Positions 1 to 64,000 of a DNA stretch of 64,000 bases are shown one piece after another (the first letter of the stretch is position 1; each line of letters begins with the position of its first letter). Position numbers and translations under genes: made by a program. The DNA lies in the NCBI GenBank assembly GCA_963771275.1, contig CAVYSW010000009.1:32001-96000 (forward strand), written 5' to 3'. The notes under the pieces were generated by a model. That model was not told the DNA's origin. It worked only from the letters and a program-made list of their open reading frames with translations, and did no database searches. This DNA is from an uncultured Gemmatimonadales bacterium. GTDB lineage: Bacteria; Gemmatimonadota; Gemmatimonadetes; Gemmatimonadales; GWC2-71-9.

Positions 1-1987
1 GGTCGGACGACGCGATGCGGTAGTCCGCCGGCACCGTCGCCGGATCCAGCCGAAAGGCGTGACCGCCGGCCCGGACGTTCTGGAACGAGAACTTGCCGTC
101 GGCGTCGGTCGTCGCCACTTCGCCATCGTCGGTCCAGACGTCGAGGCCGGCCACGCCCGGCTCGTCGCCGCTCTGCACGCCGTCGCCGTTCCGGTCGAGC
201 CACGCCTTGCCGATTACGGCCCGGGTCTCGAGCGGCCAGCTGCTGCGCAGGCGGACCCACGCCACCTGCATCGGCGCCGTGACGCCGCCGCCTTCGGCGG
301 TCGCGTACGCGCGGTTCTCGATCACCTGCTGCTCCGCCGACACGATGGCCACCTGGTAGCGCACCGTGTGGCTGGCGCCGGGGGCGAGCGGCCCGCTCCA
401 GAAGAACGTGAGCACCCGGCCGTCCACGTGCACCGAGTCCGCGCCCAGCGCGCTCCCCGTGGCGTACCGGCCGCCCTCGGGCAGCGAGTCCACGACGCGG
501 AGATCGCCGAGCGGGTTGTCGCCGGTGTTCTGGAGCACCAGCGTGTAGGGCACGGTCTCGCCGAGCCCGACCTCGAGCACGTCGGCCGACTTCTGGAGTC
601 CGAGCTGGTTGGGCAGCAGCCCTACCAGCACGACCGGGGCGGAGAGCGCGGCCGCGGGCGGCGCGTTGGCGGCCGCGACCACCGCGACGTTGCGCACCGT
701 CACCGTGTCGCGGACCTGGTCGGAGACGCGCACCGTGAGCGCGACGCTCACGGAGTCGCCGGGCGCGACGTCGCCCATCGTCCAGGAGAGGACGCCGCCG
801 CTCACGGTAGCGGCCGGTGCGGCGGACACGAAGTCGAGGCCGGGCGGCAGCGTGTCGACCAGCGTGACAGCGCGCGCCGGCATCGTGGGCGAGCGGTTCG
901 CCGCGACGAGCGCGTAGAGCACCTGCTCGCCGATGCGCGCCGTCACGGGGCCCAGCAGGGTGTTCGCGAGGCCGAGCTGCGCGTGCACCACCGTGGTCAC
1001 GGCGGTGTTGGACGTCACCGAGTCGGCGCCGGCGAGCGTGCCGTAGACGGCCCCTGCGCGGTTGGCGATCGGCGTCTGGTCGGCGAGCCCGTTGGCGATC
1101 CGGACCTGGAAGGCGAGGGTGCCGCGCTGCCCACTCGGCAGGTCGCCGAGCGCGAACACCACGCGGTTGCCGGCCGGATCGAACCAGGCGGCGTCGTCCC
1201 CGACCGCATCGGTCAGCGCGGTGCCGCCCCACGTCAGCGACCCCGCGATGTAGGTGGCGCCCGGCGGGATCGGATCGCTGACGACCAGACTCGTTGCCGG
1301 GTTCGTCCCGCTCACGTCGCAGGTGAGCGTGTAGCTCAGCACGTCGCCCGTGGTCGCGGTGGTGCGATCCACCAGCTTGGCGAGCGTCACGAGCACACCC
1401 GCGTCCGGGACCTGCAGCACGTCGAGCACCGCGTCGGCGGCGCCGTCGAACTCGCTCACCGCCGTCACCGTCACCGTGTCGGTCGTCCCGCGGACGGTCG
1501 GGGATCCCGGCACATCCACGGCGGCGAGCACGGACGCGACCGCGCCGGCCGCGAGCGTGAGCCCCTGGATCGCGGGATCCGAGGCGTCGAGCACGCCGTC
1601 GTCGTTGAGGTCGCGGTACAGGGTCACCGCCCAGCCGGTTCGCGACACGGCCGCGAGGCGCAGGCTATCGGTCCCGTTGCCGACGTTCGTGACGGTGTGG
1701 GCGAAGACGACACGGCTGCCGGGGTTGGCCGTCGCGGCGCGCGGCGGCGCCAGGTCGACGCCACCCACCTGGGCCACGGTCACCACCAGCACGTTGGAGC
1801 GCGCGGTGAAGGTGAGTCCGTTCTCGGCCACGTAGGTAGCGTCGGCGACGTTGGAGATCTGGGTGCCCGCGGGCGTCGGGCCCTGGGCGAGCAGGTCGGT
1901 GCCGATCAGGCACAGCACGAGCGCGGCCCCGAACAACGCCATCCCGGGCCGCGACGCGCTCTGCTGGTTTCGGTGTGACCTGCTCAT
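1..1987 (-). CDS. Large secreted multi-DUF11 (TIGR01451-like) protein with SdrD-B-like domain; 3' end lies beyond the window edge
   Basis: Absent from the ORF track because it has no stop in the window. Manual translation from ATG 1987: MSRSHRNQQSASRPGMALFGAALVLCLIGTDLLAQ-GPTPAGTQISNVADATY...; repeats TLAKLVD...SDPIPPGATY...IANRA and LQKSAD...VDSLPEGGRY...IENRA; then VIGKAWLDRNGDGVQSGDEPGVAG...TTDADGKFSF (SdrD-B-like). Confidence 0.85.
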   Translation of the reverse strand, partial: MSRSHRNQQSASRPGMALFGAALVLCLIGTDLLAQGPTPAGTQISNVADATYVAENGLTFTARSNVLVVTVAQVGGVDLAPPRAATANPGSRVVFAHTVTNVGNGTDSLRLAAVSRTGWAVTLYRDLNDDGVLDASDPAIQGLTLAAGAVASVLAAVDVPGSPTVRGTTDTVTVTAVSEFDGAADAVLDVLQVPDAGVLVTLAKLVDRTTATTGDVLSYTLTCDVSGTNPATSLVVSDPIPPGATYIAGSLTWGGTALTDAVGDDAAWFDPAGNRVVFALGDLPSGQRGTLAFQVRIANGLADQTPIANRAGAVYGTLAGADSVTSNTAVTTVVHAQLGLANTLLGPVTARIGEQVLYALVAANRSPTMPARAVTLVDTLPPGLDFVSAAPAATVSGGVLSWTMGDVAPGDSVSVALTVRVSDQVRDTVTVRNVAVVAAANAPPAAALSAPVVLVGLLPNQLGLQKSADVLEVGLGETVPYTLVLQNTGDNPLGDLRVVDSLPEGGRYATGSALGADSVHVDGRVLTFFWSGPLAPGASHTVRYQVAIVSAEQQVIENRAYATAEGGGVTAPMQVAWVRLRSSWPLETRAVIGKAWLDRNGDGVQSGDEPGVAGLDVWTDDGEVATTDADGKFSFQNVRAGGHAFRLDPATVPADYRIASSD

Positions 1988-2019
1988 GGCATCCGCGCTC
2001 CAACGCACAGGCGTAAAGG

Positions 2020-2034
2020 GCACGCTACATGCCA
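2020..2034 (-). promoter_or_regulatory. sigma54 (-24/-12) promoter
   Basis: Minus strand reads TGGCATGTAGCGTGC (GG-N10-GC), about 33 bp upstream of ATG 1987, with an AT-rich tract further upstream (~2050-2090). Confidence 0.7.
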
Positions 2035-2125
2035 GCTCGTGCGCTCTGAGAAATCATCTAAAACGTTATTGATAAACGACTTAGAAACTGACGATTGGGC
2101 TACAACTCGTCCGTCACGGCCGGGG

Positions 2126-2152
2126 GTTACCATTGGTAACCGGCCTGGTAAC
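2126..2152. promoter_or_regulatory. Putative enhancer (bEBP binding site), copy 1
   Basis: GTTAC-cattg-GTAAC-cggcctg-GTAAC, about 90 bp upstream of the sigma54 site; recurs at 4460 and 7025. Confidence 0.7.
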
Positions 2153-2194
2153 GACGCTCGTGCCAGGCACTTGGGGGATCCGGTGCGGGGCGGG

Positions 2195-2249
2195 AGAAAA
2201 GACCGAGGCGGCCGCCTCCGACCCTTGAGATCGGAGAGCGACCGCCCGG
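2195..2249 (-). terminator. Probable intrinsic terminator after the 414-aa subunit gene
   Basis: Minus-strand GC-rich imperfect hairpin (GGGCGGTCGCTCTCCGATC...GGTCGGAGGCGGCCGCCT) followed by CGGTCTTTTCT. Confidence 0.55.
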
Positions 2250-2291
2250 AAGGGAGTCGAGCTGGAGGCCGCCCTCAGGCGGCGGCGCGGT

Positions 2292-3536
2292 CTAGTTCAC
2301 CCGGGCCTGGATCCAGAAGAACCGGGTCGCGCCGGCGCCGAGCGCCACTGTGAGATCGGCATCGACGTCGTTGCCGCTGTTGGCCAGCGTCCACCCGGCC
2401 GAGCCATCGTTGGCCAGCGCGAGGAACGTCAGCTCCGCCGGCAACAGATCGTCCACGTGCACGCTGGTGGCGTTCTGGTCGCCGGCGTTGGTCACGCTCA
2501 CCCGGTACCAGATCACCTCCTGCGGGACGACGCGGTCGGTCGGCCCGATCACGGTGACCTGATCGCTGCGATACACCTGCTTGGCGATGGTCACGCGCGG
2601 GCGGATCACCGTGAGGTCCACGTAGCCGTTGTCGAGCGTGGCCGGCTGCGTCACCGACCGCGCCACCAGGTAGAGCGTGTCCCGTGACCCAACCGCGACC
2701 TCGGCGACCGTGTAGGTCACGTCGATGGACACCGACCCGCCGGTGGGGATCGTCACCCGCGTGCTGTCCGGCGGACCGGCCACGCCATTCACCGTCAGGA
2801 TGCCGATCACGACCGACCCCGGACTCGACGCGAGCAGATCGAACGCCTCGGCGGCGTTGCCGGTATTGTTCACGGTGAACGTCTCGGTGTAGGCCGATGC
2901 CCCGCTCGGCAAGCGCTGGCGATTGACGCCACCGTCCGGCGTCACGGCCACCCCGTAGGCCGCGGGCGGCGAGATGTTCGTGGTCGCGGCATCGCTCATC
3001 GTGCCGTCACGCTGCGATGTCGCCGTCAGCGTGTAGCCGGTGGTCTGGCCCCCCTGGCCGGCGTTCACGTCGTAGATCACCGTGACGGTGAGCGATCCCG
3101 TGATGCCCGCCAGCGACTGCGTGAGCAGCGCCGTGTTCAGCGCCGCCACGCTCGCGTAGACGGTCCCCACGCCGTTGATCTGGTATCCGGTCACGGTGAT
3201 CACCGCGCCGTTCGAGATCGTCTCGCCGACCTGCACCGTGTCGGTGCCGTTCCCGATGTTGGCCACCGTGAACGTGATCGATTGGCCCGACGAGGGCGAC
3301 GCGGGCGTGACCGACGCCACCCCCGTCACGTCGAGACCGGCCTGGAAGCCCACCGTGACCGACACCGAGGCGCTGTCGGGCGCATACAGCCGTCCCGTCG
3401 CATCGCGGTAGTTCACGATCGCCTTGTTGGTGATGACGGTTCCCTCAGGCGTTTGCGCCCGGGCCGGGACGGTCACCATGGCCACGGCGACTGCCGCCAA
3501 CGCCACGGCGCGCATCATCCAATTCGAGTTTCTCAT
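2292..3536 (-). CDS. Secreted DUF11-family protein, 414 aa (candidate major fibre subunit)
   Basis: GGAGG RBS before ATG 3536; signal peptide ending PARA; mature start QTPEGTVITNKAIVNY; two TVxNxGN Ig-like modules; C-terminal DUF11-like domain VTIAKQV...WYRVSVTNAG...VDDLLPAELTF...WIQARVN. Confidence 0.85.
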   Translation of the reverse strand: MRNSNWMMRAVALAAVAVAMVTVPARAQTPEGTVITNKAIVNYRDATGRLYAPDSASVSVTVGFQAGLDVTGVASVTPASPSSGQSITFTVANIGNGTDTVQVGETISNGAVITVTGYQINGVGTVYASVAALNTALLTQSLAGITGSLTVTVIYDVNAGQGGQTTGYTLTATSQRDGTMSDAATTNISPPAAYGVAVTPDGGVNRQRLPSGASAYTETFTVNNTGNAAEAFDLLASSPGSVVIGILTVNGVAGPPDSTRVTIPTGGSVSIDVTYTVAEVAVGSRDTLYLVARSVTQPATLDNGYVDLTVIRPRVTIAKQVYRSDQVTVIGPTDRVVPQEVIWYRVSVTNAGDQNATSVHVDDLLPAELTFLALANDGSAGWTLANSGNDVDADLTVALGAGATRFFWIQARVN

Positions 3537-3586
3537 GTTCGCCTCCACTCTCCCCCCTCAGGTGTTTACCGTTGCTGCGTAGCGCT

Positions 3587-4123
3587 TCACCGACTGGCCG
3601 CGCTGGTATCCGGCCGCGGCTCCGCCCCAGGCAGCCGCGCCCGGAACTCGGCCGTCACCTGGGCGCCGGGCTGCACCCAGCCCTGCACGGTCCAGCGGAC
3701 ATGCGTGTAGCGTTGCACCGGGGCCGGCCGCTGCTGCGGCTTCCCGTCCACCATTACCTCGATCATCGGTTGGGCGGAGAATGTGGCTCCGCCGTCGATG
3801 GAGTACTCGATCAGCGTGTCGTCGCGATCCGTTTTCGCCGACGCGATGACGTAGCGCAGGCCGGACGGGATCGGGTCTTTCAGCTCGATGCTGCGCACTG
3901 GTGTGGCGTTCAGGTTGGTGAACACGAGCCGGTACTCCACGACATCGCCCGGCAACAGCGCGTTCGAATCGGCGAGTCCACGATGTCGCTCGTCGCCCGC
4001 CATGAGATTCACCGCGGTGATGACGAGCGCCTGCGGCTCGCGCTGTTGTGCCGCGACGCGCATCCCCGCCGCCGCCACGACCAGCCCCGCGACCAACCCC
4101 GCCTGCAGTAGTCTCGTGCTCAT
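3587..4123 (-). CDS. Small secreted single DUF11-like domain protein, 178 aa
   Basis: GGAGGAG RBS; MSTRLLQAGLVAGLVVAAAG signal; LLPGDVVEYRLVFTN...KDPIPSGLRY...YSIDGGATF...HVRW...AEFRARL. Confidence 0.85.
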   Translation of the reverse strand: MSTRLLQAGLVAGLVVAAAGMRVAAQQREPQALVITAVNLMAGDERHRGLADSNALLPGDVVEYRLVFTNLNATPVRSIELKDPIPSGLRYVIASAKTDRDDTLIEYSIDGGATFSAQPMIEVMVDGKPQQRPAPVQRYTHVRWTVQGWVQPGAQVTAEFRARLPGAEPRPDTSAASR

Positions 4124-4308
4124 GACTCGGTCTCCTCCGTGCTGCGTCGGCTGGTCCGGCCCCACTTGGCCTTGGCACGCTCCGGTGCGCCTTGCGCCTC
4201 CTGCCATGCGAACGGCACTTCGCACCCGTGGCAGATCACCCATTTGCCCGAGAAATCCCCTCGAGCGTAGTGCGTGCTCGTTCCGCAGTGTGGGCACCGC
4301 AACACCAT
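4120..4308 (-). CDS. 62-aa zinc-ribbon microprotein
   Basis: CAGGAG RBS; MVLRCPHCG...VICHGCEVPF (two CxxC pairs); TGA stop overlaps the ATG of the next gene (ATGA, 4120-4123). Confidence 0.65.
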   Translation of the reverse strand: MVLRCPHCGTSTHYARGDFSGKWVICHGCEVPFAWQEAQGAPERAKAKWGRTSRRSTEETES

Positions 4309-4347
4309 GTGCGACTCCTGTCGTCCAGCTGTTCGGCCGCTAGGGAA

Positions 4348-4362
4348 GCACGGGCCATGCCG
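4348..4362 (-). promoter_or_regulatory. sigma54 (-24/-12) promoter
   Basis: Minus strand reads CGGCATGGCCCGTGC (GG-N10-GC), 40 bp upstream of ATG 4308; AT-rich IHF-like tract at ~4380-4415. Confidence 0.7.
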
Positions 4363-4459
4363 GGTGGCGAGCATCGACCAATATCGTCGTAAGGTATTGT
4401 CATAAATCGTCTTACAGAGATGCCAACCAGGCAGACTGTCTGTCGCTGCGGGATGTCTG

Positions 4460-4486
4460 GTTACCGAAGGTAACGGCCGGGGTAAC
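4460..4486. promoter_or_regulatory. Putative enhancer, copy 2
   Basis: GTTAC-cgaag-GTAAC-ggccggg-GTAAC. Confidence 0.7.
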
Positions 4487-4517
4487 GCGAGATCGGAACC
4501 GGGCTGGTCGAAGGGGA

Positions 4518-6818
4518 CTACTTGATCCGGGCCACGTACTGGAACGTGCACGTGTTGTTGGGGGCCACCGCGCTCAGGTCGTTGAGCAGCATCCAGCGGA
4601 TCCGGTTGACGCACCCATCGTAGCCCGCCAGGGCCCCGCAGCCGAGCGACGCGGGGGTGTAGGTCCACGTCGCGCCGGCGTCGTTGGAGTACGCGACGGC
4701 GGTACTCACACCGGGCGGCAGCGTGTTCACCACCGATCCGACCTTGAACGTCACCTGCCCGGCGATCGAGTCCACCACGGTGACCGCCACGGCATCGATC
4801 GTCCCGGTGTTGACCGCGTCGATCAGATAGGTGAGATCGGTTCCCGGCGCGACGGCCCCACTGGGATTCGCGCTGCGGCTGATCGTCACTTTCGGTCCGC
4901 CGGAAATCGTGACGTCCTCACCCGTGCTCGATGCCGGAGCGTATGCGGCGCTGGTGGTGCCCGCGGCCGTGGTGCGCGCCGGATCGAGGTAGATGGCCCG
5001 CGCCGGATTCTGATAGGTGCCATTCGGCGTGGCGGCGGCGATGTTGGCGGTGAACGTGAGGCGCACGCTGCCGCCACCCGGGATGGAGAATGTGCCCCAG
5101 GTTGGGATGGCCGCCCCGACGGCAGGGTTCGTCGTGCTGGGCCGGGAGGCGCCCCCGCTGAAGACCGGCGCCGCGGTGGACGCGTAGGTGAACCCGGTCG
5201 GGAGCGTGTCGGTGATGGTGAGCGTCCGCGCCGTGTCGCGACCCGCGGCGTTCGCCACCACGACGGTATAGGTCGCCGTGGTCCCGGAGGGGGAATAGGT
5301 CACGGACGGCGTCGACGTGGTCTTCGTGACCGTGAGTGCCGGGACGCACGCGGCGCCGGCCGACGTGCCCGGAATCTGATTCGCCGTCAAGGTCGCGACG
5401 GAGGATCCGGACGCGCCGGCGGTGGCGTTGAACAGATTCCCGGGCGAAACCGTGTATCCCGGAGCACCCCCCGCGACGTCGACGGATGCCGCGCCGGAGA
5501 GCGCGACGAACCCGCCACCACCACCAGCACCGGGACCATGCGGGACCCCTCCGATGTGGGCGTTCCCGCCATCGCCGCCCCGCGCCTGGACACTGAGGCC
5601 GGCGAGCCCGCCGCTGGCGGCATACACGACGACGCTGCCGCCGGCGCCCCCGCCGCCGCCGCCGTCATTCGCGGGCGTGTTCCCCACCTGTCCATTGGCG
5701 CTGATCGCGCCGACGCCGGTCACGCTCCCGGCGCGGATCATCACGATGCCACCACCCGCGCCACCCGAGCTGGCCGTGCCCGAGGAGTTGTTGCGGGTGC
5801 CCGCTCCACCACCGCCCCCCAACACGATCAGGCTAGCGGCGGCGGGGACGCTCGCGCCCCCGCGTCCCCCCACCGCGAGATTCGAGTTCCAGGAGTTGCC
5901 GCCGCGGCCCCCCGCACCCGCATTCCCACCGCCGCCACCGCCGGAGTTCTCGTCGTTGGCGGAGGGACGTCCGTCGGTGCCACCACCCCCCGCGTTTCCC
6001 GGCGCGCCCCGCGCCGTGCTGCCGTTGGGGTATCCCTCCGTGCCGTTGTTGATCAGCGCCGCCGTCACGGGATCGACCACGTAGCGCGGCATGCCCGCGA
6101 TGCCCTCGCCCTTCGACCCGTGGAAGTTGTACGTGGCGAGGTTCCGGTAGTCGGTATTGGAACCGCCAGACCCTCCCGTGAGCCCCCGGCCGCCACCGCC
6201 GCGAAATCCCTTGGCGTCGACGCTCACCGTGCCACCGAGCGTCAACGTCCCGGCGACATCGATCGCGAGAATGCCGCCGGTGGCCCCATTCCAACCCGAC
6301 GCCGTGAGGCCGGAGCTGAGCGACGCGCTGGAGTACTGCGGGACGCGGACCACCTGATAGCGCCGCTGGCCCTGCGATCCCGTGGCCGCCGCGTTGGTGT
6401 AGGAGTAGTTCAGACCGTTCCCTGTCCCGGTTCCCCGGAAGGTGACGGTGCCGCCCGCGAGGCCGACGGTACTGGTCGCCGTCACGTACTCGTACCGGCC
6501 CGCGTTGTTGAGGCTGGTCGCCCCCGCACCGGACCCGTTGTTGGCCCCGTACGCGCTCGAGTTGGTGGAGTTGATCGCCGCGTCCTGCATCTGGATGATC
6601 AGCAGCAAATCGCCCGGCGTGATCCCCACGCTCGCCCCCGTCGCGGACCCGACCACGAGCGACGTGGCGCCCGCGGCGAGATTGGCGGTGGAGCCGGGGA
6701 AGTACGTGTTGACGATGCCGCTGAGCACGCCACCGGGACCGTCCTTGCCCGGGATGCCGCAGACCTGGGCTCCCGCCGGTGTGAGGGGCACGGACGCGAG
6801 CAGCAACGCCACCGTCAC
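4518..6818 (-). CDS. Secreted Gly-rich adhesin-like protein with C-terminal DUF11 domains (candidate fibre tip)
   Basis: Signal-like N-terminus ending PAGA-QVCG; many poly-Gly runs; complete DUF11 (LTVTKT...ITDTLPTGFTY...TPNGTYQNPA) and terminal DUF11-like domain ending FQYVARIK. Start codon uncertain: no in-frame ATG upstream of GTG 6818. Confidence 0.85.
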   Translation of the reverse strand: MTVALLLASVPLTPAGAQVCGIPGKDGPGGVLSGIVNTYFPGSTANLAAGATSLVVGSATGASVGITPGDLLLIIQMQDAAINSTNSSAYGANNGSGAGATSLNNAGRYEYVTATSTVGLAGGTVTFRGTGTGNGLNYSYTNAAATGSQGQRRYQVVRVPQYSSASLSSGLTASGWNGATGGILAIDVAGTLTLGGTVSVDAKGFRGGGGRGLTGGSGGSNTDYRNLATYNFHGSKGEGIAGMPRYVVDPVTAALINNGTEGYPNGSTARGAPGNAGGGGTDGRPSANDENSGGGGGGNAGAGGRGGNSWNSNLAVGGRGGASVPAAASLIVLGGGGGAGTRNNSSGTASSGGAGGGIVMIRAGSVTGVGAISANGQVGNTPANDGGGGGGAGGSVVVYAASGGLAGLSVQARGGDGGNAHIGGVPHGPGAGGGGGFVALSGAASVDVAGGAPGYTVSPGNLFNATAGASGSSVATLTANQIPGTSAGAACVPALTVTKTTSTPSVTYSPSGTTATYTVVVANAAGRDTARTLTITDTLPTGFTYASTAAPVFSGGASRPSTTNPAVGAAIPTWGTFSIPGGGSVRLTFTANIAAATPNGTYQNPARAIYLDPARTTAAGTTSAAYAPASSTGEDVTISGGPKVTISRSANPSGAVAPGTDLTYLIDAVNTGTIDAVAVTVVDSIAGQVTFKVGSVVNTLPPGVSTAVAYSNDAGATWTYTPASLGCGALAGYDGCVNRIRWMLLNDLSAVAPNNTCTFQYVARIK

Positions 6819-6924
6819 CTCGGCACTCAGGCGGGAGCGTCGAGGGGCCGTGACGGCGCGGACGGCACACGACCGCCAGCTCCGTTTCGCAGCTCGACGT
6901 CGCTAGTCATCCACGGGCGAGTGA

Positions 6925-6939
6925 GCAGGACATGTGCCA
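6925..6939 (-). promoter_or_regulatory. sigma54 (-24/-12) promoter
   Basis: Minus strand reads TGGCACATGTCCTGC (GG-N10-GC), upstream of the Gly-rich gene. Confidence 0.75.
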
Positions 6940-7024
6940 TGCCGCAGCACATGATAAGCTCATGCAATTCGGGCGGTTACGTGAAGTATCGCCATCCCGA
7001 CCGGCGGTACGCGATTCCTGCCCT

Positions 7025-7052
7025 GTTACCGTCACGTAACCGCGGCGGTAAC
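7025..7052. promoter_or_regulatory. Putative enhancer, copy 3
   Basis: GTTAC-cgtcac-GTAAC-cgcggcg-GTAAC. Confidence 0.65.
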
Positions 7053-7084
7053 GGTGGGGCGGCCTGGTGAGCAGCCAGCGCCGG

Positions 7085-8455
<1,371 letters not shown>

Positions 8456-8527
8456 GAGCGCAATACTTGTGCGACAGGCCAGCAATTACAAGGGCTTACG
8501 TGCCCGGGACCCCGGAGCGGGGCGGCG

Positions 8528-8911
8528 ATGGCACCTTCCGTTCGCGTGGTCGTGATCGACGATGATCGCGACCTCCGTCACCTGATCAAGCTCACCATGG
8601 AATTCACCGCCGGCTGGCAGGTCGATGTCGCCGGCGACGGGGAGGAAGGAATTGCCCTCACGCAGCGGGTCCGGCCTGATGTGGTAGTGGCAGATCTCAT
8701 GATGCCGGGGATGGATGGGTACGAGGTCTGCCGCCGCCTCCGGACGGACCCCGCCACCGCGGGAATCCCCGTCATCGTCCTGACGGCCCGCAAGAAAATT
8801 GACGCCGCGCGGCTGACGGAGGCCGGCGCGGCCGGCGTGCTGTTCAAGCCGTTCGAGCCCGACGAGCTCACGACCAGCATCCTGAAATTCATCCGTCCAC
8901 CCGATGCCTGA
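8528..8911 (+). CDS. Single-domain response regulator (REC)
   Basis: MAPSVRVVVIDDD...VVADLMMPGMDG...VLTA...FKPF. Confidence 0.9.
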   Translation: MAPSVRVVVIDDDRDLRHLIKLTMEFTAGWQVDVAGDGEEGIALTQRVRPDVVVADLMMPGMDGYEVCRRLRTDPATAGIPVIVLTARKKIDAARLTEAGAAGVLFKPFEPDELTTSILKFIRPPDA

Positions 8912-9269
8912 GCTACCAATCCCGGCTGATCGCGCGGCCGCACGGCAGGCCCTGGACCGGGAGTTTGCCGCCGGTCTGAGCGAGCGGACCGCGGTGCTCC
9001 GGGCCGCGCTCGCGGCGTGCGCGGACGTGTTCGCGGCGGCCGAGGTCGAGGCACTCTACTACCGCGCACACGCCCTGAAGGGCACGGCGGCGGCGTATGG
9101 GGCCGATGAGCTGGTGGAGCCGGCGGCCCGCCTCGCCGGCATCGGACGCGGCTGGCTGGAGCGGCGGGCCACCGTCGCCAGTGAGCGCGCCGCGGCCGTT
9201 GCGGCACTCGGCGACCTGGAAGCCGCCGTGGCCAGCTACCGCACCCGGATCGGCGCCACCACCCTGTGA
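8904..9269 (+). CDS. Stand-alone Hpt phosphotransfer protein
   Basis: AHALKGTAAAYGA matches the Hpt HxLKG motif; overlaps both neighbours. Confidence 0.85.
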   Translation: MPELPIPADRAAARQALDREFAAGLSERTAVLRAALAACADVFAAAEVEALYYRAHALKGTAAAYGADELVEPAARLAGIGRGWLERRATVASERAAAVAALGDLEAAVASYRTRIGATTL

Positions 9270-11686
9270 CCACACCGCCGCCGCGCGCCGACCGGGCCGC
9301 CGAGCGCCTCGAGATCGTGGGCGAGCTGGCCTCGCTGATCAACACGACGTTCGACCTCCACGAGATCTTCCGGTCGGCAATCGTCAAGCTCCGGCGCGTC
9401 CTCCCGTTCCGGCGCGCGAGCGTCACCCTCCTCTCGGACGACGGCGACCACTACCAGCTCCACACGCTGTATGACGGCGCGCGGGGCGGTTTCCAGGACG
9501 CCGAGCAGCGCTTCCCGCTCGACTACGGCCTGCCGGGGCAGGTGATCCGCTCGGGCGAGGCGATGCGCGTGGACGCGTTCGGCGGGACCGAGGGGATTCG
9601 CCAACCGGGCGAGGGCACGATCTCGGCGCTCATCCTGCCGTTGCGGGTCGACGGAGCGGTGATCGGCTCGCTCAATCTGGGGGCGGAGGAGTCGCTGCGG
9701 TACGGGGACGAAGATCTGGAGCTGGCGCGGCTGTTGGGCCGACAGATCGAGACGTCGCTGCATTACTCGAAGCTGCTGTCCACCATCGAGCGGCAGCGCG
9801 TGGATCTCTCGGCCGAGCATGCACGGGTGCAATTACAGCAGGTCCGGCTCGAGGCGCTGGTCGAGGCCGGGGGCTCCGCGATCATGATGGTCGATGGCGG
9901 GAGGGTGGTGCACGCCAATCGCGCGATGGCCGGGCTGCTGGGCCTGCCCCTCGAGGTCGTCCGCAGCGCCCCGCTCGATCACGTGCACCGGGCGCTGGCA
10001 CGTTCGCTCCGGGACCGGGCAGCCCTCGACGCCCAGGTAGCGGCGATCCAGCCCGGCGGCGAGCCGCTGCGGGATCAAGTCGATCTAGTGTTCCCGCGCC
10101 CGCGCACATTCCGCCGCACCGTCGATCCGGTCGTGAGCCGGTACGGTGAGCCGATGGGGCACCTCGTGGTGTACCGGGACGTCACCCGCGCGGCCGCCGC
10201 CGAGGCCGCGAAGGACGAGTTCGTCTCGATGGTGAGCCACGAGCTGCGGACCCCGCTGACGTCGATCAAGACCTCGCTCAGCCTGCTCACTCGCGGGGCG
10301 GCCGGCCACGTGACAGAGGCGATGGCGGAGTTCATCGCCATCGCGCTCCGCAACCTCGAGCGACTGATCACGCTCGTGGACGATCTGCTCGACCTCTCGC
10401 GGATCGAGAGCGGGCGCCTCGTGACGCACGTGGTGCCGACCTGCGTCGGCGACGTGGCCGCCCACGCCATCGAGATGGTGCGCGCGTTCGCCGACGACCA
10501 GGGCGTCATCCTGGAGTGCGACGTGCACGCGCCGTGCCGGCCCGTCCTGGTCGACCCGGCGCGTCTGGAACAGGTCTTCGTCAATCTGCTGTCGAATGCC
10601 ATCAAGTTCTCGCCGCAGCGAGGGCGGGTGGCTCTGCGGTGGACGGAGGAAGCAGGTGCCCTCGTCACGGAGATCTCCGACGAGGGTCCGGGCATTCCCA
10701 AGGAGCAGCTGGGGGTCGTGTTCGACAAGTTCCGGCAACTCGAGCCGGCCGCGACCCGCGGGCACGGTGGCGTCGGACTTGGGCTCTACATCAGCCGTGC
10801 CATCCTCGCGCAACTCGGTGGCGACCTGTGGGCGGAGAGCGAGGGAGGGCGCGGAACACGATTCTATGTGAAGCTGCCGCTTGCGACCGAAGCGCCGTCG
10901 ACGGCCGCGCCCTCGCAGGACGTCCAGCCGGCGGCAGCGGCCGTGCGGCGCGCGCTCCTGGCGGTCCCGGATCCCGACTTCGCCCTGCTGGTCCGGACAC
11001 AGCTGGAACAGGATGGCATCAGCGTCGAGCTGACCTCCAGCGGCTGGGCTGCCCTCGGCGTGGTCGCGCGGGAACCGCCCGACGTGGTCGTCGCCCACGC
11101 CGAGTTGGAGGACATGCACGGGCTCGAGTTCATGCAGCGCCTCCGGTCCCGACCGGAGGCGGCGAACCTGCCGGCCATCCTGGTGGGCGGCGACCCGATG
11201 CCGGCGCAGGCCATTGCATACGGCGCCGACGCCTGGCTCGCCGCCGATCCCGCCAGCGTCGCGGCCGAGATTCGCCGATTGGGCACGACCCCCCGACGGC
11301 CCGTGATCCTGTTCGTCGAAGACGACCCCGCCGTCCGCGGCGCGCTCGCCCGACTGATCCGGCGGCAGGGGTACGCGGTGGTCGAGGCCACCCACGCGAC
11401 GTTGGGGCTGGAGCTGGCCCGGCGCCGGGTGCCGGACGCGGTCGTGGTCGATCACCACCTCCCGGGGATGTCCGGTCTCGACCTCTTGCGCGCGATGCGG
11501 GACGACCCCGCGTTGGCTGCGGTGCCGGGACTCGTGCTGAGCGGGCACGCCACGCCACAAATCGTGCGTGACGCAGCGGCGCTCGGCGCCGAGTTCCTCC
11601 CCAAGCCCATGGACTGGACGGTGATCGCGCAGGCCGTCGCGCGCCTCATTACGGACCCGAGCGCGCGCCCTCCGTTCGCCCGCTGA
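9266..11686 (+). CDS. Cytoplasmic hybrid histidine kinase (GAF-PAS-HisKA-HATPase-REC-REC)
   Basis: VSHELRTPL H-box; NLLSNAIKF, DEGPGI and GVGLGL boxes; two C-terminal receiver-like domains; no transmembrane segment seen. Confidence 0.93.
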   Translation: MTTPPPRADRAAERLEIVGELASLINTTFDLHEIFRSAIVKLRRVLPFRRASVTLLSDDGDHYQLHTLYDGARGGFQDAEQRFPLDYGLPGQVIRSGEAMRVDAFGGTEGIRQPGEGTISALILPLRVDGAVIGSLNLGAEESLRYGDEDLELARLLGRQIETSLHYSKLLSTIERQRVDLSAEHARVQLQQVRLEALVEAGGSAIMMVDGGRVVHANRAMAGLLGLPLEVVRSAPLDHVHRALARSLRDRAALDAQVAAIQPGGEPLRDQVDLVFPRPRTFRRTVDPVVSRYGEPMGHLVVYRDVTRAAAAEAAKDEFVSMVSHELRTPLTSIKTSLSLLTRGAAGHVTEAMAEFIAIALRNLERLITLVDDLLDLSRIESGRLVTHVVPTCVGDVAAHAIEMVRAFADDQGVILECDVHAPCRPVLVDPARLEQVFVNLLSNAIKFSPQRGRVALRWTEEAGALVTEISDEGPGIPKEQLGVVFDKFRQLEPAATRGHGGVGLGLYISRAILAQLGGDLWAESEGGRGTRFYVKLPLATEAPSTAAPSQDVQPAAAAVRRALLAVPDPDFALLVRTQLEQDGISVELTSSGWAALGVVAREPPDVVVAHAELEDMHGLEFMQRLRSRPEAANLPAILVGGDPMPAQAIAYGADAWLAADPASVAAEIRRLGTTPRRPVILFVEDDPAVRGALARLIRRQGYAVVEATHATLGLELARRRVPDAVVVDHHLPGMSGLDLLRAMRDDPALAAVPGLVLSGHATPQIVRDAAALGAEFLPKPMDWTVIAQAVARLITDPSARPPFAR

Positions 11687-11698
11687 GCCGCCCGCTCC

Positions 11699-13654
11699 CT
11701 ACGGCAGCTTGACCGGCGTCGCCAGCAGGTAGGTCTCGATCGTTCGCACCTTGCCCGCCGGCCAGGTGCTGTGCTTGGCGCTCCACGCGTACGCCGTCGT
11801 GTCGAGCCCGATGCCCTCGTGGTACAGCACGGCGCGATCGGGGTCGTACAGGTTCCACAGCCCGTGCGTGTCGTAGTTGGCCGACACGATGGCGCTGCGC
11901 CGCCGGCCGGTGGGCATGTGCAGCACCACGACGCTGGTGAACGCGGCGTCCTCCTGGAAGCTCAGGTCCGGCCGGACCACGTAGTCGCCCGACTCGGCCA
12001 GCGCGTAGCCCGACAGGATCGACTCGCGGAACAGCAGTTGATGCTCCAGCAGGCCCTCGACCTTGGCGATCTGCGCCTTGAGCCGGGCCTGCTGGAACGA
12101 CACCACCAGCTCGAGCACGGACTTGAAGAACGCCACCGTCGCCATCTGACGCGACCAGGCGGCGTTCATCCGTCCCTTCATGTCCGAGAGCGAAGCTCCC
12201 ATCCCGTCCCCCAATGACGACCGGGAGGCCGCCTCGCTGCGATACTGGTTGGAGAGATTCTGATAGCGGTTCGACTCCTGGGTGGCCCAGGTGCTCGATC
12301 CGTACCCGCCGGTCCCGCCGCCGCCCCGGAGCCCGGTGGACAGGTCGGCGATCTCCGTCTGGAGCCGCGGGATGGCGGCGTCGAGCCCCACGAGGCTCGC
12401 CTTCTGGGAAAGCGGGGTCACGCCCACGCGATTGCGCACCGCCCCCGTCGCGGTGTCCAGCGCCACGATCAGGTACTCGCCGATGAAGACGACGCGATCG
12501 GGGTAGGCCCGGAGCCGCACCGGATAGAGCCGCGCGTTGGGCGCCACGGCCACGTCGAGCAGCGGCTCACCGGTCACGGCGTTGAACGCGAGCACGTGAT
12601 CGGACGTGGCAGCGAACAGGCGGCGGCCTACCCGCACCAGGTTGCTCACCGTGGGCAGCACGGTGCGGCGGTGCCAGCGGGCGGTCCCCGCCGCGCGGTC
12701 CAGCGCGCTCAGCACGAACGCACCGGTTCCCGGCAGCCGCTGGCGGCCCGCGGCGTCGGCGATCCCGCGGAGATACACAGTCTCGCTATCAGGGTAGATG
12801 TTGGTGATCGCGGTGTAGCCGTCGGCGGCGTAGGTCCAGCGGGTGGCCCCGGTTTCCAGGTCGAGGGCCAAGACGGCCGCGCCCCGCCCCACGTAGAGCG
12901 TGGTCTCGTCCGTCTGGGGCGGCGGGTCGTCGGGCGCGAGCGTGAGGTCGGGCCGGGCCCACACGACCGCGCCGTCTTCCAGCCGCACCCGTGCCACGCC
13001 CTCGTAGAACAGCAGCGCGCCGTCGCTCCAGGTGAGGACCGAGTGGGTGGTGTCGTCGGGCGCCACCTTGAAGGCCGCGCTCCAGGCGTCACGCCCGTCC
13101 GACAGGCCGAGGGCCATGACGTCGACCTTGTCCTTGCGGCGCCGCTCGAGCAGCAGCCGGTCGGCCGCCGGAGCGGGACGCGCCTCGACGTCCTCGCCCT
13201 TGAACGACCGCTTCCAGCGCTCCTTGCCGGTCTCGCTTTCCACCACGCTCAGCGCGTACTTCTTCTCCCCGACGGTCGAGATCACGATCCCGTCGTCCAG
13301 CACGAGCAGCGGCTGGGACGTGCCCTCGGCATCGCGCCGCACGCGCCACAGCACCGCGCCGTCCTCCAGCCGGACCAGCAGGAATTCCGTGTTGGGGACC
13401 TGGGCGTCGTCCTTGCGCAGGCCCACCAGCAGGCGTCCCCTGCCGGCCGGCCGCATCAGGTCGACGCGCGCGGCGCCGAGCGGCAGCTTCCACAGCGGCG
13501 CCACTTGCCGAGCCGCCTGGCGCGCGATCACCGGGTACGGCGCATCCGGCTTCACCTGATCCTGCGCCGTGGCCGGAGCCGGAGCGCCCGCGATGGTCCA
13601 CGCGGACGCGATCACGCCGGCCGCCCGCAGCACGCTCCCCAGCGGCGATCGCAT
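11699..13654 (-). CDS. Secreted PQQ-like beta-propeller repeat protein
   Basis: Signal peptide; repeated xxD/ExxT/DGxxxW motifs (EDGAVLW, ETGKERW, SDGRDAW, ETGATRW). Confidence 0.8.
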   Translation of the reverse strand: MRSPLGSVLRAAGVIASAWTIAGAPAPATAQDQVKPDAPYPVIARQAARQVAPLWKLPLGAARVDLMRPAGRGRLLVGLRKDDAQVPNTEFLLVRLEDGAVLWRVRRDAEGTSQPLLVLDDGIVISTVGEKKYALSVVESETGKERWKRSFKGEDVEARPAPAADRLLLERRRKDKVDVMALGLSDGRDAWSAAFKVAPDDTTHSVLTWSDGALLFYEGVARVRLEDGAVVWARPDLTLAPDDPPPQTDETTLYVGRGAAVLALDLETGATRWTYAADGYTAITNIYPDSETVYLRGIADAAGRQRLPGTGAFVLSALDRAAGTARWHRRTVLPTVSNLVRVGRRLFAATSDHVLAFNAVTGEPLLDVAVAPNARLYPVRLRAYPDRVVFIGEYLIVALDTATGAVRNRVGVTPLSQKASLVGLDAAIPRLQTEIADLSTGLRGGGGTGGYGSSTWATQESNRYQNLSNQYRSEAASRSSLGDGMGASLSDMKGRMNAAWSRQMATVAFFKSVLELVVSFQQARLKAQIAKVEGLLEHQLLFRESILSGYALAESGDYVVRPDLSFQEDAAFTSVVVLHMPTGRRRSAIVSANYDTHGLWNLYDPDRAVLYHEGIGLDTTAYAWSAKHSTWPAGKVRTIETYLLATPVKLP

Positions 13655-13663
13655 CGGGCCGCC

Positions 13664-14719
13664 CTACCGCAGCGACTTCACGATGGCGAGCACCCGCTCG
13701 AGCCCCGTATCCCAGGCCGACTGCGTCGCAATCCACATGAACCCGATGCCGCGCCGGTCGTCCTTCACCGCCGCGACCAGCCCCGCATGGGGCAGGCTCT
13801 GCCCCGCCGCCACGATGGTCCCCTCGTACTCGGCCACCAGCGCCGTCCCGCCCGCGTCGAGCGGAACCTCGTAGGGCGGCTTCGTCTGGTTGAACGACGG
13901 CACCTCGCTCTGGAGCCCCTGCACCAGGCCCCGGAGGACCTCATCCCGGTTCTTGCCGAACTTGTTCTTCTCGAGCCCGAGCACGTGCAGCGTGGGATAC
14001 GAGGCGTGCGAGATCTGCGCGATCGCGGCGCCCTCGCCGGCTTTCGCCGTCCACCCGGCGGGGATGCTCAGGGTGGCCAGCGGGTGCGCGAACGTGCTCG
14101 CGGGCGTCTCGGGCGCCGGCGCCGCCGCCGGGATCGCGATCTCCTGCCCGGCCGCGGGAGCCGGCGGCTTGACCGTCGCGGCAACCGGCTCGGTGGCGCC
14201 GGTCAGCGGCGCACCGGGGAGGCGAATCGAGTAGAAGGCCTGCACCGTCGGCTCGCCGTACGGCTTCAGGGTCTTCTCGTTGAGCAGGGCCATGTAGGCG
14301 AGGCCCGTCTCGGTCCCCTCGAGCATGACCACGCCCAGCCGGCTGGTGAGCTTCACCGTCTTGCCACCGCTCTCCACGTCGAAGGCGTACTGCGCCAGGC
14401 GGGCGGGGTTGCCGTTCACGTCCATGTCGAACACGGTCCCCTCGGGCGGCACCGGGACGGTCTGGCTGGTGAACGCTTCGAGCGCGCTGGCCCACACGGC
14501 GTCGCGATCGCTCACCTCGGTCGCGACGTACAGCATGATCCTGGTACCGCTCCGCTCGAACACGTAGACGCGGTCGAGCTGCTCGCTTTGCAGCTTGAAC
14601 CCGGCCGGGAGATCGATGGCGAAGCGACCCAGCGGATCCTGATGCGTGTTCTGCGCGGCGAGCGGCCGCGCGCCAAGCGCCATGAGCCCCACGAGTCCCG
14701 CGACGATGTGTGTGCGCAC
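13664..14719 (-). CDS. Secreted hypothetical protein with two similar domains joined by a Pro/Ala linker
   Basis: GGGAGGT RBS before GTG 14719; signal peptide; FAIDLPAGF and LSIPAGW repeats (PsbP/DcrB-like start motifs). Confidence 0.7.
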   Translation of the reverse strand: MRTHIVAGLVGLMALGARPLAAQNTHQDPLGRFAIDLPAGFKLQSEQLDRVYVFERSGTRIMLYVATEVSDRDAVWASALEAFTSQTVPVPPEGTVFDMDVNGNPARLAQYAFDVESGGKTVKLTSRLGVVMLEGTETGLAYMALLNEKTLKPYGEPTVQAFYSIRLPGAPLTGATEPVAATVKPPAPAAGQEIAIPAAAPAPETPASTFAHPLATLSIPAGWTAKAGEGAAIAQISHASYPTLHVLGLEKNKFGKNRDEVLRGLVQGLQSEVPSFNQTKPPYEVPLDAGGTALVAEYEGTIVAAGQSLPHAGLVAAVKDDRRGIGFMWIATQSAWDTGLERVLAIVKSLR

Positions 14720-15075
14720 GCCCCACCTCCCGTGTCGAGTCACGAACACCGACTGGCGTTGGATGCGGACATCGACCTGAGCCGGAGAGACGCTAACGCT
14801 TCCTCCGGGAACGGGCCGTGAATCCCGTGTGAAACCAATCTGTATCGAAACGCTGCACCCGCACCGGTCCGGGCCACCAGCCTGCAAGGCAGCTCATCCG
14901 CCGCAGCTGCGCCCAAGTGATTGTGGGACAATGAGTTAGCCAACTCGCCGACAGCGCTGGTGCGAGGCGCGGCAGTTGCGTCGGTGGCATGGCAGGACGG
15001 GCGGGCCGGAACCGCTCGTACATTAGCAGAAGCCAACTCACCGGACAGCACCACGGAATCCAAGGAGATATCGCA

Positions 15076-15474
15076 ATGCGCGCGCACCAATTGTCGTGGG
15101 CCCTGCTGGCCGGCGGTCTGGCCCTGGCGGGCTGCTCGGGGGGCAACGTCCTCGGGCCGGACAATCAGCTCGAAGTGACCAATGCGACCGACAACTTCCA
15201 GCTCCAGGCCACCGCGCTGGACAACGTGTCGCAGACGCTCACCTACCTGTGGGAGAACACCGGGACGAGCGCCAACGTGAATCAGTCGGGCACCGTCACC
15301 GCGGGCTCGGCGACGCTCACGATCTTCGATCAGGCGGGTGCCCAGGTCTACGTCGCGAGCCTGGCGAGCTCGGGCACGTTCCAGTCCGGTGCCGGTCTCA
15401 CCGGGGGGTGGACCGTCCGGGTCGAGCTGCACGGCATGAGCGGGGCGTTGAACTTCCGGGTGCAGAGGCCGTAG
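15076..15474 (+). CDS. Hypothetical lipoprotein
   Basis: AAGGAG RBS; lipobox LAGC; beta-rich mature part. Confidence 0.8.
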   Translation: MRAHQLSWALLAGGLALAGCSGGNVLGPDNQLEVTNATDNFQLQATALDNVSQTLTYLWENTGTSANVNQSGTVTAGSATLTIFDQAGAQVYVASLASSGTFQSGAGLTGGWTVRVELHGMSGALNFRVQRP

Positions 15475-16180
15475 GGCGACGCGCGTACACGCAGGCGCTG
15501 GCGCCGGCGGGGAGATACTCGATCCGCTCGAGTCGCTCACCGAGCAGCTCCCGCACGAACGCTTCCTCGATGCGGCACGGGAGCGGCGTCACGCCCACCA
15601 CCGCGCTGATCGGGCAGTGCGCCAGCCGGAGCGTCGGGCGCCCGCCGGCGCCCGCCACCACGTCGGCCATGAACCCTTCTTCCGACAGGATGCGCGCGAC
15701 TTCCGCCAGCCGGGCGGAGCCGGTGAGCCCCGCGACGCGCGCCCGCGCGGCCGCGCGCCGGGCCGCCACCCGCGCGGCAAAGAACTCGGCCAACAGGTCC
15801 GACTCATCCCGCTCCAGCAGAAACCGCGCGAGGTCGCGCAGCACGTCTCCCTCCCCCCGGGGGAACAGCGTGTCCGCCGCGCGCGCCAGACCGTAGACCA
15901 CCTCGGGCCGCCCCGGGCCGATGCGCCGCGTGCCGTGCCGCACGACGAGCCCGCGCCCGATCAGCGACTGCAGATGCTCGCGCAGCGTGGCGGGCGCGTA
16001 GTCGAGCTCGGCACCGAGCTCGGCGCGGGTCGCTCGGCCGCGACGCTTGAGCGCCAGCAACAGCCGCCGCTGCGTGGCGCCGAGTCCAGGCCCCGGCAGA
16101 TCGGTCGTCGCGCTGCGCAGCGCGCCCCTCCGTCGGTGAGCCTGACGTCCCGCGGACCCGCGGCGCGCCGCCCGCCCCAT
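15398..16180 (-). CDS. ArsR-like/SufR-type HTH transcriptional regulator with C-terminal Cys residues
   Basis: LLLALKRRG...ELGAEL...TLREHLQSL...GRPEVVY; HCP...PC...SACVY. Start uncertain. Confidence 0.75.
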   Translation of the reverse strand: MGRAARRGSAGRQAHRRRGALRSATTDLPGPGLGATQRRLLLALKRRGRATRAELGAELDYAPATLREHLQSLIGRGLVVRHGTRRIGPGRPEVVYGLARAADTLFPRGEGDVLRDLARFLLERDESDLLAEFFAARVAARRAAARARVAGLTGSARLAEVARILSEEGFMADVVAGAGGRPTLRLAHCPISAVVGVTPLPCRIEEAFVRELLGERLERIEYLPAGASACVYARRPTASAPGSSTPRSCRAARPGRSTPR

Positions 16181-16182
16181 GC

Positions 16183-17190
16183 TCAGCGCCCGCCCCGCGC
16201 CACCTGGCCGGGCTCGGTCACACGGATCGTCCCCACCGCGCCTTTCGACGCGTCGGCGAACGCGTGCGTCACGAAGGCGTAGGTCCCCGCCCCGCTCGCG
16301 CCGCGCTCGAACCGGGTCTCGAACACGGCACCGCCGCCGGGCGGCACGGACCATGTCTGCACGCCGCTCATGGCGTGCGCCGGATCGCCATCGGGGTACA
16401 CGTGATCGAACACGGCGCCGACCACGTGGAAGTCGCTGGCGAAGCTCGGGCCCGCGTTGACGACGAAGAACCGCACGCGGTCGCCGACCTGCGCCGTGAG
16501 GGGCGTCACCTGATACTGGAACGCGCGCCCGTTGAACGCCACGTAGCTCGCCTCGCGCCCCAGGGCCGCCTCGTAGAACGGCTGCGCGGTCCCCGCGACG
16601 GCAGCGTGCAGGTAGAACTCGCTCTGGAGCAGCACGTACTCGCGGTCGGCCCGCGTCGGCCAGCCGCCCCTGGGATCGACGATGATGGCCAGGTACATCC
16701 CCTGCAGGAGGTGCAGCAGGACGGGCGGGGTGCCGCAGTGCACGAGGAACACGCCCGGATCGCGCGCCGTGAACGCGAAGTCGAGCGAGTCGTGCGGACC
16801 GATCGTGCGGTACGCCTCGCTCATCGGAATACGGGCCGCGTGGAAGTCGATCGAGTGCCCCATCGGGGCCTCGTTGACCAGTCGCACCCGCACCTGATCG
16901 CCCGCGCGGACCCGCAGCACCGGGCCCGGCACCGTGCCGCCGAAGGTCCAGCCGGGGTAGCGCACGCCCGGGGCGATCTCGATGGTGTCGTGCGTGATCG
17001 GGATGCGGAACTGCTTGACGGGAGCCGGGTCGCGGCGCGGGGCGACCGGATCGTACGCGGGGTCGGTTGGCGTCACGGTGACGCCGAAATCGACGGCCGC
17101 GACCTGCGCCGGCCGCTGCGACACGGCCACCACGGCGAGCGCGGCCAAGGCGGCGGTGGCGAGGATGAGGACGAGGGGGTGGACGCGCAC
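16183..17190 (-). CDS. nirK: Copper-containing nitrite reductase (NirK-like two-domain multicopper protein)
   Basis: HSIDFHAA, VHCGTPPVLLHLLQGM, DFHVVG and FVTHAF supply type-1/type-2 Cu ligands plus the catalytic Asp and His; N-terminal signal/anchor. Confidence 0.8.
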   Translation of the reverse strand: MRVHPLVLILATAALAALAVVAVSQRPAQVAAVDFGVTVTPTDPAYDPVAPRRDPAPVKQFRIPITHDTIEIAPGVRYPGWTFGGTVPGPVLRVRAGDQVRVRLVNEAPMGHSIDFHAARIPMSEAYRTIGPHDSLDFAFTARDPGVFLVHCGTPPVLLHLLQGMYLAIIVDPRGGWPTRADREYVLLQSEFYLHAAVAGTAQPFYEAALGREASYVAFNGRAFQYQVTPLTAQVGDRVRFFVVNAGPSFASDFHVVGAVFDHVYPDGDPAHAMSGVQTWSVPPGGGAVFETRFERGASGAGTYAFVTHAFADASKGAVGTIRVTEPGQVARGGR

Positions 17191-17215
17191 AGCGAGGCTC
17201 CGGCGTCGAGGATAA

Positions 17216-17239
17216 TTAAAATGGCTTTTCCCATTTTAA
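17216..17239. promoter_or_regulatory. AT-rich palindromic operator upstream of nirK
   Basis: Perfect inverted repeat TTAAAATGG-cttttc-CCATTTTAA. Confidence 0.65.
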
Positions 17240-17364
17240 CTCATGGCCGCGCCGCCGCAAGAGGCCGCGCCCATGCCGGCCCGGATGCCGCGCCGTCGGC
17301 CGTCCACCTGCCAGCACCCTGACGCCGGGAGTAGCTTGCCGCCAGCCTCCGTGGAGACACTCCC

Positions 17365-17880
17365 ATGTCCATCGCCACGTCCCTGATCCCCGAGTTCGAC
17401 CTCGAAATGGCGAATCTCCGGCGCGCCCTCGAGCGAGTGCCGGAGGCGTCGTTCGCCTGGAAGCCGCACGACAAGTCCATGACGCTGGGGCGGCTCGCCA
17501 CCCACCTGTCGGAGATCCCGTTGTGGGTGGTGAACACCTGCACCAGGACCGAGCTGGATGTCATGCCGCCGGGCGCGCCGCGGTTCGTGCCCCAGACGCT
17601 CGCCACCACCGGCGCGATCCTGGCGCAGCTCGATCAGAACGTCGCGCAGGCCCGCGCGGCGATCAGCGCGACGTCGGACGCGGAGTTCATGGTGCCGTGG
17701 ACGCTCAAGGCGGCTGGCAAGGAGATCTTCACGCTGCCCCGGGTGGCGGTGTACCGCTCGCTGGTGATGAGCCACATGATCCATCACCGCGGCCAGCTCA
17801 GCGTGTTTCTGCGGCTCGTGGGCGCGCAGGTGCCGGCGATGTACGGGCCGAGCGCGGACGAGGTGGGTGGGGCCGCCTAG
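17365..17880 (+). CDS. DinB/YfiT family protein
   Basis: WKPHDKSMTLGRLATHL...HMIHHRGQLSVFLR...YGPSADE. Confidence 0.9.
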   Translation: MSIATSLIPEFDLEMANLRRALERVPEASFAWKPHDKSMTLGRLATHLSEIPLWVVNTCTRTELDVMPPGAPRFVPQTLATTGAILAQLDQNVAQARAAISATSDAEFMVPWTLKAAGKEIFTLPRVAVYRSLVMSHMIHHRGQLSVFLRLVGAQVPAMYGPSADEVGGAA

Positions 17881-17943
17881 GGCGAGAGCGGGAGTGGGGG
17901 AGCGGACCTCCTCCCTACAGCTCTGCTCTCTGCCCCTGCTACA

Positions 17944-18132
17944 TCACGGGTAGGGGTTCAGGCACTCCCACACCATGTCCTCGAAGCTGCCCGGCGGAAG
18001 ATCCGCCTGGTCCACGAGGAACTCGTCGAGCATCTCGGTCGGGATCTGGAGCGCCTCGCCGTCCCGGCCGGTGAGCCGGCGCAGCTGATCTTGCTGTTCC
18101 GTGGTCAAGCGCAGTGTGATGCAATCCGACAC
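17944..18132 (-). CDS. Small acidic hypothetical protein, 62 aa
   Basis: GAGG before GTG; coherent sequence MSDCITLRLTTEQQDQLRRLTG...WECLNPYP fills the intergenic gap. Confidence 0.55.
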   Translation of the reverse strand: MSDCITLRLTTEQQDQLRRLTGRDGEALQIPTEMLDEFLVDQADLPPGSFEDMVWECLNPYP

Positions 18133-18223
18133 CGTGGCCTCGCTCGCAGGGTTGCGAGCGGGAACCTGCGGCGGGGCACGTGAAATTCGGGTGAAGCGGT
18201 GGTGAAAGAAGGAGGAAGCCGTG

Positions 18224-18508
18224 TTACGGCTTGAGCGGCGGCCGTTCTTCCGCCTGGCCGCGCGTCAGCACGCGCTCGGTGAACTCCATCCGCTCCTGCA
18301 GATCGGCCACGTCGCCCCGGAGCAGGTACATCTGCTCCCTGAGCTCGGCGAGTCCCTCGCCCAGCTCCCGCGGCGCGTCACCGCCGCCTTGGGCCTGCAG
18401 CCGCTTGATGCGGTAGCTGAGCAGCATCCGCAGTCCCACGAGGCCGACCCCGCTCGTCGCCAGGAGCGCGATCAAGGCGAACACGGCATCGGGATCCACG
18501 GGGCCCAT
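18224..18508 (-). CDS. Small single-TM coiled-coil protein (paralogue 3)
   Basis: TM helix followed by ...LQERMEFTERVLTRG. Confidence 0.8.
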   Translation of the reverse strand: MGPVDPDAVFALIALLATSGVGLVGLRMLLSYRIKRLQAQGGGDAPRELGEGLAELREQMYLLRGDVADLQERMEFTERVLTRGQAEERPPLKP

Positions 18509-18513
18509 CCTCC

Positions 18514-18789
18514 TCAGTTGCCTTCCGCCAGCTTGGCGCCGTCGCGGCCGCGCGCCAGAACCCGCTCGGTGAAGTCCACCCGCTCCTGCAGCTCGGTGAG
18601 ATCGCCGCGCAACAAGTGGACCTGGTCCCGCAGCTCGGCGAGGCCGTCCTCCAACTCGGGGCTGGGCACCCCACCGCCCTGGGCCTGAAACCGCTTGATG
18701 CGGTAGTTGAGGAACATGCGCAGGCCGACGAGCGCGAACGTCCCGAACCCGAGGAGCGCAATGAGGGGGGCGAGCACTTCCGCATTCAT
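18514..18789 (-). CDS. Small single-TM coiled-coil protein (paralogue 2)
   Basis: TM helix followed by ...LQERVDFTERVLARGR. Confidence 0.8.
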   Translation of the reverse strand: MNAEVLAPLIALLGFGTFALVGLRMFLNYRIKRFQAQGGGVPSPELEDGLAELRDQVHLLRGDLTELQERVDFTERVLARGRDGAKLAEGN

Positions 18790-18804
18790 GCGTCGTTCTC
18801 CCGC

Positions 18805-19098
18805 TCAGCGTCCATCCGGGAGCTTGGCATCGTCGCGGCCGCGCACCAGCACGCGCTCGGCAAAGTCCATGCGCTCGCCCAGCTCGACCAGCTCGGTGCG
18901 GAGCTGGGCCACCTGGTCGCTCAGCTCGAGCACCGTCTCCTCCAGGCGGCGCTGCTCCTCGGGATCGCCCGTCTCACGGTGCCGGCGGGCGCCGCCCCTG
19001 CCGTAGCCGTACTTGTAGGACAGCGACATCCGAACGATGGACGTGACCATCGACCCGGCGATGGCGACGATCACGATGGTCAGAATGAACCCGGGCAT
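18805..19098 (-). CDS. Small single-TM coiled-coil protein (paralogue 1)
   Basis: MPGFILTIVIVAIAG...LGERMDFAERVLVRGR; GGAGG upstream. Confidence 0.8.
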   Translation of the reverse strand: MPGFILTIVIVAIAGSMVTSIVRMSLSYKYGYGRGGARRHRETGDPEEQRRLEETVLELSDQVAQLRTELVELGERMDFAERVLVRGRDDAKLPDGR

Positions 19099-19177
19099 GT
19101 CAGGGCGCCTCCGCGCTGGGGTCCTTACGGGGGCCGCGGCCCGAGGTTTCGCGCTGCAACGGAGCCGCGCCGCCGCA

Positions 19178-19522
19178 TCACGTGGCCCGGCGCTGCAGCG
19201 CGCCCACCAGCGCCGCGGCCGCGGCGGCGGCGATTGCCGGGAGCGCGAGGGTGAGCAGGAGCGGCACCCATCCCGGAACGCCCATGATGCCACCGAGCTT
19301 GCGGGACAGCTCTCCCACGGGGCCGGCGGTCGCGCGCAGGGCGAGCAGCAGCACCCAGCCGAGGGCCGCGCCCACCGCGCTCGTCGCGACCGGGTACCCT
19401 TCCCCCCGCGCGGCCGCTCCCCAGGCAGCGGCCACCAGCGGGACCGTCCACCACCCAATCCACCACGTCGCACCCGCCACGGCGAGTGCCAGGACGCCGA
19501 TCTGGACCAGCGCGCGCCTCAT
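19178..19522 (-). CDS. Small integral membrane protein
   Basis: Hydrophobic helices; ATGA overlap with the upstream acylase. Confidence 0.7.
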   Translation of the reverse strand: MRRALVQIGVLALAVAGATWWIGWWTVPLVAAAWGAAARGEGYPVATSAVGAALGWVLLLALRATAGPVGELSRKLGGIMGVPGWVPLLLTLALPAIAAAAAAALVGALQRRAT

Positions 19523-22008
19523 CGCCGTCCTCCCGTCGCCACGACCTCACGCAGTCGCCGCTCCGCCGGCAGCGCCGCCGGGTCCGTGGGGAACGGCAGC
19601 TCGTCGAGCTCGCCGTTGGCCCATTTCGGGATGCGGTCGGCGTACCACGGACTGAGCGGATTGCCCGACTGGCCGCCGGGGTAGACGCCCCACGCACGCA
19701 CCACGGGGCCAAGGTCCACGACCATGCGCCAGCTGGCGCCGTGCGTCCCGCTGCCCGCCGACGGGTTCAGCAGTCCGGGCCCGCCCTGGACCGGGATGTC
19801 GAGCGCGGAGAGGCTCCGCATGCGCAGCAGGTGCCAGATGTTCTGGTGGCGCACCGCGTCCCAGCGCCAGCCGCCCCGGTCGGGGGGGCCGTGTTCCGCG
19901 ACCAGCCGGCGATAGCCGGACGCGAGACTCGCGGCGAGGATCTGATCGCGCGTTTCCACGACGGCCGGTGTCCGGTGGTCGTCCCACCACGGGCTCGACG
20001 GCCGGCGCAGCAGGGCGGCGAGCACGGTGCTGGACGGCGAGAACGTGCGCCGGCCCGTCGTGTCGCCCGGGACGGCCAGCTCGTCCCAGGTGGCGGCGTC
20101 GAGCGCCTGCATGGCATACTCGAACAGCACCGCCCGCTCGTTGTCCTTGGTGTAGCGCCGGTCCCACTCGCCGAGCAGCCGCGCGGCGGTGCGCATGTCG
20201 TCGGTCGCGCGGCCCGCCAGGGCCTCCCGCTCGACCGCCCCCAGCAGCTCGGGCGCGAACCAGTCGGCGCGCGCGCTCCCCGGATCCGTCTGGAAGCGGC
20301 GCATCGCCTCGGGCGTGATCGACGAGTCGCGACGCAGCAGCGTGTTGATCCAGATGGCCCGCCAGGGCGCCGGCCAGTTGGCGCCGAGGTAGGTGGAATC
20401 CGCGGCGGGGTCGACGGGCTGCTGGTTGGCGGACGCCAAGTACCCCTGGGCCGGGTCGAGGGCGTAGGGGAACTGCGCCGGCGGCAGGAAGCCGCGCCAG
20501 TCGCTCGCGCTGGTGCCGCCGTCACGGATCGTGAGGCCGTTCCCGCCCGGCGGACGGATCGGATAGGCGCCCGCGGACAGCACGGCGATCTCGCCGCTCC
20601 GGTCGGCCACCACGCCGTTCTGGATCGGCGCGCGGAACGGCTCCATCGCCCGCACCCACTCGGCGACCGAGTGCGCGTGCGCGGCGTGCCACAGCGCGAG
20701 CACCGCGTCCTGCCGCTCGAGCACCGTCCACCGCATCGAGCGCGCGTGGCCCCCGGCGCGCAGCAGCGGGCCGCGCTGCGTGAAGTACAGCGTATCCACG
20801 GCGAGCACCGCGCCGTTCGGACCACGGTACGTCTCGAGCTGACTCTCCAGCGGGCGCCACGCGCCGTCCAGCTGGTAGCGGGTGGGGCTGACGGAGTCGT
20901 CGAGCACCTCGTCATAGAAGTCGAGCGCGTCGGCGCCGGTGTTCGTGAAGCTCCACGCGATGTCGCGGTTGAATCCGATCGGCACGATCGGGCCGCCGGG
21001 GAACGTGACGCCGTAGACGTCGAGCTCGCCGGCCACGACGAGGTGGGCCTCGAACCAGATGGAGGGCAGTGAGAGATCGAGGTGCGGATCACCGGCCAGC
21101 AGGGCGTGCCCGTCGGCCGAGCGCCACGGCGCGACCACCCAATTGTTGCTGGCCTCGCCCCGCTCCTCCCCCCCCCTCTCTTCTCTGCTCCCCTGCCCCT
21201 CTCCCCCCGGGGCGGTGTGGCCGGGCAGGGGAATCTCCCCCCCCTCCACCCGCAGTCCCGTCCGGGTCGGGACGATCGGCTCCTGGATCGGGCTGTTCAC
21301 CGGCATCAGGGCGGCGGCGGTCGCGGGACCGACGGCGGCGGTGAGCCGCTCGTAGGTCAGCTCCTCGGGCAGGTAGGCCAGCACATACCCCATCCGCTTC
21401 ATGAGGGAGAAGCTGTTCACCGGTTGCCAGCGCGCCGGCCGGACGCCGAGCAGGCGGTACTCGAGCGGGAGGTCGCCGGGGCCGAGCTCGTCGATCCGCG
21501 CGTTGACGCCTTCGGCGTAGGCGTTCACGAGGCGCGCCAGCTCGGACGTGGAATCGAGCGCCGCGTACTCGGCCGTCGCGCTCCGGGCGAGACCGAGCCG
21601 GCGCTGCTCGCGGTCGAACCCGAGCACGGCCGGCCCGAGCCACTCGCTCAGCGTCCCGTTGGTGGCCCGCGTCTGGAGCTCGAGCTGAAACAGGCGGAAC
21701 CGCGCGTGCAGGTAGCCGAGCATGCGGGCGGCGTCGGCGGTGGTGCGCGCGAAGATGTGCGGCACCGCGCGCTCGTCGAACACGACGCGGACGCTGTCGG
21801 CCAGCGTCGGCAGGGTGATGCGCGCGCCCGGGAGATCGGGGGCCGCGGCCACCGCCCACACGCCGTGCGCCGGGTCGAGGAACGTCCCGAGCGGCGGCAG
21901 CGCCCCGACCCGCCGGAACCCCGCGAACAGGACGGCCGCGAGCACGACCGCCGGCCCCCCCGCGCGCAGGCCGCGCCCGACCCACCGCACGAGGCGCTCG
22001 CGTGGCAT
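19519..22008 (-). CDS. Penicillin acylase family Ntn-hydrolase
   Basis: VPHIFA, ASNNWVV (catalytic Ser), LAGDPHL, GASWRMVV, YPGGQSGNP. Confidence 0.93.
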   Translation of the reverse strand: MPRERLVRWVGRGLRAGGPAVVLAAVLFAGFRRVGALPPLGTFLDPAHGVWAVAAAPDLPGARITLPTLADSVRVVFDERAVPHIFARTTADAARMLGYLHARFRLFQLELQTRATNGTLSEWLGPAVLGFDREQRRLGLARSATAEYAALDSTSELARLVNAYAEGVNARIDELGPGDLPLEYRLLGVRPARWQPVNSFSLMKRMGYVLAYLPEELTYERLTAAVGPATAAALMPVNSPIQEPIVPTRTGLRVEGGEIPLPGHTAPGGEGQGSREERGGEERGEASNNWVVAPWRSADGHALLAGDPHLDLSLPSIWFEAHLVVAGELDVYGVTFPGGPIVPIGFNRDIAWSFTNTGADALDFYDEVLDDSVSPTRYQLDGAWRPLESQLETYRGPNGAVLAVDTLYFTQRGPLLRAGGHARSMRWTVLERQDAVLALWHAAHAHSVAEWVRAMEPFRAPIQNGVVADRSGEIAVLSAGAYPIRPPGGNGLTIRDGGTSASDWRGFLPPAQFPYALDPAQGYLASANQQPVDPAADSTYLGANWPAPWRAIWINTLLRRDSSITPEAMRRFQTDPGSARADWFAPELLGAVEREALAGRATDDMRTAARLLGEWDRRYTKDNERAVLFEYAMQALDAATWDELAVPGDTTGRRTFSPSSTVLAALLRRPSSPWWDDHRTPAVVETRDQILAASLASGYRRLVAEHGPPDRGGWRWDAVRHQNIWHLLRMRSLSALDIPVQGGPGLLNPSAGSGTHGASWRMVVDLGPVVRAWGVYPGGQSGNPLSPWYADRIPKWANGELDELPFPTDPAALPAERRLREVVATGGRR

Positions 22009-22310
22009 CAGCAGGTCATCCGGTGAAAGCCCGTGAGCTGGCGCACTGGTGCATCTCCCTGTCGGAAGCGGGGACCGTGGCGGGTCGGTGGTGGAAGATA
22101 CGAACGGGCCGCAACGGAAATCCAGATCAGCGGGGAAGAAGGGGCAGAGATGAGAGGATCCCCCTCACCCCTGCCCCGCTTCCCCTAGGGGTAGGGACGG
22201 CCGCGGGGCTGGGTCCGGGGGTGGGGTCGTCGCGCCGCGTACCGCCTCGTATCTTTCAGGGTGTCGCACCGTTCACAGGAGCCGTTGGCACCATTGGCGC
22301 CGGAGGACAC

Positions 22311-23657
<1,347 letters not shown>

Positions 23658-23780
23658 GCGATAGCCGATAGCCGATAGCCGTTAGCCGTTAGCCGATAGT
23701 ACGAAGGAGCCCCGGGGGTCTTCCCCGGGGCTTCCGGCTTCCTACCATCGATCGGCTGTCGGCCATCGGCCATCGGCTAC
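23658..23780. repeat. Inverted arrays of 7-bp repeats (GCCGATA/GCCGTTA versus ATCGGCC)
   Basis: gatagccgatagccgatagccgttagccgttagccgatag ... atcggctgtcggccatcggccatcggcta. Confidence 0.8.
23706..23735. terminator. Hairpin terminator between convergent genes
   Basis: GGAGCCCCGGGG-gtctt-CCCCGGGGCTTCC. Confidence 0.6.
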
Positions 23781-25660
23781 CCCCCGATCCCCGGAATCCC
23801 GATCAGCGCTTTCGCCCGGGCTTCGAGATCCCGCTTGGCCTGATCGAGCCGCTGCCGCTCGGCGGCCACCCGGTCGAGCGCCTGCGTCTGGAACGCGCTC
23901 ACCGCATCCTGGGCCTGGGTGACCCGCTGATCCACGAGCGCGTCCACCCGCGCGCGGACGGTGGCTTCGGTCTCGGCGAGCTGCCGGCCGACCTGCTCGC
24001 GCAGGCCATCGGCCACCGCGCGCGCCACGTTGGACCCCACGGCGAGCCGCGGCCGTTGCACCGACCCGGTGAGCCGGGCGTCGATCCGCACGTCGGTGAG
24101 CCCCGTGAGCGTGCGCCACAGGATGCCCTCGGCGGCGCCCTGCAGCGACTGCCCCACGGCCCGCGCATCGAGCCGCCCTCCCCCGGCCGCTGCGGCCGGC
24201 GCTGCCGCCCCGGCCGTGTCGGCAAGGCGTCCCCAGTGCAGGTCGGACGACGACCACGTGAACCGCGTGTCGAGGCTGTCGCCCACGCGGCGCAGCACCA
24301 GCTCGGTGGTGCCGCGTCCCAACCCCAGCTCCGCGCCGAGCGGGGCGAGGGCGATCGTCGGGAGCCGCACGTCCCCGACGAACGCGCTGAGCGAATCCCG
24401 GATCGTCTGACCGACGTGGTTCAGCAGCCCGCCCACCCGCACCGTCCCCGGTCCCACCCTGCCCTCGGTGCGCGCGGCCTGGAACGTGGTCGGTCGCCCG
24501 AGCAGGTCCGGATCCGACGTCGCGTCCACCACCCGCGCGGCGTAGTTGCCCGCGCCGGCCCCGCTGCCGCCGATCGCGAGGGTGGCTTCCGCGAGGTGCA
24601 GCAGGAAGCTCGGCAGGCGCTCTCGCTGCGGGAACACGACGGTGCTGCCGGCCGCGCGCGCGCGATCGGGGCCCTGGTGCAGCCGCGCCTTGAGGCCCGG
24701 CGGCATGTACCGCTCGGCGATCCCCAGCCAATAGAGCACCGGCGCGAGCTGCTGGGCCGCGAACCGGCCGAACAGCGCGGGCCCGAGGCTGGGCGCGTCG
24801 AGCGAAGGCAGCTTGAGCAGCCCCATGGCGTACGCGTAGTCGACGCGGCGGGCGTCGGCCAGGGCGGCAAGCCCGCCCCGCGCCCGGGCCACCCCGGAGT
24901 CGACGCCGCGTTGCAGCCCCGCCAGTCGATTGTCGAGCTGCGTGAGCGCGGTGATCGTGCGCTGGGCGGAGCTCGCGGCGTCGCGCGCCCCGGCGAGGCC
25001 GAGCGAGCGCACGCTCTGGCCCTCGAGCCGCTGCGCGAGCGCCACGGCGGAGTCGATCTGCGGCCGCGGATCGAGCTGGGTCACACGCTCGAGCCACGCG
25101 GCGCGCGCCGAGTCGGCCAGCGCCGCGAGGGCGCGCGCCTGGCGCAGCGTGGTGAGGCTCTCGGGCGAGACCGCTTCCACGTTCACCGCCCGCCCGAGTC
25201 CCGCGAGCGAGAACTCGGGGATCGGCAGCTGCGCGAGCCACGACTGGACCGCCCGCCCGACTTCGCCGGAGCGGCCTTGGGGATCGGCGATCGCGCCCGA
25301 CGTGCGGCGCGGCGTGCCGAACCGGAGCCCGCGGAACGCGACGGTGTCGATGATGACCTTCTTCTCGAGCAGCGGCGCCATGCGGACGTTCACGACGATC
25401 CGGTCGGCCTCGATCAGGTTGGTCATCGGGCTGCGCGGGTTCGTGACCGCGAGGCCCTCGAGCATCACCACGCCGTCGCGCAGCCGCACGTCGGCGGCGG
25501 CGAGATCGACCTTCGCCCCGACGAACGCCGTGCCCCCGGCCTCCACGCCGCGGCGCACCAGCGAGTCGGCCAGCAGCCAGTACAGCACGCCCACCAGCAC
25601 CAGGAACGCCGCCAGCGGGCCGATCGCCTTCCAGCGAAACAGCTTGCGGCGGGGCGTCAT
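23777..25660 (-). CDS. TIGR03545-like (AsmA-related) membrane-anchored protein
   Basis: MTPRRKLFRWKAIGPL TM, GAKVDLAAAD...LAVTNP; ATGA-coupled to the TIGR03546-like gene. Confidence 0.75.
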   Translation of the reverse strand: MTPRRKLFRWKAIGPLAAFLVLVGVLYWLLADSLVRRGVEAGGTAFVGAKVDLAAADVRLRDGVVMLEGLAVTNPRSPMTNLIEADRIVVNVRMAPLLEKKVIIDTVAFRGLRFGTPRRTSGAIADPQGRSGEVGRAVQSWLAQLPIPEFSLAGLGRAVNVEAVSPESLTTLRQARALAALADSARAAWLERVTQLDPRPQIDSAVALAQRLEGQSVRSLGLAGARDAASSAQRTITALTQLDNRLAGLQRGVDSGVARARGGLAALADARRVDYAYAMGLLKLPSLDAPSLGPALFGRFAAQQLAPVLYWLGIAERYMPPGLKARLHQGPDRARAAGSTVVFPQRERLPSFLLHLAEATLAIGGSGAGAGNYAARVVDATSDPDLLGRPTTFQAARTEGRVGPGTVRVGGLLNHVGQTIRDSLSAFVGDVRLPTIALAPLGAELGLGRGTTELVLRRVGDSLDTRFTWSSSDLHWGRLADTAGAAAPAAAAGGGRLDARAVGQSLQGAAEGILWRTLTGLTDVRIDARLTGSVQRPRLAVGSNVARAVADGLREQVGRQLAETEATVRARVDALVDQRVTQAQDAVSAFQTQALDRVAAERQRLDQAKRDLEARAKALIGIPGIGG

Positions 25661-26172
25661 GGCCGGAACAGGGTGTAGACGTTGTACAGCTTGGACGCCG
25701 TGACCGCCTGGAACGCGCGGGTCCGCCGCAGCCGCTCGTAGACCGTCGCGCGATACGTGGCGACCGCCCAGCGCAACAGGAAGAACAGCGGCACGAACGC
25801 GACGGCCCAGCAGACGAAGCTCCCGAGCACGATCGTGTTGTTGAAGTTCGTGAGCGGCACGACCGGGGCGTTGTAGCACCAGGTCCAGAACGGCGTCAGC
25901 GCCGGCAGCCCCACCAGCAGCGTGCGGCCGACGAGGTCGAACAGCGGGTCGAGCGCGAACCCCACGGGTACGAACACCGCCCAGCCGAGCATCACGCCGG
26001 GGAACGACACGTTGACGATGATCGCCAGGCTGAACAGCACGAGGTTATGGAGGTTCATCAGCGGCGTCAGCCCGAGCACGGCCCCCAGCGCGATCCCCGC
26101 GGCCACCTGGCCCGGCGTGCCCTCGGAGTTGAGCGCCTTGACCAGGGACTGGAGCAGCTTGAGGAGGAGCAT
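25657..26172 (-). CDS. TIGR03546-like membrane protein
   Basis: LNSEGTPGQVAAGIALGAVLGLTP...FNNTIVLGS. Confidence 0.8.
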   Translation of the reverse strand: MLLLKLLQSLVKALNSEGTPGQVAAGIALGAVLGLTPLMNLHNLVLFSLAIIVNVSFPGVMLGWAVFVPVGFALDPLFDLVGRTLLVGLPALTPFWTWCYNAPVVPLTNFNNTIVLGSFVCWAVAFVPLFFLLRWAVATYRATVYERLRRTRAFQAVTASKLYNVYTLFRP

Positions 26173-26208
26173 GGCCCGAATGTCGTCGGCGGAGGTCGAG
26201 TTGTCCAG

Positions 26209-26320
26209 AGAGTGAAAAGTGCGACGGGAAAAGTGAAAAGGGAGAGCGCGCACGAGGTCCGTTTTCACTCTTCACTTTTCACTTTTCACTTTTCACTCCA
26301 TCTCTCGCTTTTCACTCTCA
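26209..26320. repeat. Inverted arrays of 7-bp repeat GTGAAAA/TTTTCAC
   Basis: agtgaaaagtg...gaaaagtgaaaag ... ttttcactcttcacttttcacttttcacttttcac. Confidence 0.85.
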
Positions 26321-26337
26321 CGCCGTATCTTCCTGCC

Positions 26338-28482
26338 ATGTCCGCCCCCCCGCACCCGCACACGCTCGACCCGATTCTCCGGCCGCGTTCCATCGCGGTG
26401 ATCGGGGCGTCGCGGCAGCCGAACACGATCGGCTGGCAGATCCTCGACAACCTGCTGCGGTACGGGTTCCAGGGACCGGTTTACCCGGTGAACCCCAAGG
26501 CGGCGGCGATCCACTCGGTGCCGGCGTACCCGTCGGTCGGGGCGATCGGCGCGCCGGTGGATCTGGCCGTGATCACGGTCCCCAAGGACGCCGTGATCGC
26601 CGTCGCACGGGAGTGCGTCGCCGCCGGCGTGCGGGGGCTGGTGGTGATCTCGGCCGGGTTCAAGGAAGTGGGCGGCGCCGGGATCGAGCGGGAGCGGGTG
26701 CTACGCGAGGTGATCCGGGCGGCGGGCATCCGGATGGTGGGGCCCAACTGCATGGGGGTCATCAACACCGAGCCCGACGTGCAGATGAACGCGACGTTCG
26801 CGCCGATCACGCCGCCGCCCGGCCCCGTGGCGTTCATGAGCCAGTCGGGCGCGATGGGGCTGAGCGTGCTGGACTACGCGCACAGCCTGGGGATCGGGTT
26901 CTCCTCGTTCGTGTCCGCCGGCAACAAGGCCGACGTGAGCGGCAACGACTGCATCGAGTACTGGGAGCGCGACCCCCACACCTCGATGATCCTCATGTAC
27001 CTCGAGAATTTCGGCTCGCCCCGGCGGTTCGTGGAGCTGGGCCGGCGGGTCACGCGCGCCAAGCCGATCTGCGTGGTGAAGTCGGGCCGCACGGGGGCGG
27101 GCGCCCGGGCCGCCGCCTCGCACACGGGAGCCCTCGCCGGGGCGGAGCTCGCGACCGACGCGATCATCGCCCAGGCCGGCGCCATCCGGGCGCAGACGGT
27201 GGAAGAGCTGTTCGACCTGGCAATGGCGTTTTCGAACCAGCCGCTCCCCCAGGGCAACCGCGTGGCGATCGTGACCAACGCGGGCGGCCCGGGGATCATC
27301 ATCGCCGACGCCTGCGAGGCGGCCGGCATGGAGGTGGCGCGGCTCACCCCCGCGACGGAGGCCGAGCTGCGCGCGCAGCTGCCGGAAGAGGCGAGCGTGC
27401 GGAACCCGGTGGACATGATCGCGAGCGCGCGGCCGGAAGGCTACGAGTTCGCGCTCGACTGCGTGCTGCGCGATCCCAACGTGGACGCCGCGTTCGCCGC
27501 GTTCGTACCGCCGCTCGGCATCCAGACCCGTCACGTGGCGGAAGCGATCGTGCAGGTCAACGCTCGGCATCCCGACAAACCGCTGATCGCCGTGCTGATG
27601 GGGCGCGAGGGGCTGCCGGCTGGCCTCGCCGAGCTGCACGAGGCCAAGGTGCCCGCCTACATCTTCCCGGAATCGGCGGCCCGGGCGCTCGGCGCCATGT
27701 GGCGCTACCGGGAATACACCCGCCGGCAGCCCGGCCGGCCGGTGGCGTTCGCCACCGACGACGCCGCGGTCGCCGCGATCCTCGACGCGACCCTGGCCCG
27801 GGGGCACCATAAGGTGAGCGAGCCCGACGCGCTCAGGATCCTCGAGGCGTACGGCATCGCGGTGGCCCCCTGGCGGTTCGTGCCGGGCGCCGACCCGGCG
27901 CCGCTGGCATGCGACGCCGCCACGGCCGCGCGGGCGCTCGGCTTCCCGGTCGCGCTCAAGCTGGTCTCCCCCGACATCACGCATAAGACCGACGCCGGCG
28001 GCGTGGTGTTGGATCTGGAAGATGAAGACGCGGTGAGGCGAGCGGCGAGGGAGATGCTCGGGCAGGAGCGGCAGGAGCGGCAGACGGGGGAGGACGGGAG
28101 GGGGCTCCTGGTGCAGCAGATGGCGCCGCCGGGACGGGAGACGATCGTGGGCCTCACGCGCATGCCCGGCGTCGGCGCGATGGTGATGTTCGGGCTCGGC
28201 GGCGTGTACGTCGAGGTGCTGCGCGACGTCGTGCTGCGGCTCGCGCCCTTGCTCGACAGCGATGCCGCCCACATGGTCCGCGCGGTGCGCACCGCGAAGC
28301 TGCTCGAGGGCATCCGCGGCGAGCCGGCGCGCGACCTCGCCGCCCTCGAGGACGCGTTGCTCCGCGTGTCCCAGCTCGCCGAACGGCACCCGCGGATCGC
28401 GGAGATGGACGTCAATCCGCTGCTGGCGCTGGAGCGCGGGGCCGTGGCCCTGGATGCGCGCGTCCAGCTCGACGCCGCATGA
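26338..28482 (+). CDS. Acetate--CoA ligase (ADP-forming) family, CoA-binding plus ATP-grasp
   Basis: PRSIAVIGAS, GPNCMG, SQSGA, ASHTGAL, TNAGGPG, HKTDAGGV, MDVNPL. Confidence 0.92.
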   Translation: MSAPPHPHTLDPILRPRSIAVIGASRQPNTIGWQILDNLLRYGFQGPVYPVNPKAAAIHSVPAYPSVGAIGAPVDLAVITVPKDAVIAVARECVAAGVRGLVVISAGFKEVGGAGIERERVLREVIRAAGIRMVGPNCMGVINTEPDVQMNATFAPITPPPGPVAFMSQSGAMGLSVLDYAHSLGIGFSSFVSAGNKADVSGNDCIEYWERDPHTSMILMYLENFGSPRRFVELGRRVTRAKPICVVKSGRTGAGARAAASHTGALAGAELATDAIIAQAGAIRAQTVEELFDLAMAFSNQPLPQGNRVAIVTNAGGPGIIIADACEAAGMEVARLTPATEAELRAQLPEEASVRNPVDMIASARPEGYEFALDCVLRDPNVDAAFAAFVPPLGIQTRHVAEAIVQVNARHPDKPLIAVLMGREGLPAGLAELHEAKVPAYIFPESAARALGAMWRYREYTRRQPGRPVAFATDDAAVAAILDATLARGHHKVSEPDALRILEAYGIAVAPWRFVPGADPAPLACDAATAARALGFPVALKLVSPDITHKTDAGGVVLDLEDEDAVRRAAREMLGQERQERQTGEDGRGLLVQQMAPPGRETIVGLTRMPGVGAMVMFGLGGVYVEVLRDVVLRLAPLLDSDAAHMVRAVRTAKLLEGIRGEPARDLAALEDALLRVSQLAERHPRIAEMDVNPLLALERGAVALDARVQLDAA

Positions 28483-29387
28483 GAGTGTTCCTGACGGGCG
28501 GCACCGGCTTCGTCGGGCGGCACCTCGTGCGCGCCCTGGTGGCGCGCGACGCGGAGTGCGTCGTGGTCTCGCGCAGCGGGCGCGACCCCTGGTCGGACCC
28601 GCGGGTCCGGGTGGTGCGCGGCGATCCCGCGCGGTCGGGCCCCTGGCAGGCCGCCATCGCGGGCACCGATGCCGTGATCAACCTGGCGGGCGCCGTGATC
28701 GTCGACCCGCCGCACCGCTGGACCGAGAGCCGCAAGCTGCTGCTGCGGACCAGCCGGACCGAGGCCACGTTCTGCGTGGTCGAGGGCATGCGCGCCGCCG
28801 ATCCGCGACCGCACGTGCTGGTCTCCATGTCGGCGATGGGATACTACGGCTCGCGCGGCGACGCGGAGCTCGACGAAACGGCGCCACCGGGCGACGATTT
28901 CCTGGCGGGCCTGTGCGTGGAGTGGGAGGAGGCGGCGCGCAGCGCGCAGGATGTCGCCCGGGTGGCGATCCTGCGGTCCGGCATGGTGCTCGGTCCGGAC
29001 GGCGGCGTCCTCGAGCGCCTGCTGCCGCCGTTCCGGCTGGGGGTGGGCGGGCCGTGGGGCAGCGGCAGGCAGTGGTGGTCGTGGATCCACATCGCGGACC
29101 TGATCGGGCTGGTCGTGCTCCTGCTGGAACGGGACATCGCCGGAGCCGTGAACGCGACCACGCCCCACCCGGTCCCGGTGAACGAGTTCGCGCGCGTGCT
29201 CGGCGCCGCCCTGGGCCGGCCGGCGTTCACGCGCATGCCGGAGATCGCCCTGCGGGTGGCGCTGGGAGAGGCGGCCGACGCGCTGCTGGCGTCGCTCCGC
29301 GTGCTGCCGCGCCGCGCGCGCGACGCGGGCTACACGTTCCGGTTTCCCGAGCTCGCCGCCGCGCTGGCGGACGTGGTCCAGCGCTGA
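28479..29387 (+). CDS. TIGR01777-like NAD-dependent epimerase/oxidoreductase
   Basis: TGGTGFVG, INLAG, GSGRQWWSWIH. Confidence 0.9.
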   Translation: MRVFLTGGTGFVGRHLVRALVARDAECVVVSRSGRDPWSDPRVRVVRGDPARSGPWQAAIAGTDAVINLAGAVIVDPPHRWTESRKLLLRTSRTEATFCVVEGMRAADPRPHVLVSMSAMGYYGSRGDAELDETAPPGDDFLAGLCVEWEEAARSAQDVARVAILRSGMVLGPDGGVLERLLPPFRLGVGGPWGSGRQWWSWIHIADLIGLVVLLLERDIAGAVNATTPHPVPVNEFARVLGAALGRPAFTRMPEIALRVALGEAADALLASLRVLPRRARDAGYTFRFPELAAALADVVQR

Positions 29388-29389
29388 CG

Positions 29390-30412
29390 GTGCGGGATTA
29401 CCTCTCCAGCGGCTTCGTCCTGGAGCACGCGCCCGATCGGCTACTCGTGGCGTGGGGACCGTTCGCGGCGCGCGCCACGCGGATCCCGGACCGGCTCGGC
29501 TGCTACGCCCCGGATTTCTTCCTCGACGACCCCGCGCCGTGGCACCACCCCGCCGGCTGGCAGGTGATGACGCGCGCCGAGCTCAGGGCCGCGCTGGGAC
29601 CCGCGCCGCGCGCGCCGGCCGTGTCGTGGACGCCACCGGCGCGCGACGCGTATCTCGCGCTCTACCGGGCGGTGATGCAGGCGATCGGCGAGGGATCGAT
29701 CGCCAAGGCGGTCCCCGTGCTGATCGAGCGGGGGCGCGCCGCCGCGGCGGGGGCGCTGGTGCATGCGCTGCTCGCGCGCGTGCTCGACGTGCCGCCGGGG
29801 AGCGCCGTGTACGGGCACTGGACCCCCGGGGCCGGCATGCTCGGCGCGACGCCGGAGATCCTGTTCCGCGCCGACGGGTGCCGCGTGGAAACCGCGGCGA
29901 TCGCCAGCACCCGACCGCTCGAGGCCGCCGCCGAGCTGCTGACGGACCGCAAGGAGCTGGCCGAGCACAAGAGCGTCGTGGACGACCTCCACGAGGCGCT
30001 CGGCCGGTTCGGAGACGTGGGGGTCGGGCCGCTCGACGTGCTGTCGCTCCCCGCGCTGGCCCACCTGCGTACCACGCTGTCCGTCGACGCGGCGCGCCCG
30101 CCCGGCTTCGCGGCGCTGGTCCAGGCGCTGCACCCCACGGCGGCGCTCGGCGTGGCGCCGCGCTCCGCCGGGCTCGGCCTGCTGCGCGCGCTCGACCGCG
30201 ACGTCGGGCGGCGCCGGTTCGGCGCCCCGATCGGCGTCGAGTGGCCCGACGGCAGCGCCACGTGCCTCGTCGCGATTCGGGGCGTGCAGTGGGAGGGCAC
30301 CGAGCTGTCGCTGGCGGCGGGCGGCGGCGTCATCGCCCGCAGCCGGCCCGAGCGCGAGTGGGAGGAGCTGGTCCTCAAGCGCGCCGCCGTGAAGGACATG
30401 CTCGGCCTGTGA
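29390..30412 (+). CDS. menF: Isochorismate synthase (chorismate-binding)
   Basis: GATPEILF, KELAEH, LAHLRT, LHPTAAL, VAIRG, AGGGV; first gene of the men cluster. Confidence 0.8.
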   Translation: MRDYLSSGFVLEHAPDRLLVAWGPFAARATRIPDRLGCYAPDFFLDDPAPWHHPAGWQVMTRAELRAALGPAPRAPAVSWTPPARDAYLALYRAVMQAIGEGSIAKAVPVLIERGRAAAAGALVHALLARVLDVPPGSAVYGHWTPGAGMLGATPEILFRADGCRVETAAIASTRPLEAAAELLTDRKELAEHKSVVDDLHEALGRFGDVGVGPLDVLSLPALAHLRTTLSVDAARPPGFAALVQALHPTAALGVAPRSAGLGLLRALDRDVGRRRFGAPIGVEWPDGSATCLVAIRGVQWEGTELSLAAGGGVIARSRPEREWEELVLKRAAVKDMLGL

Positions 30413-31968
30413 ACCTCGCCCGCTCGGCCCGACTGCTCGAGCGCCTGGCGGACGCCGGCGTCGGCCAGCTGTGCCTCTGCCCCGGCGGCCGCAACTCGCC
30501 GATCGTGCTGGCGGCGCAATGCGCGCGCGGCTTCCGGTGCTACTCGTTCTTCGAGGAGCGGTCCGCCGCGTTCTTCGCCGTGGGCCGCGCGCGCGCGACC
30601 GGCGCCCCCGTCGCCGTGGTCACCACGTCGGGCACCGCGGCGGCCGAGCTGCTGCCCGCCGCCGTGGAGGCCTACTACGCGGGCGTTCCGCTGGTGCTGG
30701 TTACGGCCGATCGTCCGGCGGCGTATCGCGGGACCGGGGCGCCGCAGACCATCGAGCAGGTCGGCCTGTTCGGCGGCTACGCCCCCACGGTGTTCGACGG
30801 CGAGCGCGCGGACGACGAGCTCGATCTCGCCGCGTGGGACGCCGCGGGCCCGATCCACCTCAACATCTGCTTCGACGAGCCGCTGGTGGACGGGCCGATT
30901 CCCCAGACCAGCGTGACGGTGCGACCGCGCGCCGCCGCCCCGCCCGCGGCGGACGCGGGCCCGCTCGTCGCGTTCCTCGCCCGCGCGCGCCGCCCGCTGG
31001 TGCTGGTCGGGCCACTCGACGCCGCCGACCGCGCGCCGGTGCGCGATTTCCTGGTGCGCTACGCGGCGCCGGTCTACGCGGAGGCCGCGTCGGGGCTGCG
31101 CGAGGAGCCAGCGCTCGCCGACCTGGTGCTCACGTCGGGCGAAGGTGCGCTCGCCCCGGCGGACGTCGACGGCGTGCTGCGGATCGGCGGTGTGCCGACC
31201 CCGCGGCTGTGGCGCGATCTCGAAGGGCGGCTGGCCCAGCTCCCCGTGTGCTCGGTGGCCCGCACGCCGTTCCCCGGCCTCACACGCTCCACGCTGGTGC
31301 GCGGCCCGGTCGGCGCGATCCTCCAGTCGGTCGCGGCGCCGGCGGCGGACCATGCGGCCACGCACGCGCTGATCTCCCGCGACCGGGCGCGGGCGGAGCG
31401 GCTCGCGCCGCTCTGGGAGTGCCACCCGCGCGCCGAGCCGACCCTGCTTCGCGCGCTCTCCCATCTGGTGCCGGCCGGCGCTTTGGTCTACCTCGGGAAC
31501 AGCCTCCCGATTCGCGAGTGGGATCTCGCCGCGCTGCGCCGCTCCCGGGGCTGGGACGTCGGCGCCAACCGCGGCGCCAACGGGATCGACGGGCAGCTGT
31601 CCACGTTCTTCGGGATGTGCCGGCCGGGCCGGGAGCATTGGGCCATCGTGGGCGACCTGACCGCGCTGTACGACCTGAGCGCGCCGTGGATCCTCCCCCA
31701 GCTCGACGCCGGCCCGACCCGCATCGTGGTCGTCAACAACGGCGGCGGACAGATCTTCGCGCGGCTGTCGCCGCACGCCGGGCTGCGCAACGAGCACCGC
31801 CACGAGCTGTCGGGCTGGGCGGCGCTGTGGGAGATGACGCACCACCGGTGGGAGGCGGTCCCCGGCGCGGCGCCGGCCGACGCCCACGCGGTGATCGAGC
31901 TGCTGCCGGACCGCGCGCAGACCGCCCGCTTCTGGCGGGCGTACGACGCACTCGACGAGCGGTCGTGA
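30409..31968 (+). CDS. menD: SEPHCHC synthase
   Basis: CPGGRNSP, EERSAAFFA, TTSGTA, TADRP, NRGANGIDG, GDLTALYD, NNGGGQIF. Confidence 0.93.
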   Translation: MNLARSARLLERLADAGVGQLCLCPGGRNSPIVLAAQCARGFRCYSFFEERSAAFFAVGRARATGAPVAVVTTSGTAAAELLPAAVEAYYAGVPLVLVTADRPAAYRGTGAPQTIEQVGLFGGYAPTVFDGERADDELDLAAWDAAGPIHLNICFDEPLVDGPIPQTSVTVRPRAAAPPAADAGPLVAFLARARRPLVLVGPLDAADRAPVRDFLVRYAAPVYAEAASGLREEPALADLVLTSGEGALAPADVDGVLRIGGVPTPRLWRDLEGRLAQLPVCSVARTPFPGLTRSTLVRGPVGAILQSVAAPAADHAATHALISRDRARAERLAPLWECHPRAEPTLLRALSHLVPAGALVYLGNSLPIREWDLAALRRSRGWDVGANRGANGIDGQLSTFFGMCRPGREHWAIVGDLTALYDLSAPWILPQLDAGPTRIVVVNNGGGQIFARLSPHAGLRNEHRHELSGWAALWEMTHHRWEAVPGAAPADAHAVIELLPDRAQTARFWRAYDALDERS

Positions 31969-32687
31969 TCTGGGCGCTGCACGGCTTTCTGGGACGCGGC
32001 GCCGACTGGGACCCCCTGCGCGCCGCCTGCGCCAGCAAGGACCTCCCGGCGTTCCACACTCCCGATCTGTTCGGCGCGCCGCCCACCCACCGGTCCCTCA
32101 CGGCGTGGGGTGACCACTTCGCCGCGTGGGTTGCCCAGTCCGATCCGGCCCCCGTGCTGCTCGGCTATTCGTTGGGCGGGCGACTCGCGCTCCACGCGCT
32201 GCTCGCCCAGCCCGCGCTGTGGCGCGGCGCGGTGATCGTCTCCACCCATACCGGCCTGACCGATCCCGCGGCGTGCGCTGCGCGCCGCACCGACGACGCG
32301 CGCTGGGCCGCGCGGTTCCTGCACGAAAACTGGGACGCGGTGCTGGCGGACTGGGACGCGCGGGCCGTGTTCGGCGGCGCGGCACGGACGCTTGCACGCC
32401 CCGAGCGCGCCTACGACCGGACGGCGCTCGCGAGTGGACTGGTGGACTGGTCCCTCGGCAGCCAACCGCCGCTCGTGCCGCGCCTGCGGGAGATTCCCTG
32501 CCCCGTGCGCTGGATCGTGGGCTCCCGCGACGCGCCCTACGTCGCGCTGGGCCGGCACGCGGTAGCCGAGCTGCCGCTCGGCGAGCTGCGCGTCGCGCCC
32601 GCAGCGGGGCACCGCGTCCCGTGGGAATCACCCGCGTGGTTCGCGGAGCAGGTGGTGGAATTTGTGCGTGTCGCGTGCAGCGTGTAG
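31965..32687 (+). CDS. menH: SHCHC synthase-like alpha/beta hydrolase
   Basis: [25 protein letters not shown]; lies between menD and menB. Confidence 0.85.
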
Positions 32688-32772
32688 CGGGCGAATGTCC
32701 AATGTCCAAGGTCCAAGTACCAAGTACCAAGTACCTGGACATTGAACATTGCGTGTTGGACATTGGACATCG
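32672..32772. repeat. Inverted arrays of 7-bp repeats (AATGTCC/CAAGTAC versus GGACATT)
   Basis: gaatgtccaatgtccaaggtccaagtaccaagtaccaagtacc-tggacattgaacatt...tggacattggacat. Confidence 0.85.
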
Positions 32773-32815
32773 CACCGTATGTTCCAGCATTCTCCAGCCG
32801 AACCGCGGGCACCTC

Positions 32816-33649
32816 ATGGGCAATCCAGCGACGTGGACTCCGATCCACCAGTTCACCGACATCCGCTACGAGCACACCGGCGACGGCATCGCCAAGATCA
32901 CGATCAACCGGCCGGACGTGCGCAATGCGTTCCGCCCGCTCACCGTGCGCGAGATGCAGGAGGCGTTCGCGCTCGCCCGCGAGGACGGGACGATCGGCGC
33001 CGTGATCCTCACCGGGGAGGGCCCGGAGGCGTTCTGCTCGGGCGGCGATCAGCGGATCCGCGGCGACGCGGGCTATGTGGATCACGAGCAGGGCGGCACG
33101 ATGCGCCTCAACGTGCTCGACCTCCAGAAGCAGATCCGCGCGCTGCCCAAGCCCGTCGTGGCGATGGTCGCGGGGTACGCGATCGGCGGCGGGCACGTGC
33201 TGCACGTGGTGTGCGACCTCACCATCGCGGCCGACAACGCGCGGTTCGGGCAGACCGGCCCCAAGGTAGGCTCGTTCGACGGCGGCCTGGGCTCGAGCTA
33301 CCTCGCCCGCATCGTGGGGCAGAAGAAGGCGCGCGAGATCTGGTATCTCTGCCGCCAGTACGACGCCCAGCAGGCGCTCGCGATGGGGCTGGTGAACGCG
33401 GTGGTGCCGCTCGCCCGGCTCGAGGAGGAGACGCTCGCCTGGTGCCGCGAGATGCTGCAGCACTCGCCGCTCGCGCTGCGCTGCCTCAAGGCCGCGCTCA
33501 ACGCCGACTGCGACGGCCAGATCGGGCTGCTCGACCTGGCCGGCAACGCCACGCTGCTGTACTACATGTCGGAAGAGGCCCAGGAAGGCCGCAACGCCTA
33601 CAACGAGAAGCGACCGCCGGATTTCTCCCGGTTCCCACGCTATCCGTGA
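32816..33649 (+). CDS. menB: 1,4-dihydroxy-2-naphthoyl-CoA synthase
   Basis: [41 protein letters not shown]. Confidence 0.97.
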
Positions 33650-34530
33650 CGGCGTTGCTCCCGACCGGCCTGCTGCTCGCCGCGCGTCCCAAGACGCTCA
33701 CGGCCGCGGTCGTGCCGGTCGTGGTGGGCACGGCGCTCGCCGCGGCGCTCGGCCACCCCGTGATCTGGTGGCGGGCGGGCGGCGCGCTCCTGGGCGCGGC
33801 CGCGATCCAAGTCGGCACCAACCTGTTCAACGACCTGCTCGACTTCTCGCGCGGCGCCGACACGGCGCACCGCGTGGGGCCGACCCGCGTGACCCAGGCC
33901 GGGATCCTCACGCCGGCCCAGGTCCGGGGGGCGGCACTCGCGAGCTTCGCCGTCGCGCTGGGGTGCGGCATCCCGCTGGTCGTCGTCGCGGGCTGGCCGA
34001 TCCTGACGCTCGGCCTGCTCTCGCTGCTGTTCGGCTACGCGTACACCGGGGGACCGTACCCGCTGGCCTACCACGGCCTGGGTGAGGGGTTCGTGCTGGC
34101 TTTCTTCGGGCTCGGGGCGGTGGGCGGCACGTACTACCTGCACGCCGGCGCGCTCGCCTGGCCCGTGGCCCTCGCGGGCGCGCAGGTGGGGCTGCTCGCC
34201 TGCGCGCTGCTCGCGATCAACAACCTGCGGGACGTGGCCGAGGACGCGCGGAGCGGCAAGCACACGCTCGCCGCGCGACTCGGCGTCGGGTTCGGGCGGG
34301 CGGAGATCGCGCTCTGCGCGTTCGGCCCGCTCGTCCTCAACCTCCTGTGGCTCCAGGCCGGGGACCGGCTCGCCGCCCTGCTGCCGCTCGCGGCGCTCCC
34401 GCTGGCGTTCGCCGCCGTCCGCGTCGTGTGGCGCGACGCGCCCGGCCCGAGCTACAACCGCGCGCTCGCCCGCGCCGCCGGGCTGCAACTCGCGTTCGGC
34501 GTGTTGCTCGCCGCGGGCCTCGCCCTGTGA
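33646..34530 (+). CDS. menA: DHNA prenyltransferase
   Basis: [34 protein letters not shown]. Confidence 0.93.
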
Positions 34531-35654
34531 TCGACTGGGACGGCAGCGACACCCCGGTCTTGCTCAACCCACGCCTCGCCGAGGCGGACGCCCGCTCGAT
34601 CCGCGCGCTGATCGAGCGGATCCCGCTCGCGGCGCACGTATGGGTCACCACGTCGGGCGCCACCGGCCGGCTCAAGCCGGTCGCCCTCGCCAAGCGCGCC
34701 GTGCTGGCGTCCGCCGCCGCCGTGAACGCGCACCTCGCGAGCGACGCGTCCGACGTCTGGGTCAACGTGCTGCCCCCGTTCCACGTGGGCGGGCTCGGCG
34801 TGCACGCCCGCGCCCACCTGAGCGGCGCCCGCGTGGCGACGCTCGACCGCTGGGACACCGGGGGCTTCGTCAGGCGGCTCGCCGGCACGCGGCGTGCGCT
34901 CAGCGCGCTCGTCCCCACTCAGGTGTTCGACCTGGTGCGCGCCGGCCTCCGGGCTCCCGCGTCGGTTCGGGCCGTGGTGGTGGGCGGCGGGGCGCTCGGC
35001 GCCGAGCTGTACGCGCGGGCCCGCGCCCTGGGATGGCCGCTGCTCCCCAGCTACGGCGCCACCGAGTGCGCCTCCCAGATCGCGACGGCAAGTCTCGCGT
35101 CCCTCTCCGCCGGTGGATTTCCGGAGCTGGCGATCCTGTCCCACGCCGAGGTGCGCACCGGCGCCGACGGCCGCCTGGAGGTGCAGAGCGCGGCGCTGTT
35201 GACCGGCTACGCGACCGCCGACGGACTGGACGATCCCAAGCGGGATGGCTGGTGGCGGACCGACGACGTGGGCGAAGTCCGTGGCCGGTGCCTGACGGTG
35301 GGGGGACGCGTGGATGCCACGGTGAAAGTCGGCGGCGAGCTGGTGCCGCTGCCGCCGCTCGACGCCAAGCTCGAGCAGGTGCGTCTCGGCATGGCCCCGG
35401 ACGCGGACGCCGCGCTGGTGGCGCTCCCCGATGACCGGCTCGGCCACGCGATCCACCTCGCCGTCGCCGGCGTCCCGGCGGCCACCGCCGACCGACTGCT
35501 CGCGGCGTTCAACGCCGGGCTATTGCCCTATGAGCGTGCGCGCTCGGTGCGGCGGGTGGCGGAGATCCCCAGGACCTCGCTGGGGAAGGTGAGGCGCGAG
35601 GAGCTCGTGCAGCGCGCAGCGGGCAGCGTGCAGCGGGTTCCCGACGGAGCTTAA
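34527..35654 (+). CDS. menE: O-succinylbenzoate-CoA ligase (short AMP-binding enzyme)
   Basis: TTSGATG, LPPFHVGG, SYGATE, GRVD...KVGGE, PRTSLGK. Confidence 0.85.
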   Translation: MIDWDGSDTPVLLNPRLAEADARSIRALIERIPLAAHVWVTTSGATGRLKPVALAKRAVLASAAAVNAHLASDASDVWVNVLPPFHVGGLGVHARAHLSGARVATLDRWDTGGFVRRLAGTRRALSALVPTQVFDLVRAGLRAPASVRAVVVGGGALGAELYARARALGWPLLPSYGATECASQIATASLASLSAGGFPELAILSHAEVRTGADGRLEVQSAALLTGYATADGLDDPKRDGWWRTDDVGEVRGRCLTVGGRVDATVKVGGELVPLPPLDAKLEQVRLGMAPDADAALVALPDDRLGHAIHLAVAGVPAATADRLLAAFNAGLLPYERARSVRRVAEIPRTSLGKVRREELVQRAAGSVQRVPDGA

Positions 35655-35692
35655 CGCTGCACGCTGCACGCTACACGCTACACGCTGCACGT
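35607..35692. repeat. Inverted arrays of 7-bp repeat GTGCAGC/GCTGCAC
   Basis: gtgcagcgcgcagcgggcagcgtgcagcg ... cgctgcacgctgcacgctacacgctacacgctgcacg. Confidence 0.8.
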
Positions 35693-37410
35693 TACTGCCT
35701 GCACTGCCCGTTCGGATCCGGCTTCGGCTGATCCACCACCACGCGGTGGTCGAGGTTCGCCACCGTCCGGGCGATGTCCGCCACGAGGCGACCGACCCGG
35801 GACATCTTGTCGAAGTCGATGTACTGCACCTCGTCCGTCAGCATGTGGTAGTCCTGATGGCTCCCGGTGGAGAAGAACACGATCGGGATGCCGTACCGCG
35901 CGTACATGTAGTGGTCGCTGCGGCAGTAGTACTGCTGCGGGTGGCCCGTCGCGTCGTACTGATAGTCGAACGTGAAGCCGTAGCCGTCGCGCGTGTTGAC
36001 GGTCTCCACCAGATCGCCCAGCTCCGTCGAGAGACGCCGCGAGCCGATCAACTGCACGTAGCCGGGTCCGCCGCCCTTGACGTCGGTGGCGCTGCCCCGG
36101 CCGATCATGTCCATGTTGAGCTCCGCCACGATCGAATCGCGCGGCACCGTGGGATAGTCGGTGAAGTAGCGCGACCCGTACAGGCCCGCCTCCTCCCCCG
36201 TGTGCCACACGAACAGGATCGACCGCCGGGGCTTGGCCGGCGTGAGGTGGAACGCCGCCGCCATCGCCAGCGTGGTGACCGAGCCCGACCCGTCGTCGTC
36301 CGCGCCGTTGTAGATCGAGTCGGGGCCGGACGGCCGCAGGGCGCGCAGGCTGTCGCGGATCGCCTGGATGCGGGTCTGCTCCTCGGCGGTCGCCGCCCGC
36401 ATCGGGCTCTCGGCCCCGTCGGGCCGCACGACGTGATTGAACGCCCAGACGGAGTCGTGGTCCTGCGGCCGGCCGGTGCCGACGTGGTCGTTGTGAGCGC
36501 CGATCACGACGTACTCGTTGCGCAGCGCCGGATCGCTGCCCCGCACCACCGCGACGACGTTGCGCGATGGGAACGCGCTCGGCGTGAGCGCGAACCGGAT
36601 GGTCCCCTGAATCGTCGTACCCGTCCGGCCGGGCGCGAGCGTGGCAACCGAGTCGACCGGGACCCCGAACAGCGCGCCGACGGTCGCCAGGCGCACCAGC
36701 ATGCCGAGCGGCCCTTCGGGCAGCTTCGCGCTCATAGCGGGAGGCGGCTCGCGCAGGAAGCCCAGCTGGGCCGGCGGCATGAGATCGAGCATGGCGAAGG
36801 CGATGCCGGCGGCGGTGGGGTATTGCGCGAGGGCGGTCCCCAGGCCGGCGGGGCCAGCCGGCCCTCGCGGCGGCCCCACCACCACGAGCTTCCCGGTCGC
36901 CAGCGCCGGGCTCAGCCCCGTCGTGTCCCCCATCGGACCGGCGTAGATCGCCTGCGCGCCGTCGAGCGATCCCGCCATCCCGAACGGCAGGCCGAAGTCG
37001 GGGAACGACGGGATCGGGGCGAAATCCTGCCAGATCACCAGCGCCTTGCCGCTCACGGACAGGCCGGACGCCGCGGAGTCCACCGCGCGCTCGTGGAGCG
37101 GCAGCGTCTGGAAGTAGCTGCCGTGCTCGCCCGCGGGCTCAACCCCCAGGCGTTGCAGCTGGGCGGCCAGATAGTCCGTGGCCTTGACGTTGCCGGCCGT
37201 TCCCATCTGGCGTCCCGCCAGCGAATCGGCCGCGAACACGGTGAGATAGCGACGCAGCTCGGCCGCGCTCAGCGCGGCGGTCGGGAGCGGCGCGTCGGAC
37301 GCGACCGGCACGCGCGTCGTCGGCGCGGGCGCCTGGCTCGGTGCGTGACTGCCGCAGCCGACGAGGATCGCGGCGGACGGCCAGATGAACCGCAATGGAA
37401 GGCGACGCAC
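35692..37410 (-). CDS. M28 family peptidase, lipoprotein
   Basis: LVGC lipobox; GAHNDH, NGADDDGSG, TGEEAGL, NMDMIG, RSDH, DYH. Confidence 0.9.
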   Translation of the reverse strand: MRRLPLRFIWPSAAILVGCGSHAPSQAPAPTTRVPVASDAPLPTAALSAAELRRYLTVFAADSLAGRQMGTAGNVKATDYLAAQLQRLGVEPAGEHGSYFQTLPLHERAVDSAASGLSVSGKALVIWQDFAPIPSFPDFGLPFGMAGSLDGAQAIYAGPMGDTTGLSPALATGKLVVVGPPRGPAGPAGLGTALAQYPTAAGIAFAMLDLMPPAQLGFLREPPPAMSAKLPEGPLGMLVRLATVGALFGVPVDSVATLAPGRTGTTIQGTIRFALTPSAFPSRNVVAVVRGSDPALRNEYVVIGAHNDHVGTGRPQDHDSVWAFNHVVRPDGAESPMRAATAEEQTRIQAIRDSLRALRPSGPDSIYNGADDDGSGSVTTLAMAAAFHLTPAKPRRSILFVWHTGEEAGLYGSRYFTDYPTVPRDSIVAELNMDMIGRGSATDVKGGGPGYVQLIGSRRLSTELGDLVETVNTRDGYGFTFDYQYDATGHPQQYYCRSDHYMYARYGIPIVFFSTGSHQDYHMLTDEVQYIDFDKMSRVGRLVADIARTVANLDHRVVVDQPKPDPNGQCRQ

Positions 37411-37600
37411 GGCGCGACTCCTGCAAAGAGGGAATGGGGGTCTCGAAAGCTAATCGGAGTACGAGCGCCGCGGCCGGGAGTTTCGCAGGGACCCGAACGG
37501 GCGGGGGCGCCGGCAGCTGCAGCGGGCCCGGGCGCAGGTGAACGATCGGGAGAACACGATGCGGGCGATCGCGGAGTGCTGGCCGGTGAGGCGGGAGGGA

Positions 37601-37672
37601 AGCCAGCGGTGGGGATTGAACCCACGACCCCCGGTTTACGAAACCGGTGCTCTACCACTGAGCTACGCTGGC
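37601..37672 (-). tRNA. tRNA-Thr(CGT)
   Basis: GCCAGCGTAGCTCAGTGGTAGAGCA-CCGGT-TTCGTAA-ACCGG-GGGTCGTGGGTTCAATCCCCACCGCTGGCT; CCA not encoded. Confidence 0.95.
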
Positions 37673-37739
37673 ACGAAGATCCCGGGCACGCGACCCCGTC
37701 AGGGTCCGGCGCCTCGCACGGCGCTACGGTGTCTGGAAA

Positions 37740-37821
37740 TGCCCTGGCCCGGATTCGAACCGGGACGCCTTGCGGCACTGCCCCCTCAAGACAGCGTGTC
37801 TACCAGTTTCACCACCAGGGC
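37740..37821 (-). tRNA. tRNA-Leu(GAG)
   Basis: GCCCTGGTGGTGAAACTGGTAGACACG-CTGTC-TTGAGGG-GGCAG, long variable arm, GGTTCGAATCC, GCCAGGGCA. Confidence 0.95.
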
Positions 37822-37974
37822 GGCAGCGGCTCGTCTCGAGCGGTGGCAAGTTACCCGCGGCCCAGGCGGGAATCAAGCACACCGAGGGCGCCCCCTGGCG
37901 CTCCCGACCGGGTGTGTCATACGTTAGCGGGTGGGGAAGTCAGCGATCGCATACGCCCGGCGAAAGGAGGCTCC

Positions 37975-38340
37975 GTGCAGGTGCTGCTGGTCGAGGACGA
38001 CCCGCTCGTCCGGACGTCCATCGCCAAGATTCTCCAGCGCGGTGGGTTCACCGTACAACCCGTCGCCAACGGCCTGGCGGCCCTCTCGGAGCTGCGCGAT
38101 CAGCGGTTCGCGGCGATCGTCACCGACCTCCGGCTTCCGTTCCTCGGCGGCGACGATTTCTTCCGGCAGATCCAGCAACTGTTTCCCGACATGGCCAAGC
38201 GCGTGGTGTTCGTGACCGGGTGGGCGCAGGACCAGTCGGTGAGCGAGTTCCTCGAAAAGACCGGTCAGCCGTGCCTGGCCAAGCCGTTCGAGGCGGGGGA
38301 GCTGATCGCGGCGGTGCAGCGGGTGGCGTCGAAGGTCTGA
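37975..38340 (+). CDS. Single-domain response regulator
   Basis: AAAGGAGG RBS; VLLVEDD...IVTDLRLP...FVTG...LAKPF. Confidence 0.88.
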   Translation: MQVLLVEDDPLVRTSIAKILQRGGFTVQPVANGLAALSELRDQRFAAIVTDLRLPFLGGDDFFRQIQQLFPDMAKRVVFVTGWAQDQSVSEFLEKTGQPCLAKPFEAGELIAAVQRVASKV

Positions 38341-38349
38341 CGCGGATCC

Positions 38350-38931
38350 CTACTTGAAGTACGGCTTCTCCCCGGCGGCGTGGTCGGTGATGTCCTGAAT
38401 CCCCCGCAGCTGCGGGATGACGCGCTTGAGCTGGCTCTCGATCCCCTGCCGCAGCGTGACGTTGGCCATGCCGCACCCCTGGCACCCGCCCATCATCCGC
38501 ACCACGACCGTCCCGTCCTGCACGTCGATCAGCTCGATCCGGCCGCCGTGCTGGGCGACCGCGGGATTCACCTCCCGCTGGAACATCCGATCCACGATCT
38601 CGTAGATCCCGTCGTCGCTGAGCTCCGGGCCCGCCGCCGGCGCGCCGGGGGCCCGGGCCTGCAGCCCCGTGCTGATGGCGTACGCCACCCGGTCCTCGAG
38701 GTCCTCCCACGAGACCTCGTCGCGCCGGAGCACCAGCACGGAGTCGTTCTCGATCATCGCTTCCTGCACACCCGGCACCGCGAGCACCGCCTCGGCGATC
38801 GGGTTGCCGGATGCCTCGTCGGCCGACATGTAGTGGTGCCGGCCCGGCGGCGCGAGGGGATCGCCGGTCTCGACCACGAACCGGCGAATGCGGTCGGTTT
38901 CGCTGGCGGTATACGTGCGGACGTCAGGCAT
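38350..38931 (-). CDS. NifU/NfuA-family Fe-S carrier
   Basis: Nfu N-terminal-like part plus VNPAVAQHGG...MMGGCQGCG...DITDH. Confidence 0.88.
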   Translation of the reverse strand: MPDVRTYTASETDRIRRFVVETGDPLAPPGRHHYMSADEASGNPIAEAVLAVPGVQEAMIENDSVLVLRRDEVSWEDLEDRVAYAISTGLQARAPGAPAAGPELSDDGIYEIVDRMFQREVNPAVAQHGGRIELIDVQDGTVVVRMMGGCQGCGMANVTLRQGIESQLKRVIPQLRGIQDITDHAAGEKPYFK

Positions 38932-39011
38932 GCACGAATCATAGGCGGACCCCGTCGCCCGCGAAAGACGGCGGCCGGGGTCGGGGTGGGGGTGGGGGTG
39001 GGGGCCGGGCG

Positions 39012-42000
39012 TTACCGCACGATCACCGCCGGCAGCCCGAGCGTCGCCACCGCCGTGTTGAACGCCGGAATTCGGTCCCGCAGCACCGCCGCCAGGCGGT
39101 CGAGCTGCTGCTGCAAGGCCGCCGACAGCTCGTCGAACACCGCGTACGTCTGATCGGTGGGCCTGGCGTCGACGCCCGCCACCACGCCGGCCAGCGCCGC
39201 GATCTTGTTGTTCAACCGGATCGGGAAGTTGAGCGGGTCCTGGCTGCTGCGGTTCTTCGTCTGGTAGATCGCCTCCTCGACCGCCGTCAGCTCCGTCCCG
39301 ATCGCGCGGGCCAGCGCCCGAACCGAGTCGGCGGCCGCGCCGCGTGCAGCGGCTCCAGCCGCGTCCAGCCGGCCGACCACCCCCTCCATGTCGCGCCGCA
39401 CCGCGCGGATCCGGCTCACCGCGTCGTTCGCCGCGCTCAGGCGGTCCCGAATGCGGATGAGGAAGTCGAACTGCGCCTGATAGTCGGCCGCGCTCACCGT
39501 GACCCGCGGGTCCGGCAGCAGGTCGACGCCGCGCGTCACCGACCAGTCACCGGCGGTCAACCGGACCTGATACGGGCCGGGCACCGCCACCGGCCCCTGC
39601 GTCCCGCCGCCCCACATGATCAGCCCGTCGAACCGGCTCGCGTCGGGATACCGCAGGTTCCAGACGAACCGGTTCATGCCGGCCGTGACCTCGAGCCGCT
39701 CGCCGCGCTCCCTGGCGCTCGTCGAGAACGCCTTCACGAGCTTCCCGTCGGCGGCGAGCACCTCGAGCTTCACCTCGCCCGCGGGCGGCTCCCGGAGGAA
39801 GAAGTGCACCATCACGCCGGCCGGCGGGTTCTCCCCCACGCCGGCGGCCGCGCCTCCGCCCCCGAAGCCGCCGCCCTCCAGCCGGTACGTCGGTCGCGGG
39901 GTGTACAGCACCCGATCGGCGCGGGCCACGTCGGCCGTGAGCTCGCGGAGCGGCGTGACATCGTCGAGGATCCAGAACGAGCGCCCGTGCGTCGCCGCGA
40001 CGAGATCGCTCCCCTTCACCGTGAGATCGTGCACCGGCACCACCGGCAGGTTGAGCTGCAACGACTGCCAGTGGGCACCGTCGTCGAACGACACGTACGC
40101 GCCGAACTCGCCGCCCGCGTACAGCAGCGCGGGACGCACCGGGTCCTGGCGCACCGTGCGGATGAAGTGCCCGGGCGGGATGCCGGTCACGATCTTCTTC
40201 CAGGTCCGGCCGTAGTCGGCGGTCTTGTAGACGTACGGCGCGAAGTCGTCGAGCTTGTAGCGCGTCGCCGCCACGTAAGCCGTCCCGGCGTCGTGCGGTG
40301 AGGCGTCGATGACGCTGATCAGCGCCCACTCGGGCAGGTCCTTCGGCGTGACGTTCGTCCAGGTCGTGCCGCCGTCCCGCGTCACGTGGATCAGGCCGTC
40401 ATCGGAGCCCGCCCACAGCACGTTGCGGTCGCGCGGCGACGGCGCCAGCGCGAAGATCGTGGCGTAGTACTCGACGCTGGTGTTGTCCTTCGTGATCGGC
40501 CCGCCCGAAGGGCCGAGCTTGGTCGGGTCGTGCCGCGTGAGATCGGGGCTGATCGTCTCCCAGGTCTGGCCCTCGTTCGTCGTGCGGTGCACGTACTGCG
40601 AGGTCACGTACAGCACGTTGGGATCCTGCGGCGACGGCGCGATCGGGTAGGTCCACTGGAAGCGGTACGTGATGTCGCCGGCCCCCCACCCCATGGGGTT
40701 GTCGGGCCAGACGGACACGTTCCGCGTCTGGCCGGTGCGTCGATCGTTGCGGTCGAGCGCGCCGCCGTAGCAGCCGGCGAACGACACGTCCGGCTGGTCC
40801 GCCCGGGTGACGACGAACCCGCTCTCACACCCGCCCACCGTGTAGTAGTCCGCCGTGGTGATCCCGCCCGACGTCGTCCGGCTGGGCACACAGATCGTGC
40901 TGTTGTCCTGCTGCCCGCCGCAGACGTAGTACGGGAAGTGACTGGTGGTGAACGCGTGGTACATCTGGGCGGTGGGCTGGTTGTCCTGGCCGGTCCAGCC
41001 GATCCCGCCGTTGTACGACACGTTGGCCCCGCCGTCGTTGCCGTTCACCATGCGGCGGGCATCATTCGGAGCGATCCACAGCGCGTGATGATCGCCGTGC
41101 GGCGCCCGCAGGGTGGTGAACGTGCGGCCCCCGTCCACCGACTTGTGGAGCTGCACGTTCAGCACGTACACGGTCTCCTCGTCCGCGGGGTCGGCGTAGA
41201 TGTTGGTGTAGTACCAGGCGCGCTGCCGCAGGCCGCGCTCGTCGTTCAGCTGCTGCCAGGTGTCGCCGCCGTCGTCGGAGCGGAACACCCCGCCGCGCTC
41301 GTGCTCGACCATCGCCCAGACGCGATCGGGACGCACCGGCGAGACGGCGAGCCCCACCTTGCCCACCACCCCCGAGTCCGGCAGGCCCGCGTTGCGGGTG
41401 ATCTCCGTCCAGGTCGTGCCGCCGTCGCGCGACCGGAAGATCCCGCTGCCGGCGCCGCCGCTCTCGAAGCCCCACGGCGTGCGCCGCGCCTGCCACAGCG
41501 CGGCGTACAGGATCCGCGGGTTGGTCGGGTCCATCGCGAGGTCGATGGCGCCGGAGTTGGCGTCGCGATAGAGCACGCGCTCCCAGGTCCGGCCGCCGTC
41601 CCGCGAGCGGAACACGCCGCGCTGCTCGCTCGGCCCGAAGATGTGGCCCAGCACCGCGGCGTAGACCAGGTCGGGATCCGCCGGGTGGACGCGGATCTGG
41701 GTGATCTGCCCGGCGTCGGCGAGGCCCGCCGCCGTCCAGGTCTTGCCGCCGTCGGTGGAGCGATACGCGCCGTTCCCCGGCGAGACGTTCCCGCGGGGCG
41801 GCGCTTCACCCGTGCCGGCGTACACCACGTTCGGGTCCGACGGGGCGACCGCCAGCGCGCCGATCGAGCCCGCCATCCGGGTGGAGTCCGTCAGCGGCAG
41901 CCACGTGAGGCCGCCGTCGATCGTCTTCCACACGCCGCCGCCAGTCGTGCCCATGTAGAAAACGAGCGGCTGGTCGGCGTGCCCGGCCACCGCGGCAACC

Positions 42001-42137
42001 CGCCCGCCGCGATAGGGGCCGATCATCCGCCAGCGCAGGGCGTTGAACAGGGTCGAGTCGTACGGCGCGCCCTGCGCGAGCGCGGCGGCGGGCGTGACCA
42101 GAATCGCGAGCAGCGCGAAGTGTCGCGGCATGCGCAT
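39012..42137 (-). CDS. Large secreted BNR/Asp-box (VPS10/glycosyl-hydrolase-like) propeller protein
   Basis: Signal peptide; WRMIGPYRGGR; many S/TxDGGxTW Asp-boxes. Confidence 0.9.
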   Translation of the reverse strand: MRMPRHFALLAILVTPAAALAQGAPYDSTLFNALRWRMIGPYRGGRVAAVAGHADQPLVFYMGTTGGGVWKTIDGGLTWLPLTDSTRMAGSIGALAVAPSDPNVVYAGTGEAPPRGNVSPGNGAYRSTDGGKTWTAAGLADAGQITQIRVHPADPDLVYAAVLGHIFGPSEQRGVFRSRDGGRTWERVLYRDANSGAIDLAMDPTNPRILYAALWQARRTPWGFESGGAGSGIFRSRDGGTTWTEITRNAGLPDSGVVGKVGLAVSPVRPDRVWAMVEHERGGVFRSDDGGDTWQQLNDERGLRQRAWYYTNIYADPADEETVYVLNVQLHKSVDGGRTFTTLRAPHGDHHALWIAPNDARRMVNGNDGGANVSYNGGIGWTGQDNQPTAQMYHAFTTSHFPYYVCGGQQDNSTICVPSRTTSGGITTADYYTVGGCESGFVVTRADQPDVSFAGCYGGALDRNDRRTGQTRNVSVWPDNPMGWGAGDITYRFQWTYPIAPSPQDPNVLYVTSQYVHRTTNEGQTWETISPDLTRHDPTKLGPSGGPITKDNTSVEYYATIFALAPSPRDRNVLWAGSDDGLIHVTRDGGTTWTNVTPKDLPEWALISVIDASPHDAGTAYVAATRYKLDDFAPYVYKTADYGRTWKKIVTGIPPGHFIRTVRQDPVRPALLYAGGEFGAYVSFDDGAHWQSLQLNLPVVPVHDLTVKGSDLVAATHGRSFWILDDVTPLRELTADVARADRVLYTPRPTYRLEGGGFGGGGAAAGVGENPPAGVMVHFFLREPPAGEVKLEVLAADGKLVKAFSTSARERGERLEVTAGMNRFVWNLRYPDASRFDGLIMWGGGTQGPVAVPGPYQVRLTAGDWSVTRGVDLLPDPRVTVSAADYQAQFDFLIRIRDRLSAANDAVSRIRAVRRDMEGVVGRLDAAGAAARGAAADSVRALARAIGTELTAVEEAIYQTKNRSSQDPLNFPIRLNNKIAALAGVVAGVDARPTDQTYAVFDELSAALQQQLDRLAAVLRDRIPAFNTAVATLGLPAVIVR

Positions 42138-42247
42138 GGGGAGCCTCGCGGGAGAAGCCGGGATGGCAGGGGTCAACTGCGGGCGAGCGAATCGACGCCA
42201 GGGGGAGCGGCAGAGGCGACCGCCTCTGCCGCTTCTGCCGCGTTCGA

Positions 42248-43450
42248 CTAGGCCAGCACCTCGCGCACCTCGCCCAGCGCCCACGCGAGCGCTTCCCGCT
42301 CCACCACGAGCGGCGGGGCGAAGCGGATCACCTGATCGTGGGTCTCCTTGCAGAGGATGCCGCGCCGGGCGAGCGCCTCGCAGAACGGCCGGGCCGGGCC
42401 GCTCGACTGCTTGATCTCGACCCCGATCATCAGCCCGCGGCCGCGGACCTCCTGCACGTGCGGCGATTTGAGCTGCTGCAGCTCTCCGAGGAACCAGGCG
42501 CCCTCGCGCTGGGCGCGCTCGGGCAGCGCTTCGTCGACCAGGACCCGCAGGGCCGCGCGGCCGATGGCGGCCGCCAGCGGGTTGCCGCCGAACGTGGAGC
42601 CGTGGCTCCCCGGCTCGAACACGTCCATCAGGGGCGCGTCGGCGAGCATGGCGGAGACGGGGTAGACGCCGCCGCTCAGCGCCTTGCCGACGATCATCGC
42701 GTCGGGGCGCACCTGTTCCCAGTCGCACGCGAACAGCTTGCCCGTGCGGCCGAGCCCCGTCTGGATCTCGTCGGCCACGAATAGCACGTTGTGCTGCCGG
42801 CAGATCTCGGCGACGTCCTTGAGGTAGCCGGCGGGCGGGATCAGCACGCCGCCCTCGCACTGGATCGGCTCCACGAGGAACGCGGCGGTCTGCGGGGTGA
42901 TCGCTTCCTCGAGCGCATTGGCGTCACCGAACGGGATCACCACGAAGCCGGGCGTGAATGGCCCGAAGTCCGCGCGGTAGTGCGGATCGGACGAGGCGGA
43001 CACGATCGACACCGTCCGGCCGTGGAAGTTGTTCGCGCAGACGATGATCCGCGCCTTGTCGGCCGGGATCCGCTTGACGCGATAGCCCCAGCGCCGCACC
43101 GCCTTGAGCGCGGTTTCCACGGCCTCGGCGCCCGAGTTCATCGGCAGGGCGCGCTCGTAGCCCGACAGCTCGCACAGCTCGCGCAGGAACGGTCCCATCT
43201 GGTCGTTGTGGAATGCGCGCGAGGTGAGCGTGATCCGGTCGAGCTGGGCCTTGGCGGCCGCGATGATGTCGGGATGGCGGTGGCCCTGGTTCACCGCCGA
43301 GTAGGCGGCCAGGCAGTCGAGGTACTTCTTGCCCTCGACGTCCCACACCCACGCGCCCTCGCCCCGTTCCAGCACGATCGGCAGGGGGTGGTAGTTGTGG
43401 GCGCTGTAGCGGTCGACTTCGCTCAGGTAATCCGTGGCGGCGCTGGTCAT
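42248..43450 (-). CDS. rocD: Ornithine--oxo-acid aminotransferase
   Basis: SAHNYHPLP, YSAVNQGH, PMNSGAEAVE, DEIQTGLGRTG, GKALSGG, HGSTFGGNP, KETH. Confidence 0.95.
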   Translation of the reverse strand: MTSAATDYLSEVDRYSAHNYHPLPIVLERGEGAWVWDVEGKKYLDCLAAYSAVNQGHRHPDIIAAAKAQLDRITLTSRAFHNDQMGPFLRELCELSGYERALPMNSGAEAVETALKAVRRWGYRVKRIPADKARIIVCANNFHGRTVSIVSASSDPHYRADFGPFTPGFVVIPFGDANALEEAITPQTAAFLVEPIQCEGGVLIPPAGYLKDVAEICRQHNVLFVADEIQTGLGRTGKLFACDWEQVRPDAMIVGKALSGGVYPVSAMLADAPLMDVFEPGSHGSTFGGNPLAAAIGRAALRVLVDEALPERAQREGAWFLGELQQLKSPHVQEVRGRGLMIGVEIKQSSGPARPFCEALARRGILCKETHDQVIRFAPPLVVEREALAWALGEVREVLA

Positions 43451-43484
43451 GGCCTGTATGGGAAAAGGGGTCGCAAAACTCCGA

Positions 43485-43522
43485 ATCGCATAAAAATACA
43501 TCTCACTGCATAAAATTCCAGT
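43485..43522. promoter_or_regulatory. Tandem ARG boxes (ArgR/AhrC operator) upstream of rocD
   Basis: Two 18-bp imperfect palindromes 2 bp apart, ATCGCATAAAAATACATC and ACTGCATAAAATTCCAGT, resembling TGCAT-(A/T)n-ATKCA. Confidence 0.7.
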
Positions 43523-43528
43523 GGCGCC

Positions 43529-44035
43529 TCACAGCTGCGCCAGCGCCCGCTCCACCCGCGCCTGCTCCTCGGGCGCGAGCGCGGCGGCGGTCGCGTCCGG
43601 CGGCGGCGTTCGGCGCGTCGCGCGCCGCAGCCACCACCCCACCCCCACCGCCCCGACGGCGAGCACGGCGCCCGGCACGAGCCACGCGAGCAGCCCAAAC
43701 CCGCGGGCCGGCGGCGTCGCCCGCACCTCCTCGCCGTACAGCGCCAGGAGCACCGCCCGGATCGAGTCCGCCGGCACGCCGGCCGCGATCCACGCCCGGA
43801 TCGTGTCGCGCAGCACGCCCGCCTGTGGCGAGGGGCAGTTCGCCAGCAGCAGGCCGGGGCAGAACGGGCTCATGGTCGAGTTGAACAGGCGGGACGCCGC
43901 GGTCTCGACGCCGACGGGAAACCGCGGCGCGACGGTGTCCTGCGCCGGGGCGGCGCGGGCGGCGCGCTGCGCCGGCCCCGGGGCCGCGTCCGCGCCCGCC
44001 GCCGCGCCCACGAGCAGGGCCGTCAGGACGAGCAT
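43529..44035 (-). CDS. CcmH/CycL-like cytochrome c biogenesis protein
   Basis: MSPFCPGLLLANCPSPQA...YGEEVRATPP...LLAWLVP. Confidence 0.75.
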   Translation of the reverse strand: MLVLTALLVGAAAGADAAPGPAQRAARAAPAQDTVAPRFPVGVETAASRLFNSTMSPFCPGLLLANCPSPQAGVLRDTIRAWIAAGVPADSIRAVLLALYGEEVRATPPARGFGLLAWLVPGAVLAVGAVGVGWWLRRATRRTPPPDATAAALAPEEQARVERALAQL

Positions 44036-44069
44036 CCCCGCCCCGCCGCCGCCCGCATCGTGCGTCACG

Positions 44070-44279
44070 TCAGTCCTCGACTGTGAAGCCGATCTTCACG
44101 CCGACCTGCCAGTGCTGGATCTTGCCGTCCTCGAGATGCCCCCGGATCTCGGTCACCTGCATCCAGCGCATATTGCGGACGCTCTCCGCCGCCTTGGCGA
44201 CGGCGCGCTCGATCGCGGGCTGCAGCCCCGTGGCCGAAGAGCCGTACATCTCGATGATCTTGTAGCAGTGGTCCGACAT
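44070..44279 (-). CDS. Dodecin (flavin-binding)
   Basis: MSDHCYKIIEMYGSS...AIERAV...WMQVTEIRG...WQVGVKIGF; GGGAGG RBS. Confidence 0.9.
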   Translation of the reverse strand: MSDHCYKIIEMYGSSATGLQPAIERAVAKAAESVRNMRWMQVTEIRGHLEDGKIQHWQVGVKIGFTVED

Positions 44280-44420
44280 GGCTCGCCTCCCTGTCGCGTC
44301 GCCCGCGCGGAGCCGCCTGGCCCCGTGCCGGTACGTTAGCCACCGCGCCACGCTGCGGGAAGCGGCGCGGCGGCCACGCAGTTGCCCCGCCGCATCCCGA
44401 CGCGCACAATTGACCGGTCC

Positions 44421-45443
44421 ATGGCCGTCGATCCCGCCTTCTCGGAAGTCCAGCGCCGCCTCGTGCGCTTCGTGCTCGCTTTGCTCGCCATCACGGCCGT
44501 CGGGACGCTGGGCTACGTCCTGATCGAGGGGTGGCCGCCGTTCGACGCCCTGTACATGACGGTGATCACCCTGGCGACGATCGGGTTCCAGGAGGTGCAC
44601 CCGCTGTCCACGGCGGGCCGCGCCTTCACCATGGGGCTGATCGTGGCGGGCGTGAGCGCGGTGGGCTACTTCGTCAACGCCGTGGGCCAGCTCGCGCTGA
44701 GCGGCGAGCTGGCGGCCCGGCTCCGGAGACGACGCATGCAGGAGCGACTGGAAGCGCTGAGCGGGCACTACGTGGTCTGTGGCTACGGGCGGGTCGGGCA
44801 GGAGGTGGTCGGGGACCTGCTGCGGCGGGGTCGCCGCTGCGTGGTGGTCGACAGCGCGCGCCCCGCGTCGCCGGCCGCGCCCGACGTGCCGTTCGTGGTG
44901 GGCGACGCCGCCAACGACGACGTGCTGCGCCAGGCCGGCATCGACCGGGCCCGCGGGCTGGTCGCGGTCACCGGCGACGACCCCACGAACCTGTTCGTCA
45001 CGCTGAGCGCCCACGCCTTGAACCCCAAGCTCGTGATCGTGGCGCGCGCCAACGACGACGCCACCCAGCCCAAGCTGCTGCGCGCCGGCGCCGCGCACGT
45101 GATCTCCCCCAACATCCTCAGCGGCCGCCGCATCGCCGCCCAGCTGCTCAACCCGGCCGTGGCGGACTTCCTCGACGTGGTGATGCACTCCGGGCAGCTC
45201 GAGATGTGGCTGGAGGAGTTCCAGGTGGCGCCGGGGAGTGAGCTGCACGGCCGCACGGTGGCGGCGGCCGACGTCCGGCGGCGCACGGGGGCGAACGTGC
45301 TCGCCGTGCGGCGCCACGATCAGGGGACGATCCTCACCAACCTGCCCGCCGACCTCACCTTCGCCCCCGGCGACATCCTGATCGCGCTCGGCACCGGCGA
45401 GCAACTCGCCGCGCTGGGGCGCGCGGCGGGCCTGACGAGCTGA
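44421..45443 (+). CDS. Two-TM potassium channel with RCK (TrkA-N/C) domains
   Basis: DALYMTVITLATIGFQE pore; VVCGYGRVG; TrkA-C tail. Confidence 0.9.
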   Translation: MAVDPAFSEVQRRLVRFVLALLAITAVGTLGYVLIEGWPPFDALYMTVITLATIGFQEVHPLSTAGRAFTMGLIVAGVSAVGYFVNAVGQLALSGELAARLRRRRMQERLEALSGHYVVCGYGRVGQEVVGDLLRRGRRCVVVDSARPASPAAPDVPFVVGDAANDDVLRQAGIDRARGLVAVTGDDPTNLFVTLSAHALNPKLVIVARANDDATQPKLLRAGAAHVISPNILSGRRIAAQLLNPAVADFLDVVMHSGQLEMWLEEFQVAPGSELHGRTVAAADVRRRTGANVLAVRRHDQGTILTNLPADLTFAPGDILIALGTGEQLAALGRAAGLTS

Positions 45444-45465
45444 GCGCGGCGCCCGGCCCGCGGCG

Positions 45466-46830
45466 CTACGGCCGCGGCAGCGGCTCCGGCAGATCGGCGA
45501 TCACGTAGGCCATCACGGCCATGGCCGCGACGCACAGCCCCATCTCCCGCGGATCGAGCTTGTCCATCGTGTCGGCGTCCGTGTGGTGGTACCAGAAGTA
45601 GCGCGTGCCGTCGACGTCGAGCCCCATGCCGGGAACGCCATCCCGCATGATCGGGCCGATGTCGGAGCCGCCGCCACCGCGCGTGATCGAGTCGGCGCCG
45701 ATCCCCGCGAGCAGCGCGCCGACCTGCCGCACGATCGCGAACGCGGCGTCCGATCCGGCAAAGCCGAAGCCGCGCGGGGCGAACACGCCACCGTCCGCCT
45801 CGATCGCGAGCACGTGCGTCGCCGCCTCGGCGCGGTGCGCGTCACGGTAGGCGTCGCCGCCCCGGCCGCCGTTCTCCTCGTTGACCCAGCCGACCACCCG
45901 GATCGTGCGGCGCGGCGTGAGCCCGAGGCGCTTGAGCACGCGCAGCGCCTCCCACGCGACCACCACCCCGCCGCCGTCGTCCATCGCGCCCTGCCCCACG
46001 TCCCAGGAATCGGTATGCCCGCCCATCACGACGACCTCGTCCGGGCGCTCGCGGCCGGTGAGCTGGCCCATCACGTTGCGGGACGGCGCGTCGGGCAGCA
46101 CGTGCCCGCCGGTGCGGAGCCGCACGACGATCCGGTCACCGCGGTCCTGCATCCGGTGGAGCATCATCGCGTCCTCCACGGTAACCGCGGCGAACGGGAT
46201 GCGCGGCGCGGAGTCCGCGTACACCATCTGGCCCGTGTGCGGCGTCTGCTGTGAGTACGGCGTGACCGATCGCAGCAGGGCGGCGACCGCGCCCGCCCGC
46301 GCCGCGGCGATCGCGCCCAGGGCGCGATACCGCACCGTCTGGCCGTACGTCGTGAACGGCACGTCGAACAGCACGATCCTGCCACGCGCCTCGGCGTGGT
46401 GGGCGGCGAGGTCGTCCCAGCTGGTGACCACCAGCACCGGCGCCGTGATCCCGGCGGGCGGGGTCGCGATCGTGCCGCCGAGGCCCAGCATCGGGAGCCG
46501 CCGCGGCCGGGGCTCCAGCAGCTCGGCCGACTCGTCCCCCCGCACCCACACCGGCACCATCACGGGCTCCGCCCGCACCGAGTCGAGCCCGTCCCGCCGC
46601 ATTTCGTCCAGCATCCAGTCGAGCGCCCGCTCGAGGCTGGACGAGCCGCTCAGCCGGCTGCCGAACCGGTCCGCCAGGACGGCGAGCCGCGCGTACGCCG
46701 CGCTGTCGCTCAGCGCCGCCGCAATGATCCGATCGGCCGCGCCGCGGTAGCGTTCGGCGACGGCGTCCTGCGCCACGAGCGGCGCGGGCAGGGCGAGGGC
46801 GAGCAGCAGGATCGACGGGCGGTGCTTCAC
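45466..46830 (-). CDS. M28 peptidase (carboxypeptidase Q-like)
   Basis: GGHTDSWDVGQGAMDDGGG, NEENG, YHHTDADT. Confidence 0.9.
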   Translation of the reverse strand: MKHRPSILLLALALPAPLVAQDAVAERYRGAADRIIAAALSDSAAYARLAVLADRFGSRLSGSSSLERALDWMLDEMRRDGLDSVRAEPVMVPVWVRGDESAELLEPRPRRLPMLGLGGTIATPPAGITAPVLVVTSWDDLAAHHAEARGRIVLFDVPFTTYGQTVRYRALGAIAAARAGAVAALLRSVTPYSQQTPHTGQMVYADSAPRIPFAAVTVEDAMMLHRMQDRGDRIVVRLRTGGHVLPDAPSRNVMGQLTGRERPDEVVVMGGHTDSWDVGQGAMDDGGGVVVAWEALRVLKRLGLTPRRTIRVVGWVNEENGGRGGDAYRDAHRAEAATHVLAIEADGGVFAPRGFGFAGSDAAFAIVRQVGALLAGIGADSITRGGGGSDIGPIMRDGVPGMGLDVDGTRYFWYHHTDADTMDKLDPREMGLCVAAMAVMAYVIADLPEPLPRP

Positions 46831-46839
46831 GGGTCCTCC

Positions 46840-48045
46840 TCACTCATGGCGAATGGCGTCGATCGGCGCGAGGCGCGCGGCACGCCGGGCCGGGTAGATC
46901 CCGAAGATCAGGCCGATCGCGATCGCGGCGACCGCCGCCACAGCGAAGGTCGGCCACGTGAAGGCGGGTCCGATCGTCGCCGCGGTCCGCGCGCGCATCA
47001 GCGCCGTGACGCCGATCGCCGTCACGGCGCCGAGCACGGCGCCGAGGGCGGCCCCCGCGCCGGTGATCGCCACCGACTCGGCAAGCACCTGCACGAGCAC
47101 GTCGCGGCGCCGGGCCCCGGCGGCGCGCCGCACGCCGATTTCCCGGGTGCGCTCGCTCACCGACGCGAGCAGCACGTTCATGATGCCGATGCCGCCGACC
47201 ACCAGCGAGATGCCCGTGATCGCCCCCATCAGGAGCTTGAACACCAGCATGGCCTGACGCGTCTGGCCGACGCGCAGCTGGTTCGTGACGATGGCGACGC
47301 GCTCGCGCCAATCGACCCAGCGGCCGCCGAGCCAGCGCTCCACGTCCGTCACCCGCGCGGGGACGTCCTCCACCCGCTCCGCCCGAATGACCAGCGCGGC
47401 CGGCGGCGCCGGCGCGGCGACGATCGCCCGGGGAAACGCCGCCAGCGGCACGAACACGCCCGGCCGCTGCGGGCGCGCAGCCCGCCCCACGCCGACGACC
47501 GCGAACGGCGTGACGCCGAGCGGGACGGTGTCGCCCGGCCGGACGCCGAGCAGGGCGGCCACGGTGTCGGCCAGCACCGCCACCCGCGCACCGCTCCGCG
47601 CCTCGTCGTCCGAGAACGCGCGCCCCGCCAGGAGCGCGAGGCGGCTCGTGACGCCGTCGGGCAGCGTTCCCGTGACGCGCACGCCGCGGCCCGTCGTATC
47701 GCCGGGCCGGCGCGCCAGCGTCGGCGCCACGGCCAGCACGGCGACCTCCGCGCGGGCGCCGAGCGCCCGCCGCAGCAGGGCGCCGTCGCCGGCGGCGAAC
47801 CCGAGCACGTCGGTCACGGGGAGGCGCACGTCGTCCACCTCGCGCGTGGTGAGCGGCGCCACGACGATGGACTGGAGGTCCGTGGTCTGGGCGATCTGCT
47901 CCCGAGCGAACCGCTCGACCGCGTCCCCGACCGCGAGCACCGCCACCAGCGCCCCGACGCCGATCACGACGCCGAGCGTGGACAGGGCCGTCCGGAGCGG
48001 ATTGCCGCGGAGGGCCTGGAGGCCGATCAGAACGGCATGGCGCAC
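46840..48045 (-). CDS. MacB/FtsX-type ABC transporter permease
   Basis: RTALSTLGVVIGV...GGIGIMNVLLASVSERTREIGVR...YPARRAA. Confidence 0.9.
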   Translation of the reverse strand: MRHAVLIGLQALRGNPLRTALSTLGVVIGVGALVAVLAVGDAVERFAREQIAQTTDLQSIVVAPLTTREVDDVRLPVTDVLGFAAGDGALLRRALGARAEVAVLAVAPTLARRPGDTTGRGVRVTGTLPDGVTSRLALLAGRAFSDDEARSGARVAVLADTVAALLGVRPGDTVPLGVTPFAVVGVGRAARPQRPGVFVPLAAFPRAIVAAPAPPAALVIRAERVEDVPARVTDVERWLGGRWVDWRERVAIVTNQLRVGQTRQAMLVFKLLMGAITGISLVVGGIGIMNVLLASVSERTREIGVRRAAGARRRDVLVQVLAESVAITGAGAALGAVLGAVTAIGVTALMRARTAATIGPAFTWPTFAVAAVAAIAIGLIFGIYPARRAARLAPIDAIRHE

Positions 48046-48109
48046 GATCGGCGCAATCTAGTGCCGTTTCTGCCGCTCCGCGCCGCCGACGGGTAGATTC
48101 CCCGAGGCC

Positions 48110-49198
48110 ATGCTCACCCTCCTGCTGATCGTCGCGGCGGCGCTCGCCGTCTCCTTCCTCTGCTCCCTGATGGAGGCGACGATCCTCAGCGTCACGCCGT
48201 CGTACGTCGCCGCGCTCGACGCCAAGCACCGCTCGGTGGCCAAGATCCTGCGGCACCTCAAGGAGGACATCAACCGCCCGCTGGCGGCGATCCTGACGCT
48301 CAACACGATCGCGAACACGTTCGGCGCGGCCGCGGCAGGAGCCCACGTGGACCGCCTGTTCGGCAGCCACCTCGTGGCCGTGTTCTCGGCGGTGTTCACG
48401 CTCGCGATCCTGTTCCTGTCGGAGATCATCCCCAAGACGCTCGGCGCCCTGTACTGGCGGCGCACGGCCCCGGCCGTCGCGCACGCGTTGCGCGTCATCA
48501 TCCCCGTGCTGTGGCCCCTCGTCTGGATCGCCCGCCACCTCACCAAGGCGATGGCGCGGGGCAAGCGCTCGGCGGGCGAGCAGCGCGAGGAATTCCGGGC
48601 ACTCGCCGAGCTCGGCGCCCGCGAGGGCGTCTTCCGGGTGGAGGAATCGCGCGTCCTCAAGAACCTGTTCCGGCTGGGCTCGCTGCGCACCAAGCACATC
48701 ATGACGCCGCGCATCGTGGTGTTCGCCGTCCCCGAGCAGGAGACCGTGAGCGGCGTGCTGCGCGCGCACGCCGAGTTCCGGTTCTCGCGCATCCCGACCT
48801 ACGGGCAGGACCTCGACGACGTCACGGGGTACGTGCTGAAGGACGACCTGCTGCTGGCGGGCGCGCGGGACGAGCACGACCGCCGCATGGTGGAGCTCAA
48901 GCGCGAGATCCTGGTCGTCCCCGAAACCCTGCCGATCTCACAGCTGCTGGAGCGCTTTCTCGACAACCGCGAGCACATCGCGCTCGTGGTGGACGAGTAC
49001 GGCGGGACGGCCGGCGTGGTCGCGATGGAAGACGTGGTGGAGACCGTGCTGGGCCTCGAGATCGTGGACGAGGCGGACAAGCACAAGGACATGCAGGAGC
49101 TCGCCCGCGAGCAGTGGCTCAAGCGCGCCAAGCGGCTCGGCGTGGTGGGCGAGGATTTCCGCGAGCCGCAGCACGACGGGCGCCGGTCCCCTTCCTGA
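48110..49198 (+). CDS. CNNM/DUF21-CBS (hemolysin-like) transporter
   Basis: SFLCSLMEA, SEIIPKT, IMTPR, VVDEYGG...EDVVE. Confidence 0.9.
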   Translation: MLTLLLIVAAALAVSFLCSLMEATILSVTPSYVAALDAKHRSVAKILRHLKEDINRPLAAILTLNTIANTFGAAAAGAHVDRLFGSHLVAVFSAVFTLAILFLSEIIPKTLGALYWRRTAPAVAHALRVIIPVLWPLVWIARHLTKAMARGKRSAGEQREEFRALAELGAREGVFRVEESRVLKNLFRLGSLRTKHIMTPRIVVFAVPEQETVSGVLRAHAEFRFSRIPTYGQDLDDVTGYVLKDDLLLAGARDEHDRRMVELKREILVVPETLPISQLLERFLDNREHIALVVDEYGGTAGVVAMEDVVETVLGLEIVDEADKHKDMQELAREQWLKRAKRLGVVGEDFREPQHDGRRSPS

Positions 49199-49269
49199 CA
49201 CCCCGTTGCGGTTCGCGCCGGGACTCGCTAAGCTCCCCCCCTTCACCCCAGCCAATTCCCGGAGGCATC

Positions 49270-49905
49270 GTGCGCGTGCTCCTCGCCGTCGCGCTCGCCG
49301 TCGTGCTCGCCACGCCGGCGCCCGCGCAGCAACAACCGACCCCGCAACGCCCCGCGACCTGGAAGGTGCGGTTCGATCGACCGGGGACTCCCGACACCGC
49401 CATCAGCTACGTGACGATGCCCCCAGGATGGCACGTCACCACCGGCCAGGCCGCGATCCTGTACGACCCGGCATGGACCGCGCAGGGCAGCTTCCGCGTC
49501 GAGGCGGAGACCTACCTGTTCACCGGCGACCAGTCCGAGGGCTTCGGGATCTTCTTCGGCGGCCAGCACCTCGACGACGCGCAGCGCACGTACACCTACT
49601 TCCTGATCCGCAAGGACGGCACCTACCTGATCAAGCAGCGACAGGGGGGCGGCACCACGACGCTGGCCGGCTGGATGCCGAGTCCGGCCATCGTGAAGCA
49701 CCCGGGCGGTGACACGAACGTGAAGAACGTGCTCGCGGTCGAGGCCGGGGCGGACTCGGTCCGCTTCCTGGTGAACGGCCAGGCGCTCACCACCCTGCCG
49801 CGCGCCCAGGTGGGGAGCTGCGACGGAACGGTGGGACTGCGGGTGAACCATCATCTGAGCGTGCACGTCACGCGGCTCGACATCGCGCCCGCGCCAGCCC
49901 CGTAG
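49270..49905 (+). CDS. Secreted beta-sandwich (DUF1080/lectin-like) protein
   Basis: GGAGG RBS; signal peptide; GWHVTTG, EGFGIFFGG, FLIRKDG, FLVNG. Confidence 0.7.
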   Translation: MRVLLAVALAVVLATPAPAQQQPTPQRPATWKVRFDRPGTPDTAISYVTMPPGWHVTTGQAAILYDPAWTAQGSFRVEAETYLFTGDQSEGFGIFFGGQHLDDAQRTYTYFLIRKDGTYLIKQRQGGGTTTLAGWMPSPAIVKHPGGDTNVKNVLAVEAGADSVRFLVNGQALTTLPRAQVGSCDGTVGLRVNHHLSVHVTRLDIAPAPAP

Positions 49906-49930
49906 AGCCGCCGCCTGCGGCGGTACGAGA

Positions 49931-50031
49931 CAGGCTGTCCCGATTCGGGACAGCCTGGCCGCCTTGGCCTTCCGCATAAGATATTGGCAATAAACGACAT
50001 AGCGTAATTGCAACGAAGGAACGTGGCTTGC
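49931..50031 (+). promoter_or_regulatory. 27-bp palindrome, AT-rich tract and sigma54-like promoter
   Basis: CAGGCTGTCCCGA-T-TCGGGACAGCCTG (49931-49957); TAAGATATTGGCAATAAACGACATAG; AGGAACGTGGCTTGC (50017-50031, GG-N10-GC). Confidence 0.55.
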
Positions 50032-50098
50032 GTCACCGCAGGCGGGCATGCAGGCCTGCAGCCTGTTTCCCCTTCCCCCCAGCTTCTGGAGATCGGGT

Positions 50099-51331
50099 AT
50101 GATTTCGCCGACCCTTCGCCACCTTGCCCTGCCGGTGGGGCTGCTCGTCCTCGCCGCCTGCTCCGATTCGACCACATCAAACGGGCAGAATCCCACCACC
50201 CCCGTGTTGTCGCGTGACATCACGCTCGACCACCTCGGCCAGGCGATCGACAGCGCACCCCAGCGCGTCGAGATCAAGCTGGTGACGGGCTCGCTGGTCG
50301 CGACCCAGGTCGAGTTGAAGACCGGCGACGAGCTGATGCGCCCCGAGATGCTACGGGGTGGGGTCACGGCGGCTTCCGCGTCGGGTGACGCCGGCACGCT
50401 GACGCTCGACCTCGGCGGGCTCCAGGTGGGATTCGGCGCCGGGACGGAGCTCCGCGCCGCGGACGGAGCCATGCTGACGTCGGCCGACTTCGTGGCCCAG
50501 ATCCAGGCCGCGCTGGCCGCCGGCCAGACGCCGTTCGTGCGCGCCATGCGCCCGGCGCCGGCCCAGCCCCAGGCGCCGGACGACGCCTCGTTCACCGCAA
50601 CCGCCATCCGGCTCACCGACTGCCTCGTCGCTCCCAAGCTCGAGCTCAACGTCGACGGCGACAACTTCGCGCTCAACGATACGCCGCCGCCCAACGCCTC
50701 CTTCCACGTCCTCGGTCTGACGATCGAGGTGCGGGACAGCACCGACATCAGGGGCGATCGCGATCATCGTGAGGACTCCGACGTGCGCGGCTGGGTCGAG
50801 TCGGTGGACGTCGCGGACAGCACGGTGACGCTGACGGACGGCAGGGTGATCGTGATCCTGGCGGAAACCCGGATTGAGGGCGGCGAGGACGAGGATCACC
50901 TCGGCTCACTCGACGCCGTATCCGCGGCCCTTGCGGCCGGCGACTCGATCAAGGCGGAGGCCGAGGGCGTGGTGGACAGCACCGACGCGACGCGGTTTCT
51001 CGCGCGGGAAATCGAGTTCGAGCGGCCCGATCGCGAGCACGAGGGGGACCATCAGGGGCACGACGGTGCCGACCTGATGGAGTTCCACGGGGGTATCACC
51101 ACCGCAAGCGTCGCTGACGGCACTTTCACGATCGGCGACGGCACGCTGGTCAAGCTGACCGACGCGACGGTCATCAGCGATCACGGGGACCTGCACACGC
51201 TCCAGGCGCTCGCCGACGCGCTGGCCGCCGGCACGATGGTCCGGGCTGAAGGGTGGGCGGTGGTCGAGTCCGCCGGGCCGCCGCGCGTGCTGGTGGCGGC
51301 GAAGGTCATGTGGGAGACGGAGGGTTCCTAG
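50099..51331 (+). CDS. DUF5666-like repeat lipoprotein
   Basis: LAAC lipobox; repeated G-V-xx-(V)D...T-I...AL-A-G--V-AEG modules. Confidence 0.7.
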   Translation: MISPTLRHLALPVGLLVLAACSDSTTSNGQNPTTPVLSRDITLDHLGQAIDSAPQRVEIKLVTGSLVATQVELKTGDELMRPEMLRGGVTAASASGDAGTLTLDLGGLQVGFGAGTELRAADGAMLTSADFVAQIQAALAAGQTPFVRAMRPAPAQPQAPDDASFTATAIRLTDCLVAPKLELNVDGDNFALNDTPPPNASFHVLGLTIEVRDSTDIRGDRDHREDSDVRGWVESVDVADSTVTLTDGRVIVILAETRIEGGEDEDHLGSLDAVSAALAAGDSIKAEAEGVVDSTDATRFLAREIEFERPDREHEGDHQGHDGADLMEFHGGITTASVADGTFTIGDGTLVKLTDATVISDHGDLHTLQALADALAAGTMVRAEGWAVVESAGPPRVLVAAKVMWETEGS

Positions 51332-51591
51332 CCGTTCCGGAAGAACGCCGTCACCCATCCGGTTGACGCGGAGGCGCTGCGGGATGTCCGGGCCAGGTCG
51401 GCGGTCGCGTCGGCCGCCTCGGGCATCCCCGGCGCGCGGTCGCACAGCAGCGCGGCGATGGCGCGCAGGTTGAGCCGGTGGCGCGGCTCACGCGCCCGAT
51501 CGAACCACACCACGGGAATCGGGCGCCGCGCGGCGATCGCGCCGGGCAGGATGCCCTCGAGCGAGAACGCGAACAGCAGGGCGGCCAGCAC
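51328..51591 (-). CDS. Possible small hypothetical protein
   Basis: VLAALLFAFSLEGILPG... fills the gap; no recognisable family. Confidence 0.3.
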   Translation of the reverse strand: MLAALLFAFSLEGILPGAIAARRPIPVVWFDRAREPRHRLNLRAIAALLCDRAPGMPEAADATADLARTSRSASASTGWVTAFFRNG

Positions 51592-51883
51592 GGCCGGAAT
51601 GTGGCGGGGCGCGGCTGCGGCGCACAAGCCCCGCCCGCCGCGGAGACGGCGCGCAGTGGCGCGTGGGGCCTTCCCTGGGTACATTGCGCGAGCAGTTGCA
51701 CGAACCGCGAGCTGGCATCCTTTCGTAGGACGGTCCCGCTCAGGAGCGGGTCCGGCGTCAAAGACACGCCCGGTCTGGTCCCCAGGTTCCACAAGGCAAC
51801 ACCGAAGCGACGCTGCCCGCGGCCGTTTGCCGCGCTGGTGGGCGTGCGTGTCTCGACGCTATTTGCAGGAGTCACCGCAGCAC

Positions 51884-53095
51884 ATGCCGTTTGCCGCATT
51901 GGGCCTCAGGCCCGAGCTCGTCCGCGCCATCTCGGAGGAGGGGTACGAAATCCCCACGCCGATCCAGCGCGATACCATTCCCCTCGCTCTCACCGGCCGC
52001 GATGTCGTGGGCTCGGCGCAGACCGGCACCGGCAAGACCGCCGCCTTTCTGCTGCCGATCCTCGATCGGCTCGCCCGCGTGCCGGGCCACCGGCTCCGTG
52101 CCCTCGTGCTCGTCCCCACGCGCGAGCTGACCGAGCAGGTGCTGGAGCGCGCCCAGGCGTACGGGCGCCACCTGGGTCTCCGCGCCGCCGCGATCTACGG
52201 CGGCGTCGGGATGGAGCCCCAGACGCGGGCCCTGGCCCGCGGCCTCGACGTGGCGATCGCCACGCCCGGCCGGTTCCTCGACCACATGGGTCGGGGCCAC
52301 CTCGATCTCTCCGCCATCGAGGTGCTGGTGCTCGACGAGGCGGACCGCATGCTCGACATGGGGTTCGCGCCCGACGTGCGCCGCATTCTCGACGCGCTGC
52401 CGCGGGAGCGCCAGACGCTGCTGTTCTCCGCCACGATCTCCCATGACGTCGATCTCCTGGCGCGGCGCGCGCTCAAGAACCACGCGGAGGTCGAGACGGC
52501 CCGCCGCGCCACCCCCGCCGACGGGATCGAGCACGGCATCGTGGCCGTGGACAAGCTGCTCAAGAAGGACGCGCTGGCCCGCATCCTCCAGCTCGAGTTC
52601 GTCGATCGCTCGCTGATCTTCACCCGGACGAAGTACGGGGCGGACAAGCTCACCCGTCATCTCCGGCACGAAGGCGTGCGGGCCGAGGCGCTGCACGGCG
52701 ACAAGGCCCAGTCCACGCGGCTGCGGACGCTGGAGTCGTTTCGCAACGGCGGCGTGCAGACGCTGGTGGCGACCGACGTGGCGGCGCGCGGCATCGACGT
52801 CGAGGGGATCCAGCTGGTGGTGAACTACGACGTGCCCAACGATCCCGAGATCTACGTGCACCGCGTGGGCCGCACGGCACGCGCCGGGGCGCAGGGATTG
52901 GCGCTCACCCTGATGTCGCCCGACGAGTGGCTGCTCATGGCGGACATCGAGAAGCTGGTGGGGCGGACGTTCCCGCGGGAGACCCTTCCGGGATTCGAGC
53001 CGTCGGTCCCGCCGATCCCGCCGGCTTCCCGCGCGCCGGCCCCGCCGTCGGGGCCCTCGGTGCGCAGCCGCCGCGGCGGTACGCGGCGGCGCTAG
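51884..53095 (+). CDS. DEAD-box RNA helicase (RhlE-like)
   Basis: AGGAG RBS; TPIQ, AQTGTGKT, PTREL, DEADRM, SAT, ARGID, HRVGRTAR. Confidence 0.95.
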   Translation: MPFAALGLRPELVRAISEEGYEIPTPIQRDTIPLALTGRDVVGSAQTGTGKTAAFLLPILDRLARVPGHRLRALVLVPTRELTEQVLERAQAYGRHLGLRAAAIYGGVGMEPQTRALARGLDVAIATPGRFLDHMGRGHLDLSAIEVLVLDEADRMLDMGFAPDVRRILDALPRERQTLLFSATISHDVDLLARRALKNHAEVETARRATPADGIEHGIVAVDKLLKKDALARILQLEFVDRSLIFTRTKYGADKLTRHLRHEGVRAEALHGDKAQSTRLRTLESFRNGGVQTLVATDVAARGIDVEGIQLVVNYDVPNDPEIYVHRVGRTARAGAQGLALTLMSPDEWLLMADIEKLVGRTFPRETLPGFEPSVPPIPPASRAPAPPSGPSVRSRRGGTRRR

Positions 53096-53118
53096 CCGCG
53101 GCGGGAATCCGACCCGGC

Positions 53119-53313
53119 TCAGTCCCGCAACCAGGTCGAGCGGCCGCGTATCCGGCGTGGGATGTCAGCCCGCGCCGGCGCGGGCCGCTGGTGGGCGATC
53201 ACCTTGCCGTTCCGGTCGCTGCGCACCCGCCGTCCGCAGCGGGGGCAGTCGAGCGCTGTGAAAGGCGGCGCGTCAACCGGCCCGCGAAAGTTGCACCACT
53301 GGCTTTGCCGCAC
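53119..53313 (-). CDS. Possible 64-aa Cys/His (zinc-finger-like) microprotein
   Basis: GGAGGGAG before GTG; WC...DCPRCG...IAH. Confidence 0.45.
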   Translation of the reverse strand: MRQSQWCNFRGPVDAPPFTALDCPRCGRRVRSDRNGKVIAHQRPAPARADIPRRIRGRSTWLRD

Positions 53314-53479
53314 GCTGCTCCCTCCGCCTGAGACTGTGCGCCAACGTGCTCGCGGTTTCCATCGCGAGCGCGAGGTGGTACGAGCGCATGAGTCCCGCCT
53401 TCGCAACCGCAGTCATTAGGGTGGCACCCGCGACCCCGGCGAGACCCACCGCCGGGGCCGTGGGTGTCGGCGGAATCGC

Positions 53480-54373
53480 CTAGCTCCGGACCACGATGAG
53501 GAACCGCGACGGCAGCCAGAATCGCTCGGGCTGCGTGATCTGGAGGCTGCCCTTGACCTTCCCGTGGTCGTCCGGCGGCGTGATCAGGTACGTGAGGTCC
53601 TGACGTGACGCGATCTTGTACGTCGCGCTGGAGTCGGGCAGCGGGATGGCCGTCACCATGCGCGTATCGATGGGCGTGAACTCGCTGGGATCGACGTCGC
53701 GCGCCGGCACCAGCGTCTGACCCGCCTTCCCGAAGATGAACAGGACGCGGTGTCCGCCCTCCTTTTCGATGATGCCGCGCTGGAGCAGCTCGTCCTTCGT
53801 CCCGACCACGTAGTACGCCATGCTGGCGTGCGCCTGGATGGTGTCCACCGTATCACGCAGCGCCAGGTTGGCGGCCTCGAGCGTGGTCACCCGCTCCGTG
53901 AGCCCGCTGATGGTGGTCTTCTGGCTCTCGACCAGGGCCTGGACATCCGCCAGCATGTGCTCGAGGTCCGCGACCCGCCCCGTGAGCGAGTCCCCCTTGG
54001 TCGATGCCTGCTTGAGCTGGCGGCGGGCCGTGGCGAGCCGCTGCTCCGTGGTCGCCAGACGCGCGGTCACCTGCTGGACCTTGTACACCAGGTTGTCGCG
54101 CGCGCTGCTGATCGGTGACTCGGCCACGGCATCGCTTTCCTTGAGACCCTTGACCTTCCCCAGCTCGGTGTTGATGTCGTTCATCAACCGGGCGTTGTTG
54201 GCCACCTCCGCGAACAGACTGTCGCGCTGGGCGGTGACCGAGTCCAGTTGGGTCATGCCGGCCCCGCCGAGCTCCGCCTGGGCCTCCCGGGGCACCGCCC
54301 GCTGGCACCCGACGGCCGCGAGCAGCGCCACCGGCAGCCAGCCGAGGTACCGGGCGCTCCGAATCGGTCGCAT
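53480..54373 (-). CDS. Coiled-coil lipoprotein (Cbp1-like C-terminal domain)
   Basis: AVGC lipobox, long heptad region, AYYVVGTKDELLQRGII...FW. Confidence 0.75.
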   Translation of the reverse strand: MRPIRSARYLGWLPVALLAAVGCQRAVPREAQAELGGAGMTQLDSVTAQRDSLFAEVANNARLMNDINTELGKVKGLKESDAVAESPISSARDNLVYKVQQVTARLATTEQRLATARRQLKQASTKGDSLTGRVADLEHMLADVQALVESQKTTISGLTERVTTLEAANLALRDTVDTIQAHASMAYYVVGTKDELLQRGIIEKEGGHRVLFIFGKAGQTLVPARDVDPSEFTPIDTRMVTAIPLPDSSATYKIASRQDLTYLITPPDDHGKVKGSLQITQPERFWLPSRFLIVVRS

Positions 54374-54706
54374 ACGCTCCTCCCTTCTTAGAGTCGTCCT
54401 GGTTGGGCGCGGGATCCCGCGCACGGAGGGCAGCATGCCGACGGGGCGTTAGGTGGGCGTCGCCCGGTTGTCGGGTGGCGCTGGGCGGACGGCGTTAGAT
54501 CGGCCCCCATCGAGTGGCGGCGCCCATCGACGCCCCGCTAACGCCGGCCCGGTACCCTGCGCCCGGAGTTCGCCGGATCGAACGGCGACAACAGTGACCG
54601 GGGATGTCGGGGCGCGCGACGCCGCCGACGGTCTGGGTCCGCGGGCCGTCCCCGCCGCGCGGACCGTATAGATCCGCGGGACGACACAAGCAGACGAGGA
54701 GGGCCC

Positions 54707-55363
54707 ATGTCGCCAATCACCGTGGCACCTGGACGCGACCGGTGGGTGCGGCTGCTGCTGCCCGTCGGGTTTGCGGTGCTGGCGGTCGGGGTGGTCGCGG
54801 CCGCCGTGGTCACGCACAGCAGCAAGGGCATCGAGCAGGTCACCCTGCCGGCCAGCACGGCCATCGTGGCGTCGCTCGAGCACAGCGTCACAACCGAGGG
54901 GGCCGACGTGGGCGACCGCGTGACGCTCCAGACGGTGGACCCGGTCGTCGTGGACGGACAGACCGTGCTCCCGCCCGGCAGCGTGATCCGGGGCGAGGTG
55001 ACGCACGTCAGGGACGGTGGCCGGATCGCCGGCGCGCCCGAGCTGACGCTGCGGTTCACGGAGCTCGAGTCCGGCACGGGCGCGGCGCCGATCACCGCTC
55101 GTCCGCTGCGGCTGCGCGGCACGAGCGACGCCGCCGAGAGCGCGGCCGAGATCGGCGGCGGCGCGGTGGCGGGCGGGATCCTGGGCGGGGTGCTGGGCGG
55201 CGGCAAGGCCGCCGTGGCAGGGGCGGTGCTCGGCGCCGCGGCCGGCACGGCCGTCGCCGTCGCCACCAAGGGCGGGCACATCGTGCTCCCCGCGGGACAG
55301 CGGCTCACGGTCCGGCTGACCGAGCCCGTCACGATCGCGTATCGCGCCGGCTCGCCCGGCTGA
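54707..55363 (+). CDS. Membrane-anchored TrbI/VirB10-like beta domain with glycine zipper
   Basis: GGAGG RBS; TM; LPPGSVIRGEV; IGGGAVAGGILGGVLGGGK...GAAAGT. Confidence 0.75.
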   Translation: MSPITVAPGRDRWVRLLLPVGFAVLAVGVVAAAVVTHSSKGIEQVTLPASTAIVASLEHSVTTEGADVGDRVTLQTVDPVVVDGQTVLPPGSVIRGEVTHVRDGGRIAGAPELTLRFTELESGTGAAPITARPLRLRGTSDAAESAAEIGGGAVAGGILGGVLGGGKAAVAGAVLGAAAGTAVAVATKGGHIVLPAGQRLTVRLTEPVTIAYRAGSPG

Positions 55364-55516
55364 GTCGGTCTAACACCACGTCATTCCATTGATTGACGAC
55401 CCGTCCGGCGGGGAGCGGCCGGGCGGGTCCGCCTCTTGCCTCACCCCGCGGACCCTTGTGAGGCTCTCCTGCCGGGGCGACATTGGCCGGTACCCCAGCA
55501 GGCATGCATCGGCCTC

Positions 55517-58189
55517 ATGACGCGCTACCGACTTCGGACGTTGGGAGGGCTCGCGTTGACACGGCTCGACCAGCCGTCCGACGGGGCGACGCTCGCCAAT
55601 TCCAAAGCGCTGCTGATCGTCGCGATCCTCGCCACGCGGTCGGGGCACACCTCGCGCCGGGCGGACCTGGCCGAGCTGCTCTGGCCCGACGCGGAGCGCC
55701 CGCGGGCGCTCCGGGCGCTCCGCCAGGCCCTGTTCTTCCTCACGCGACACGCCGATGACATGCTGCTGCGCGACGAGGAGACCATCGCGCTCAACCCCGA
55801 CACGCTGGAGGTCGATCTCTGGGAGTTCGACCGGGCGGTCGCCGAGGAGGATCACGCGCGCGTGCTGGAGCTGTACGCCGGCCGCTTCGCCGCCGGACTC
55901 GAGCGCAAGGTGGGCGTCGAGGTAGAACATTGGATCGAAGCGGTGGACACGCGGCTCTCCGTGGCGATCGACGTGGCGTACACCCGGGAGATCGGTCGGG
56001 CCCTGGCGAGCGGCGGGGGCGGGGGCGCGCGCGCGCTCGAGCTGGCCCGCGCGTTCGCGGCCCTGAACCCGCTCGACGAGCAACGCCAGGGCCTGCTCGC
56101 CCGGGCGCAGCTCGCGCACGGCGATCGGGTGGGGGCGCTCCAGACCCTCGAGGAATACCGCCAGCTGGCATCGACCGAGCTGGGCGAGGAGCCCTCGCCC
56201 GAGCTGGAAGAGCGTTTGCGGGTGATGCGCGAGGAGTTGTTCCACGAGTCGTCCCCCACCCCGGCCCAGCCCACCGCCCCGGCGCCGCGCGCGCCGCGCA
56301 TCTCGCAGCCCGTGTTCTCGGTCCGCGGCTATCCGCTCACGCGCACGCGACTCCTGGTCGCCGGAGGGGCCGGTCTGGCCCTGGTGATCGTCCTCTTGGC
56401 CCTGCCGCGCGGCGGCCGCCCGACGAGCGACCCGTTCGCCGGGCTCGAGGGGCGGCTGCTCGCCGTGGTGCGCGACGGCAGCCAGCCGGTCGTGGTGGAG
56501 CTCGCGGTGCACGACACGGCCGTGAGTCAGGCCGAGCGCAAGGACCTCCAGGAGGGGGACCTGCCGTCGCCGGACGGGCGCGCCGTCGCGGGCAGGGTGC
56601 AGGCCGCCGACGGCTGGAACCTCGCGCTGCGGCGCGCCTCGGCGGACCCGCAGGTGATCACGACCAGCGTGGGCGACGAGGTCCCCCTGGCCTGGTCTCC
56701 CGACAGTCGCTACCTGCTCTACGCGGAGCGGCGGCTGCTCCAAGACAGCCGCACGCAGGCGTACTCGCTCGCCGTCTACGATCTCGCCGCCGCCACCTCC
56801 CGGCCGCTGACCGCGCTCACCAGCTCCGACCCGCCCGCCGTCGCCTGGTCCCCGGACGGCACGCGCATCGCCTTCACGGCGAATCCGCAGGGCACGCCCG
56901 GGATCTTCGCGATCCAGTTCGACGGGGCCGAGCTGCGGGACCTGTCCCGCCGCGCGGGATCGGAGGGCGACCCGGCGTGGTCGCCCGATGGCGGCCGCAT
57001 CGCGTTCGTCTCGCGCCGAGGCGGCTCGGTGGACCTCTACAGCATGCGGGCCGACGGCGGCGACCTCGTGCGCCTCACCCACGACGACGCCGAAGAGAGC
57101 CGGCCCGTGTGGCTCTCGCCCACCGTGCTGGCGTTCCTCGCCGGGCCGGAGCGCGCCCGGACGCTCCGCGTGCTCGACACGTTCACCGGGCAGGCGCGCG
57201 ATCTCGACCGGACGGACCGGTTCCTGACCTTGCTGCCCGCGCCGACGGACGGGAAGACCTGGATCGAGCGGCTCGCGATCACGCCGCGGGGCGCCCTGGC
57301 CAGCCCCGGCCAGCACGTCGACCTGGCCGTCGCGATCCTCGGCCCGGGCGGGGATACGCTATCCGGCGACGCGCCACCCATCGCCTGGCACGTGACCGAC
57401 CGCCAGGTGGCCCGCCTCGAGGGACCGGGGCAGCTCAGGGTCCTGAGGCCGGGGCAGACGGCCGTCATCGCGGATGCCGCGGGATGGCGGGCCGACACGC
57501 TGGAGCTGCTGTCGGTGCCGCTGGTGCAGCGCGCCGCGACGCCGGCGTTCGCGGAAACCTGGCGCCGCGGGCTGGACACCACGCGGTGGCATCCGTTCGG
57601 CGACCCCACGCCGCTGGCGCGGCCGACGGGCGGCCCCGGCCGGTCCGGGGTGTTCCTCAACAACGGCGACGCGTTCTTCGCCAGCGGGGTGGTGAGTGAT
57701 TCCGCGTTCCCGCTCAAAGACGGCCTGGGGGTGGAGGTCGAGGGCCGCATGCCGTTCACCGGGCGGCTGCATCAGGAGTTCGGCCTCGCCCTGTACGCCG
57801 AACCGCTCCCCGACAGCGTGCTGGCGTCGGGTCAGGCCCCCGCGCTGGCGGAGTTCCGCGTGCGCGGGCCCAGCGCGGACCAGCCGGGCCAGGCGTGGAT
57901 CAGCACGCCCGAGTGGCGGCAGGACCTGGCGATGCCCGACCAGCCCACCGAGTGGCACGCCTACGCCCTTCAGGTCGAGGTGGACGGCACCGTGGAGCTC
58001 ATCGTGGATGGCGAGCTGCGCTGGCGCTCGCCCACGCCGCTCAAACGGCACGGCGGATCGGTCCGGATCGGCCTCGGCTTCGAGTCGCTCGAAACCGAGA
58101 TCGCGCACGGGCGGCTGCGGGTCTACACGCCGCCCCGCTTCACCCTCCCCCAGCTCACCCTCGACGCCGCGGCGCCGGCCCATCCCTGA
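55517..58189 (+). CDS. Membrane-spanning SARP/BTAD regulator with TolB-like (PD40) propeller, Ig-like and lectin-like domains
   Basis: LRTLGGL...LAELLWPD...LRQAL; P-DE...LG-EPS BTAD; TM; repeated WSPDG. Confidence 0.85.
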   Translation: MTRYRLRTLGGLALTRLDQPSDGATLANSKALLIVAILATRSGHTSRRADLAELLWPDAERPRALRALRQALFFLTRHADDMLLRDEETIALNPDTLEVDLWEFDRAVAEEDHARVLELYAGRFAAGLERKVGVEVEHWIEAVDTRLSVAIDVAYTREIGRALASGGGGGARALELARAFAALNPLDEQRQGLLARAQLAHGDRVGALQTLEEYRQLASTELGEEPSPELEERLRVMREELFHESSPTPAQPTAPAPRAPRISQPVFSVRGYPLTRTRLLVAGGAGLALVIVLLALPRGGRPTSDPFAGLEGRLLAVVRDGSQPVVVELAVHDTAVSQAERKDLQEGDLPSPDGRAVAGRVQAADGWNLALRRASADPQVITTSVGDEVPLAWSPDSRYLLYAERRLLQDSRTQAYSLAVYDLAAATSRPLTALTSSDPPAVAWSPDGTRIAFTANPQGTPGIFAIQFDGAELRDLSRRAGSEGDPAWSPDGGRIAFVSRRGGSVDLYSMRADGGDLVRLTHDDAEESRPVWLSPTVLAFLAGPERARTLRVLDTFTGQARDLDRTDRFLTLLPAPTDGKTWIERLAITPRGALASPGQHVDLAVAILGPGGDTLSGDAPPIAWHVTDRQVARLEGPGQLRVLRPGQTAVIADAAGWRADTLELLSVPLVQRAATPAFAETWRRGLDTTRWHPFGDPTPLARPTGGPGRSGVFLNNGDAFFASGVVSDSAFPLKDGLGVEVEGRMPFTGRLHQEFGLALYAEPLPDSVLASGQAPALAEFRVRGPSADQPGQAWISTPEWRQDLAMPDQPTEWHAYALQVEVDGTVELIVDGELRWRSPTPLKRHGGSVRIGLGFESLETEIAHGRLRVYTPPRFTLPQLTLDAAAPAHP

Positions 58190-58210
58190 CGGGCGGGCGG
58201 GTCCACGCCC

Positions 58211-59647
58211 TCACAGCATCAGCAGCCGCAGCTCGGTCATTTCCTCGATGGCGTAGCGCATCCCCTCGCGGCCCAGCCCGGACTGCTTCACCCCGCCGTA
58301 CGGCATGTGGTCCACGCGGAAGCCCGAGATGTCGTTCACCGCGACGCCGCCCACGTCCAGCGCCTCGAAGGCCTGCCACGCGCGCTTGACACTGCCGGTG
58401 AACACGCCGGCCTGGAGCCCGTAGGGCGAGTCGTTCACGGTCGCCACCGCCTCGGCGAAGTCGTCGTACGGCCGGACCGTCACGACCGGGGCGAAGACCT
58501 CTTCGCAGTTCACCTTCATCGCGGAGCTGGTGTCGAGCAGCACGGTGGGCTCCAGCACCGCGCCCTTCCGGGCGCCGCCGGTGGCCAGCCGCGCGCCGGC
58601 CGCCACGGCTTCCTTGATCCACGCTTCGGCGCGCACCGCCGCGGCCTCGTCGATCATCGGCCCGAGGTCGGCCTGCTCGTCGAGCGGCGCCCCGACCTTG
58701 AGCGCCTTGACCCGCGGGACCAGCCGGCTCACGAACGCGTCGAACACGGACCGCTGCACCAGGATCCGCTGCACCGAGATGCACGACTGGCCCGCGTAGG
58801 CAAAGCCGCCCGCCGCGCAGCGCGCCGCCGCGTGGTCGAGGTCGGCGTCGGCCTCGACGATCACCCCGGCGTTTCCGCCCAGCTCCAGCGCCACCTTCTT
58901 GCGGGCCGCCTTCTCGCGGATCGCCCAGCCGGCCCGGGCGGAGCCGGTGAACGTGATCATCCGGATCCGGGGATCGTCCAGCAGCGGCGCGGCATCCTCC
59001 ACGCTGCACTGCACCAGGTTCACGCCGCCCCCCGGGTAGCCGCAGTCCCGCAGGGCCTCGCCCAGCAGCAGCACGCACAGCGGGTCTTGCGGCGGCGTCT
59101 TCACCACGATGGTGGCGCCGCACGCCATGGCGGGCGCGATCTTGTGGGCCGCGAGGAGCAGCGGGAAGTTGAACGGCACGATGCCGGCAATCGGGGCCAG
59201 CGGGAAGCGGCGCGTGATGCCCCAGCGCCCCGTCCCATGCGGCATCCGGTCGAGCGGGATCACGTCGCCGCCGATCCGCATCGCCTCGGCGGCGGCGTCC
59301 CGGTAGATGAACAGCATGCGGTCTACTTCGACGCGCGCCTGCGCGATCGGCTTGCCGGCTTCCAGCGCGAGCAGCACCGCCAGCTCCGCGCGCCGCGCCG
59401 CCGCGGCGTCGTGGATCCGCTGGAGCGCTTCCGCCCGCTTGTACGACGGCAGCGCGCGGGCCTCGGGGGCCGCCCGCGCGGCCGCGGCGATCGCGCGGGT
59501 GACGTCGGCCCGCGTGGCGGCGCCCGCCACGCCCACCGTGCCGCCGTCGTGGGGAGCGCGAATCGGCACCGGCTTCCCGCCACCGGGAACCAGCTCGCCG
59601 TCGATCAGCAGCGGATAACTGCGCGCGGGATCGGGGATATCCGTCAT
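58211..59647 (-). CDS. Aldehyde dehydrogenase family protein
   Basis: PFNFP, FTGS, LELGGN, GQSCIS, EEVFAP, PYGGVKQSG. Confidence 0.95.
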   Translation of the reverse strand: MTDIPDPARSYPLLIDGELVPGGGKPVPIRAPHDGGTVGVAGAATRADVTRAIAAAARAAPEARALPSYKRAEALQRIHDAAAARRAELAVLLALEAGKPIAQARVEVDRMLFIYRDAAAEAMRIGGDVIPLDRMPHGTGRWGITRRFPLAPIAGIVPFNFPLLLAAHKIAPAMACGATIVVKTPPQDPLCVLLLGEALRDCGYPGGGVNLVQCSVEDAAPLLDDPRIRMITFTGSARAGWAIREKAARKKVALELGGNAGVIVEADADLDHAAARCAAGGFAYAGQSCISVQRILVQRSVFDAFVSRLVPRVKALKVGAPLDEQADLGPMIDEAAAVRAEAWIKEAVAAGARLATGGARKGAVLEPTVLLDTSSAMKVNCEEVFAPVVTVRPYDDFAEAVATVNDSPYGLQAGVFTGSVKRAWQAFEALDVGGVAVNDISGFRVDHMPYGGVKQSGLGREGMRYAIEEMTELRLLML

Positions 59648-59783
59648 GACATGAGCCTCGTGAGGGCGGGTTCAAACCGGACGACGCTGAACAGATAACC
59701 CCGGGTCGCGGCCGTGCAAGCCGCCGGCCCTTGCGGCGACCGGGCGCGCGGACGCAACCTGTGGCGCCCATTCGGAGGTTCCC

Positions 59784-60857
59784 ATGCGCCGCTTCGCATC
59801 CGCCCTGCTCCCGCTCCTCATCCTCGCGGCGCCCGCCGCGCTCCCGGCTCCGCTCGCCGCCCAGGCGCGCCCGTTCCTCGTGGGATCGATCACCGCCCGC
59901 CCGGGCGAGAAGGCGTCGGGCTATCTCGACGTCCCCGCGGGCGTCGACAGCGGCACCCGGATCCCGGTGACCGTGATCCAGGGACGCGAGCCGGGTCCCG
60001 TGCTCGCGCTCATCGGAGGGACGCACGGCGTCGAGTACAACCCGATGCTCGCGCTCCAGCGGGTTCGGCGGGACCTCGATCCCGCCAGTCTCCACGGCAC
60101 CGTGATCATCGTGCACGTCGCCAACCTGCCGTCGTTCCAGCGCCGCACGATCTACTACAGCCCAGTGGACTGGAAGAACCTGAACCGCGTCTACCCCGGG
60201 AAGCGCGACGGCACGGTGTCCGAGCGGATCGCCTGGACGATCACCCACGAGGTGATCGACCGGTGTGACTACCTGGTGGACATGCACTCGGGCGACGGCA
60301 ACGAGGATCTGCTTTCCTACGACTACTGGAACCGGCAGGGCCTCGACGCGCGCACCGATTCGATCGGCCGCGAGATGGCGATGGCGTGGGGCAGCCACGG
60401 CATCGTGATCGACACCGAGCGGCCGCGCGACCGCGACGCGTCGCTCTACACTCAGAACACGGCGCAGCTGCGCGGCAAGCCGTCGATCACGGCGGAGGAC
60501 GGCTACCTGGGGCTGGTCCGCGAGGACATGATCCAGCGCAACTACGAGGGCGCCTTCCGGATCCTGCGCTACCTCACGATGCTCCCGGGCCCCGCCGCGT
60601 TCACCGACCACCCCGTCTGGTACGACCCGACGGTCGTGCTGCAGAGCCCGGCGACCGGCATGTGGTTCCCGCTCGTCGCGGTGGGACAGTGGGTGCCCGC
60701 GGGCAAGATCGTGGGGTACGTGACCGACTACTTCGGCGAGCGCATCGCCGACGTCACCGCGCCGTTCGCGGGCGTGATGCTCTACGTCGTGATGACGCCG
60801 CCCACGATGCAGGGCGAGCCCGTGGGAATGGTGGGAACACCCTCACCCCAGCCCTGA
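59784..60857 (+). CDS. Succinylglutamate desuccinylase/aspartoacylase (M14-like), secreted
   Basis: GTHGVE, NLNRVYPG, VDMHSG; C-terminal biotinyl-like barrel. Confidence 0.88.
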   Translation: MRRFASALLPLLILAAPAALPAPLAAQARPFLVGSITARPGEKASGYLDVPAGVDSGTRIPVTVIQGREPGPVLALIGGTHGVEYNPMLALQRVRRDLDPASLHGTVIIVHVANLPSFQRRTIYYSPVDWKNLNRVYPGKRDGTVSERIAWTITHEVIDRCDYLVDMHSGDGNEDLLSYDYWNRQGLDARTDSIGREMAMAWGSHGIVIDTERPRDRDASLYTQNTAQLRGKPSITAEDGYLGLVREDMIQRNYEGAFRILRYLTMLPGPAAFTDHPVWYDPTVVLQSPATGMWFPLVAVGQWVPAGKIVGYVTDYFGERIADVTAPFAGVMLYVVMTPPTMQGEPVGMVGTPSPQP

Positions 60858-60869
60858 CCCGCCCGCCCG

Positions 60870-60930
60870 GGGGGGAGCGGGGCAGAGGGGAGAGGGGCAG
60901 AGGCCCTCACCCCTGCCCCGCTACCCCGCT
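60870..60930. repeat. Inverted purine/pyrimidine 7-mer arrays (AGGGGCAG-type)
   Basis: gggggagcggggcagagggggagaggggcagag-gc-cctcacccctgccccgctaccccgct; similar elements at 17881-17940 and 22131-22185. Confidence 0.7.
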
Positions 60931-60932
60931 CA

Positions 60933-61826
60933 TCATTCCAGGCGCACCGCCTCCCGAACCGTGTTGACGTGAATCTCCACCGTGTCCCGCTCGTTCGCGG
61001 CGTACCCTCCCGCGAGGGTCACGGCGACGGGGATGCCGCGCGCGCGCGCCGCCTCGAGCACGAGCGCGTCGCGCCGCCTGAGCCCGTCGATCGTGAGGGC
61101 GAGCCCACCCAACTGGTCTCGCTCGTAGGGATCGGCGCCCGCGAGGTAGACGACCAGGTCGGGGGCGTGGCGGTCGAGGATGTCCGGGAGGTGCCGCGCG
61201 AGCAGCGCCCGGTAATCGTCGTCACCGGTCTCGTCCGGCAGGCCGAGGTCGAGATCGCTCGGCGGCTTCCAGGCGGGGTAGTTGTTCTGCTGGTGCATCG
61301 AGAACGTGAACACCGACGCGTCGCCCGTGAAGATCGCGGCGGTGCCGTTGCCGTGGTGCACGTCGAGGTCCACCACCGCGGCGCGGCGGATCACGCCATC
61401 GCGCTGCAGCATGCGGATCGCGATCGCGACGTCGTGGATCAGGCAGAATCCCTCGCCATGATCCGGGAACGCGTGGTGGTAGCCCCCGCCCAGGTGGACC
61501 GCGACGCCGTCCCCGAGGGCGGCGCGCGCGGTGCGCAGCGTGCCGCCGGCGCAGAGCCACATGCCGTCCCGCAGCGCGGCGGAGAACGGCACCTCGAGCG
61601 TCATCCGCTCCATCGGCGACAGCCGGTCCGCTCGGATCTTCGCGACGTATTCCGCCGTGTGCACCAGCCGCACGTCGTCGTCGGTCACCGGCTCGGGAGT
61701 GACGCAGTCGTCCGCACCCACGATCCGCTCGGCCAGCAGCCACTCGCGCACCAGGCGGTACTTGCGGGTCGGGAAGACGTGGACACCGATGTCCACTTCG
61801 TAGCCGGGATGATGGATCACCTGCAT
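60933..61826 (-). CDS. Histone deacetylase family protein
   Basis: HVFPTRKY, GGYHHA, GFC, DLDVHHGNGT, GADP...D, LAGGY. Confidence 0.93.
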   Translation of the reverse strand: MQVIHHPGYEVDIGVHVFPTRKYRLVREWLLAERIVGADDCVTPEPVTDDDVRLVHTAEYVAKIRADRLSPMERMTLEVPFSAALRDGMWLCAGGTLRTARAALGDGVAVHLGGGYHHAFPDHGEGFCLIHDVAIAIRMLQRDGVIRRAAVVDLDVHHGNGTAAIFTGDASVFTFSMHQQNNYPAWKPPSDLDLGLPDETGDDDYRALLARHLPDILDRHAPDLVVYLAGADPYERDQLGGLALTIDGLRRRDALVLEAARARGIPVAVTLAGGYAANERDTVEIHVNTVREAVRLE

Positions 61827-61829
61827 GCG

Positions 61830-61955
61830 TCACCACCCTGCGCTCAGGCGGCGCTGCAGCGGGCGGCCGCGAAAGCAGCCTTGCGCCGCGAGGGGCCCGC
61901 CGCTCGACAGGAGCAGCAGCCAGCTCGTGAGCAGCAGCAGTCGTCGCATCGTCAT
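61830..61955 (-). pseudogene. Probable truncated secreted-protein remnant or leader peptide, 41 aa
   Basis: AAGGA RBS; MTMRRLLLLTSWLLLLSSGGPLAA-QGCFRGRPLQRRLSAGW*: a complete signal peptide with only 17 mature residues. Confidence 0.45.
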
Positions 61956-62112
61956 GGGTCCTTGCGGGGGTCGCCTCGGGTTCCAGCGGGATGCTCGCCC
62001 GGCGGAGCGCCGCGCCGCAAGGGGGCCCGCCCATCGCGTCCCGACTTTCGGCCTCGGCTGGCGGGCTTAGCTTTCAGCGTTCCCGTACCCGGCTCTCACC
62101 TCCGGATCTGCC

Positions 62113-63426
62113 ATGACCGAGCTCGCCGAAACCGCCGCCTCGCTGCTCTGGGAGGAGTGGCCGCTCCTCACCGTGGACGAGCGGGTGACGCGCTTCCGGG
62201 CGCTGCCGCCCGACGAGAGCGAGGACTTCTTCCTGAGCCTCGACCCGCGGGAGCAGGTGAACCTGATGCTCGCGCTCCCCGGCAAGGAGCGCCGCCTGTG
62301 GATCCGCCTGCTGGCCCCGGACGACGCGGCCGACCTACTGCAGGAGGCGCCCGCCGAGCAGCGCGCCGGGCTGCTGGACCTGCTCGACGACCCGACGCGG
62401 GCGGAGGTGCGTGCCCTGCTCGCGTACGCCGAGGACGAGGCCGGCGGGCTGATGAACCCGCGGTTCGCGCGCGTCCGGCCCGACATGACCGTGGGCGAAG
62501 CGATCCGCTACCTGCGACATCAGGCGGCCCAGCTCGAGACGTTGTACTACGTCTACGCGCTCGACGAGCAGCAGCACCTGGTGGGTGTGCTCTCCGTCCG
62601 GCAGCTGTTTCAGCACACGGACGACAAGCTCGTGCGCGACATCATGGACGGCGACGTGATCACCGTGCCGGAAACGATGGATCAGGAGGCGGTCGGCCGG
62701 CTGTACGTCGAGCAGGACTTCGCGGCCATTCCGGTGACGGACACGGCGGGTCGCATGAAGGGGATCATCACGTTCGACGACATCGCCGACGTGGTGCGCG
62801 AAGAGGCGACCGAAGACATTCAGAAGATCGGCGCCGTGCAGGCCCTCGAGGAGCCGTACCTCACCGCGCGGCTCCAAGACCTGGTGAAGAAGCGCGCCGG
62901 ATGGCTCTCGATCCTGTTTCTCGGCGAGATGCTCACGGCGACCGCGATGGGCTACTTCGAGCGCGAGATCGCCCGCGCCGTGGTGCTCGCGCTGTTCGTC
63001 CCCCTGATCATCAGCAGCGGCGGCAACTCGGGCTCGCAGGCCTCGACGCTCGTGATCCGCGCGATGGCGCTGGGCGAGGTCAAGCTGCGGGACTGGTGGC
63101 GCATTCTGGGCCGCGAGATCGGCGCCGGCCTCGCGCTCGGGGCCGTGCTCGGCACGATCGGGCTGATTCGCATCCTGGTGTGGCAGGCCGTGGGCCACCC
63201 CTATGGCGAGCACTATCTGGCGGTGGCGTTCACGGTGTCCTTGAGTCTCGTGGGCGTCGTGCTGTGGGGCAGTGTCTCGGGGTCCATGCTGCCGTTCGTG
63301 CTGCGCCGGGCCGGGCTCGACCCCGCGAGCGCCTCCGCGCCGTTCGTCGCCACCCTGGTGGACGTGACCGGGCTGATCATCTACTTCACGGTCGCGAGCG
63401 TGCTGCTGCACGGCCGGCTGCTGTAG
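62113..63426 (+). CDS. mgtE: Magnesium transporter
   Basis: AGGLM CBS pair, KRAGWL, SGGNSGSQ, DPASASAPFVATLVD. Confidence 0.95.
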   Translation: MTELAETAASLLWEEWPLLTVDERVTRFRALPPDESEDFFLSLDPREQVNLMLALPGKERRLWIRLLAPDDAADLLQEAPAEQRAGLLDLLDDPTRAEVRALLAYAEDEAGGLMNPRFARVRPDMTVGEAIRYLRHQAAQLETLYYVYALDEQQHLVGVLSVRQLFQHTDDKLVRDIMDGDVITVPETMDQEAVGRLYVEQDFAAIPVTDTAGRMKGIITFDDIADVVREEATEDIQKIGAVQALEEPYLTARLQDLVKKRAGWLSILFLGEMLTATAMGYFEREIARAVVLALFVPLIISSGGNSGSQASTLVIRAMALGEVKLRDWWRILGREIGAGLALGAVLGTIGLIRILVWQAVGHPYGEHYLAVAFTVSLSLVGVVLWGSVSGSMLPFVLRRAGLDPASASAPFVATLVDVTGLIIYFTVASVLLHGRLL

Positions 63427-63576
63427 GCTTCACGTGCGCTTCACGCCACCTTGCGGGAGGGCGCGATACGTTAGCGCCGTCCGTCGCCCGGCCGCTCGCG
63501 TCCGGACGGTCCGTTCCCCGGGAGGCTGCATGACCCCTGACGATCGCCAGCCGCGTTCAGCCCGCGTGAGCCCGCC

Positions 63577-64000
63577 ATGCTGAGCTTCAGCTCGTTCGAC
63601 GAGGCCGCGGCGTTCCTGCGCGCGCGCGAGATCGCCATGGTCGATCTCAAGTTCTGCGACCTGTGGGGGCGCTGGCACCACGTCACGCTGCCGGCCAAGC
63701 GGTTCCAGCCCTGGCTGCTGGAGCGCGGCGTGGGATTCGACGGGTCCGCCCTCGGCTTCAAGCCGGTCAAGGCGGGCGACATGCTGCTCGTCCCCGACCT
63801 CGCGGCGGCATTCATCGATCCGTGGTGCGAGGTCCCCACGCTCTCGTTCATCTGCCAGACCTACGAAGCGAGCACCACGCGGGAGCTGTTCCCCTACGAT
63901 CCGCGCAACATCGCGCATCGCGCGGAGGAGCACCTCCGGGCGAGCGGCCTCGCGGACCGCAGCGTGTGGGGACCGGAGTTCGAGTTCTACCTGTTCGACG
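63577..64000 (+). CDS. glnA: Glutamine synthetase type I, 5' part
   Basis: MLSFSSFDEAAAFL...VDLKFCDLWGRWHHVTLP...GFDGSALGF...DMLLVPD...DPRNIA...WGPEFEFYLFD. Confidence 0.93.
   Translation, partial: MLSFSSFDEAAAFLRAREIAMVDLKFCDLWGRWHHVTLPAKRFQPWLLERGVGFDGSALGFKPVKAGDMLLVPDLAAAFIDPWCEVPTLSFICQTYEASTTRELFPYDPRNIAHRAEEHLRASGLADRSVWGPEFEFYLFD

Follow-up and report, generated by a model that had tools for sequence, protein, structure and literature searches.

An operon of four genes in a Gemmatimonadota bacterium probably encodes the parts of a fibre in which a CLIPPER (DUF11) isopeptide domain is split between polypeptides

The window, i.e., the whole stretch of 64,000 nucleotides of Gemmatimonadota DNA that was analysed, contains four neighbouring minus-strand genes, which encode a tip protein, a small protein, a shaft and a base. 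A Pfam search placed DUF11 on all four products, and each of these secreted proteins either opens with the same two DUF11 strands or ends without them. The motif strings quoted in a preliminary description of this DNA were all present in the minus-strand ORFs at the places given there. The features of the operon are as follows.

4518..6818, minus strand: tip protein, 766 aa, with a short leader, a Gly-rich head, one complete DUF11 domain and a strand-less acceptor domain
4521..4895, minus strand: tip acceptor domain, residues 642-766, ending ...FQYVARIK* where the Asn hairpin is due
3587..4123, minus strand: small protein, 178 aa from MSTRLL, with a leader and one tip-type strand-less DUF11 domain
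2292..3536, minus strand: shaft, 414 aa, with leader 1-27, donor hairpin 28-62, Ig-like D1 63-192, D2 195-312 and acceptor D3 313-414
3351..3455, minus strand: shaft donor hairpin, residues 28-62, QTPEGTVITNKAIVNY...SASVSVTV; Asn37 codon at 3426-3428
2295..2600, minus strand: shaft acceptor D3, residues 313-414; Lys319 codon at 2580-2582, Asp363 codon at 2448-2450
1..2023, minus strand: base protein, N-terminal 674 residues of 2044 aa in all, continuing to G000:C9:27889
1766..1882, minus strand: base donor hairpin, residues 48-86, GPTPAGTQISNVADATY...; Asn58 codon at 1850-1852
989..1390, minus strand: base DUF11 domain 1, residues 212-345, K216 ... D250 ... N321, contiguous here

The preliminary description had seen an orphan copy of the final DUF11 strand directly after the signal peptide of the 414-aa shaft and of the large edge protein, which is the base. 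Such a copy is present in both, but as a two-strand hairpin rather than a single strand. At the other end of the shaft, D3 contains VTIAK (K319) and VDDLLP (D363) and terminates at WIQARVN*, as had been described; its last two strands are missing. A complete-DUF11 profile aligned to the shaft C-terminus only up to position ~96 of 131, and D363 aligned with the ...LNDTL... Asp of PDB 9IFR. Hairpin residues N37, T33, I35 and D45 were each kept in 120/120 shaft homologues, as was D363, with K319 kept in 119/120 and the C-terminal end falling at one shared column in 119/120. Conservation of the K, D and N positions had been named beforehand as a point on which the idea could fall; judged from these alignments, the shaft residues are conserved beyond chance.

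Residues 24-443 of the tip form an AgmC_N-like Gly-rich head, which scored 125.8 bits against NCBIfam gliding_AgmC_N, below the cut-off of 275, and the protein also scored 39.4 bits for DUF11 and 29.6 bits for DUF7507. Its complete DUF11 domain (residues 495-608) has K499, D537 and N604 by motif position (LTVTK at 495, ITDTLP at 535, YQNPARAIY at 602). The lack of an N-terminal hairpin and the strand-less last domain agreed with what had been reported for the tip, but the acceptor has Arg646 at the Lys position (VTISRS), with the Asp present (VVDSIA), and a Lys-Asn bond is therefore impossible for the tip of this genome. Among 17 tip ORFs from 16 loci, the bond position was K in 10, R in 2 and N in 5, and the C-terminal end lay at one shared column in 17/17. 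In P0273 the tip bears an acceptor of the shaft D3 type, with K and D present and the hairpin absent.

The small protein, whose gene was absent from the preliminary description, scored 40.7 bits against TIGR01451. It lacks a donor hairpin and, in 18/18 loci, the Lys of the bond position, and its Asp position varies between D and N. Its gene lies directly upstream of the shaft gene in 18/18 Gemmatimonadota loci; in other phyla, a shaft-like gene follows the small-protein homologue within 400 nt in 37/39 cases, and the product of this following gene starts TPAGTxIxNQA...DANGN and ends ...FQVTID*. The operon was also found in at least eight other phyla. The division of parts proposed earlier was borne out, in that acceptor-only proteins (tip and small protein), a donor-plus-acceptor protein (shaft) and a donor-only protein (the large base) occur together in 18/18 Gemmatimonadota loci, and the layout recurs in other phyla.

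The base begins with a leader, followed after LLAQ by the donor hairpin GPTPAGTQISNVADATY (residues 48-86), an Ig-like domain, three complete DUF11 domains and SdrD_B (607-675). At the Asn58 position of the hairpin, 18 base proteins have N in 14 cases, S in 3 and A in 1. The Lys ... Asp ... Asn order ascribed to complete DUF11 domains was present in those quoted (VTLAK/VSDPIP/IANRAG and LGLQK/VVDSLP/IENRAY), but domain 2 of the base has Asn at the Lys position (LGLANT). Beyond the window lie OmpA (754-849) and a conserved module of ~1050 aa (about 990-2044), which comprises a Big/invasin-like part and, probably, a large beta-barrel. The OmpA domain looked for to the left of position 1 was thus present, while the barrel is weakly suggested by sub-threshold family matches in 6/28 homologues and one heuristic. 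With OmpA between stalk and barrel, an outside stalk would require passage of the chain through the outer membrane. The module was found in 1722 cluster representatives at E <= 0.001, and the Asn-strand motif stood right after the leader in 40/54 long homologues, vs 2.2 in shuffles.

Comparison of gene fission and fusion among genomes offers what we regard as the best evidence for complementation between chains. In L019, L030 and L020 (G023, G152 and G118), base domain 1 is divided between two genes, the break falling in the loop that precedes the Asn strand. Gene 1 ends ...FQVRVDG*. The start codon of gene 2 overlaps the preceding stop, and its product has a leader of its own followed by QVMTNTAGGTYDTFAGTDSVVSN..., the orthologue of TPIANRAGAVYGTLAGADSVTSN..., which is internal in the base studied here. 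The converse event was found in G069 (L031) and in an independent record, P0023, where shaft ...FFWIRV continues directly as a base-type hairpin, no leader intervening. In no other shaft of the 120 is K319 replaced (here by Q); the fused hairpin has Ser in place of Asn, and both Lys residues are lost in G069. Since K and N are both retained in the unsplit domain 1 of 13/13 base proteins, the K/N loss in the fusion is a single event and not a rule. Fission and fusion at the hairpin boundary show that the hairpin and the strand-less domain each make up half of one domain, carried by separate chains.

Domain anatomy, conservation, synteny and gene fission and fusion are established for this system. 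From these we infer physical complementation between the chains and an isopeptide bond that would join them. The four proteins probably plug together head to tail as a surface fibre that is chemically locked and has a giant outer-membrane protein as its holder; that these genes specify fibre components, with one CLIPPER (DUF11) isopeptide domain split between neighbouring polypeptides, is given a probability of about 0.6. In the proposed assembly, all four proteins would be exported by Sec. The mature N-terminus of the shaft would be a hairpin of the last two DUF11 strands with the reactive Asn37, and its end a DUF11 domain with the reactive Lys319 and catalytic Asp363 and without those two strands. 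The hairpin of one chain would enter the open last domain of another and complete the fold, whereupon Lys and Asn would react spontaneously, as inside intact CLIPPER domains, locking the subunits head to tail. The tip, with a variable head, an acceptor domain and no hairpin, could only cap the hairpin-exposing end, and the 2044-aa base, with a hairpin and otherwise complete domains only, could only fill the last open acceptor; its OmpA domain would tie the chain to peptidoglycan, and its large C-terminal module would tie it to the outer membrane, the role proposed for the putative barrel. The small acceptor-only protein without Lys would be a reversible holder of free hairpins, i.e., a chaperone or provisional cap.

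Structure models, profiles and covariation bear on two other readings. The AF2 model of the full shaft was confident throughout (hairpin pLDDT 91-93, pTM 0.70), and the hairpin of the shaft modelled without D3 was similarly confident (pLDDT 89-93, pTM 0.80); the models therefore show no dependence of the hairpin on the acceptor. The hairpin may pack on its own D1, and an N-terminal strand belonging to its own first domain was an outcome that the preliminary description had set against itself. It is unlikely, in our estimate, that the hairpin is a fixed appendage of D1 and the strand-less domains a shortened DUF11 variant, with separate envelope or surface proteins merely sharing an operon and no strand donated. 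The confidence of the hairpin without D3 fits such an arrangement, as do two sequence tests. Hairpin-to-D3 covariation was absent by mutual information (1 pair in the top 40 vs 17.9 expected by share) in a low-power comparison of 115 non-redundant sequences with a near-invariant hairpin, and a profile of 13 internal hairpins did not match shaft N-termini significantly (median -0.4 vs -1.4 bits shuffled; best shuffle 8.3), its best match starting at residues 15-55 in 68/120 shafts, a positional enrichment only. Within the hairpin, positions 36-55/56/59 and 38-55/56/57/59 covaried by mutual information, as expected if its two strands pair with each other. However, the D1 fold is complete without the hairpin, its best single-domain structure matches starting at residue 63-66, and a fixed appendage leaves unexplained the shared end column of three protein classes across phyla, the invariant Asn on the hairpin with invariant Lys and Asp on the truncated domain, and the three genomes in which a contiguous domain is cut at that very loop and a new leader is gained.

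Closure within one chain, whereby the shaft hairpin would complete its own last domain and lock the monomer as a ring, is highly improbable. Donor and acceptor do lie on the same chain, self-complementation is frequent in AF2 monomers, and the full shaft model was confident throughout; yet hairpin confidence was independent of D3, and a pTM of 0.70 with D3 vs 0.80 without it runs contrary to a closed ring. Shaft D2-D3 superposed on the extended tandem of BspA (Z 9.6, rmsd 4.2, 204 residues), and with a ring neither the base hairpin nor the tip acceptor would have a partner, against the fusion.

If strands are donated between chains, the shaft could still act as a single adaptor that links just one tip to one base, giving a three-piece adhesin stalk and not a polymer. 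The evidence here is compatible with one shaft per assembly; the fusion proves only shaft-to-base pairing, and some genomes have an extra ~310-aa adaptor with its own donor and acceptor, as expected if specific pairs set the order. We nevertheless hold a single adaptor to be unlikely. The tip is not K in 7/17 ORFs and the base hairpin not N in 4/18, and N37 and K319 are still invariant, which points to a shaft-to-shaft bond; moreover, one motif is common to shaft and base hairpins, so D3 should take either of them if it takes one, and the P0273 tip bears a D3-type acceptor. For the fibre, we likewise infer more than one shaft per assembly (homopolymerisation), a surface location and a direction of growth. 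The covalent step would not be universal, given the Arg tip of this genome, six shafts of Bacteroidota/Ignavibacteria type with no K and no D (read by eye), and the loss of both Lys residues in G069.

We found no description of this kind of pilus in the literature. CLIPPER/DUF11 (PF01345), an intramolecular isopeptide domain of fibrillar adhesins whose Lys-Asp-Asn bond is seen in crystal structure 9IFR (PMC12617251), belongs to the same domain family by Pfam matches. The Lys ... Asp ... Asn order is the same, the Asp is aligned, and complete copies occur in tip and base. However, in the accessible part of that paper the triad lies inside one domain of a single long chain, where it stabilises a stalk, whereas the Asn strands here are on another polypeptide or at the chain's far end, and the bond would join chains; neither 'split' nor 'donor' occurs in that part of its text. 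As far as the available portion of the preprint goes, BsaA of Clostridium perfringens (TasA family) polymerises by 'donor strand exchange and lock', in which an N-terminal segment enters the next subunit's sheet and is fixed by a self-formed intermolecular isopeptide bond, and mutation of the bond residues abolishes oligomers (bioRxiv 10.1101/2024.11.04.621531). An N-terminal donor and a self-formed lock are likewise proposed here, but BsaA has another fold and family and a monoderm host, and no TasA-type match was found among the four proteins (Pfam). BsaA is further described there with one disordered strand and with neither an outer-membrane barrel nor a tip/base set, in contrast to the preformed hairpin of a split CnaA-like domain proposed here. 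The archaeal thread protein Saci_0406 also combines N-terminal donor-strand complementation with an apparent covalent subunit link and no sortase, as would our system; there the alpha-amine of Asp24 is bonded to Asn57 of subunit n+2, which is not a Lys-Asp-Asn triad, and the protein, in the sections available, has no Pfam domain and one subunit type only (PMC9715654). Tat-fimbriae of Haloarcula hispanica have a modelled order of tip, adapter, core and anchor via N-terminal donor strands, but are archaeal, exported by Tat and made of unrelated subunit families, and 'isopeptide' is absent from the available text on them (PMC11821415). Chaperone-usher pili (type 1, P), as outlined in the same text, resemble this system in a variable-head tip with a pilin-like acceptor, an N-terminal donor and incomplete Ig fold in the rod, a terminator or anchor, and an outer-membrane barrel, which is putative here (PMC11821415). 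Unlike them, this system would donate two strands rather than one, with a covalent lock likely, and has its terminal subunit fused to a putative barrel protein and an OmpA domain; sortase, usher and PapD families had no match in the whole genome (96.7% complete), consistent with what the preliminary description saw of sortase and classical chaperone-usher genes. In SpyTag/SpyCatcher and related systems, an isopeptide domain is cut so that the reactive residues lie on separate pieces, which religate spontaneously. Those are man-made splits of CnaB-type domains, whereas here a natural split of a CnaA-like domain would build a structure.

Two further minus-strand features lie upstream of the tip gene.

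6925..6939, minus strand: sigma-54-like -24/-12 element TGGCACATGTCCTGC, ~107 nt upstream of the tip start codon, with one mismatch to TGGCAC-N5-TTGC
7085..8485, minus strand: sigma-54-dependent response regulator (REC, AAA+ sigma-54 activator, Fis HTH), directly upstream of the operon

The element is a possible operon promoter, on weak evidence: it is one of only 3 sites with <=1 mismatch in the window, where sites with <=2 mismatches are not enriched (40 found vs 57 expected). The response regulator possibly controls the operon, and a homologue was present in 9/17 other Gemmatimonadota loci within the DNA fetched.

Positions 1-6818 of the window carry four genes, all on the minus strand:

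4518..6818, minus strand: tip gene, 766 aa
3587..4123, minus strand: gene for a small protein of 178 aa, from MSTRLL
2292..3536, minus strand: shaft gene, 414 aa
2..2023, minus strand: start of the base gene, whose whole protein of 2044 aa is read leftwards past the window

The preliminary description had recognised three of these as the tip, shaft and base of a self-crosslinking fibre, but had missed the small protein, a further gene whose product lacks its last strands; every sequence string quoted in it was found in place. Searches of Pfam and NCBIfam matched DUF11 (now CLIPPER) on all four proteins. For PF01345, the tip, shaft and base scored 39.4, 33.1 and 121.2 bits, respectively (Pfam gathering cut-off 24.6); the small protein scored 19.8 bits, which is below this cut-off, and 40.7 bits for TIGR01451 (cut-off 24). 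The tip has an AgmC_N-like Gly-rich head, with a score under the cut-off of that family. The base contains three DUF11 domains, an SdrD_B domain at residues 607-675 and, at residues 754-849, the OmpA domain (PF00691) that had been suspected to the left of position 1 (71.7 bits vs a cut-off of 27.2, profile positions 1-98 of 98). When read from its first start codon, the tip has a leader (window 6765-6818, minus strand) of 18 residues only, with no basic n-region (MTVALLLASVPLTPAGAQ followed by VCG). A homologue of the tip, P0273, has a longer, ordinary leader, and the true start of the tip may lie elsewhere.

Lys, Asp and Asn occur in one contiguous domain in tip domain 495-608 and in base domains 1 and 3. 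In base domain 2, Asn occupies the Lys position, so that the Lys previously ascribed to complete domains holds for the former three but not for this one. In the shaft, tip and small protein, the C-terminal domain belongs to the same CLIPPER family, yet ends before the Asn strands and thus lacks the intramolecular triad that defines this family. After its leader (residues 1-27), the shaft continues with a hairpin at residues 28-62 (QTPEGTVITNKAIVNY...SASVSVTV). Its last domain (D3, residues 313-414) contains a Lys in VTIAK (K319) and an Asp in VDDLLP (D363), and has WIQARVN as its final residues; a profile of complete DUF11 domains aligned to this C-terminus up to approximately position 96 of 131, just before the Asn strands. 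D363 aligned with the Asp of PDB 9IFR, a crystal structure in which the Lys-Asp-Asn isopeptide bond of the DUF11/CLIPPER family is seen (PMC12617251). As complete domains finish with two strands, e.g., TPIANRAGAVY-GTLAGAD-SVTSNTAVTTVV, the donor is a two-strand hairpin and not the single Asn strand first proposed. The tip does end in a strand-less domain, as had been claimed, but Arg stands at the position of the acceptor Lys (VTISRS).

The Lys, Asp and Asn positions on which the original proposal depended were conserved among 120 shaft homologues of 50-100% identity: K319 was present in 119/120, D363 in 120/120 and N37 in 120/120, with T33, I35 and D45 likewise each found in all 120. Moreover, the same C-terminal column was the end of 119/120 homologues. 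The hairpin together with the first domain (shaft residues 25-125) scored 18.1 bits to the NCBIfam family 'choice-of-anchor T' (NF041740, cut-off 70). Residues 46-127 of an Oligosphaera protein (L054:11443-13251) scored 48.4 bits, likewise under the cut-off; these matches hint that the system may be related to a further, as yet unstudied family of surface proteins.

Evidence for complementation between chains came from gene fission and gene fusion. In genomes G023, G152 and G118, base DUF11 domain 1, which is contiguous in the window, is interrupted within the loop that leads to its Asn strand. The first gene of these split genomes encodes approximately 310 aa, comprising a leader, a hairpin, an Ig domain and a DUF11 domain that has K and D and terminates at ...FQVRVDG. 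The second encodes its own leader followed by QVMTNTAGGTYDTFAGTDSVVSN..., a start that is clearly the orthologue of the internal hairpin of the base. The start codon of this second gene overlaps the preceding stop (ATGGCTAG in L019, the G023 locus) or, in L020 of G118, is a GTG lying 14 nt before it. Given that domain 1 is cut across two genes, their products must join for the domain to be whole. Conversely, in G069 and in the independent protein record P0023 (683 aa), the shaft (...FFWIRV) runs leaderless into a base-type hairpin, which marks the shaft acceptor and the base hairpin as partners. Among the 120 shafts, this fused one alone carries Q in place of K319, and Ser replaces Asn in its hairpin; since unsplit base domain 1 kept both K and N in 13/13 cases, K/N loss in the fusion is one event and not a rule. 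A second candidate fusion, P0272 (864 aa), was rejected as a read-through or gene-call artefact, with the base leader persisting between the two parts. In P0273, the tip has an acceptor of the shaft D3 type, with K and D present and the hairpin absent. Finally, N37 and K319 were invariant even where the tip lacked Lys (7/17) or the base hairpin lacked Asn (4/18; Ser in three, Ala in one). From this constancy despite losses in their other partners, N37 and K319 would most simply be each other's partner, on different shaft molecules.

Two intramolecular arrangements of the shaft hairpin were considered against these data, namely closure of a ring by insertion into its own D3 and packing on its own first domain (D1, residues 63-192). 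AF2 modelled the shaft monomer with a pLDDT of 90, a pTM of 0.70 and hairpin values of 91-93; with the acceptor removed (residues 28-312), the hairpin scored 89-93 and the pTM rose to 0.80. Hairpin confidence that persists without D3 does not come from docking into it, and the models thus argue against ring closure. These models, with and without D3, also gave no sign of the hairpin needing an acceptor, and it may pack on D1. Structural matches to single shaft domains begin at residue 63-66, indicating that the fold of D1 is complete even in the hairpin's absence. Fold searches with two shaft models returned generic tandem Ig, macroglobulin and AgI/II-like matches only, none decisive, and shaft N-termini scored no higher than shuffles against a profile of 13 internal hairpins. 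Mutual information between the hairpin and D3 gave no signal in 115 non-redundant sequences (1 pair in the top 40 vs 17.9 expected by share); covariation has weak power here because the near-invariant hairpin leaves little to covary.

Pairing between chains is the arrangement on which our main reading builds. In the most likely course of events, all parts would be exported by Sec. The hairpin of one chain would enter the open last domain of another and complete its fold, and Lys and Asn would then react under Asp to form the predicted bond. The order of chains would be tip, shaft (n copies) and base, the latter being held to the wall by OmpA and to the outer membrane by its C-terminal module. 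Growth may proceed at the base through the barrel, in usher fashion, or at the tip. The small protein would be an acceptor unable to lock. Given that its gene invariably lies directly ahead of the shaft gene, the likeliest role for it is to hold free hairpins reversibly. A more far-reaching reading, at a rough probability of 0.45, i.e., somewhat short of even odds, is that the system is one member of a widespread, unrecognised class of pilus of two-membrane bacteria, in Gemmatimonadota and also in Thermodesulfobacteriota, Nitrospirota, Planctomycetota, Lentisphaerota, Verrucomicrobiota, Fidelibacterota, Bacteroidota and others. On it, the subunits would ligate themselves by a natural tag/catcher reaction, with a CLIPPER domain split between chains and without sortase, ATP or a chaperone-usher pair; the giant barrel protein would act as export pore, terminator and cell-wall anchor, and the small protein, a Lys-less 'headless tip', would as a reversible chaperone pass the hairpin to a permanently locking acceptor.

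The last ~1050 residues of the base form a conserved module. In some proteins it stands alone (~1000-1170 aa) after a leader of its own, and in others it follows DUF11 stalks; at 50% identity it had 1722 cluster representatives with E <= 0.001, 347 of them with E <= 1e-30. Barrel families gave sub-threshold matches in 6/28 homologues (SlpA_C, 30.6 vs 35; OMP_b-brl, 28.0 vs 28.7), and Invasin_D3/Big_1 was present in 8/28. Over the final 760 residues of the base, a heuristic of our own counted ~27 beta-amphipathic segments. The module may be barrel-like, a suggestion rather than proof, and a comparison with PDB sequences yielded nothing below E 0.3. As OmpA sits between the stalk and the barrel, a stalk outside the cell needs the linker (~residues 680-750) to cross the membrane. 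An Asn-strand motif lay within residues 16-110 in 40/54 long base-module homologues with a leader, compared with counts of 0-3 in control windows, 13 in one DUF11-rich window and 2.2 in shuffles. In G046, AAGTT-type peptide repeats occur midway through the base gene (L016:8776-9837, minus strand; TAAGTTAAGTT...), followed by an out-of-frame-looking tail; the base there falls into three ORFs, for which a frameshift or an assembly error in the repeat linker is the probable cause.

Names carried by homologues assign the window organism to Gemmatimonadota. The shaft was present in 19/201 sampled Gemmatimonadota genomes, and in 17/95 of the window organism's own family. The gene order small protein, shaft, base was kept in 18/18 Gemmatimonadota loci, with a tip of variable head and conserved strand-less last domain adjoining in 16/18. 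The heads comprised PATR repeats (three loci), cadherin (one) or DUF7933/SdrD_B (one), with none recognised in the rest; at the level of domain content, such locus-to-locus variation is the pattern of a tip adhesin. The Lys position of the acceptor was K in 10, R in two and N in five of 17 tips. The small protein was a strand-less domain of the tip type in which Lys was absent in 18/18 and the Asp position was D or N. In seven of these 18 (L015, L017, L022, L025, L026, L027, L029), a short variable tail precedes a terminal ...AK, and that of the window ends in ...AASR. Tip genes lie downstream, not upstream, of the base gene at L020:12631-15960 (G118) and L023:12682-15981 (G149). G118 has two tips in tandem, with Asn in one and Lys in the other at the bond position, and one of them has cadherin domains.

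A genome scan identified 79 loci, in Thermodesulfobacteriota, Nitrospirota, Brocadiaceae, Lentisphaerota, Verrucomicrobiota, Omnitrophota, Fidelibacterota, Bacteroidota and Ignavibacteria, with Oligosphaera ethanolica DSM 24202 and Desulfatibacillum alkenivorans DSM 16219 as cultured carriers. Small-protein homologues were found in 39/79 loci, and in 37 of these 39 they are followed by a gene whose product begins with TPAGTxIxNQA..DY.DANGN and finishes with ...FQVTID. K and D were kept in 10/10 Desulfobacterota-, Nitrospirota-, Lentisphaerota- and Verrucomicrobiota-type shafts inspected. Six Bacteroidota/Ignavibacteria-type shafts (L073, L091, L100, L103, L108, L109) kept the Asn hairpin, but lacked the acceptor Lys and had Asn for Asp; the barrel module is a separate protein at these six loci, which, to judge from their residues, seem to carry the system in a non-covalent version.

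The lack of a sortase or classical chaperone-usher gene, first remarked on in the window, extended to the whole genome (96.7% complete), which had no match to sortase PF04203, usher PF00577 or PapD-like chaperone PF00345; control genomes did match PF00345. None of the four proteins has a C-terminal LPXTG-type sorting signal, their ends being a domain or the barrel-like module. The system would have its assembly logic, but not its parts, in common with chaperone-usher pili. The TasA/camelysin family of TasA/BsaA fibres was not among the Pfam or NCBIfam matches. An 'exchange and lock' principle has been published for BsaA (bioRxiv 10.1101/2024.11.04.621531). Nor was there a match to FimA-type families of the type V pili of Bacteroidota, whose FimA/Mfa pilins are lipoproteins, whereas the leaders inspected here lack a lipobox Cys at the cleavage site. 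Archaeal threads are covalent donor-strand filaments in which the alpha-amine of Asp24 is bonded to Asn57, linking subunits n and n+2 (PMC9715654); this differs from the Lys-Asp-Asn triad proposed here. The model of Tafi comprises tip, adapter, core and anchor and has no such bond (PMC11821415). The literature searched contained no account of a fibre built from split DUF11 or CLIPPER domains.

If true, our main reading would add a further route to surface fibres in two-membrane bacteria, in which donor-strand complementation is made irreversible by a self-formed bond. Many 'DUF11 repeat' genes that lack annotation would be accounted for (the base module by itself numbers 1722 clusters at 50% identity), and a giant outer-membrane protein family without a sequence relative among solved structures would gain a role. 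The reading would also provide two-strand tag/catcher pairs that have co-evolved in nature and whose fold has yet to be employed in protein ligation. A single recombinant protein and three point mutants would suffice for a direct test.

Upstream of the tip gene, the following features were observed:

6925-6939, minus strand: sigma-54-like -24/-12 element, ~107 nt upstream of the tip gene
7085-8485, minus strand: sigma-54-dependent response regulator, directly upstream of the -24/-12 element
8904-11686, plus strand: small ORF and hybrid histidine kinase (GAF-PAS-HisKA-HATPase-REC), divergent from the regulator

The operon may thus be under two-component, sigma-54 control. A sigma-54 activator was near the operon in 9/17 loci, and apart from it no other conserved partner gene was found at the loci. 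Among the 14 ORFs between 7085 and 29387 there was no Glt/Agl-type motor. A BamB-like PQQ_2 beta-propeller protein of 651 aa is encoded at window 11699-13654 (minus strand), 5 kb from the operon.
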